A stretch of 35,590 bases of DNA from a virus. Taxonomy: Duplodnaviria > Caudoviricetes. Below are positions 1-35,590 of this stretch, one piece after another. The stretch covers positions 1 to 35,590 of the IMG/VR virus record IMGVR_UViG_3300037419_002816; one strand, written 5' to 3'. The number at the start of each line of letters is the position of its first letter. Position 1 is the first letter of the stretch. The notes beneath the pieces are model-generated. The model was given only the letters and a program-made list of their open reading frames with translations, made no database searches and was not told the origin of the DNA. A program made the position numbers and the translations under genes.

Positions 1-38
1 CAACTTCCGCGACATCGTGAGCCGGCCGATGCGCTCGG

Positions 39-1385
39 CTAGCTGAACTTCGCGAGGTACCTGGCGAACACCCAGCCCTGAATCTCGGCCCCGCTCTCCT
101 TGTCGGTCCAGAGCACCAGCGCGAAGTCCTTTTCCTTCTTCACCAGCTTCACTGCCTTGCCGAAGGTGAGGCGCCCCACCTCTGGCGAGCGCGCGCGGGG
201 GTTCTGCCGCACGATGAGCACCTTTGCCGACACGTAGCGGTACTCCAGCAGCAACTCTGGCGCGCCGACGGCCTGGCGGGCGATTTCCTTCACGGCCTTC
301 GCCTCCGCCTGGGGACTGCCCAACACATTCGGGGCGTAGTAGCCCATGACGGCGCCGATGGCACCGGTAATCAGCCACTCCATCACCTTCTTGAAGTACA
401 GCCATAGCAGCACCTTCACCGCGGGGTGCTGCTGCGCCTCGATGGCGGCAACGATTTGGTCGACGGCCTCCTTGAGCGTGGGCTCGGTGACCGCCGCCAG
501 GGTGATGGCCTGAGCGGCCTGGGCAGCCTCTTCTTCCTCCTCCTCGTCGGCCTCGACGTGGCTGAGGTCAATGCCGCCGAACGTGCGCCACAGGTCGTCC
601 AAGGACTTCTTGGCCGCCTCCATCTCCCGGAACACCGGGTTCGCCTGCTCCAGCCACTTGGCGATTTCCTTGGCCGTGCCCCCGACGGCCGAGTCACGGT
701 AGGCCCGCCCGACCAGGTCTTGCTCCCAAACGGGCTTTAGGAACTGCTCATACTGCTTGGCCACGTCACCTATGGTGGTGAAGCCTGCGGCGCGCTTCAG
801 CGCCTCGTCACCTATGGTCAGACCGGCCATGCGCCGCACAGCCTCATCGCCAAGGGCGGTCAGGCCGGCTGCGCGCCGGAAAGCCGTGTCGTCGGCGGCT
901 AGGCCAGCCGCCTTGAGGAACGCGTCGTTCTTCCGACCGAGGCCAGCGAACGTATCCTTCGGGAGCGTTTGCTCCATGAAGCGCTTCGCCTGCGCAGCAA
1001 TGGACGTGTCGTCGACGGCCAGGCCAGCTGCCCTACGGAACGCTTCGTTCTCCTGGCCGAGGCTGGCGAATGCGTTTTTCGGGAGCGTTTGCTCCATCAG
1101 GCGCTTCGCCTGCGCAGCGATTGACGTGCCGTCAATGATGTCCTGGATGTGCTTCGGGATGGCGGCGCGCTCGAGCATGCCCAGAATCTCGCGTTGCGGC
1201 CGAGTTTGGCGCATCAACTCCTCAATCTGGGCACCCGGGGAATACCGCTTCACCATGTCCTGCATCTCCTGCATCTGGCGAACCGGGCCCAAGGAACGCA
1301 GGATGTCCTCATGCGCCTTCTCGAAGGCGCTCTTAACGCCTTTCGGGCGTCCAGGGGGCTCCGGAGGCAGGTTGGTGATGTCCAT
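39..1385 (-). CDS. Repeat-containing membrane protein with C-terminal SH3b-like domain
   Basis: 448-aa ORF with internal 40-aa and ~13-aa repeats, a hydrophobic segment (WLITGAIGAVMGYY) and a C-terminus typical of bacterial SH3 (VSAKVLIVRQNP...GWVFARYL). Confidence 0.65.
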   Translation of the reverse strand: MDITNLPPEPPGRPKGVKSAFEKAHEDILRSLGPVRQMQEMQDMVKRYSPGAQIEELMRQTRPQREILGMLERAAIPKHIQDIIDGTSIAAQAKRLMEQTLPKNAFASLGQENEAFRRAAGLAVDDTSIAAQAKRFMEQTLPKDTFAGLGRKNDAFLKAAGLAADDTAFRRAAGLTALGDEAVRRMAGLTIGDEALKRAAGFTTIGDVAKQYEQFLKPVWEQDLVGRAYRDSAVGGTAKEIAKWLEQANPVFREMEAAKKSLDDLWRTFGGIDLSHVEADEEEEEEAAQAAQAITLAAVTEPTLKEAVDQIVAAIEAQQHPAVKVLLWLYFKKVMEWLITGAIGAVMGYYAPNVLGSPQAEAKAVKEIARQAVGAPELLLEYRYVSAKVLIVRQNPRARSPEVGRLTFGKAVKLVKKEKDFALVLWTDKESGAEIQGWVFARYLAKFS

Positions 1386-1421
1386 CCAGCCATTTTGCCG
1401 GGGAGACCTGGGCCGACCCTA

Positions 1422-1448
1422 AAACGTATAAATCCTCGCGTTCATTTA
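1422..1448 (+). promoter_or_regulatory. Operator-like repeat copy 1 (AAACGTATAAATCCTCGCGTTCATTTA)
   Basis: Near-identical copies at 8316, 14017 and 21875; dyad ATAAAT-N10-ATTTA(T). Confidence 0.75.
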
Positions 1449-1539
1449 CCCCGGCGTCTTAGCGGGGTGTGCCTATACGACGCATGAAGGACAGGAAACC
1501 GCCTGCCTTCATACACACAACACACCCTGGAGACATCGA

Positions 1540-1740
1540 ATGAACGACACCACCCTGCGCGAGCGTCAAGCCGCCTACATCGCTGACTACAACGCCCGTT
1601 CGCGCGCAGCCGCAGTTGCCAAGCGCGCTGACGCCAACGAGGGCCAGTGGGCCTTGCTGCTGGCCGGCGCTGACGACGAAACCTTCGTCAGCAGCAAGAC
1701 CGAGCGCCTGGACCCCACCAAGCCCTGGCCCGCCGTCTGA
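1540..1740 (+). CDS. Hypothetical protein (66 aa)
   Basis: ORF with GGAG SD and CA-rich leader. Confidence 0.65.
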   Translation: MNDTTLRERQAAYIADYNARSRAAAVAKRADANEGQWALLLAGADDETFVSSKTERLDPTKPWPAV

Positions 1741-1750
1741 GGAGAGCGTC

Positions 1751-2149
1751 ATGCAGACCACTGTTCACAACCCCTTCACGCCTGTGCAGATGAACGAAGT
1801 CATGTTCGCCATCCAGACGCGCAGGTTCGCTCTCGGCGACGCAGCGAAAGCTGCTGATGCTGGCCGCGTGGCCACCGCCCGCTACGAAGACAGCGCAGGC
1901 GCTCTGGCGCTGGCCGCCGACCGCTACGAAGCCCTTGCCGACAAATTGGGCGCTATCTGGGAATCCGGACAAGGCTCCTTCACCCGCGACGACCTCGAGC
2001 ACGCGCTCATTGCTGCCAGCGTGGCTCGCCGCAACAAGGCGCGCGCTGCTCGGGCTGCCGACCGGTCCCAGGCACTGGTGCTCGGCGAGGTGGTTGACAC
2101 CATCACGGCGCTTCTGGGTGACGAGAGCCTAGTGCACGACGAGTACTGA
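1751..2149 (+). CDS. Hypothetical protein (132 aa)
   Basis: GAGGAG SD before ATG 1751; phage-like codon usage. Confidence 0.65.
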   Translation: MQTTVHNPFTPVQMNEVMFAIQTRRFALGDAAKAADAGRVATARYEDSAGALALAADRYEALADKLGAIWESGQGSFTRDDLEHALIAASVARRNKARAARAADRSQALVLGEVVDTITALLGDESLVHDEY

Positions 2150-2181
2150 CCCACCACACCCACGCTACACGGAGACATGCA

Positions 2182-2607
2182 ATGAACACCAACACCTCCC
2201 TTATGCGCGAAGTTCTGAAGCCGCGCGTTCCTTCCGGCCTCGAGGACATCAAGGTTCCCCCTCTGGCCATCGAGCCGGGCACCCCGGCCGCGGAAGTCGT
2301 CTACCGGGCGTCCATGGCCATCCGAGGTCTCGTCATCGAGAACCGAAAGCCCGTTGACCGGGAGGACTACCTCGCCGAGTGCTTCGAGACGGAGCACGAA
2401 GTGCCGCACGCAGTGGCGCAAGAGGTTGCAGCCAACGGGGACCTCATAACGGCGGCAGCAGTGCAGTTCGTGTTCCGTCAGGCGATGGATGGCCTGCGCA
2501 TCCTGCCGACCACGAAGCAGGGCCAACGGGAGATGCGCGAATGCGCGCTGGCAGCCGGCCAGGCCATCCGGGGACTTCTCTTCCGCCAGCAGGCGCTGGC
2601 GCTCTGA
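2182..2607 (+). CDS. Hypothetical protein (141 aa)
   Basis: GGAG SD; preceded by CTACACG motif at 2165. Confidence 0.65.
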   Translation: MNTNTSLMREVLKPRVPSGLEDIKVPPLAIEPGTPAAEVVYRASMAIRGLVIENRKPVDREDYLAECFETEHEVPHAVAQEVAANGDLITAAAVQFVFRQAMDGLRILPTTKQGQREMRECALAAGQAIRGLLFRQQALAL

Positions 2608-2752
2608 ACGACTGATTCTTGCCTCGAGGCAAGACGCCTCGGGGCCCACCCCGCCGCGGGGGTGACTCAACCGAGGGCGCGGAGACAGGTACGTAGTGGA
2701 GACATGACAGGCGCGCAGGGCCGGCAACAGAACAGGCCCTCGAAAGCACACT

Positions 2753-3379
2753 GTGAGCATCAAACGACAGAGCCGGGTCTACCTGGCCATCGGGGAGACA
2801 CTGGACGCGGAACTCGCCGCGCAGCTGCTGGCGCAGCAGACAGAAGGCATCACCTACGCCTTCAGCGTCATCATCGACAGCCGCCATTGGGACATTGCCC
2901 ACGCCTGCGGCCTGAGCCGCACCCTCATCAAGAAGCTGCGCGGGCGCCAGGAGTTCGAAGCGCGCGGCGCAGACGATGAGCGCATCGACACCGAGGGCGC
3001 TTTGGCCGAAATCCTCATGGCCCTTCTCCTCGAGCGCGCCGGCGCGAATATCGCGCCCTTGGTGGCCCACAAGCCGGATGCCGGCGGCGTCGACGTGGTC
3101 CTGGAGGGCCGCCGCCTGGACGTGAAGAGCATTGGCCAGGCCAAGACACTCATCAACATCAACTGCCGGCAGCACCAGGAGAAGCGCGCCGCAGCTTACG
3201 TCCTTGTCAGGTTCACGCGCGCCGACGTCGCAGACGTCTTTGTCGTCAGCCACGAGGCGGTGTCAGCAATGAAGCGCGTCGAGTGCCTGAGGGGCCAGCC
3301 GCTCGACCCCCGCCGGTACTTCTTCTCTGCCCGGATGCCGCTCAACCTGGAGCCGCTGCCCGAGGAGGTGGAGGCCTAA
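2753..3379 (+). CDS. Putative PD-(D/E)xK-family nuclease
   Basis: Motif order G-x-x-AE...VD-V...DVK (GALAE, GGVDVVLEGRRLDVKS) followed by AYVLV. Confidence 0.55.
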   Translation: MSIKRQSRVYLAIGETLDAELAAQLLAQQTEGITYAFSVIIDSRHWDIAHACGLSRTLIKKLRGRQEFEARGADDERIDTEGALAEILMALLLERAGANIAPLVAHKPDAGGVDVVLEGRRLDVKSIGQAKTLININCRQHQEKRAAAYVLVRFTRADVADVFVVSHEAVSAMKRVECLRGQPLDPRRYFFSARMPLNLEPLPEEVEA

Positions 3380-3419
3380 CAAGCCGCGTACGACGAAAGC
3401 ACTGCAGACAACCTGCAAC

Positions 3420-3446
3420 GACCGCCCTCGCCGGCGGTCTTTTTTC
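3420..3446 (+). terminator. Rho-independent terminator
   Basis: GACCGCC-loop-GGCGGTC followed by T-run. Confidence 0.7.
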
Positions 3447-3544
3447 GCTCGGAAAGGGGCCGCTTCGCCTCTGGAGGCCTCACAATTACCTGGAGGTAAT
3501 CACAGTAGCGCGGGATGCACCCGCGCACCCTTGGAGAAACTTGC

Positions 3545-5056
3545 ATGGCAACGGCAACGCTGGTCGAGCACGCTCACGCAGCGGGCAAGACGTTCATGGA
3601 GCGCGTCACGCGCGAAGAGCAGAAGGCAGAGGGGCAGTTTTGGACGCCCCCAGGCATTGCCCTCTTCATGGCCCGCCGCCTCGTGGCCGGCGTGGACACC
3701 CGCCCCATCCGAGTTCTCGAGCCGGCCGCGGGCGCCGGCATCCTGGCCGCGGCAGTCCTGGACGTTCTCCTGGAGCGCCCTGTTCGCCCCTCGCGCGTGG
3801 AACTGCTTCTCTGCGAGAAAGACCCCCGCCTGCTACCGGTGCTGGAAGCACTTGCGGTCAAAGCCAAGGCCATCTGCGCCGAGGCTGGCGTTGACCTCGA
3901 TGTAGCCATTGAAATCGGGGACTTCCTGCTGTCCGAGCGCGTGGTGAAGGGCGAGCCCATCGAGGGGCTCCTGACCATTTCGAATCCTCCGTTTTTCAAG
4001 CTGGCGAAGTCCTCTGCGCAGGCACAAGCGCACCCTTACGCGGTGTACGGCCAGCCGAACATCTATGGCCTGTTCATGGCCGCAACGGCCAGGCTGACCG
4101 GCAAGCATGGACGTTGGTGCTTCATCACGCCCAGGTCTTGGATGTCCGGCAGCTACTTTGGCGCTGTCCGCCGAACCATTCTTCGTCACCTCACGCTCGA
4201 GTCCCTGCACGCGTTCGAGTCGCGTACCGAGGGCTTCGCTGAGGACGAGGTCCTGCAGGAAACCGTCATCGCGTGGGGCGCTCATCGGCCGCAGGTCGAG
4301 CCTGGCTACCAGGTGCTCCTCTCGCGGAGCGCCGGCGTGGCGGACCTGGACGACATGCACATGCAGGCCCTCCCAATCGAGCGCCTGGTGAACGATGACG
4401 ACGGCCACGCTGTCATCAGCATCCCTGCCGACGGTCACGACCCCTTCGAGGGATGGACTGCCACCCTCGCCACGTACGGCCTCCAGGTCAGCACCGGCCC
4501 GGTGGTGGCGTTCCGCGCCACCGAGTACATCCGCGAGCACAAGGAAGCCGGCACCGTGCCCCTCCTGTGGCTCCAGCACGTGAAGCAGCAGGCCGTCCAG
4601 TGGCCGGTGCAAAAGAAGCGCGAGCACATCAAGGCGGTGGCCGGCAGCGCGTGGATGATGGTCAAGAACAGCCCCATGGTGCTGATGCACCGCTTCTCGC
4701 CGAACGAAGCGGAGCGCCGTGTGCGATGTGCTGCCTACGAAGGGCAGCTGCCGGGCGCTGTGGTGGGGCTCGAGAACCACCTGAACTACATCTTCAGGCC
4801 CTCGGGCAGCATGAGCGTGGCCGAGGCGCGGGGCCTGTCAGCGCTGCTGGCAAGCGAGGTTGTCGACAAGCACTTCCGCGCCTTGGCGGGAAGCACCCAG
4901 GTGAACGCCAGGGACCTCAGGGCGCTGCCTTTGCCGCCGCTGCGCGTCATCGTGGCCATCGGGGAGCGCCTGCCGGCGCAGCCCACGCTCGCCCAAGTGG
5001 ACACCGTCGTGGCCGAAGCCCTTGGATTGCATGCTTTAGTATCCGCGCAGGCGTAG
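3545..5056 (+). CDS. N6-adenine DNA methyltransferase, BsuBI/PstI (Eco57I-M-like) type
   Basis: GQFWTP, VLEPAAGAG (motif I), ISNPPF (motif IV), FITPRSW, ENHLNY, GSTQVNA; GGAG SD before 3545 (alternative start 3515). Confidence 0.88.
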   Translation: MATATLVEHAHAAGKTFMERVTREEQKAEGQFWTPPGIALFMARRLVAGVDTRPIRVLEPAAGAGILAAAVLDVLLERPVRPSRVELLLCEKDPRLLPVLEALAVKAKAICAEAGVDLDVAIEIGDFLLSERVVKGEPIEGLLTISNPPFFKLAKSSAQAQAHPYAVYGQPNIYGLFMAATARLTGKHGRWCFITPRSWMSGSYFGAVRRTILRHLTLESLHAFESRTEGFAEDEVLQETVIAWGAHRPQVEPGYQVLLSRSAGVADLDDMHMQALPIERLVNDDDGHAVISIPADGHDPFEGWTATLATYGLQVSTGPVVAFRATEYIREHKEAGTVPLLWLQHVKQQAVQWPVQKKREHIKAVAGSAWMMVKNSPMVLMHRFSPNEAERRVRCAAYEGQLPGAVVGLENHLNYIFRPSGSMSVAEARGLSALLASEVVDKHFRALAGSTQVNARDLRALPLPPLRVIVAIGERLPAQPTLAQVDTVVAEALGLHALVSAQA

Positions 5057-5167
5057 CCGCAGCATCGAAAACGGCAGGCCAGTTCTGCCGGTAGTGTTTT
5101 CACCAGCAGTGCTGCCGGTGAAAAACGTATACTCCAGCCGTCCCAACCCTGAAAAAGGCGTTTTTCG

Positions 5168-6247
5168 ATGGCTGTCCTCCCCGCGCTCCCCTCGCTCGAC
5201 CTGGTCCGCGCCAGGCTCGACGTCATCTTTCCGGAGACCTTCCCGGACCGCACCCCGCTCGTGAGCGAGATGTGCGCCCGGATGGTCTTCACCTGCATCT
5301 ACGGCAACTTCATCGAAGGCACGGGCACCTGGTTCCGGCCGAGCACGGTTATCCGGTTCAGCGAGGAACAAGCCGCCCGGACGCTTGACGCGGACCGCAA
5401 TGCTTGGGCGTCGCAATGCCAGAACCCGGGGTTCGTGCCGCTCGGGAAGCAGTGGTACGCGGATAACTCCCGCGAACCGCTGCGCGATGACCTGATTCGC
5501 AATCGCGCCATGCCCATCGGCATCATCGTGAAGCGGGAGGGGGTGCCGCCCACCAGCCCGGCGCCCATCTACGCGCTCTCCAAGGCCTTCGCGCGCCTGT
5601 TCGACCCCTCCCTGACCGGCTCGGACCTGGGCAATGCCATCAACCAGTGGCAGGAGCACTCGCTGGACCCGGGCACGCTCAAGCGGATGAAGTTGCTGGC
5701 GCAGGGCGTCACCGCCAAGGAGGGCCAGGTCACCGTCACCCTGCCCACCAGCGGCATCACGCTGCGCCTGGCGCCCGGCGAGGCCTCGCGCATCACCAAG
5801 GACGTGTGCGAGGTCATGGCGGTCGACAGCCTGCGGCAGCCGCTCGTGGTGCACGTCAGCATGTCCGACCGCAAAAGCTTCCCGGAACTCAAGGGCGCGA
5901 CCGACGCAGTGGGCCTGAAGTTCGACCCGAAGGCCGAACTGCCGGACGTGGTCATGGTCAACCTTTTCCAGCAGAAGGGCAAAGGCATGACCGTGGTGTT
6001 CGTGGAGGTGGTCCACAGCGACGGGCCCATCACGGAACTGCGGAAGAAGGCGCTCCTGCGGCTTGCCAAGGACGCCGGCATCCCCGAGAAGGATGTCGTG
6101 CTGGTGACCGCCTTCGAGGACCGCAACTCGCCTGCCTACAAGAAGCGCACGAGCGAACTGGCCTTCGACTCCTGGGTGTGGTTCCGCAGCGAGCCGCACC
6201 TGTTCCTGCACATCGGGCCCATGCGCAAGCTGGACGAAGCAGCCTGA
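5168..6247 (+). CDS. Type II restriction endonuclease, BsuBI/PstI family
   Basis: WYADNSREPLRDD N-terminal motif, LPDVV...FVEVVHSDGPITELRK, VTAFEDR, WVWFRSEP; directly follows the MTase. Confidence 0.85.
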   Translation: MAVLPALPSLDLVRARLDVIFPETFPDRTPLVSEMCARMVFTCIYGNFIEGTGTWFRPSTVIRFSEEQAARTLDADRNAWASQCQNPGFVPLGKQWYADNSREPLRDDLIRNRAMPIGIIVKREGVPPTSPAPIYALSKAFARLFDPSLTGSDLGNAINQWQEHSLDPGTLKRMKLLAQGVTAKEGQVTVTLPTSGITLRLAPGEASRITKDVCEVMAVDSLRQPLVVHVSMSDRKSFPELKGATDAVGLKFDPKAELPDVVMVNLFQQKGKGMTVVFVEVVHSDGPITELRKKALLRLAKDAGIPEKDVVLVTAFEDRNSPAYKKRTSELAFDSWVWFRSEPHLFLHIGPMRKLDEAA

Positions 6248-6251
6248 CACC

Positions 6252-6276
6252 AAGCCCGCCTCGCGCGGGCTTTTTC
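6252..6276 (+). terminator. Rho-independent terminator
   Basis: AGCCCGC-CTCGC-GCGGGCT-TTTT; same stem-loop recurs at 21838. Confidence 0.75.
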
Positions 6277-6307
6277 TTCCCTGCGGGCCGCGTTGCTACA
6301 CGACGTG

Positions 6308-6535
6308 ATGACCAGCCCGCGCCCCTCCCCCCGTTCGAAACTCCGCGCCGCCAGCCGCTCGCTGACGGTGTGGTTCTCCGCCGCCGTGCCGGTGCTTCTC
6401 GCCGCGGCCGAGACGCTGAAAGACCAGCTGCCGATGCTGGGCGACTTCCTGCACGGCTGGAAAATGGTCGCCTGCTCCGTCGTGGTGTCCGCCGTCGTGG
6501 CGTACCTGCGCATGCGCAACCACGGCGGGGAGTGA
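6308..6535 (+). CDS. Putative holin (two hydrophobic segments)
   Basis: Small, basic N-terminus, RSLTVW motif, two TM-like segments, upstream of the spanin pair. Confidence 0.6.
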   Translation: MTSPRPSPRSKLRAASRSLTVWFSAAVPVLLAAAETLKDQLPMLGDFLHGWKMVACSVVVSAVVAYLRMRNHGGE

Positions 6536-6538
6536 GCC

Positions 6539-6895
6539 GTGTTTGCCGGCATCTCCGCCACCGTCAAGGCTGCGACCGCGCTGGTGTTCCTGACGCTGCT
6601 TGCCGTCATCGGCGTGCAGACCTGGCGCCTTGACCACGCCCAAGCCCGAATCGAGGTCCTCGGGGCGGAAAAAAGCGCGCTCCAAGCCAAGCTGGACGCC
6701 CAGAACACCGCCGTCGCCGCGTTGAAGGAAGACGCCACCCGGCGCGCCGCCGCGGCCGACAAGGCCGCCGAGATTGCGACTAAGACTCTGGCCAAGGCCG
6801 AGGCCGTCGCCAAGGCCCTGGAAGCGGCGCCCGCGCCCAAGAACTGCGAGCAGGCAATCGCCTTCCTCGTGAAGGTTGCGGGAGGCGCGCAATGA
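6539..6895 (+). CDS. Putative i-spanin (Rz-like)
   Basis: N-terminal TM followed by Ala-rich coiled coil and a C-terminal Cys. Confidence 0.65.
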   Translation: MFAGISATVKAATALVFLTLLAVIGVQTWRLDHAQARIEVLGAEKSALQAKLDAQNTAVAALKEDATRRAAAADKAAEIATKTLAKAEAVAKALEAAPAPKNCEQAIAFLVKVAGGAQ

Positions 6896-7173
6896 CCGCC
6901 CGCCTGGTGAAGTGCGCCCTGCTGCTGGTAATCCTGGTCGCCGGCGTCTTGCTGATGACCGGGTGCGCCACTGCCCCGACCGGCCAAGGGTCCACCTTGG
7001 TGCCTGTTTCTCAACCCTGCTCCGCGGCGCACGACGTGCCCGAGGAACCCGCCCGCAACCTTTCCCTCGACCCGAAGCAGCCTGGCCTCGCGGTGCAACA
7101 GTTCGCCGCGAACCGCGCACGCTGGATTGGCTACGCAGACGCGCTCAGGGAGCGCCTGGACGCCTGCAAATGA
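6892..7173 (+). CDS. Putative o-spanin lipoprotein (Rz1-like)
   Basis: Signal peptide with lipobox (LMTGC), Pro-rich, ends LDACK; ATGA overlap with i-spanin. Confidence 0.65.
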   Translation: MTARLVKCALLLVILVAGVLLMTGCATAPTGQGSTLVPVSQPCSAAHDVPEEPARNLSLDPKQPGLAVQQFAANRARWIGYADALRERLDACK

Positions 7174-7448
7174 GCCAAGACCACCCTGTCACGCGGAACG
7201 AGTTCAACGCCGCCATCCGCCACCTCGAGAACCTGCTCCAGCAGCAGACCGAAATTCTTCAGGCGCTGGCGGTGAACCAGGCCGAGAACAAGGCGCGCGA
7301 TGAGAAGATTGCCGCGCACGCCGAAGCCATCAAGGAAATCCGCGCCGAGCAGAAGGCGCACAGCGACAAGCTGTCCTGGTACGCCGGTGCGCTGGCCGCG
7401 CTAGGCCTGGTGTGGCCGTTCATCTCGAAGAAGTTGGGCCTGACCTGA
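7170..7448 (+). CDS. Coiled-coil protein with C-terminal TM (XhlA-like lysis accessory)
   Basis: MSQDHPVTRNEF... coiled coil then WYAGALAALGLVWPF; overlaps both neighbours. Confidence 0.55.
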   Translation: MSQDHPVTRNEFNAAIRHLENLLQQQTEILQALAVNQAENKARDEKIAAHAEAIKEIRAEQKAHSDKLSWYAGALAALGLVWPFISKKLGLT

Positions 7449-7864
7449 TGGCCGATGGCATGCCCTTGGTGCTGACGCTCGACCTCCCCGAGGCGACGCC
7501 GTCGAACAACACCCTGAAGGGCATGCATTACCGCGTGTACGCCAAGACGCGGCAAACCTGGCAAATGCTCGTCCAGGCTGCGGCTGATGCCGCAGAAAGG
7601 CCCGCCCTGCCGATTCAGCGCGCGTACCTCGAAATCGACCGCTACTGCGCCGGCGGCGGGCTGGACTGGGACAACGCGTACGGCGGGCTCAAGCCGCTCC
7701 TAGACTGCCTGGTCGCGCCGAGCGCGCGCAACCCCGACGGCCTTGCCATCATTGAGGACGACAACCCGCGCGCTATGCCGCTACCACCTTTGGTGCGGCA
7801 GCTACCCGCGAAAAAAGGCCAGGGGCGCACTGTTGTTCGCGTGTACAACGCAGCCAACCTGTAG
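7448..7864 (+). CDS. rusA: RusA-like Holliday junction resolvase
   Basis: PSNN, LDWDN..GGLKPLLDCL, IIEDD motifs match the RusA D-x-DN...K...D-x-L...DD pattern. Confidence 0.7.
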   Translation: MADGMPLVLTLDLPEATPSNNTLKGMHYRVYAKTRQTWQMLVQAAADAAERPALPIQRAYLEIDRYCAGGGLDWDNAYGGLKPLLDCLVAPSARNPDGLAIIEDDNPRAMPLPPLVRQLPAKKGQGRTVVRVYNAANL

Positions 7865-7908
7865 GCGCTCTGTCAGCGCACCCTCCCTAAAATGGGAACA
7901 AAAAGGGA

Positions 7909-8310
7909 GTGCGGTTGTTGACGCAAGACGAGAAGTTCACGGTACTGGCGCAGGCGCAAGGCCTGCTGAATCGCAAAGGAAGCCAGTTCACCAGGCGAGA
8001 GCGCGAGGGTAAGTTTTTCGTTTGGCAATGCGCCTGGTTCGATGGCATCGCACCGGAACCGTACCGCCTGAAGGGCCTGCGCCTCGCTGTCGTCATTGAC
8101 TACGCAACGATGCATGCGGAGGCTCTCGCCTTCGACGAGGCCGCATACGACCCCTATGACGAGAAGCAAGGCTTCCCGAAGCCTGTCCACGCCGCCTCCT
8201 TCGAGTGTGAACTGGACGGACTGAAGCACGTCGCGGTGGCCAACCGCCTGGAAAAGCTGTTCTACGAAATCGTCGGCATCGACCAGGTGTCCGGCATTCG
8301 GGCCGCGTAG
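7909..8310 (+). CDS. Hypothetical protein (133 aa)
   Basis: GTG-start ORF with good codon usage; ends just before operator copy 2. Confidence 0.6.
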   Translation: MRLLTQDEKFTVLAQAQGLLNRKGSQFTRREREGKFFVWQCAWFDGIAPEPYRLKGLRLAVVIDYATMHAEALAFDEAAYDPYDEKQGFPKPVHAASFECELDGLKHVAVANRLEKLFYEIVGIDQVSGIRAA

Positions 8311-8315
8311 GCCCG

Positions 8316-8347
8316 AAACATATAAATCCCCGCGTTCATTTATTCAC
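8316..8347 (+). promoter_or_regulatory. Operator-like repeat copy 2
   Basis: AAACATATAAATCCCCGCGTTCATTTATTCAC; CTACACG 40 nt from its start. Confidence 0.75.
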
Positions 8348-8394
8348 CTGCCTCGCTACACGGGGTAGGACTAACAACACACGAAGGAAATCTG

Positions 8395-8985
8395 ATGGCA
8401 ACGAAGAAGGCACCGGCTAAAAAAGCGGCCGCGAAGACCAAGACTGCACTGAGCAAGCAGGCGCAAGACGTTCTGAAGCTGGTCGAGATTGCGGCCTACC
8501 TCACTGACGACGAGCGCCGCATCAAGAGTGAGGCAATTCACAATGGCGCCGACCCGGAACAGGTGTGCCCATACCTGGCCAGCTACGACATCAAGCCGAC
8601 CAAAGCGCCTCAGTTCGTCCCGCCTGAGGGTAACAATGACGAGCGCCTCTACGACCAGAAAAAGGATGCCTGGAAGAAGTTCAAGGTCGACGAGTTCTTC
8701 CTGTACGAAATCCTGGATGCCCTGACGTTCGTGATGGCCCAAGGCAAACTCAATTCGCGCACCTGGGTCTACGAGGTCTTCAGGACCGAGAAGAACTGGT
8801 CCGGCTTCCTCGAGGAACTGGGCGTCTACGAGCAAATCCACCGCATTCGCGACCCTTGGTGGTGGACTCTGGCCAAGCTGGCCGAGCACGAAGACTTCGA
8901 GGAAGGCTTTTCGACCGCCGAAGACATGGCAGAAGCCCTCGAGCAGTACGCCATCGAAACCGGTCAGTTCGCTGAACTGAAGTGA
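8395..8985 (+). CDS. Hypothetical protein with Lys/Ala-rich N-tail and acidic C-terminus
   Basis: 196-aa ORF with AAGGA SD, its own promoter/operator and a terminator. Confidence 0.75.
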   Translation: MATKKAPAKKAAAKTKTALSKQAQDVLKLVEIAAYLTDDERRIKSEAIHNGADPEQVCPYLASYDIKPTKAPQFVPPEGNNDERLYDQKKDAWKKFKVDEFFLYEILDALTFVMAQGKLNSRTWVYEVFRTEKNWSGFLEELGVYEQIHRIRDPWWWTLAKLAEHEDFEEGFSTAEDMAEALEQYAIETGQFAELK

Positions 8986-8989
8986 TTCC

Positions 8990-9017
8990 AACGCCCCGTT
9001 CCCGCGGGGCGTTTTTC
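8990..9017 (+). terminator. Rho-independent terminator (possibly bidirectional)
   Basis: AACGCCCCG-loop-CGGGGCGTT-TTT between convergent genes. Confidence 0.7.
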
Positions 9018-9027
9018 ATTGGGAGGC

Positions 9028-9486
9028 TTAGGCCGGCGCGAGCCTGCTCTCAAGGAACTTCAGCACTGTCCGCAACTCCTCGTTCGTTGCGTTCACCGGC
9101 AACAGCAGGTGCGCGTCACGCTTCGGTCCTAGCTTGCACACCCACTGGCGCACCACGCTCGCTCCCTTCGGAGCGACCGGCTCCCCTTCCCCCTTCTTGG
9201 GCTCGTCTTTCAGCGGTCCAGGAATGATTTCGGTGTACTTCTCGCGCCACTCGAAGCGGGTCGGCCAGCCGCGCCGGCCAATGACCAGCTTTCCGAGTTC
9301 CAGCTGCTCGAGGTCCTGGAGCACCGCCCGGATGGCCCGAGGCCTCATCCGGGTCTTCTGCTGCAACCGGTCCACCGTCACCTCCGACATGTTCTTGTCG
9401 TAGGTGAGGAGCGCGTCGAACACCGCGCGCGCATCCGCGTTGTGCAGGCGCATGGACTGAAGCTTTTTCTCGACTGTCGTAGCCAT
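9028..9486 (-). CDS. Winged-helix DNA-binding protein
   Basis: VTVDRL...RAIRAVLQDLEQLELGKLVIGRRGWPTRFEW resembles a wHTH plus wing; AT-rich sigma70-like promoter upstream (~9520-9550). Confidence 0.6.
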   Translation of the reverse strand: MATTVEKKLQSMRLHNADARAVFDALLTYDKNMSEVTVDRLQQKTRMRPRAIRAVLQDLEQLELGKLVIGRRGWPTRFEWREKYTEIIPGPLKDEPKKGEGEPVAPKGASVVRQWVCKLGPKRDAHLLLPVNATNEELRTVLKFLESRLAPA

Positions 9487-9625
9487 CGTGGGCCTCTCGT
9501 GCTGGGGACTGGAAAGCAGATTAAAGCACATTACAGAATAAACGTGTAAACCCCTAAAGCGCCTTATCGGGTACGGCCTGGACGGTGGCCCACGGCGATG
9601 GCAGGCGCCGCTCGCTACACGGGGG

Positions 9626-10207
9626 ATGACCTCCCCCGCTGCCCCGAAAACCGCTGCTCGCAAAGGCCCCCGCGCCAAGGCGGGGGCGACCACTGCGCGC
9701 GTGGAGACGATGCGCCGGGATGCTCTGCGCCTCGTGAACGCCGGCTACAGCGTGCCGGAGGTGGGCGAGGCTCTGGGCGTCACCCGTCAGCGCGCCTGGC
9801 AGCTGGTTTCCGAGGAACTGGACGCCGTCCGTGCGGAGACACACGAAGACGGCATTGCCTGGCGTCTGAAGCTGACCGCCCGGCACGAAGCGCGCATCAA
9901 GCAGCTGGAGGCTGTCGCCGCCGGCGCCAGGACGAACACCGAAGCCGTTGCAGCCCTGGACAAGGCGCGCGCCGTAGACGTCGAACTGGGCAAGCTGTGG
10001 GGCGCCTACGCGCCCACCAAGACCGAACTGACGGGCGCTGACGGCAAGGACCTGATGGCAGGCGTTTTCGCCGTGCCCCTGGACATGCCCAGCACGGAAG
10101 CCTGGGCCGCGCAGGCCGTGGCGCAGTCCGCCGGCGAGGAAGCCGAAGCCGAGCGCCTGCTCGCAATGCCGGGGGCTGGCAGCAATGAAGCTTCGCCCGC
10201 CGCCTGA
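9626..10207 (+). CDS. terS: Terminase small subunit (HTH)
   Basis: N-terminal HTH (GYSVPEVGEALGVTRQRA) and KTELTGADG motif; overlaps terL. Confidence 0.75.
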   Translation: MTSPAAPKTAARKGPRAKAGATTARVETMRRDALRLVNAGYSVPEVGEALGVTRQRAWQLVSEELDAVRAETHEDGIAWRLKLTARHEARIKQLEAVAAGARTNTEAVAALDKARAVDVELGKLWGAYAPTKTELTGADGKDLMAGVFAVPLDMPSTEAWAAQAVAQSAGEEAEAERLLAMPGAGSNEASPAA

Positions 10208-11636
10208 CCCGTCCAAGCTGAAAGTCCTTTGGAAGCCGCTGCCCAAGCAGCTGCTTGCCTTGCAGTGCCCGGTCGATGACATCCTCTTTGGCGGCTCCCT
10301 TGGCGGGGGTAAGACTGAATTCCTCCTGGGCGCCTGGGTTCAGCACGCTCACGCCTACGGCGCGGCAGCCGCGGGCCTGATTGTTCGCCGGACCATCGAC
10401 GAACTGCGTGACATCTCGAAGCGCGCACAGCGCCTGTTTCGCCCCTTGGGCGCCAAGTGGGTGAAGTCCGAGCGCATGTGGACGTTCCCGAACGGCGCCA
10501 CGCTGCTGCTCTCGTACCTCGAGACTGACGACGACGCGGAGCGTTACCGCGGCCAGGAATTCACCTTCATCGGCGTAGACGAGGCCGGGTCATTCAAGAG
10601 CCCCACACCCATCGACTTCCTCCGCTCCCGACTGCGCTCCCCCGTGGAAGGCGTGCGCAAGCGCCTCATCATGACCGCCAACCCCGGCGGAAAGGGCCAC
10701 AAGTGGCTCCTCGAGCGGTACGTGAAGGGCAAGCAGCCGTATGTGCCGTTCGAAGCGACTGCCGACGAGACCGGCGAGGGCCTTGGCTTCCAGCGGGTCT
10801 ACATCCCTTCCCGCCTGACGGACAACCCCTACCTGATGGCCGACCCGGAGTACGTGAAGCGTATTCGCGGCTCAGGTCCGTCCTGGCTGGTTCGGGCGAT
10901 GCTCCTGGGCGACTGGAACATCACGCTCGCCGGCAAGCTGTTCAAACGGGAGTGGCTGGCCAAGACGTTCGCCGCAATCCCGCCAGACACGGCGGAGCCG
11001 TGGAAGTACGCTGCGGAGACGCTGGGCGTCTACACCATCGTTCAGTCCTGGGACTTCGCCGCGCGCGCCAAGGAGACGAACGACCGCTCGGTGTGCACCA
11101 CCTGGGGCTGCACGCCCCGCGGCTGGCTGCTGCTGGACGTGTGGGCCGGCCGCCTCACCTTCCCTGACCTCAAGCGCCAAGCGATTGCGCTCGCCGAGAA
11201 GTGGCGCTGCTTCGAGGTCTTGGTCGAAGACGCGTCCTCGGGCATCGGCCTCATCGACGAACTCAAGCGCGACACGCTGCTGGCCATCGTTCCCGTGAAG
11301 CCGCAGGGCGACAAGTACACCCGCGCGCTTTCGGTTTCCGCCCTGGTGGAGCAAGGAATGGTCCTGCTGCCAACAGTCGCTGCCTGGTTGTCCGACTTCC
11401 TCGACGAGGTGTGTGCGTTCCCCGAAGGCGCGCATGACGACATCGTCGACAGCCTGTCGCAGGCGCTGCGCTACCTGGTTGTTCGCTACACGCTCGGTGA
11501 AGCAACGGCGCCGGCTTTCGTTGAAGAACCGAAGGCGGCACCTCCAAAAAACACCTTTTCCAGCCGCGAGCGCGACCACTACGAGGATGCCCTCGCGTCC
11601 GCCGGCGGCGACTTCGAAAGACGCGGACTCTTCTGA
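10185..11636 (+). CDS. terL: Terminase large subunit
   Basis: Walker A GGSLGGGKT, Walker B IGVDEAG, TANPGG motif C, RNase H-like QSWDFA...VED...HDDIVDS. Confidence 0.92.
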   Translation: MKLRPPPDPSKLKVLWKPLPKQLLALQCPVDDILFGGSLGGGKTEFLLGAWVQHAHAYGAAAAGLIVRRTIDELRDISKRAQRLFRPLGAKWVKSERMWTFPNGATLLLSYLETDDDAERYRGQEFTFIGVDEAGSFKSPTPIDFLRSRLRSPVEGVRKRLIMTANPGGKGHKWLLERYVKGKQPYVPFEATADETGEGLGFQRVYIPSRLTDNPYLMADPEYVKRIRGSGPSWLVRAMLLGDWNITLAGKLFKREWLAKTFAAIPPDTAEPWKYAAETLGVYTIVQSWDFAARAKETNDRSVCTTWGCTPRGWLLLDVWAGRLTFPDLKRQAIALAEKWRCFEVLVEDASSGIGLIDELKRDTLLAIVPVKPQGDKYTRALSVSALVEQGMVLLPTVAAWLSDFLDEVCAFPEGAHDDIVDSLSQALRYLVVRYTLGEATAPAFVEEPKAAPPKNTFSSRERDHYEDALASAGGDFERRGLF

Positions 11637-13261
11637 TGGCTCTCTTCTCGTTTCTCAAGCGCACCTCCGCCAAGGTCGAAGGCCGGCCTGCAACCACCGA
11701 CGACCCGATGCCGGCAACCGTCACGGCTGCGGGCGCCGTCGTGGGCGCAAGGCCGCTGCAAAACCCCGCAATTGCTGGCGGCTACACGCCGGACCGCGTG
11801 GCTGCCATCCTGGAGGCCGCGGAATCGGGCGAGGAAAACGCCCATGCGGCCTACTTCGCCATGGCGGACAAGGTCTTTGAGCGCGAACTGCACACCGCCG
11901 GCGTGGTCAACGGCCTCGTTCTGGCCATCGCCGGCCTGCCGCACAAGGCAGTCCCGCGCAAGGGCGATACGACCCGGCGCGCGCAGAAGATTGCCGATGA
12001 AATCACGGACCTGATGGCGCCATCGTCGCCGCTGCGCCTGGCCGCGCCGGGCATTATCTCCCAGGGCCTGACGCACAGCATCGGGGCTGCCGCCATCGAG
12101 TACATGCGCTCGGCAACCGCCTGGGTGCCGTCTTGCTTCGCTCAGAAGCCTGCGCACTTCTTCACTTTCGCCCGCGATGACGGCCGCACCCCGCTGCTGC
12201 GGAACGCCCTCGCCGGCCAGCCGGCACAGCCCATCGAGCCTGGAACTGCGCTCGTCTTCACGCCGCGGCGCAACGCTGCTCTCCAGGTGAAGAACGGCTT
12301 GGCGTGGATTCTGTGCTGGTCCTACGTCATCAAGAGCCTGGTGATGGCCGACCAGCAGCTGTTCATCCAGACCTTCGGGCACCCGCTGGTCTACGGGCAG
12401 TACAAGCGCAACGCCACGCCCGAGGACGTCTCGCTGCTTCAGCGTGCGGTCTCCAGCATCAACGCCACGTTCCGCGCGGTGTTCCGGGATGACCTGGAAA
12501 TCAAGTTCCAGGAGATTGCACGCTCCAGCACCGACATCTACGAGAAGGTCTGTCGGTACCTGGACGAGTCCATCTCCAAGGTGGTGTGGGCCTCGACGCT
12601 GACCACCGACGCCGGCGGCTCTGGTTCCTATGCGCTCGGAAAGGTGCACGCGGAGGGCAAGTACGACGTCATCCGCGCCTACGCGCAGCAATGGGCGGCC
12701 GCCCTCCAGGTGTTCGTCAATGACCTGGTGGCCATCAACTACGGCCCCGACGCACCTGTTCCCCAGGTGGTGGTCGACATCGAGGAAGCCGAGGACCTGG
12801 TCGCCGGCAGCCAAATCGTCAAGAACCTCACGGACGCCGGCGTGCCGCTGGTGGCCTCCGAAATCCGCGAGCGCTTCGGCTTTCGCGAGCCGCAGGAAGG
12901 CGACGAGGTGGTCGGGGGCGCCCCTGCCCCTCAGGAACCGCCGCAAACGCCTCCAGGGGCCGCCAAAAACGCCCGGCAGGCCCAAGGTTGCCCGGTGCAC
13001 TCCTCGAACGCCAAGGAGGCCGGCATCCCCCGCGACGCCATCGACGGCCTGGCTGACGCCATGCTTGCCGATTGGCAGCAAGTCTCTGGCGACATCGACC
13101 AGGTGCTGGAAGCTGCCGCACAGGGCGCGACGGACCTCGAGGACCTGCGCGGGCGCCTGGTCGCGGCCGTCAACGGGTATGACGACACGCAGCTGCGCGC
13201 CCTGCTAACGAAGAAGCGGACCGCCACGCGCCTGGCCGGCGACGTCGGCGCGGACATCTGA
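11636..13261 (+). CDS. Portal protein, Mu gp29/DUF935 family
   Basis: FIQTFGHP..YGQY, YLDESISKVV...TLTT...GSYALGKVH, IRERFG..EP motifs; follows terL. Confidence 0.88.
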   Translation: MALFSFLKRTSAKVEGRPATTDDPMPATVTAAGAVVGARPLQNPAIAGGYTPDRVAAILEAAESGEENAHAAYFAMADKVFERELHTAGVVNGLVLAIAGLPHKAVPRKGDTTRRAQKIADEITDLMAPSSPLRLAAPGIISQGLTHSIGAAAIEYMRSATAWVPSCFAQKPAHFFTFARDDGRTPLLRNALAGQPAQPIEPGTALVFTPRRNAALQVKNGLAWILCWSYVIKSLVMADQQLFIQTFGHPLVYGQYKRNATPEDVSLLQRAVSSINATFRAVFRDDLEIKFQEIARSSTDIYEKVCRYLDESISKVVWASTLTTDAGGSGSYALGKVHAEGKYDVIRAYAQQWAAALQVFVNDLVAINYGPDAPVPQVVVDIEEAEDLVAGSQIVKNLTDAGVPLVASEIRERFGFREPQEGDEVVGGAPAPQEPPQTPPGAAKNARQAQGCPVHSSNAKEAGIPRDAIDGLADAMLADWQQVSGDIDQVLEAAAQGATDLEDLRGRLVAAVNGYDDTQLRALLTKKRTATRLAGDVGADI

Positions 13262-14016
13262 TGCCGGCAGCGACCATTCCGCCGGCGCTTCAGCGCGTGG
13301 TGGCCAAGGAGGCCATCTCGTGGGTGAAGTCCGTCAGCAAGGTCGCCCTTGACGCCAAGGAGGCTGAGCGCGCCGCGGAGTTGGCGTCGGACGAATACGA
13401 CCTGACGCGCTACGTCTCAAAAATTATCCTGGCTGACAAAGGCCGAGAGATGCTGCGCTACATCAGCAAGGCCATCCGCACCGGGGAAATCCCCGCGCGG
13501 TTCGACCGAGCGGAGCGTTATCAGGAGTTGGTGACGACTGGCCTGGACCAGTACGACCCTCGCATCGCTTTCCAAGCGAGCCTGCGCACGGCGTACGCCG
13601 CGGGCCGGGAGCAGCGCATCGACGACGACCCGGAGATGACGCACAAGGTGTACCGCACGATGCGCGACAGCCGCGTCCGCGACTCCCACCGCATTCTGGA
13701 CGGAGTGTGCCTGCCGAAGGACGACGCGTTCTGGGACACGCACTCGGCCCCCAACGGGTGGCGGTGCCGCTGCAAGTGCTACGGGGTGGACGAGGAAGCC
13801 ATCCAACGCCTGAAGGCGCGTGGCGTGAAGCTGCAAGAGGAAGCGCCGGAGGAACCAATGGTCACTCACGTGAACAAGGCCACCGGCGAGAAGGAAACGC
13901 TACCCGCGTCCGTGGAGCCCGGCTGGGGTTTCCGGCCCGGGAGCAAAGGCAGCGCCGAGCAGCTGCAAAAGATGCTCGCGCGCCGCATGCTCATCCTCGC
14001 TGAGGGCGAGGACTGA
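13261..14016 (+). CDS. Head morphogenesis protein (Mu gpF/SPP1 gp7 family)
   Basis: LRTAYAAGR, DSRVRDSH..LDG, DDAFW...PNGWRCRC. Confidence 0.88.
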   Translation: MPAATIPPALQRVVAKEAISWVKSVSKVALDAKEAERAAELASDEYDLTRYVSKIILADKGREMLRYISKAIRTGEIPARFDRAERYQELVTTGLDQYDPRIAFQASLRTAYAAGREQRIDDDPEMTHKVYRTMRDSRVRDSHRILDGVCLPKDDAFWDTHSAPNGWRCRCKCYGVDEEAIQRLKARGVKLQEEAPEEPMVTHVNKATGEKETLPASVEPGWGFRPGSKGSAEQLQKMLARRMLILAEGED

Positions 14017-14040
14017 AAACATATAAATCCTCGCGTTCAT
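14017..14040 (+). promoter_or_regulatory. Operator-like repeat copy 3
   Basis: AAACATATAAATCCTCGCGTTCAT; CTATACG at 14056. Confidence 0.75.
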
Positions 14041-14102
14041 CTGCTCGCGGCCTCGCTATACGTGAGACCTGAAGTGATGAGCAGGTGAACATGGAAAGTT
14101 GG

Positions 14103-14133
14103 GACCCCGGCCGAAAGGTCGGGGTCTATTTTT
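14103..14133 (+). terminator. Rho-independent terminator
   Basis: GACCCCGGCC-GAAA-GGTCGGGGTC-TATTTTT. Confidence 0.8.
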
Positions 14134-14695
14134 GCGCCACCCGCTCCAGTAGCGCGACGGCTTCGCGCTTCGCAGCGATGAGGCGGTCCAGAAGCTGCCG
14201 CCAGCTGGCCGGGAGGGTGTAGACCCCTTCTGCGCGGCCCTCGTCCGGCATTTCAACCACGTCCCCGCTGAGCGGCGCGAGGATGTCCGCTAAGCGGTCA
14301 AGGTCCGGCGCCACGTGCTCGTGGTCGTCAACTACCGCGATGAAGAAGATGGACCAGCCGCTCTCGCTGCCTTCAGCCGGCATCACCTTGGCCAGCATCA
14401 TCCCGACGGTCGCCGTCTGGCTTTCGGGCTCTCTCTTGCGCGTGCAGAGGCGTTCGAACTTCTTCTTCATCAGCGGCGGCATCTCGCGCCAGCGCTCCCA
14501 TCCGGACTCCTGCGGAATCTCCAGGCGAATCTCCAGCGGACTGAACGCAAGGTATTCGACGGCCTCGTCGAGGCTTGCGAATTCCACGATTTCGAGGTCT
14601 GAGCGAATGCCGACCAAACCTCCAGCGGTTTCGACTCCTGTGCGGCCGTCACGCACCACCTCTTGGCAGAGCACCAGCCACGTAATCATCCCCAT
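14126..14695 (-). CDS. Hypothetical protein (moron, ~189 aa)
   Basis: AAGGA SD before ATG at 14695 (MGMITWLVLCQ...); lower GC than its neighbours. Confidence 0.55.
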   Translation of the reverse strand: MGMITWLVLCQEVVRDGRTGVETAGGLVGIRSDLEIVEFASLDEAVEYLAFSPLEIRLEIPQESGWERWREMPPLMKKKFERLCTRKREPESQTATVGMMLAKVMPAEGSESGWSIFFIAVVDDHEHVAPDLDRLADILAPLSGDVVEMPDEGRAEGVYTLPASWRQLLDRLIAAKREAVALLERVAQK

Positions 14696-14873
14696 GCATG
14701 TCCTTTCTTCTTTACCCATCTTTACTGACACACCCCGACCCGTTATCGGGGTGGTGCCTATACGACGCAGGAGCAAGTGTTTTGCTCCTCGGCTCTCGCG
14801 AAGCCGCAACCTCCTGGTCACAGTCGGCCAGCAGGCCGCGAGTGATTCAGGACACCTCCATGGAGAACCCCAC

Positions 14874-15002
14874 ATGCAAACCATTCAGACCATTGCCGGC
14901 GTCGCCGTTCTGCTCGCCGCTTGCGCTGGTGCTCAGTACATCTCGCGTGCTGGCCTCGCCGCGGCGGACCGCTGCAAACAGCTGATTGCGCGCAAGCGCT
15001 GA
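14874..15002 (+). CDS. Small membrane or lipoprotein-like peptide (42 aa)
   Basis: GGAG SD; MQTIQTIAGVAVLLAAC; promoter motif at 14758 and terminator at ~15010-15035. Confidence 0.5.
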   Translation: MQTIQTIAGVAVLLAACAGAQYISRAGLAAADRCKQLIARKR

Positions 15003-15036
15003 TTCCAAAGCCTCCCTGACCGGAGGCTTTTTCTTT

Positions 15037-15156
15037 TCACGGTGCGAGCGCCGACACGAGTGCGATGAACGCGGCCCACAGGGCGAAGGACGTGCCGCCC
15101 ACGAGCAGGTTGCCGACAACGACGGGGTCACGCAGGAGCGCGCGAATACGCCTCAC
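15037..15156 (-). CDS. Small membrane peptide (39 aa)
   Basis: GTGA overlap with the upstream ORF; basic N-terminus then a hydrophobic helix. Confidence 0.4.
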   Translation of the reverse strand: MRRIRALLRDPVVVGNLLVGGTSFALWAAFIALVSALAP

Positions 15157-15305
15157 CAGGAGCAGAGCCTGCCCCAGGGCGCGGGCCGGCGCAGCTTGTG
15201 CTCGTAGTAGGCCTCGATGGCGCCGATGCTGCCGCCGACGACTATTGCGCCGACCGTGGACCAGGTCATGAACCAAGGCGTGAGCGGAGTCAGGAGTTGT
15301 TCCAT
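15153..15305 (-). CDS. Small membrane peptide (50 aa)
   Basis: MEQLLTPLTPWFMTWSTVGAIVVGGSIGAI...; one TM segment. Confidence 0.45.
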   Translation of the reverse strand: MEQLLTPLTPWFMTWSTVGAIVVGGSIGAIEAYYEHKLRRPAPWGRLCSW

Positions 15306-15435
15306 GCTGCTCTCATTTTCGCAGCAGCGAAGCAAGTACGGAAGCCTAGAAAACGCGTTCTCCGTTGTATTTTGTCTGCAGTGAATAACAGGTGCCTATA
15401 CGGAGGACACACAACACGTTTTCTGGAGACAAGCA

Positions 15436-16239
15436 ATGAAACAAGAACACGCCGAACTGCTTGCAGTCGCACTCGCAGAGCAGGAATACAAGCCCTCGCG
15501 GGCAGAGCGCGCGCACGAAGCGGCGCGCACCATCCCCAAGCTGCACAAGGCTTCGCTGGCCTTCGAGCCCGTCATGCTGAAAAGCGCACTCTTCCGTCCC
15601 GCCTCCGGCGCGCGCGCCACGTTCGCGGCCTACACCGCCATTCGGGCTCACGGCTCCCACAAGGTCGAGTACCAGGGCGAAGAACTGCGGCAGGACGACC
15701 TGCGCGTGCTGCTTATGCTCCTCAAGCAGCGCAGCGGCGAGCGCGTTGACCACGTGCAGCAGTTCGTGCCGCGCACCTTCTGCCGCGAAGTCCTCGCCTG
15801 GGCTGACAGCAGCGACAGCGTCGCCAAGCTGCGCTCGTGCATCGAGCGCCTGCATGGCGCGCGCGTGCGCGTCACCTACGCTGATGGCGGCATCGGCCTC
15901 TACTCGTTCGTGTCGGACGCCGACCTGGCGGGCGAGCGCTGGAGCGTGTGGCTCAGTGAGCGCCTGGCTGCCATGTTCGAGCGCGCGACCACCTACATCC
16001 CGCGCGAAGACCGCCTCGCCCTGCGCGACGGCCTCGTTTCGTGGTTGTTCGGCTTCATCAAGGCCGACGCCTGCTTCGCGCCGTTCTCGCTCGCGGACCT
16101 GAGGGACCTGTCCGGCTCCAACAGCTACGAGCAGAAGGCCTTCAATCGCGTCCTCAAGGCGGCCCTGGAGCAGCTGCGCACCGCCGGCCTCATCGAGGGC
16201 TTTGAGGTTGCCGCCGGGAAGGTTCGCGTCCGCAAGTAA
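15436..16239 (+). CDS. TrfA-like plasmid replication initiator
   Basis: KSALF...YQGEELRQDDLRVLLML motif typical of TrfA-family Reps; winged-helix-like C-terminus; iterons just downstream. Confidence 0.75.
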   Translation: MKQEHAELLAVALAEQEYKPSRAERAHEAARTIPKLHKASLAFEPVMLKSALFRPASGARATFAAYTAIRAHGSHKVEYQGEELRQDDLRVLLMLLKQRSGERVDHVQQFVPRTFCREVLAWADSSDSVAKLRSCIERLHGARVRVTYADGGIGLYSFVSDADLAGERWSVWLSERLAAMFERATTYIPREDRLALRDGLVSWLFGFIKADACFAPFSLADLRDLSGSNSYEQKAFNRVLKAALEQLRTAGLIEGFEVAAGKVRVRK

Positions 16240-16321
16240 TCGAGCGCACAGCGCCAAAGCAGAGCCCGCCCCTGGCGGGCTTTCTGTTGTTCCAAACCAG
16301 GCACATTGCGGGAGGCACGAC

Positions 16322-16416
16322 GGCGGCGAAACTCTACACCTTTCGCCCTGCCTTGCTGCTTTTTTGAGCAGTTCGGGCGGCGAAACTCTACACCTTTGCC
16401 GGCGAAACTCTGCACC
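16322..16416 (+). repeat. Iterons / putative replication origin
   Basis: GGCGGCGAAACTCTACACCTTT at 16322 and 16376 (exact), variant GCCGGCGAAACTCTGCACC at 16398; spacings 54 and 22; short AT-rich patch at ~16457-16473. Confidence 0.75.
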
Positions 16417-16562
16417 CGACCGGCCGGAAACCCAGTACTGGCGCGGGTTCCAAGAGCCTAAATACTCTATTACCTCGGCGCGCGCATTTCCGGCTACGCC
16501 TGCAATGCTTCGCCTCGTGCCTCTCCGGCTGTGGGTGGCGCTCCTTCTCAGAAACTTCGTCA

Positions 16563-16865
16563 TGGCTCTGTCTAGCCGCGGGGTCTTCTAAACCCTTCTG
16601 CGGTTTGTTTGAGGCGGGTTCTGGTTTAGGAGACGTCCCCGGATAGCGAAGCCAAGTGAGTGTCCTGGAGCGTCAAACCATCCTCTAAGGAGGAAGAGGG
16701 GAAGCCGGGGAGAGCAGCCCTGCGGGCTGCGCCAAGGGAGCCCTGCCGGGCTCCTATGACGTGGGCGGTGAAGGATGGTGTGCCAGGAGGCGCCCCGGTG
16801 CCAGGGCAGGCCACCGGTTCCCCTCTTGGCGGGGCCGCAGGCCCCTTACTTCGCGTTCCAGGCAG
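16563..16865 (+). ncRNA. Candidate large structured RNA
   Basis: At least 7 complementary helix pairs, G-U wobbles on the + strand only, no convincing long ORF. Confidence 0.45.
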
Positions 16866-16906
16866 TTCTTTCCACCCTCCCCTAAGAATCCCTCTGCCAT
16901 GGGCGC

Positions 16907-17110
16907 CTAGAACGAGAACGGGTCGGAAGACGAGGCTGGCACGGAATAGTCCGCGGCCGTGCCGAAGGCGTTGTGCCACTCCGGCTCCTGGTGGTAGTTG
17001 CACGCGTGATGGTCGTCCTGACCAATGGACGTCGGAGGCATCTGAAAGGGCTCGACGCACACCTCGGCGATGACCGAGCACGCTTCACTGAGAAAACTGA
17101 AAAGGCCCAT
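16907..17110 (-). CDS. Hypothetical protein (67 aa)
   Basis: Strong AAAGGAG SD before ATG. Confidence 0.5.
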   Translation of the reverse strand: MGLFSFLSEACSVIAEVCVEPFQMPPTSIGQDDHHACNYHQEPEWHNAFGTAADYSVPASSSDPFSF

Positions 17111-17219
17111 GACGCTCCTTTTTGGGCCGAACAGTTTGAGCGAAATCGCGGGCTCTGTACACCCCAGCGAAAGAACGCGTTTTTCAGGCTGCCGCTAAAG
17201 GTCCTCGCTACACCTTGCG

Positions 17220-17438
17220 ATGACCCGCCTGTCCACCCTCGCCCTCGCCGTGGCCACCAGCGCCACGCTCGCCACTCTCATCGCCGCCACGCTGTGCCTC
17301 GCCGTCGTGCGCGACATCCAGTCCGCGACTAGGCCCCTGCCCGCGGGCTGCTCGCGCGCTTTCAAGCCCATCGCGTCCAGCACGGGCCCCGTCCTCGTCG
17401 AAATCGTCGCCTGCCGCAAGCCGGGCACGTCTGTCTGA
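17220..17438 (+). CDS. Small membrane protein (72 aa)
   Basis: ATG 5 nt after the promoter motif; N-terminal TM; TGATG overlap with the protease gene. Confidence 0.5.
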   Translation: MTRLSTLALAVATSATLATLIAATLCLAVVRDIQSATRPLPAGCSRAFKPIASSTGPVLVEIVACRKPGTSV

Positions 17439-18541
17439 TGTCCTCCAAGAACATGAAGCGCGTCGCCGCGCAGCGGCTCGACACCGCGTACAACTTCACC
17501 CTCGCGCCGGTCGCTGAGGCCGCCGTGGAGGCCGCAGGCTCCGACACCGTCCTCATGCCGTTCCTGCCGGCGCAGGGCTCTATCGGGCGCGACGGCCGCG
17601 GCCCGTTCACCTACGACCTCGACGTCGTGATGGCGAACATCCGGGCGAACGCGCAAGACATCCCTGTGTTCCTCGACCACCAGCCTGGCAAGGCATACGG
17701 CTGGCAGTCGTACACCGCAGACCCGGTGGAGAACGCAGACGGCACGTACTCCCTGCCCGCCAAGATGACCGGCGACGGACTGCTGCACCTGCGCACGCAG
17801 GCCTATCGGTACAACAGCCCGACTTGGTTGTTCATCCAAGACCCCGCCATCACCGACCGCCAAGCCGGCCGCATCGTCGGCCTGGTCGAGAACTCGCTCG
17901 TGAATCTGCCGAACCAGTACTTCCGCTCCCTCAACGCGGCGGAACAGGGTGCCTATACGGCATTGATTCCCTCCGAAACGGAACCCAACCCAATGACCCC
18001 CGAACAATTGGCCCTCCTGGGCCTGGCCGAAGGCGCCACTCCCGAGCAAATCACCACTGCTCTCAACGCGCTGAGGGCCTCTGCCAACAAGGCCGAAGCC
18101 ATCATCACCGCCGCCGGCGCTGCGGCCGACGCCGACGCCCCCGCCGTGGTCGAAGCCGCTGCCAACTCGCGCGTGACCGCCGGCACCCTGGTGACCAAGC
18201 AGGCCTACGACGCCGTCGTGACTGCCCGCGACGAGGCGGTGACCTCCCTGAACACCCTGCGCGCTGACGTTGCCAAGCAGGCCGTCACCGACGCCGTGAC
18301 CGCCGCCAGCGAGCAGGGCCGCTGCACTCCTGCGGAGCGCGAGGACCTCATCGACTACGGCACGTCCCAGGGCGTGGAGAAGCTGAAGGCCATGCTGGCC
18401 AAGCGCCCCGTGCACAAGGCCGCCCAAGGCATGCAGACGCCCGCCGACACCGGCGCCGAAGCGGCCGACCCCGCCGCCGACTACGCGACCACGGCTCTCG
18501 GCATCACGCCCGAAACCTTCAAGGCAGGCAAGGCCGCGTAA
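17438..18541 (+). CDS. Mu-like prohead protease I with C-terminal scaffold (Z)
   Basis: GRDGRGP, IPVFLDH, AYGW, YRYNSP, SLVNLPN; Ala-rich scaffold beginning MTPEQLALLGL at 17993. Confidence 0.88.
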   Translation: MSSKNMKRVAAQRLDTAYNFTLAPVAEAAVEAAGSDTVLMPFLPAQGSIGRDGRGPFTYDLDVVMANIRANAQDIPVFLDHQPGKAYGWQSYTADPVENADGTYSLPAKMTGDGLLHLRTQAYRYNSPTWLFIQDPAITDRQAGRIVGLVENSLVNLPNQYFRSLNAAEQGAYTALIPSETEPNPMTPEQLALLGLAEGATPEQITTALNALRASANKAEAIITAAGAAADADAPAVVEAAANSRVTAGTLVTKQAYDAVVTARDEAVTSLNTLRADVAKQAVTDAVTAASEQGRCTPAEREDLIDYGTSQGVEKLKAMLAKRPVHKAAQGMQTPADTGAEAADPAADYATTALGITPETFKAGKAA

Positions 18542-18586
18542 GCGGTTCCTATACCTGGCACGAACCCCTCTTTTCAGAAAGACGCA

Positions 18587-19534
18587 ATGTCCGGAAACGC
18601 CACCCCCACCATCACGCTGCCCGAGAAAGTCCGGGCGCTGCTCACGTCCTTCAAGGGCATCTTCCAGGGCGCTCTGGCCCAAACGCCTTCGAACGCGATG
18701 AAGTTCGCGACCAAGGTGACCTCGACCTCCGTGTCGAACACGTACGCCTGGCTGGGCCAGTCCTCCAGCTTCCGCGAGTGGGTCGGTGCCCGCGTTGCGC
18801 AATCGGTCGCGAAGTTCGCGTACATGATTGTCAACAAGGACTACGAAATGACCCAGGTCGTCCCGAAGACGGCCATCGAGGACGACCAGGTTGGCATCTA
18901 CACGCCGCTGGTGGCCGACATGGGCGAGTCCGCGATGCGTGACGTGGACGAGAAGATTTTCGGCGCCCTGAAGAACGGCACGACCGGTGTCTGCTTCGAT
19001 GGCCTGCCGTACTTCCACGAGGCCCACCCGGTGCAGTTCGACGAAGAAGGCAACGCCGTCGCTGGTTCGCCGACGTACAGCAACCTGCTGAAGGTCACCG
19101 GCGACAACGCCGTGCAAGGCCCGGCCTGGATTGTTTGCTGCACTGCGCGCCAAATCAAGCCGGTCATCTACCAGGAGCGTAAGGCCCCGGTGTTCGTGTC
19201 CAAGACCGCGCTGACCGACGAGAACGTGTTCCACAACAACGAGTTCATCTTCGGTGCCGACAAGCGCGACGCCGTGGGCTACACCCTGCCGCAATTGGCA
19301 GTGATGTCCACCCAGCCGCTGACCCCCGCCAACTTCGCGAAGGCAGTGGCCCTCATCGAAGGCGCTACCGGCGACAAGGGCAAGAAGCTGGGCCTGACGG
19401 TCACCGACCTCATCACCGGCACCGACCTGCGCGTCGACGCCATGGACATCCTGAAGGCCGAGAAGACCACGGGCGGCAAGTCCAACATCTGGAAGGACTA
19501 CTGCGCGCTGACCGTGACCGGCTACATGGACTAA
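18587..19534 (+). CDS. Major capsid protein, Mu gpT family
   Basis: TYAWLG...REWVG.R, NKDYE.T..V...IEDD.VG.Y, CFDG.PYF...HP, KPVIYQER. Confidence 0.92.
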   Translation: MSGNATPTITLPEKVRALLTSFKGIFQGALAQTPSNAMKFATKVTSTSVSNTYAWLGQSSSFREWVGARVAQSVAKFAYMIVNKDYEMTQVVPKTAIEDDQVGIYTPLVADMGESAMRDVDEKIFGALKNGTTGVCFDGLPYFHEAHPVQFDEEGNAVAGSPTYSNLLKVTGDNAVQGPAWIVCCTARQIKPVIYQERKAPVFVSKTALTDENVFHNNEFIFGADKRDAVGYTLPQLAVMSTQPLTPANFAKAVALIEGATGDKGKKLGLTVTDLITGTDLRVDAMDILKAEKTTGGKSNIWKDYCALTVTGYMD

Positions 19535-19611
19535 GCGTCCGGCAGCCTCACTAGCCAACCCGAAGGGGCTGAGGTCCAAAGCCTCGGCCCCTCTCTCATT
19601 GAAAGCATGCA

Positions 19612-19926
19612 ATGACCACGAAGTACACCGGCAACACAAAGACCACGCGGGAGCAAATTCCCACTGGCTCGAGCGCCATCATTCCTGTCGACGCCGCCCA
19701 GTGCACCATCGTCGCGGAGCCTGGCGCCGAGGGCAGCATCCTGGTGGAGTTCACCATCTCCGCGGGCGAGCACATCGAAGCAGGTGACGCCATCTGGGCA
19801 CCGGCCCAGGGCATGGGCGTCTCGGGCGTGGTGACGTTGAAGACCCTTGACGTCATTCCCAGCGCCATCACGGCTGTGCGCGTCACGGCAAACGACGCTG
19901 ATGGCCGCGTGGAGGTGGCTCAATGA
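19612..19926 (+). CDS. Putative head decoration or structural protein
   Basis: 104-aa beta-rich ORF directly after the capsid gene and a hairpin. Confidence 0.5.
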   Translation: MTTKYTGNTKTTREQIPTGSSAIIPVDAAQCTIVAEPGAEGSILVEFTISAGEHIEAGDAIWAPAQGMGVSGVVTLKTLDVIPSAITAVRVTANDADGRVEVAQ

Positions 19927-21605
19927 GCGCTTTCAAAGCCGAAGGCGGCGGGGGCGGTGGCGGCATTAGCCCCGAGGTGCTGGACACCCTGGTGACGGAC
20001 CCTGAACTCGCCAGCACGAAGGCGGCAATCCTGGCCGCCGTGGCCACCCCTGCCTCCGTGCAGGCCGTGAAGGACGACACAACGGCCCTCAAGGCCGACA
20101 CGGCCGCACTGAAGACTAGCGTGGGCGGCAAGGCGTCTCAGGCATCCGTCGACGCAATCAAATCCGACACTGACGCATTGAAGGCAGCGGTGGCCACGCT
20201 GCCGGCTAGCGGCGTCATCACCGGGGACGGCGACAACACGCGTACGCTGCTGGGTACCGTCAAGCAGAACCTGCTGGACGGGCTGGCCGCAACGCAGACG
20301 GCCCTCACGAACCTGCTGAACTCGCTCACGGGGAAGGTCGATGCAGTCAAAGCGGATACTGCCAATATCGTTGCAGGCCAAGGCGGCCTCGCCACGCTCG
20401 GCAACCAGGCTGCCGCCAAGGCCGTCATCGACGCCATCAAGGCCGACACCACCAACATCCTGGCAGGCCAGGCCACCGCCGGCGCCGCCAAGGGCGAGGT
20501 GCGCCTGCTCAAGACCCTTGCCAACGCCGTGGTCGCAGGCTGGACGCGCCTGACGGGCCTCAACGCACCGGGCACGCTGTTCTCGCAGGGCCGCGTCATG
20601 CTGGCCAACTTCGACTACGCTGCCGCGGGCTACGACTTCTCGACCGCGTTCGCGAACACCGCGCAGGTGCTGGGGCAAGACGGGCTCGTGTACTTCATCC
20701 ACTCCTCGGGGTACCTGCGCGCGTTCAACCCGAACACAGAGCAGTGGAGCATCAAGGCGAACTGCGCCGCGGGCACGACCCTAAGCAACTTCTATAACGC
20801 GGCCGCCGTCGGCCGCTACATCCACTACTTCTGCGCCTCGACGGGGTACCTCAGCAACTGGCGCTACGACACGCAGACGGACTCCTGGGTTGCCAAAGCG
20901 AACCTGCCCGCGCTGCGTTTCATGCCTGGCTGCGGCTATGACGCGACCATCGACCGCGTGCTGCTTATCGGCGGCCACGCCAGCGCCACCACCAACGCCG
21001 CGAACATGAACGCGGACATTGCGGTGTACGACCCGACGAACAACACTTGGACGACCCGCCCCATGCCGCAGCGCATGGCCCGCGTGCGCGTGGTGCCCCT
21101 GGGCGCCGGCAAGTTCTTCGTCCTGCCCGGCTCGTTGAGTGACGGCACGACCGTCACCGGCAACACTGCCGGCCTGTGCTGGGTCTACGACTACGTGGCC
21201 GATACGTGGACCGCCTGCGACGCGCTGGACGCGAGCATCGCCACCGGAAGCTACAACCAGACCACCAGCGGCGTGCATGCGCTGGTCAACGGCAAGGTGC
21301 TGCTCATCCCCCTGAACCCGCCGGGCTCGGGCGGTCGCGGCCGCATCTTCGACCCCACGGCAGCCGCGGGCCAGCAGTGGAGCAACTTCTACCTGTCCGC
21401 CACCGGCGGCTCCGGCTCCGGCCTGTGGACGCAGTTCGAGACCGGCCAGACCAACATTCACTGCACGGGTACGGTGCTGCCCAACGGACTGGTGCTGTGC
21501 GACATCACGCCCGGCGCCGGCAACGGAAACATCCTGGTCTACGTCAGCACGAACATGGACGGCACCACCCCCCAGGGCGACCTCGGCTACTGGGTCAAGA
21601 ACTAA
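19923..21605 (+). CDS. Fibre-like protein: coiled-coil stalk plus Kelch-repeat beta-propeller
   Basis: Repeated (V/I)K(A/S)DT heptads, then Kelch-like repeats (FNPNTEQW, YDTQTDSW, LIGG..YDPTNNTW, YDYVADTW, FDP...QW). Confidence 0.7.
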   Translation: MSAFKAEGGGGGGGISPEVLDTLVTDPELASTKAAILAAVATPASVQAVKDDTTALKADTAALKTSVGGKASQASVDAIKSDTDALKAAVATLPASGVITGDGDNTRTLLGTVKQNLLDGLAATQTALTNLLNSLTGKVDAVKADTANIVAGQGGLATLGNQAAAKAVIDAIKADTTNILAGQATAGAAKGEVRLLKTLANAVVAGWTRLTGLNAPGTLFSQGRVMLANFDYAAAGYDFSTAFANTAQVLGQDGLVYFIHSSGYLRAFNPNTEQWSIKANCAAGTTLSNFYNAAAVGRYIHYFCASTGYLSNWRYDTQTDSWVAKANLPALRFMPGCGYDATIDRVLLIGGHASATTNAANMNADIAVYDPTNNTWTTRPMPQRMARVRVVPLGAGKFFVLPGSLSDGTTVTGNTAGLCWVYDYVADTWTACDALDASIATGSYNQTTSGVHALVNGKVLLIPLNPPGSGGRGRIFDPTAAAGQQWSNFYLSATGGSGSGLWTQFETGQTNIHCTGTVLPNGLVLCDITPGAGNGNILVYVSTNMDGTTPQGDLGYWVKN

Positions 21606-21618
21606 GGGAGAACGGGAC

Positions 21619-21831
21619 ATGGAAGCAACCATCACCATCGAGCCGGCCGAGCACGGCCAAGGCTTCGCCTACAGGGTGGAGACCAGCGCCGGCCACCGCA
21701 TCATCGCGGACTACGCACCGGAGGCCGCCGGCAACGTCCCTATGAAAACCGAAGCGGAGGCGCGAGCCTTCGCCGAGGCGGACGTGGCACGCCTGCAAGC
21801 GGACGAAGCGGCCCAGCCCGCCGGCGAGTAA
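21619..21831 (+). CDS. Small protein, possible fibre chaperone (DUF4907-like pattern)
   Basis: GFAYRV...DYAP...G..PM.TEAEA; follows the fibre gene. Confidence 0.45.
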   Translation: MEATITIEPAEHGQGFAYRVETSAGHRIIADYAPEAAGNVPMKTEAEARAFAEADVARLQADEAAQPAGE

Positions 21832-21837
21832 GCCGAC

Positions 21838-21860
21838 AGCCCGCCTCGCGCGGGCTCTTT
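21838..21860 (+). terminator. Rho-independent terminator
   Basis: AGCCCGC-CTCGC-GCGGGCT-CTTT, identical stem to 6253. Confidence 0.65.
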
Positions 21861-21874
21861 CTCGTCCCGAACGC

Positions 21875-21906
21875 AAACGTATAAATCTTCGCGTTCATTT
21901 ATTCAC
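21875..21906 (+). promoter_or_regulatory. Operator-like repeat copy 4
   Basis: AAACGTATAAATCTTCGCGTTCATTTATTCAC; CTACACG at 21914. Confidence 0.75.
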
Positions 21907-21971
21907 GCGGTTCCTACACGTCGTAGGTAGCTGGGATTTCTGGCTGCCAACAACACACAAGGAGCCTCGCA

Positions 21972-22265
21972 ATGTCCCTTCTTTCCATCATCGCCCATGC
22001 GCTGGCCGGCGTGCCCATGGGCTACAACCTCGACCGCGTCGCACTTCGCCGCGGGACCGACTACACCCAGCGCTCCCGCAGCAAGTACACCCCGCACGAG
22101 GGCAAGCGCCAGCAGGAGCGCCACCGCCTCCAGCGCCAAACCGCAGTGGTCATGGAGCCGGCCAACACCTTCACCGGCTTCAGGCCTCGCGTGATGAACG
22201 CCTGGCTTGCTCGCAATCGCAAGTGGTGGGCTGTGGCCGATGCCGCGGAAGGCGGTGCCCGATGA
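21972..22265 (+). CDS. Hypothetical basic protein (97 aa)
   Basis: AAGGAG SD; SKYTPHEG motif. Confidence 0.6.
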   Translation: MSLLSIIAHALAGVPMGYNLDRVALRRGTDYTQRSRSKYTPHEGKRQQERHRLQRQTAVVMEPANTFTGFRPRVMNAWLARNRKWWAVADAAEGGAR

Positions 22266-22483
22266 CATTCGGCAAGCGCCTGGGCATTGCCCTCTCCCTC
22301 GCCGGCCTGGTGGCCCTCCTGGCCCTGACCATGGGCGGCATGACGCTCGAAGTCGCCGGTGCGCTGGTCCTCTTCGTCCTGGCAGTCCTGGCGTGCGTGC
22401 CGGACGCGCACCTGGAGCCGATGCCCGAGGTTGGGGACGACTTCCTGACCGCGCACCTCGCCATTGCCACGCGGGAGGCGTGA
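22262..22483 (+). CDS. Two-TM membrane protein (73 aa)
   Basis: ATGA overlap; two hydrophobic helices. Confidence 0.55.
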   Translation: MTFGKRLGIALSLAGLVALLALTMGGMTLEVAGALVLFVLAVLACVPDAHLEPMPEVGDDFLTAHLAIATREA

Positions 22484-22785
22484 TGAAAGCAACCGAACTG
22501 ATTTCCAAGCTGCAAGCGCATCACCAGCGCAACCTGGATGATGGATATGACGACCCGGTGGCACGCCAAGCCGCGGCACAGTGCCTGGTTTATGAGGCCC
22601 TCTACGACGCCCAGCAAGGCGAGTCACTGCACGACCACTCGTACTGGAACACGGACACGGACTACTACGTGGATTTTTACACCCTGCCATCTGCTGGCAC
22701 GGTACGGCGTCTCTACGAGGCTGCGGCCCTACTTCTCGAAGTGGTTGGCGTGACCGTGCACTTCAACGACTTTTCGATGCAATGA
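22483..22785 (+). CDS. Hypothetical protein (100 aa)
   Basis: GGAGG SD, TGATG overlap; starts MKATELISKLQA. Confidence 0.6.
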   Translation: MKATELISKLQAHHQRNLDDGYDDPVARQAAAQCLVYEALYDAQQGESLHDHSYWNTDTDYYVDFYTLPSAGTVRRLYEAAALLLEVVGVTVHFNDFSMQ

Positions 22786-22961
22786 CCCTCTCCGAACTGA
22801 TTGCACAACTCCAAGCCATCGAGGCGGTCGAGGGCGGTGACATTCCCGTGCACGATGTGAACCACTTCCACCCCATATGCGGCGACCCCGAGGTGGTCCG
22901 GGTCGACGACGAGGGCTACCCAACCGGCGACGAGACCGGACGCAAGGTGGTCCACCTCTGA
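22782..22961 (+). CDS. Hypothetical acidic protein (59 aa)
   Basis: ATGA overlap; MTLSELIAQLQA...; followed by a GCCCC-TTCG-GGGGC hairpin. Confidence 0.55.
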   Translation: MTLSELIAQLQAIEAVEGGDIPVHDVNHFHPICGDPEVVRVDDEGYPTGDETGRKVVHL

Positions 22962-23041
22962 CACCAAGCCCCTTCGGGGGCTGTTTCATACGGGATTCAT
23001 ACGACGTATCAAACCGACCGGCCCGAGGCGCTCCTGGCCGC

Positions 23042-23057
23042 GGTTTCTCGTGAAACA
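23042..23057. other. parS-like palindrome
   Basis: GGTTTCTCGTGAAACA, 14/16 match to TGTTTCACGTGAAACA. Confidence 0.45.
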
Positions 23058-23085
23058 CCGAAGCGTTCCACGCATCGGGCCAGGC

Positions 23086-23208
23086 TCACTTCATCAGCGC
23101 CATTGCCAGCAAGGCAGCAACGAACGCCAGGCCGCCGACAGTCGCCAGGCCCCAGATGACAACACTGGCCGCGTGTTCCTCGCTCTTGAAGAAGTCTCGA
23201 AGGTGCAT
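23086..23208 (-). CDS. Small membrane peptide (40 aa)
   Basis: MHLRDFFKSEEHAASVVIWGLATVGGLAFVAALLAMALMK. Confidence 0.45.
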   Translation of the reverse strand: MHLRDFFKSEEHAASVVIWGLATVGGLAFVAALLAMALMK

Positions 23209-23253
23209 TGCGTCTTTGTACACGAAGGCGCGCTCGGTCGCTACACGAAGTGT

Positions 23254-23328
23254 CGCGCCGTGGAGCAGTGGCAGCTTCCTGGGTTCATTCCCCAGAGGTC
23301 GCGGGTTCGATTCCCGCCGGCGCAACCA
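23254..23328 (+). tRNA. tRNA-fMet (CAT), initiator type
   Basis: Full cloverleaf with C1:A72 mismatch, A11:U24, GGG/CCC in the anticodon stem, TTCGA T-loop, encoded CCA; anticodon at 23286-23288. Confidence 0.92.
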
Positions 23329-23357
23329 CCCTCAAAAACACATTCTCTGGAGCGCCC

Positions 23358-23558
23358 ATGGCAACGACCACCATCAAGTACTTCGCGTACGCCCACCTCC
23401 CCGCCCATCTCCAAGCCGTGAGCAAGCCGCTCGGCGACCTGGCCGCCCAGTTCGAGGCGGAACTGCCCGACGGCCCGGAGAAGAGCGCGGGCATGCGGAA
23501 GCTGCTCGAAGCCAAGGATTGCTTCGTTCGCGCGGCGCTGGAAGCCCCCAAGGCCTAA
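23358..23558 (+). CDS. Conserved small phage helical protein (possible Acb2/Tad1-like hairpin)
   Basis: FAYAHLP..LQ.VSKP...LPDGPEKSAGMRKLLEAKDCFVRA; GGAG SD. Confidence 0.6.
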   Translation: MATTTIKYFAYAHLPAHLQAVSKPLGDLAAQFEAELPDGPEKSAGMRKLLEAKDCFVRAALEAPKA

Positions 23559-23960
23559 ATGACTCCCCTGACCGTCTTCATCACGGCTGGCGACGTCGAC
23601 ACCGCTCTGGGGGCGGATGAAAAGACGCGCCTCGTCGCCGCCGGTCTGACGCCGGAGCGTTTCGCCGAAGTCATCGCCGACGTGAACGACGAAATTGCGG
23701 GCTTCGTCGGCGCCCGGATACTGGCCGCCGCGCCGCGCGCGTTCGTGAGCCACGGGTGCGCCATCGCGCGCTACCGCCTGCACTCCACCAAGGCTTCCGA
23801 CAAGGTCAAGGACGACCACGACCTTGCGTACAAATTTTTTGACCGCGTGGCGAAGGGCGACTACTACCTGGCCGAAGTGCCGGCGCCCGCGGACGAAAAC
23901 GCCTCGCCGGGCGGTTGGTTCATCGCGCAAGCCTCGCGCTTTTCCGGCAAGGCGTACTGA
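23559..23960 (+). CDS. Head-tail connector, Mu gp36/DUF1320 family
   Basis: I.D...EI.G, CAIARYRL, F..VAKG motifs. Confidence 0.8.
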   Translation: MTPLTVFITAGDVDTALGADEKTRLVAAGLTPERFAEVIADVNDEIAGFVGARILAAAPRAFVSHGCAIARYRLHSTKASDKVKDDHDLAYKFFDRVAKGDYYLAEVPAPADENASPGGWFIAQASRFSGKAY

Positions 23961-24406
23961 TGTCCGTGCGCGTCACCGTCCAGGACAAGGGCATCGGCAT
24001 GGCTCTGGCGACCATGACGAAGCTTCTGTCCGGGCAGATGGCGCCCATCTACCGTGCCGTCGGCTCCAAGGTGGAGTCGAACGTGCACGTGCGCTTCGAC
24101 ACCAAGTCGGACCCCGACGGCAAGCCCTGGGCAGAGTGGTCGCAGCCGCACGCCGCCAAGCGCAAGAAGGAAGGCCGAGGGACCATCCTTGAGTACACGG
24201 GCCGCATGCGCGACAGCCTCACCTATGTCGCCGACAACGAGGGCGTGGAGGTTGGCTTCGGCGTGGACTACGCCCAGTGGAACGAACCCACCCGACACAT
24301 GCTCTTTTCGGCCCACGGTGGCCTGAGCGAAGAAGACAAGAACGATGCGCTGAATGCCGCCATGAAGGCCCTGCGGCGCCAACTGAAAGCCGTAGGCGTG
24401 CAATGA
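23960..24406 (+). CDS. Virion morphogenesis protein (Mu gpG-like)
   Basis: RF....DPDGKPW, IL..TGRMRDS, VEVG...YA. Confidence 0.8.
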   Translation: MSVRVTVQDKGIGMALATMTKLLSGQMAPIYRAVGSKVESNVHVRFDTKSDPDGKPWAEWSQPHAAKRKKEGRGTILEYTGRMRDSLTYVADNEGVEVGFGVDYAQWNEPTRHMLFSAHGGLSEEDKNDALNAAMKALRRQLKAVGVQ

Positions 24407-24813
24407 ACTATCTACTCCCCCTCACCGTGACCGCCGAACGGCTCCGCGCGAGCCTGCCGGCCACGCTGCCTGTGCGCACCGCCGTCGACCTGGCGCAAGT
24501 GAAGGACCAGGCCATCGGCAGCCCGGAGGTCTGGGTCATCTTCCACCGTGACGACGTCAAGGATGCGGCGGGCACCACAACGCTCGTGCAGTTCCAGGTG
24601 GCTGTCATCTACCTCGCGCCCGGAGTCCTTCCGGACCTGGAGCGCGATGGTGAGGCGCTCACGGGTATCACAAAGGCAGTAGCTGGCTTCCAGCCGCCCC
24701 GCAGCACTGGCCTGGGCCCGTTCAAGCGCATCGGCTCGATGGTGCCGCAAACCTGGTCGGATGCCTCCCTGGTCGCTTACGGAATGCTGGTGGCCACCTC
24801 TGGGACGCTCTGA
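24403..24813 (+). CDS. Tail terminator (Mu gp37-like)
   Basis: Position, size and ...VAGFQPP pattern. Confidence 0.6.
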   Translation: MNYLLPLTVTAERLRASLPATLPVRTAVDLAQVKDQAIGSPEVWVIFHRDDVKDAAGTTTLVQFQVAVIYLAPGVLPDLERDGEALTGITKAVAGFQPPRSTGLGPFKRIGSMVPQTWSDASLVAYGMLVATSGTL

Positions 24814-24860
24814 GTGCCCTGTCGCTATACGAGCGGACTACCTGAAAGGCCTGGCCTCCA

Positions 24861-25565
24861 ATGACCCCCAAATTCGCTCAACTGCGCGGTGACTTCGCGC
24901 TCATGAACCTCACCCGCGGTGAGACGGTCTTCACGCCCGTCTTCGATGCGACGACCGGCTCTCTCACCCCCACGGTGAGCACCGAGAAGGTCCCGGGCAC
25001 CGGCAACAAGCGCGGCACCATCTACACCTACGAGACGGACCGCACGCTGTCGCTGGCCATCACGGCCAAATCGCGCCACAAGTACATGCTCGAGCAGTAC
25101 CTGCTCGGCGCCTCGAAGGTCGTTCCTGAAGGCTCCAACGTGACGTTCGACGTGCCGGCGCTGAAGCAGGGCCAAATCGTCGAACTGCCGGCGAAGAACA
25201 TCACCGACATCACCCTGACCGGCCTCGTCAACGGCGTCGACTATGAACTGTTCGCCAAGACCGGCGTCATCCAGGCCCTGAAGGACACCGTCGCAGCGGC
25301 CGGCTGCACCCTGGACCATGGCGAGTACGACGAAATCGGCGTCTTCTCCGCCGACGCCCAGCGCTTCGCCATCCTGTTCTTCTCGGAAGCCACCGGGCAG
25401 TCGTACAAGATGTACAACGGCCTGCTCGTCCCGAGCGGCGACTTCTCGCTCGTGCAGGAAAGCGGCATCGGCGAAGGCCAAGTGACCTTCGAACTGTCCG
25501 AAGCCACGAACGTGCCGGTGGACCCGCTTTTGGGCCGCTGGGGCCGCGCCTACAACGTGGACTAA
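24861..25565 (+). CDS. Major tail tube protein
   Basis: 234 aa, GVDYEL..KTGVI, PSGDFSL; lies before chaperone and TMP; no sheath gene present. Confidence 0.7.
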   Translation: MTPKFAQLRGDFALMNLTRGETVFTPVFDATTGSLTPTVSTEKVPGTGNKRGTIYTYETDRTLSLAITAKSRHKYMLEQYLLGASKVVPEGSNVTFDVPALKQGQIVELPAKNITDITLTGLVNGVDYELFAKTGVIQALKDTVAAAGCTLDHGEYDEIGVFSADAQRFAILFFSEATGQSYKMYNGLLVPSGDFSLVQESGIGEGQVTFELSEATNVPVDPLLGRWGRAYNVD

Positions 25566-25640
25566 GCCAACCTGGCTGTCGCTACACAAAGGGTGCCTCG
25601 ATGAGGCGCCCTTTTTCGTTTCACACACTCACGCGACCCA

Positions 25641-26027
25641 ATGGCTGAAAAACGTCTTCTCCACACGCCCATCGACATCACCGCGCAGGGCGAGACCATC
25701 TCTATCCTTCCGTTCGGCTTCGGCCAGCAGCCGCGCGTCATGGCCAAGCTGGCGCCGCTGTTCACGACGTTCCAGGCCGCCAGCGCCGGCGACGCGGTCT
25801 CCCTCGGCGACATCTTCGAGGCAGGCGGCGAAGGCCTCATGGAAGTCCTGGCGATTGCTGCCAAGAAGCCGCGCGAGTGGCTGGACACCCTCGACTACGA
25901 CGAGGGCAAGGCGCTCGCCAACGCGGTCTTCGAGGCGAACAAGGACACCCTCGTAAAAAAACTCCTGCCGGACCTGATGGCGCTGATGGCGGGCAAGGCT
26001 CCGGCGCAAACGGTGCCCGCAGCGTAA
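25641..26027 (+). CDS. Tail assembly chaperone (G)
   Basis: Lies between tube and TMP; contains an A7 slippery run at 25955-25961. Confidence 0.75.
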   Translation: MAEKRLLHTPIDITAQGETISILPFGFGQQPRVMAKLAPLFTTFQAASAGDAVSLGDIFEAGGEGLMEVLAIAAKKPREWLDTLDYDEGKALANAVFEANKDTLVKKLLPDLMALMAGKAPAQTVPAA

Positions 26028-26317
26028 CCATCGACGAAGCCGTGGGCGAACTAATCGCCTGCGGCGCTGTTTCATATGAAACAGCATTGGGCCTGACCAT
26101 CCCGCAAATCGAGTTCCTGTACGAGGCGCGCCAACGCGCTCTTGCTGGCCAACGCGCCGACTTCGTGGCGGACGTGCAGCGGGCCGTCAACGGCTCCATG
26201 GGTGAAGCTGGCCACAAGGCGATGCAGTCCTACATCGCCAGGTTGGAAGCCATCGAGCGCGGCACGCCCGCCGAGCCGGACGTTGGCTACACGGGAGATG
26301 ACGCCGTCGTTCTCTGA
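25955..26317 (+). CDS. Tail assembly chaperone -1 frameshift extension (GT)
   Basis: The -1 frame stays open from GTA-AAA-AAA-C to 26317 (TIDEAVGELI...LGLTIPQIEFLY). Confidence 0.7.
   Translation, partial: KKTPAGPDGADGGQGSGANGARSVTIDEAVGELIACGAVSYETALGLTIPQIEFLYEARQRALAGQRADFVADVQRAVNGSMGEAGHKAMQSYIARLEAIERGTPAEPDVGYTGDDAVVL
26066..26085. other. Perfect 20-bp parS-like palindrome
   Basis: GCTGTTTCATATGAAACAGC; core differs from TGTTTCACGTGAAACA only at the central 2 nt. Confidence 0.55.
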
Positions 26318-26330
26318 GGCGCACTCCTGA

Positions 26331-29300
26331 ATGACCTCACCCCTCGCCCTTTCCTTCCGCATCGACGCTGAAACCGCAGCTGCTCTCAAGCAGCTGCAAG
26401 GCTTCCAGCGTCAGCTTCAAGCCCTCAACGGCATTCCCGCCATCCCGGACCCCACGGCGGGTGTGCGGACTGGCGCCGCTGCAACCTCTATGTCGCTGGG
26501 CGGCCTGCTCGGCGCGCTCGCTGCGGTGGCCAGTGCTGCCACCGCCGTCGGCGCAGCGTTCAAAGCCGGCTTCAAGAGCAACGCCGAAACTGAGTCCGCG
26601 GTGTTGGGCATCAAGTCGCTGGTTGCCGCCCTCACGACGGTGCGCGATGAGACGGGCAAGGTCGTCACCGACACCGGCAAGGCCATCGAGGTTTCCGGTG
26701 GCATCGCGGTAGACCAGGTCAAGAAGCTGCGCATCGCGGGCCTACAGACCTCGGCGACTTTCGAGCAGCTGCTGGGCGCCTTCCAGCAAGGCATCGGGGC
26801 CGGCTCCTCCGCCGGACTGGCGCTCGACCAAATCCGCGAACTGACCATTGGCATCACGCAGGCGGCCGGCGCGCTCGGCATGCCGATGCAGCAGCTGAAC
26901 CAGGAGGTTCGTTCGCTGCTGTCCGGTGACATCACAGCGGATTCCACGGTGGCCAAGGCGCTCGGCATCACCAAGAAGCAGGTGGATGCATGGCGCGACG
27001 CCGGCAAGCTGGCCGATGAACTGAACAAGCGGCTCGAGGTCTTCAAGCGCCTGGGCCCCGAAGCTGGTGCGACCTGGACGGCCACCTTGTCCAACGTGGG
27101 CGACGCAATCTCGCTGGTCCTGGGCGAGATGACCAAAGGCTCGTTCGACGCGCTCAAGCAGACCATTCAGCAAGGCATGAGCGAGGTGTTCGACACCGCC
27201 ACCGTGGGCGTTGCCGACCCCTTCAAGGGCCTGGTCGAGGCCGGCACGACGGCGTTCAATGCCATCGGAACCGTTCTCAACGACGCCCTTGGCGGCGCCA
27301 TTGGCATCGCCAAGGACCTGAGCACCTGGTTCAACAAGAACGCCGACGAGGTCGCAGTCATCGGCAGCGAGTTCGGGGTCATCTACGACAGCGCCAAAGA
27401 CATCCTGAAGACCATCATCAGCGCCGTGGGCGCGGTGGTGGGCTGGAGCGCTGAAACGGGCGTCCTGCGCTCCATCCTGGGCGGCATCGCCCTGTCGCTG
27501 GCTCTCATTCAGGACGGCTTCACCCTCATGAAGGGCCTGGCTGCCGACGTTGGCGGGTACATCCTAGACAAGATGGGCGGCGCTATTCGCTCCGTACTCA
27601 CGAGCATCCGCGACTTCGTGGCTCAGATTCCGGGCATCGGCTCCGGCTTGGCGAATGCCATCGACAGCACCCTCAAGGCGCTGCCCGCCAACGGCGCCGG
27701 CCTGCACGCGCTTGCCAAAGGCATCCAAGCCGACTTCGACGCCGGCCGCACCGCCGTGGCCCGCACGAACGCCGAACTCGCCAAGACCGGCAAGGAACTG
27801 CGCGAGCAGGCCGCCGAGCGCCTGCGTGAGTCCCGCCGCGGCGAGAAGGCGAAAGCGACCGGTTCGGCCACTGGCAAGAAGGCGCCCAAGGACGACAAGA
27901 AGGCCGCTGAGGCCCTTGCGGCAGCCCAGAAGGCATTCGACGACGCCATGCTCCAGGCGGCGAAAAAGGCTGCCGACGCGCAGCGCGAAGTGGCGCAGGC
28001 GAGTCTCGAAGAGGACCTGCAGAAGCGCCTGAAGACGCAGGAACAGTACCTGCGCGCCAAGGCGGACCTGGACAAGAAAGCCATCACCGACGAAGTTGCG
28101 GCGGCCAACACGCGCAAGGCGCAGCTTCAGAGCCAAATCGACGCCGAGAAGGACCCAGCCAAAAAGAAGAAGCTGGAAGCCGACATGGTGAAGCTGAAGG
28201 CGGACATCGACGCGCTCGAGAAGAAGGGCGTTGTCATCGACACCAAGCTTCGCATCGACCTGGAGGAGTTCCGCCGCCAAGTGGAAAGCCTGCGCGTTGA
28301 CATCAAGGCCAACATCATGGACCTTGAGGGCGACAGTGCCGGGGCCGCGAAGGCGCGGCTCCAGAAGGAGACGCAGGACCTGCTGAACGACCCCCGTGTT
28401 CGCGGCGACGTGGACATGGAGGCCACCGTGCGCCGCCAGTCCGACCTGAAGCAGATGCGCATCGACTACGACGAGCAGCAGCGCCTCATCGCCGCGCGCG
28501 CTGACGCTGCCTCGCGTGCCGAGGAACGCATCGCGCTGGCCGTCGACCAAGGGAAGATGACGGCTTTGGAGGCCGAGCGCGCGGTCCACGAGGAGCGGCT
28601 GAAGCAGGCTGACGCCATCCTGGCCAACGTGGAGGCGCTCGAGAAGCTGGCCGCAGAGGCCCCGGGAAACCTGGAACTCGCCAACGGCGCAGCGAAGGCT
28701 CGCCTCGAGTACGACAAGCTGCGCGGCACGCTGGACGCCACGGCCACCAGCATCAACCAGGACCTCAGCCACGGCGCTGTCGACTCGTTTGTAGACAGCC
28801 TCAAGCAAGGTGAGAGCGTCATCCACTCGCTGGGCAGCGCACTGTCGGACGCGTTCGGCAACCTGGCCAAGCGCGTGCTGAAGTCGTTCGAGGACGACCT
28901 GTTCAAAGCGCTTCAAGGAAGTGATGGCCAAGGCATCGGCGGCTTCCTCTCAGGCCTCCTCGGCGGGAAGGGCGGCTTCGACTGGGGCAAGATGTTCTCG
29001 AGCATCGGCTCGTTCTTTGGCTTCGCGACCGGCGGCTGGACGGGTTCAGGCGGCAAGTACCAACCCGCGGGCTTCGTGCACAAGGACGAATTCGTCTACA
29101 CCAAGGCCGAGGTCGGCAAGATGGGTGGGCCGGGCTTCTTCTACGACTTGAAGCGCCGCATCAACAGGGGCAGGGCAATGCGCGGCTACGCGGAAGGCGG
29201 CTTGGTCGGCGGCGGCATGGCAGGCGTCGTGCAGTCGTTCAGCCCGAACTTCTCGCCGAACCTGAGCATGAATCCTCCGGCCATCTTCTTCAGCATGGAC

Positions 29301-29396
29301 GACCTCACGCGCCATCTGGGCCGGCACCCGCAGTTCGGGCGTGATGTAGTCAAGGTCTATTTCGACAACCAGGGCAAGCTGCAAGGACGCAGCTGA
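26331..29396 (+). CDS. Tail tape measure protein
   Basis: 1021 aa, Ala/Gly-rich with coiled coils; C-terminal FATGGWTG.GGKYQPAG.VHKDEFV and YAEGGLVG. Confidence 0.92.
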   Translation: MTSPLALSFRIDAETAAALKQLQGFQRQLQALNGIPAIPDPTAGVRTGAAATSMSLGGLLGALAAVASAATAVGAAFKAGFKSNAETESAVLGIKSLVAALTTVRDETGKVVTDTGKAIEVSGGIAVDQVKKLRIAGLQTSATFEQLLGAFQQGIGAGSSAGLALDQIRELTIGITQAAGALGMPMQQLNQEVRSLLSGDITADSTVAKALGITKKQVDAWRDAGKLADELNKRLEVFKRLGPEAGATWTATLSNVGDAISLVLGEMTKGSFDALKQTIQQGMSEVFDTATVGVADPFKGLVEAGTTAFNAIGTVLNDALGGAIGIAKDLSTWFNKNADEVAVIGSEFGVIYDSAKDILKTIISAVGAVVGWSAETGVLRSILGGIALSLALIQDGFTLMKGLAADVGGYILDKMGGAIRSVLTSIRDFVAQIPGIGSGLANAIDSTLKALPANGAGLHALAKGIQADFDAGRTAVARTNAELAKTGKELREQAAERLRESRRGEKAKATGSATGKKAPKDDKKAAEALAAAQKAFDDAMLQAAKKAADAQREVAQASLEEDLQKRLKTQEQYLRAKADLDKKAITDEVAAANTRKAQLQSQIDAEKDPAKKKKLEADMVKLKADIDALEKKGVVIDTKLRIDLEEFRRQVESLRVDIKANIMDLEGDSAGAAKARLQKETQDLLNDPRVRGDVDMEATVRRQSDLKQMRIDYDEQQRLIAARADAASRAEERIALAVDQGKMTALEAERAVHEERLKQADAILANVEALEKLAAEAPGNLELANGAAKARLEYDKLRGTLDATATSINQDLSHGAVDSFVDSLKQGESVIHSLGSALSDAFGNLAKRVLKSFEDDLFKALQGSDGQGIGGFLSGLLGGKGGFDWGKMFSSIGSFFGFATGGWTGSGGKYQPAGFVHKDEFVYTKAEVGKMGGPGFFYDLKRRINRGRAMRGYAEGGLVGGGMAGVVQSFSPNFSPNLSMNPPAIFFSMDDLTRHLGRHPQFGRDVVKVYFDNQGKLQGRS

Positions 29397-29418
29397 AACG
29401 AGGGTTGCTATACGGAGG

Positions 29419-29498
29419 TGCAAGGTTCTTCTTCATGGCCTTGTTCTCCTGAGTGTGTTGTTGTGGGAGGGGGTGGCGAAAGCTGCCCCCTCTTTTTT
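29419..29498 (+). ncRNA. Candidate ~80-nt sRNA
   Basis: Promoter motif GCTATACG at 29407-29414 and terminator GAGGGGGTGGC-GAAA-GCTGCCCCCTC-TTTTTT at 29467-29498, with no complete ORF between. Confidence 0.45.
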
Positions 29499-29500
29499 CT

Positions 29501-29623
29501 TCACCACCGGAGCGCAACCCGCAGCAGCGTGGCGTTGAAGGCAATCCAGGTGCCGACGAGCGCCAGGTCGAATGCGTCTGCGCGTCGGGCGCGCATCTTG
29601 CGGAGAGCGGTACTGCGAAACAT
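29501..29623 (-). CDS. Small membrane peptide (40 aa)
   Basis: Manual translation MFRSTALRKMRARRADAFDLALVGTWIAFNATLLRVALRW; below the ORF-track cutoff. Confidence 0.4.
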   Translation of the reverse strand: MFRSTALRKMRARRADAFDLALVGTWIAFNATLLRVALRW

Positions 29624-29751
29624 GCTGACAATTGTTGAGTTGCCCTCGACCTCGCGCGACGCTATTTGGTCCAACCTGTGAGCCTGGCCACAGGTTGGCG
29701 TATGGACCGCGCGACATGCGCTCCAGGCGCGTGAATTAGCTACACGGGAGG

Positions 29752-30615
29752 ATGCCCTCCCCTTTCCTGTTCTCTGCCCCTCGTGACGCCCGCAATCCAG
29801 TCGTAGAGCGCCTGGAGTGGCTCACGGACGTCCAGACCTCCAAGGGAGGGAAAGAGCGAAGGAGCCAGCGGCGCGCCTTCCCCCGCCACACGTACACGTT
29901 CGATGTCTTCACGCCGACGCCGGCCGCTGCCGCATGCCTGGCGGCGCTTCGCACGCAGTCCGATTTCCTGGTGCCGCTCTGGTGCCACGTGTTCGAGCGT
30001 CCCGCCACTTCGCCGGACGCAGGCATTGAGGCTGTCGCGCCCCAGGTGGCGCTACTTGACCACGCCGGGAACGCCTTCCAAGCCGCGGCTCCCATTGGCT
30101 GGTCCGATACCTACGACGTCGCTGCGCCCCTCGCGCGCGCCCGGTTTGCCGCCGACCAGCGGGGCATCTCGCACGCGACCTGGCAGGTGAGCCTCGCGTC
30201 CGTGTCGTTCCGGCTCATCGACTTCCACGAGGCCGTGCCGGCCTACAGCGGCCCGGTGTCCGCTAGCCGCCCGGCGCTGCCCCTGCTGGACTCCCTCACG
30301 GAAGCCGGTGACAGCCTTGCGGAGCAAATCGACGTGAACACCGATTCCGCCGACAACGGGCTCATCGACCTGTACGAGGTTCGATACGTGAAGCGAACCT
30401 ACACGCTGAACGTGGTCCTGAACACGCGCGAGAAGGTGCTGGCCTTCCGCTCGCTCCTCTTCACGCTGCGCGGGCGCCTGAACCCTGTCCGGTGGACGGC
30501 TCCCGGCGACGCCGAAGAAAAGACCTGGCGCCTCGCTTCCGACGCGGTCGAACTCACCTACCCGTGCCCTGGCCGGGCTTCCTGTACGTTGTCGCTCACC
30601 GAACTCGACGAATGA
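29752..30615 (+). CDS. Distal tail / minor tail protein
   Basis: ERLEWLTDV..SKGGKERR...R..PR motif and F..LRGR..P; follows TMP. Confidence 0.75.
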   Translation: MPSPFLFSAPRDARNPVVERLEWLTDVQTSKGGKERRSQRRAFPRHTYTFDVFTPTPAAAACLAALRTQSDFLVPLWCHVFERPATSPDAGIEAVAPQVALLDHAGNAFQAAAPIGWSDTYDVAAPLARARFAADQRGISHATWQVSLASVSFRLIDFHEAVPAYSGPVSASRPALPLLDSLTEAGDSLAEQIDVNTDSADNGLIDLYEVRYVKRTYTLNVVLNTREKVLAFRSLLFTLRGRLNPVRWTAPGDAEEKTWRLASDAVELTYPCPGRASCTLSLTELDE

Positions 30616-31412
30616 TTTACCTGTACCGGTTCTCCCTGTATTCCAAGCCGCGCGGTGGCACCCTCGTCAAGGAGTGGTGCCGCACCAGCTATGAGAAGCC
30701 CGTCGCGAACGCCGCCTATCCCGGTCTGACGTTCGAGCCGCTGGCCAACCTGGGCCACAACGAGGTTCGCTACGACAGCGAGAAGAGCGCCGGCCAAATC
30801 AGCGTCACCGCGCCGCGGGACTTCGAGGTGGCGGCAATGTTCCTGGGCGGCTACCCGTACGGGAGCATCTACCTGCGCGTCATCGAAGTCGAGTCCGAGG
30901 CGTCCGATGCGCTCGCCCAAGTGGTCTGGATGGGGCGCGTGCGCAGCTGCTCGTTCGATGCCATCGGTGCGACGTTCTCCGGCACGGACGGCCGCGAGAT
31001 GCTTCAGCGCCTCGGTCTTCGCCTCACCGGCGGCGCCGCGTGCCAATGGGACCTCTACGGCGAGGACTGCGGCGTCAACGAGGCGGCATACACGCGCGCC
31101 GGGTCCGTGCTGTCCGTCTCCGCGGACGGCCTTGAGGTTTCCACCACGCTCGCGGAAGCGGACAACTGGTTCAAGGCCGGCAAGTTGCGCGTGCGCGGTC
31201 AGGCCCGCATGGTCCTGAAGAACGTGGGCGGCGTGCTGACGCTCATGTCGCCCATCCCGGGCCTGGCTGCCGGCGACGCTGTCCAGGCGCTGAAAGGCTG
31301 CGACCGCACCTCCAGCGCCACCACGGGCTGCAAGTCCTTCAACAACTACCTGCGTTTCTCCGGCTTCGACGGCTTCGAAACGCCGAAAAACATCTTCGCC
31401 GAGGGAGCCTGA
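30612..31412 (+). CDS. Tail hub protein, DUF2163/BR0599 family
   Basis: CQWDLYG..CGV, WFKAG, GCDRT....C..FNN..RF.GF. Confidence 0.82.
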   Translation: MIYLYRFSLYSKPRGGTLVKEWCRTSYEKPVANAAYPGLTFEPLANLGHNEVRYDSEKSAGQISVTAPRDFEVAAMFLGGYPYGSIYLRVIEVESEASDALAQVVWMGRVRSCSFDAIGATFSGTDGREMLQRLGLRLTGGAACQWDLYGEDCGVNEAAYTRAGSVLSVSADGLEVSTTLAEADNWFKAGKLRVRGQARMVLKNVGGVLTLMSPIPGLAAGDAVQALKGCDRTSSATTGCKSFNNYLRFSGFDGFETPKNIFAEGA

Positions 31413-31413
31413 G

Positions 31414-33957
31414 ATGTGGTTTGACTTCCTCATGTACATCGGCAAGTTCCTGCTGATGCAGGCCCTCAGCGAACTGCTGCGGCCGCGGAACAAGCAACGC
31501 AACCCCGCCGGCACGCTGAAGGACATCAGCTTCCCGACGGTCGACCCGACGCGCCCGATTCAGTGGCTGATGGGCCGCCGCATGATTGACAACGCCAACC
31601 TTTTCGGGACGTTCGACTTCCGCGGTGTGGAGCGCTCGAAGAAGGTGAAAACGGGCCTGTTCACCAAGGACACGGTGCCGCTGCCTCCAGAGTACTACAT
31701 CTCCGCCGGCATGGTGCTTTGCGGCGGTAAGGGCGTTCGCCTGCGCGAAATCTGGGTCGGGGAACGTCTCGCCTGGACCGGCAATGTGGGCAACGGCGCG
31801 CAGGTGCCTATCAGCGTTTCCTGGACCGAAGATGGCCAGGAGGACGCGCCGCGCGGCATCATCGGGACCATCGAGTTCTACTCGGGCTCGACGACGCCCA
31901 GCGCCTATCTGGAGGCCAAGCGAGGCGCCGGCAACGTGCCCGCGTGGTCGCACCTCACCTACGTCGTGATGCGCGGCACCTCCAGCGGCGGTGCCTGGAT
32001 TGGCACTAGCCGCCAAGTCGAACAGCTGAAGTTCGTGTGCGAACGGATGCCGTCGGAAGAGTCCACCGGCATCGGTGCACTCGCTGCATCCGGTGAAGTG
32101 GGCAACGACGCGAACCCCGCCTACGGGGCGGCGGAAGTCATCACGAGCAAGCAGTACGGCGCCGGCATCGACCCGGTGCTGCTGAACCCGGCCAGCGTGA
32201 ACGAGGCCGCACAGGTGTTCCTGGCCGAGGCCCACGGCACCTCGCAGCTGTGGGACAACCAGCGCGTCTCGGGCGACGTCGTGCTTGAACTGTGCCGCCA
32301 GACCGGCATGGTGTTGCAGCCGGACCCCACCACCGGCCTTCTGGAAATGAAGGTCCTGCGCGCGGCCGACGAGCCCGTTCTGGTGCTGGACGACTCGAAT
32401 ATCGACAGGATTGACGAGTTCACCCGGTCCACGATGGACGAAGCCACGAACGCCATGACGGTGCAGTACACCGACCCGGCCGACAAGTGGACGCAGAAGT
32501 CCACCGACGCTCAAGACCTGGGCGCAATCGAGGTGGCCGGCCAAGTTGTCGCGGGCACTTCCAGCTACGCTGGCATCACCAACGCGGCCCTCGCCGGGAC
32601 GTTGGCGCTGCGCGACTTGCGGGCAATTTCTTCGCCGCTGGCCACCGCACGACTGAGGGCAATCGTGCCCCAGCGCCAGCGCTTCATGCCTGGCGACGCG
32701 GTCATGTTCTCCTCGCTGGAGCACGGGGTGGTGAGCCTGCGCATGCGCGTCACCAGCGCCCGCTACGCGAACCCCGGAGAGGCCCTTTGCGACCTCGAAT
32801 TGGTGGAAGACGTGTTCCGCTCCGGCGAGGCTGTCTACGGTGTTCCCGCGGCCGTGGGCAATGCATCCAACGCGCTCACGGCGCCATCCACCGTCGGCAG
32901 TGGTGGCGGCCAGGACCTCATTAGCGCGCCCTACGCATTGACCGGCGACGACGCCGACCGCGCGATGTATTACGCCTTCGCGCCGAACGTCATGACGACC
33001 TCGTACGACCTCGCCTGGTCGAACAAGGACCCGTCCTACTCCGACCTTTCCAGCTGCTCGCTTCCGCCGGAATACCACCAGCGCGGGAACATCGGCTTCG
33101 CCGCCAAGGGCACGCTTGCCGCCGCCCTGCCCGACATCGTGGCCCCCGGCGCCATCGTCCTGAACGTGGACGCAGCGAACGCCGCCACGCTCCAGCGCTT
33201 CGGAAGCCAAGCCGCCTTTGTCTTGGTCGGGACCGAGGTTCTGCAAGTCACTGGCATCGCGGTCAACACCGCCGGCACCCAAGCCACGCTGACGGGAATC
33301 ACGCGCGGTCTGTGGGATACCGTCCCTGTTGCAGCAGGCGTCGGGAGCACCGTTGTCGTCCTGTGCGACTACGCCATCGACGTCGCCCCTATGACCACCA
33401 CGGTCACCACAGACACCCACGCAGTGGCCATGACCATCAATGGCCAGGCCAGCCTGTGCGCGTGGGCGTATGGGCGGAACGCGCGAGGCGTCTCGGCCGC
33501 CGGCGGAGCGATTCCATTCAGCTACTCAAACGACTGGAACAGCCAAAGCGACCCGCCAGGACCAGCGCGCGCGGCGCTCCCGTACACGCCGGGGAATATC
33601 AAGGTGAACAGTGTGTTTGGCTCGAGCACGCAAGCTGCCGCGCCTGGAGTGAGCGGCACGCTGACCGTGACGTGGACGCCGCGGAACCGCCTGACTGACG
33701 GACCTTCGGCCTGGGCGGCTGAAACCGGCAGCAGTGAGCCGTCCACGTACACCACCGTTGCAACCCAGAAGTGGAACGGCTCCTTCTGGACGACCGTCGC
33801 CACGACGACCGTGAACCCGGGTGTGACCTCCGCTGTTGTGTCCGCACCTGTGGGGCCCTTCCGTCTGTTGGTCTCCAGCTACCGAACTGCAACGGGCATA
33901 AGCGGCGGCGTCTCCGACGTCAGAGGCCAAGTCTGGTACTTCAACCGGACGTCGTGA
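31414..33957 (+). CDS. Tail tip / central fibre protein (Phage-tail_3-like)
   Basis: FPT....RPI, DANPA, V.YTDP..KW, PGD.V, TWTPRNR motifs. Confidence 0.8.
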   Translation: MWFDFLMYIGKFLLMQALSELLRPRNKQRNPAGTLKDISFPTVDPTRPIQWLMGRRMIDNANLFGTFDFRGVERSKKVKTGLFTKDTVPLPPEYYISAGMVLCGGKGVRLREIWVGERLAWTGNVGNGAQVPISVSWTEDGQEDAPRGIIGTIEFYSGSTTPSAYLEAKRGAGNVPAWSHLTYVVMRGTSSGGAWIGTSRQVEQLKFVCERMPSEESTGIGALAASGEVGNDANPAYGAAEVITSKQYGAGIDPVLLNPASVNEAAQVFLAEAHGTSQLWDNQRVSGDVVLELCRQTGMVLQPDPTTGLLEMKVLRAADEPVLVLDDSNIDRIDEFTRSTMDEATNAMTVQYTDPADKWTQKSTDAQDLGAIEVAGQVVAGTSSYAGITNAALAGTLALRDLRAISSPLATARLRAIVPQRQRFMPGDAVMFSSLEHGVVSLRMRVTSARYANPGEALCDLELVEDVFRSGEAVYGVPAAVGNASNALTAPSTVGSGGGQDLISAPYALTGDDADRAMYYAFAPNVMTTSYDLAWSNKDPSYSDLSSCSLPPEYHQRGNIGFAAKGTLAAALPDIVAPGAIVLNVDAANAATLQRFGSQAAFVLVGTEVLQVTGIAVNTAGTQATLTGITRGLWDTVPVAAGVGSTVVVLCDYAIDVAPMTTTVTTDTHAVAMTINGQASLCAWAYGRNARGVSAAGGAIPFSYSNDWNSQSDPPGPARAALPYTPGNIKVNSVFGSSTQAAAPGVSGTLTVTWTPRNRLTDGPSAWAAETGSSEPSTYTTVATQKWNGSFWTTVATTTVNPGVTSAVVSAPVGPFRLLVSSYRTATGISGGVSDVRGQVWYFNRTS

Positions 33958-33998
33958 CGTAGCGCTTTCTACACGAGGGACACCGAAAGGGTCCCTCA

Positions 33999-34610
33999 AT
34001 GCTTCCAGAGCAACTCGCCGCTGCGACCGGCTGCGGCCTTCCCCGCGCGACCATCTTCGCCCCCGCCATTGAGTGGGCGGCCGCGGCTTGGGGCATCAAC
34101 ACCCCGCTGCGCATGGCCGCCTTCGTCGGCCAGTTGGCGCACGAGAGCGCGCTGTTTTCGAGGCTCGAAGAGAACCTGACGTACAGCACCGCCGAGCGCC
34201 TCATGGAAGTCTGGCCGTCGGTGTTTCCGACGCAGGAAGCAGCCAGGCCGTTCGTCAAGAACCCAGCTGCTCTGGCCGAGAAAGTCTACGGCGGACGAAT
34301 GGGAAACAAGGTCGCCGGGGACGCCTTCAAGTACCGCGGCCGCGGGCTCATTCAGCTGACTGGCAAGGAAGCCTACGTCGCCTACATGATGGCCAGCGGC
34401 AGCGACGCCGTGAACAACCCGGACGCTCTCCTGAAGCCCGCGTGCGCGGCCGATTCGGCGGGCTGGTTCTGGTCCAAGAACGGCTGCAACGCCTTCGCGG
34501 ACAAGCGCGATTGGACCGGCCTGACGCGCCGAATCAACGGCGGAACGAAGGGCTTCACGGTGCGCATCGCACTCACGCAGAAGGCGATGAAAGCGCTCGG
34601 GGTGAGTTAG
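33999..34610 (+). CDS. Endolysin, glycoside hydrolase family 19
   Basis: AAFVGQLAHES, EENLTYS, YGGRMGN, YRGRGLIQLTGK, TRRINGG. Confidence 0.92.
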   Translation: MLPEQLAAATGCGLPRATIFAPAIEWAAAAWGINTPLRMAAFVGQLAHESALFSRLEENLTYSTAERLMEVWPSVFPTQEAARPFVKNPAALAEKVYGGRMGNKVAGDAFKYRGRGLIQLTGKEAYVAYMMASGSDAVNNPDALLKPACAADSAGWFWSKNGCNAFADKRDWTGLTRRINGGTKGFTVRIALTQKAMKALGVS

Positions 34611-34789
34611 CGACCCTGTTAACCAGGCGCCTAACAGGGTGCGGCCCTCGCAACGCGAGCAACGGCGCGGCCTTGGGAGGGGCGCGTTATTCGCGCAAGC
34701 CGCATGGGACCTCCCTCTGGAACAGCCCGCACGGCAAATAACGCGTCGCTATACGGTGAATCGAAAGCCCACTGCGAAGACTCACCGAA

Positions 34790-35161
34790 ATGAACACAGC
34801 CCAAAACACGCTCACTGTGCAGGAACAAGCACAGGCTCCGTGCGCGCAAACCCCTTCCGGTGCGCCGAAGTACAGGCGCGTCCTGGTGCGGTTGAAGGGC
34901 AAGGAGCGCCCGACGTCGGTTGCCGTTCGCGAGAACCAGTTCCTCGAGATGGTGAAGTACACGCACGGTGATGAGGCAGCAGCCTTTCGCGCGCTGCGCA
35001 AGGCCGCACTGTCGGTTGAAGAGCGTCGCAACGGCTACGTCTCCGAGGCAGTGCGCAGCAAAGCCCTCGCGTCGCTGCGCGGTTCCTTCCGCCCGGTGCG
35101 CGATGACGCAGCCGCGCTCCTGGCCGAGGAGAACAACGCGGCATGGTCCGCCAACGGCTGA
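34790..35161 (+). CDS. Putative ribbon-helix-helix-like DNA-binding protein
   Basis: RPTSVAV...VSEAVR pattern similar to RHH_4; promoter motif at 34749. Confidence 0.5.
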   Translation: MNTAQNTLTVQEQAQAPCAQTPSGAPKYRRVLVRLKGKERPTSVAVRENQFLEMVKYTHGDEAAAFRALRKAALSVEERRNGYVSEAVRSKALASLRGSFRPVRDDAAALLAEENNAAWSANG

Positions 35162-35177
35162 CGCCAAAGCAGTGGCC

Positions 35178-35423
35178 ATGCGCAGGACTCACCCCTCGGA
35201 CTACTACTACAAGCGATACCGCATCGCGCAGCCCGCAGGCATGCCGGTGACCACAGTGTCCGTGCCATACCTGGAGCACCTCGCGCTCATCCGCCAGGCT
35301 GGCGGTACAAGGTCATTGAGTGCAATGGTGCACGCAGAGGCCGGGCGTCTTCGCGCATCGGGCGACTACAAAGGCACGCTGAGCGCCGCTGTGCGACGTG
35401 CGGTGAAGGCTCGGCTCGGATAA
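35178..35423 (+). CDS. Putative ribbon-helix-helix-like protein (paralog of previous)
   Basis: VTTVSV...TLSAAVRR pattern. Confidence 0.5.
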   Translation: MRRTHPSDYYYKRYRIAQPAGMPVTTVSVPYLEHLALIRQAGGTRSLSAMVHAEAGRLRASGDYKGTLSAAVRRAVKARLG

Positions 35424-35590
35424 GGGCACCAGGTCCGCTCACCGGCGCGGGCCTCTTGTGCGCCGGCAGGCGCACCCTGGACGAACAGCCGCAAAGTCTG
35501 CGACGCGCTCGCCCGTGGTGTTCCCGCGAATGCCGAAGGTGAAGCCCTCGGCCCAAGGTGACAGACCGCGCCAGGATGGACCCGGCGCGT

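Follow-up and report, generated by a model that had tools for sequence, protein, structure and literature searches.

Behind the tail tape measure gene of the phage genome fragment shown above, a promoter-like motif and a strong terminator enclose a stretch of about 80 nt with a GU-rich core. Does this locus encode a trans-acting small RNA (sRNA), as the original prediction held, and if so, which mRNAs would it silence, and when? The window (the whole stretch analyzed, 35,590 nt) is a 35.6-kb siphophage fragment with Mu-like head genes and D3112-type tail genes, which also encodes a TrfA-like Rep and a BsuBI-like restriction-modification pair. Named homologs of Rep stem from Caldimonas, Cupriavidus, Janthinobacterium, Comamonas, and Delftia, so the host of this phage likely belongs to the Burkholderiales. 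The same Rep is also present on a recorded 42,761-bp contig; some 7 kb of the phage thus lie outside the window and may contain stronger targets or a repressor gene. As synteny anchor for comparisons with related phages we used the following gene:

26331..29396, plus strand: tail tape measure gene (PHROG 24, E 1e-24)

A family search over 401 + 401 genomes yielded one prophage, which resides in genome G746, is identical to record G157, and shows a weak tyrosine-integrase match. Another relative, G956, is a complete genome with terminal repeats and encodes a serine integrase. Because relatives carry integrases and one of them is the prophage in G746, the family is temperate. The G746 genome also contains hfq. 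Scans of metagenomes and genomes detected no further family member, blastn against phage records returned two short tape measure matches, no RNA run was listed as containing this stretch, and four DNA runs compared with the window contained near-identical DNA only. Two features elsewhere in the window are recorded here. The restriction-modification pair (3515-6247) is of the BsuBI/PstI type, its counterparts in the G746 prophage being 65% and 42% identical, and a 120-nt tandem duplication (885-1124, 83% identical) lies within the minus-strand SH3-domain gene.

A Probable RNA Unit Behind the Tape Measure Gene

The unit begins with an SCTAYAS box and a 5' hairpin, continues with a UCUCCU motif and GU-rich seed, and ends with a terminator. 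In the window, its parts are:

29407..29413, plus strand: promoter box GCTATAC (SCTAYAC class), 10 nt past the tape measure stop, putative promoter
29420..29500, plus strand: predicted sRNA of about 81 nt, start deduced from box-to-ATG spacing, fold computed
29420..29444, plus strand: 5' hairpin, loop with UUCUUCAU (anti-AUG-AAG)
29445..29464, plus strand: single-stranded seed, UCUCCU (anti-SD) and GU-rich tract (anti-ACA enhancer), unpaired in the MFE fold
29465..29500, plus strand: intrinsic terminator, which would also terminate tape measure transcripts

The seed proposed originally, CTCCTGAGTGTGTTGTTG, is present at 29446-29463, and the terminator was confirmed as a 13-pair hairpin with a U tract (29465-29500). 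The claimed promoter motif stands in part: GCTATAC occurs at 29407-29413, but a generic sigma-70 scan finds no site, so that calling it a promoter depends on the box characteristic of this phage. Folding z-scores were -3.4 to -4.2 for two longer plus-strand versions versus -1.7 for the minus strand. Rfam searches at the gathering threshold with the window and four orthologous loci returned tRNAs only and no family for the unit. A promoter (by motif) of its own, a terminator, and a conserved unpaired seed, which together characterize trans-acting multi-target sRNAs, are all present, and the locus very probably encodes a real, previously undescribed phage small RNA.

A conserved convergent gene for a small hydrophobic toxin, as expected of a type I toxin-antitoxin system, was not found at the locus. 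A 40-aa ORF whose C-terminal half is hydrophobic (29501-29623, minus strand) converges on the terminator, its stop at 29501 lying beside the U tract; it has no PHROG hit, and tblastn found no match to it in the relatives searched (those besides G157 and G956).

Putative Promoter Boxes and Upstream Repeats

The SCTAYAC motif is strongly biased toward the plus strand in these phages (24 plus versus 0 minus copies in the window, 28 versus 1 in G956, and 11 versus 2 in G157), a bias not seen in 740 kb of host DNA with 71 versus 83 copies. Seven window copies lie 5–6 nt ahead of an ATG, compared with two in the host sample. The motif appears to be a phage promoter box that gives rise to many leaderless mRNAs. 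As the boxes of apparently leaderless genes sit 5–6 nt before the ATG, transcription of the RNA should start near G29420, which is the first base of the 5' hairpin. Nearly all plus-strand transcription units of the window have their own SCTAYAC box, which is uncommon as a host promoter. Two of the promoters (1459-1471 and 14738-14756) share a CCCCG..CGGGG dyad before GTG-CCTATAC-GACGCA and a 5' hairpin.

The target genes had been described as the first genes behind dyad operators. A 32-nt repeat indeed occurs in four copies, but only two of these are perfect ATAAAT-N10-ATTTAT dyads, and the description is incomplete, as rep has no repeat copy and the copy at 14017 precedes a second short RNA-like unit. 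No further instance emerged from a scan of viral contigs for the repeat motif. The copies ahead of the genes considered below are:

1422..1453, plus strand: upstream repeat copy 1 (family D3), ahead of ORF 1540, imperfect dyad
8316..8347, plus strand: upstream repeat copy 2, ahead of ORF 8395, perfect ATAAAT-N10-ATTTAT
21875..21906, plus strand: upstream repeat copy 4, ahead of ORF 21972, perfect dyad

The second RNA-like unit (14055-14135, plus strand) follows the gpF-like gene, is preceded by an upstream-repeat promoter, and has equivalents in G157 (14087-14195), G002 (about 1480-1560), and G956 (18112-18190). A hairpin loop with AAGTGATGAG and the terminator are common to the window and G157, and a related CTGACGAG unit occurs in G002 and G956. 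The complement of the AAGTGATGAG loop was found nowhere else among 132 loci. For the second unit and the seed RNA, a duplex of -22.3 kcal/mol was computed, which is a raw, uncorrected value.

Conservation in Related Phages

The box, seed, and terminator recur at the tape measure/tail junction in six of seven independent family records, namely the window, G001, G002, G003, G157, and G956. The seventh record, G004, is 18% complete and has the terminator alone at this junction; among its 19 starts there is no site for the window RNA better than -9.1. G005, which shares tail genes and in which no RNA element was seen, was excluded from the seven because it showed no syntenic tape measure junction. 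In all six orthologs the CTCCT and TGTGT columns are invariant, a promoter box lies ahead, and a terminator hairpin with a U-rich tail ends the unit. A hairpin at +1 is present in four of them with unrelated sequences, G002 and G956 being short forms without it; the seed is invariant while both hairpins differ in sequence between records. In G002 the unit is positioned after an inserted minus-strand gene. Past the terminator, all five relatives carry a cassette with its own promoter, which in four has a CA-rich GGAG leader. RNAalifold predicted no pairs on a MAFFT alignment, and as MAFFT could not align the hairpins either, the unit has neither a covariance model nor formal covariation support.

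Predicted Targets in the Window

Pairing was computed with our own exact RNAup-like script (summing hybrid and opening energies over -40 to +20 around the start), not with IntaRNA, for 41 curated start sites of the window, and compared with a 1% line derived from 477 host starts. The sites are:

8372..8414, plus strand: predicted site 1, leader and start of the 196-aa ORF 8395 (-23.1 kcal/mol, rank 1 of 41)
1513..1533, plus strand: predicted site 2, leader of the 66-aa ORF 1540 (-19.5, rank 2)
15409..15452, plus strand: predicted site 3, leader, SD, and AUG of the TrfA-like rep, 15436-16239 (-19.1, rank 3)
21949..21964, plus strand: predicted site 4, leader of the 97-aa ORF 21972 (-16.1, rank 4)
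23333..23352, plus strand: weaker predicted site, leader of the 66-aa ORF 23358 (-11.8, above the host 1% line)
25623..25636, plus strand: weaker predicted site, leader of the tail assembly chaperone gene (-11.3)

The leader matches underlying the original prediction were reproduced at 1517-1532 and 8373-8388 (14/16 each), whereas the one at 21948-21964 is present but needs one gap. The match to the rep leader had been called weak; according to the computation, however, pairing spans positions -27 to +16, taking in the SD, the spacer, and the AUG, and reaches -19.1 kcal/mol, which places rep among the top three. Below the host 1% line are four of 22 non-virion starts versus none of 19 virion starts. 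The 1540 and 21972 leaders fit the pattern ACAACACAC-N0-6-GGAG-N4-10-ATG, which has no match in five RF02278-bearing bacterial genomes. With a heuristic pairing code, the mean of the four sites was reached by none of 55 seed-only shuffles and none of 55 dinucleotide shuffles of the whole 5' part. Since these four targets had been picked in the original prediction, the records outside that sample weigh more.

Among the predicted target genes, ORFs 1540, 8395, and 21972 have no Pfam or PHROG match and nothing above the cut-off in NCBIfam, and ORF 8395 gave no usable atlas match. The protein of ORF 23358 has no Pfam hit and no PDB match; in its atlas look-alike cluster, 18% of the members carry PF24729 (Acb2_Tad1_hairpin), and it is possibly a nucleotide-sponge protein. 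This ORF (23358-23558) follows a tRNA gene with its own box (23254-23325), and in G001 the gene after the tRNAs belongs to the Acb4 family.

Predicted Targets in the Relatives

In G956, which was found after the hypothesis had been formed, seven of 23 non-virion starts but none of 19 virion starts fall below the host 1% line (Mann–Whitney p 3e-4). About a dozen separately promoted genes of this phage have ACACAAC..GGAG leaders, and rep, ranking ninth at -14.0, narrowly misses the line. None of 70 dinucleotide and none of 70 mononucleotide shuffles reached the mean of its top five sites. The gene count was, however, matched by 11 of the 70 dinucleotide shuffles, and the closest shuffle attained -22.3 versus -22.4, so that the breadth of targeting is partly a matter of GU/CA composition. 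Among the genes of G956 that share the leader is a T4 Rnl1-type RNA ligase (L173:9517-10629), a possible counter to tRNA-cleaving defenses; the gp49 protein of G956 has no PDB match.

The remaining records differ in what their RNAs are predicted to reach. In G157 the cassette gene after the RNA ranks first of 47 (-21.4), and pairing to rep is weak (-7.1). In G002 the first four of 36 ranks are taken by a conserved small ORF, the coding start of a virion gene (-16.0), rep, and the cassette. In G001 a PF13876 gene ranks first of 25 through a 14-bp run, its G956 ortholog ranks fourth of 42, and the cassette reaches only -4.0; PF13876 is described as the Acb4 sponge family (10.1101/2024.12.30.630793, as far as the available part of that preprint goes). 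No site of G003 lies below the host 1% line, the best being -11.6 and the cassette -8.8 with a perfect 10-nt match at the start. The conserved small ORF targeted first in G002 corresponds to a small protein of the window (34790-35161) that has orthologs in G001, G002, G003, G005, and G956 (six records) and no Pfam hit; its sequence, judged by eye, is presumably ribbon-helix-helix-like, and the protein is a candidate regulator.

The leader of the tail assembly chaperone gene is a recurring site of moderate strength (-11 to -12) and the best labeled virion match in the window, G956, G003, and G157; the RNA might tune chaperone versus tape measure levels. There is no lock-and-key covariation between RNA and leaders across the family. 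The window leader 1540 pairs better with the RNAs of G002 and G956 (-26 and -25) than with the window RNA (-20), and as RNAs of other members thus pair equally well or better with window leaders, the seed appears to read a family-wide leader rather than to form a co-evolved lock. Contigs L005 and L007 have exact 18-mer matches but were rejected as family members, the matches being leaders of unrelated phages; L006 is the window's own DNA, and L021 was discarded as a pattern match within an unrelated contig. Since L005 and L007 use the exact CAACAACACACTCAGGAG as a gene leader, this leader type is not unique to the family.

Proposed Function and Timing

The promoter-seed-terminator unit would produce a trans-acting small RNA of about 80 nt. 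Its GU tract would pair with ACA enhancer motifs while UCUCCU covers the SD sequence, and in three records an anti-AUG stretch would lengthen the duplex. Ribosome entry would thereby be blocked on separately promoted non-virion mRNAs, including that of rep, probably with the aid of Hfq, and a few host transporter mRNAs may be hit as well. Virion mRNAs should mostly escape because they are leaderless or have no CA-GGAG leader. The idea of one trans-acting sRNA that occludes a shared leader thus gains from the conservation of the unit (6/7) and from predicted targets that are repeated in G956 and G157. That a single late RNA of this kind blocks translation of the phage's own non-virion genes has, in our estimate, an even chance of being correct, judged from computed pairing and comparative sequence data.

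Silencing would most likely take place late in lytic growth. The switch had been proposed to be either early-to-late or lysis/lysogeny, and the promoter class is the one feature that favors the former. AT-rich upstream elements are found at none of 17 virion-gene boxes, at 16 of 23 non-virion boxes, and at none of the six RNA boxes; because the RNA promoter thus resembles the virion-gene promoters, late shut-off is favored over lysogeny control. This timing argument is weak, since the element pattern was defined by eye, using the non-virion promoters themselves, and tape measure coding sequence borders most RNA boxes.

Alternatively, the RNA could be made in the lysogen and keep rep and early genes untranslated, a form of RNA-based immunity. 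In an integrated prophage rep must be off, the family is temperate, and no CI-like or Pfam repressor was matched among 42 window ORFs, 25 ORFs mostly from G956, and 77 further ORFs, which are subsets of all reading frames; moreover, the unit resembles a moron in bringing a promoter and a terminator of its own. However, the RNA box belongs to the class found ahead of virion genes, no box was found upstream of the window SH3 and methylase genes or the G956 integrase gene, and in G157, the sole known prophage, rep pairing is weak. We therefore consider such a lock unlikely.

Predicted Pairing with Host mRNAs

The RNA might instead act mainly against host mRNAs, such as those of periplasmic transport proteins and perhaps of a receptor pathway, mimicking the RF02278/S17S RNA; its pairing with phage leaders would then follow from both using strong ribosome-binding motifs. 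The UCUCCU core is shared with host RF02278 copies, and S17S represses many transporter genes (PMC11722255, in the part of the paper available). A few host transporter leaders that pair equally well were missed in the original prediction: the leader of a DctP substrate-binding protein gene reaches -21.6 over 30 nt including AUGAA, and GGAGACAAGACCATGAA occurs three times in five genomes.

A caller-free scan covered 642 SD-bearing starts in 1.5 Mb of three RF02278-bearing genomes (about 19% of G746, 7% of G045, and 9% of G129), which served as stand-ins for the window phage's own host. For the window RNA, four of these starts (about 0.6%) reached -16 or better and one was below -19. At -16, the window had 4/41 phage starts versus 4/642 host starts, a post hoc comparison, and G956 had 5/42 versus 8/642 (p about 6e-4 each); the odds enrichment of phage over host starts is 11- to 17-fold. 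Moreover, the GU tract fits the ACAACACAC leader, which is absent from the five host genomes. A primarily host-directed role is accordingly rather improbable, and the main targets of the RNA are probably non-virion genes of the phage itself. As few host starts pair strongly, a handful of host genes, including transporters, may be co-targeted (compare S17S; PMC11722255, available part).

Terminator and Minus-Strand ORF

A simpler explanation would be that only the terminator is functional, as the end of the tape measure transcript, and that the seed is an Hfq or RNase site or a chance GU run without any regulatory effect in trans. The terminator alone in G004, the low complexity of the seed, and the weak targeting in G001 and G003 agree with this. 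Yet the box, the +1 hairpin (4/6), and UCUCCU have been kept although the neighboring tail protein is just 35–58% identical across the unit-bearing records. In addition, a descriptor built from the six orthologs, for which only the control side is informative, found nothing with a box when run on roughly 2.2 Mb of host and distant-phage sequence, which included 1.5 Mb from host samples along with 45 tail and 12 Rep loci of distant origin and five RF02278 loci. We regard this explanation as improbable.

As an alternative, the original prediction named a minus-strand gene preceded by this leader, on which the RNA would act in cis:

29350..29436, minus strand: 28-aa ORF MKKNL..., overlapping the tape measure 3' end, not conserved, no PHROG hit

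Although the ORF exists and a minus-strand GGAG lies 9 nt ahead of its ATG, a gene is very improbable, because no homolog was found in relatives or PHROGs, the antisense frames of three records (28, 7, and 50 aa) are unrelated and three records have none, and the window has no minus-strand box; we judge the ORF to be a likely by-product of complementarity to SD and AUG.

Relation to Known Small RNAs

Like the Betaproteobacteria toxic sRNA (RF02278) and Bordetella S17S, the predicted phage RNA is about 60–80 nt long and has an intrinsic terminator and a UCUCCU anti-SD core, which in the phage is single-stranded and invariant (CTCCT, 6/6), and host RF02278 copies carry GTCTCCTCC. S17S represses many genes at the ribosome-binding site in an Hfq-dependent manner (PMC11722255, available part). 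In contrast to RF02278, the RNA described here is phage-borne, combines one anti-SD site with a GU tract in place of paired GUCUCCUC-type sites, and finds its best predicted targets among phage genes. The RF02278 model did not match at gathering (50 bits), nor was it among the 14 matches at E <= 10.

GcvB, which has a G/U-rich seed and is more than twice as long, offers a parallel, since the one seed of the phage RNA is likewise predicted to bind ACA-rich enhancers on several mRNAs. GcvB silences many mRNAs by covering ACA motifs beside the SD, motifs that enhance translation (PMC3879156, available part). Unlike GcvB, the RNA is phage-encoded, its seed also covers the SD itself, and it has no Rfam match. 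The order of UCCU, GU-rich tract, and terminator is similar in Neisseria AniS (RF02274), which is Hfq-bound (PMC5449619, available part). This is a resemblance only, as the AniS model scored 17.7 bits against a gathering threshold of 50 (E 0.74).

Among regulatory RNAs of phages, P1 C4 and P4 CI act on one operon each. The phage-encoded sar, OOP, aQ, 24B_1, PreS, and VpdS likewise affect translation or life-cycle choice: according to the available text of PMC12197685, sar, OOP, and aQ each act as antisense RNAs on a single gene, a single phage gene has been proposed as the target of 24B_1, PreS is directed at the host gene dnaN, and VpdS acts by competing for Hfq; none of them is described there as silencing scattered phage genes through a shared leader. 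Unlike the cis-antisense type of sar and OOP, the unit lies opposite no conserved ORF, and its predicted targets are 7–28 kb away. In the literature surveyed (titles and abstract openings, few subscription journals, the 38 unassigned phage sRNAs in Table S1 of PMC12197685 lying outside), neither this RNA nor any phage RNA that silences many of the phage's own genes via one leader was described. Aca repressors shut strong early anti-defense operons, some translationally and some across several operons (PMC13551039, available part); they are proteins, whereas the phage unit would act as a base-pairing RNA.

Implications for the Phage Family

One late RNA may serve as a master off-switch for scattered early, replication, and anti-defense genes that share an enhancer leader, with leaderless virion mRNAs immune to it, a reading to which we assign slightly less than an even chance. 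If true, it would be the equivalent, at the RNA level, of Aca repressors, here in a temperate family without a recognizable CI repressor, and would add a new layer to the phage gene-expression program, in which a set of the phage's own genes is timed via a shared leader; known phage small RNAs mostly have one cis target or act on the host. The leader itself would be a sequence tag for early and anti-defense genes, as it marks Acb4-family and RNA-ligase genes among ORFs of unknown function. A prophage of this family is available in G746, a cultured-type host genome.
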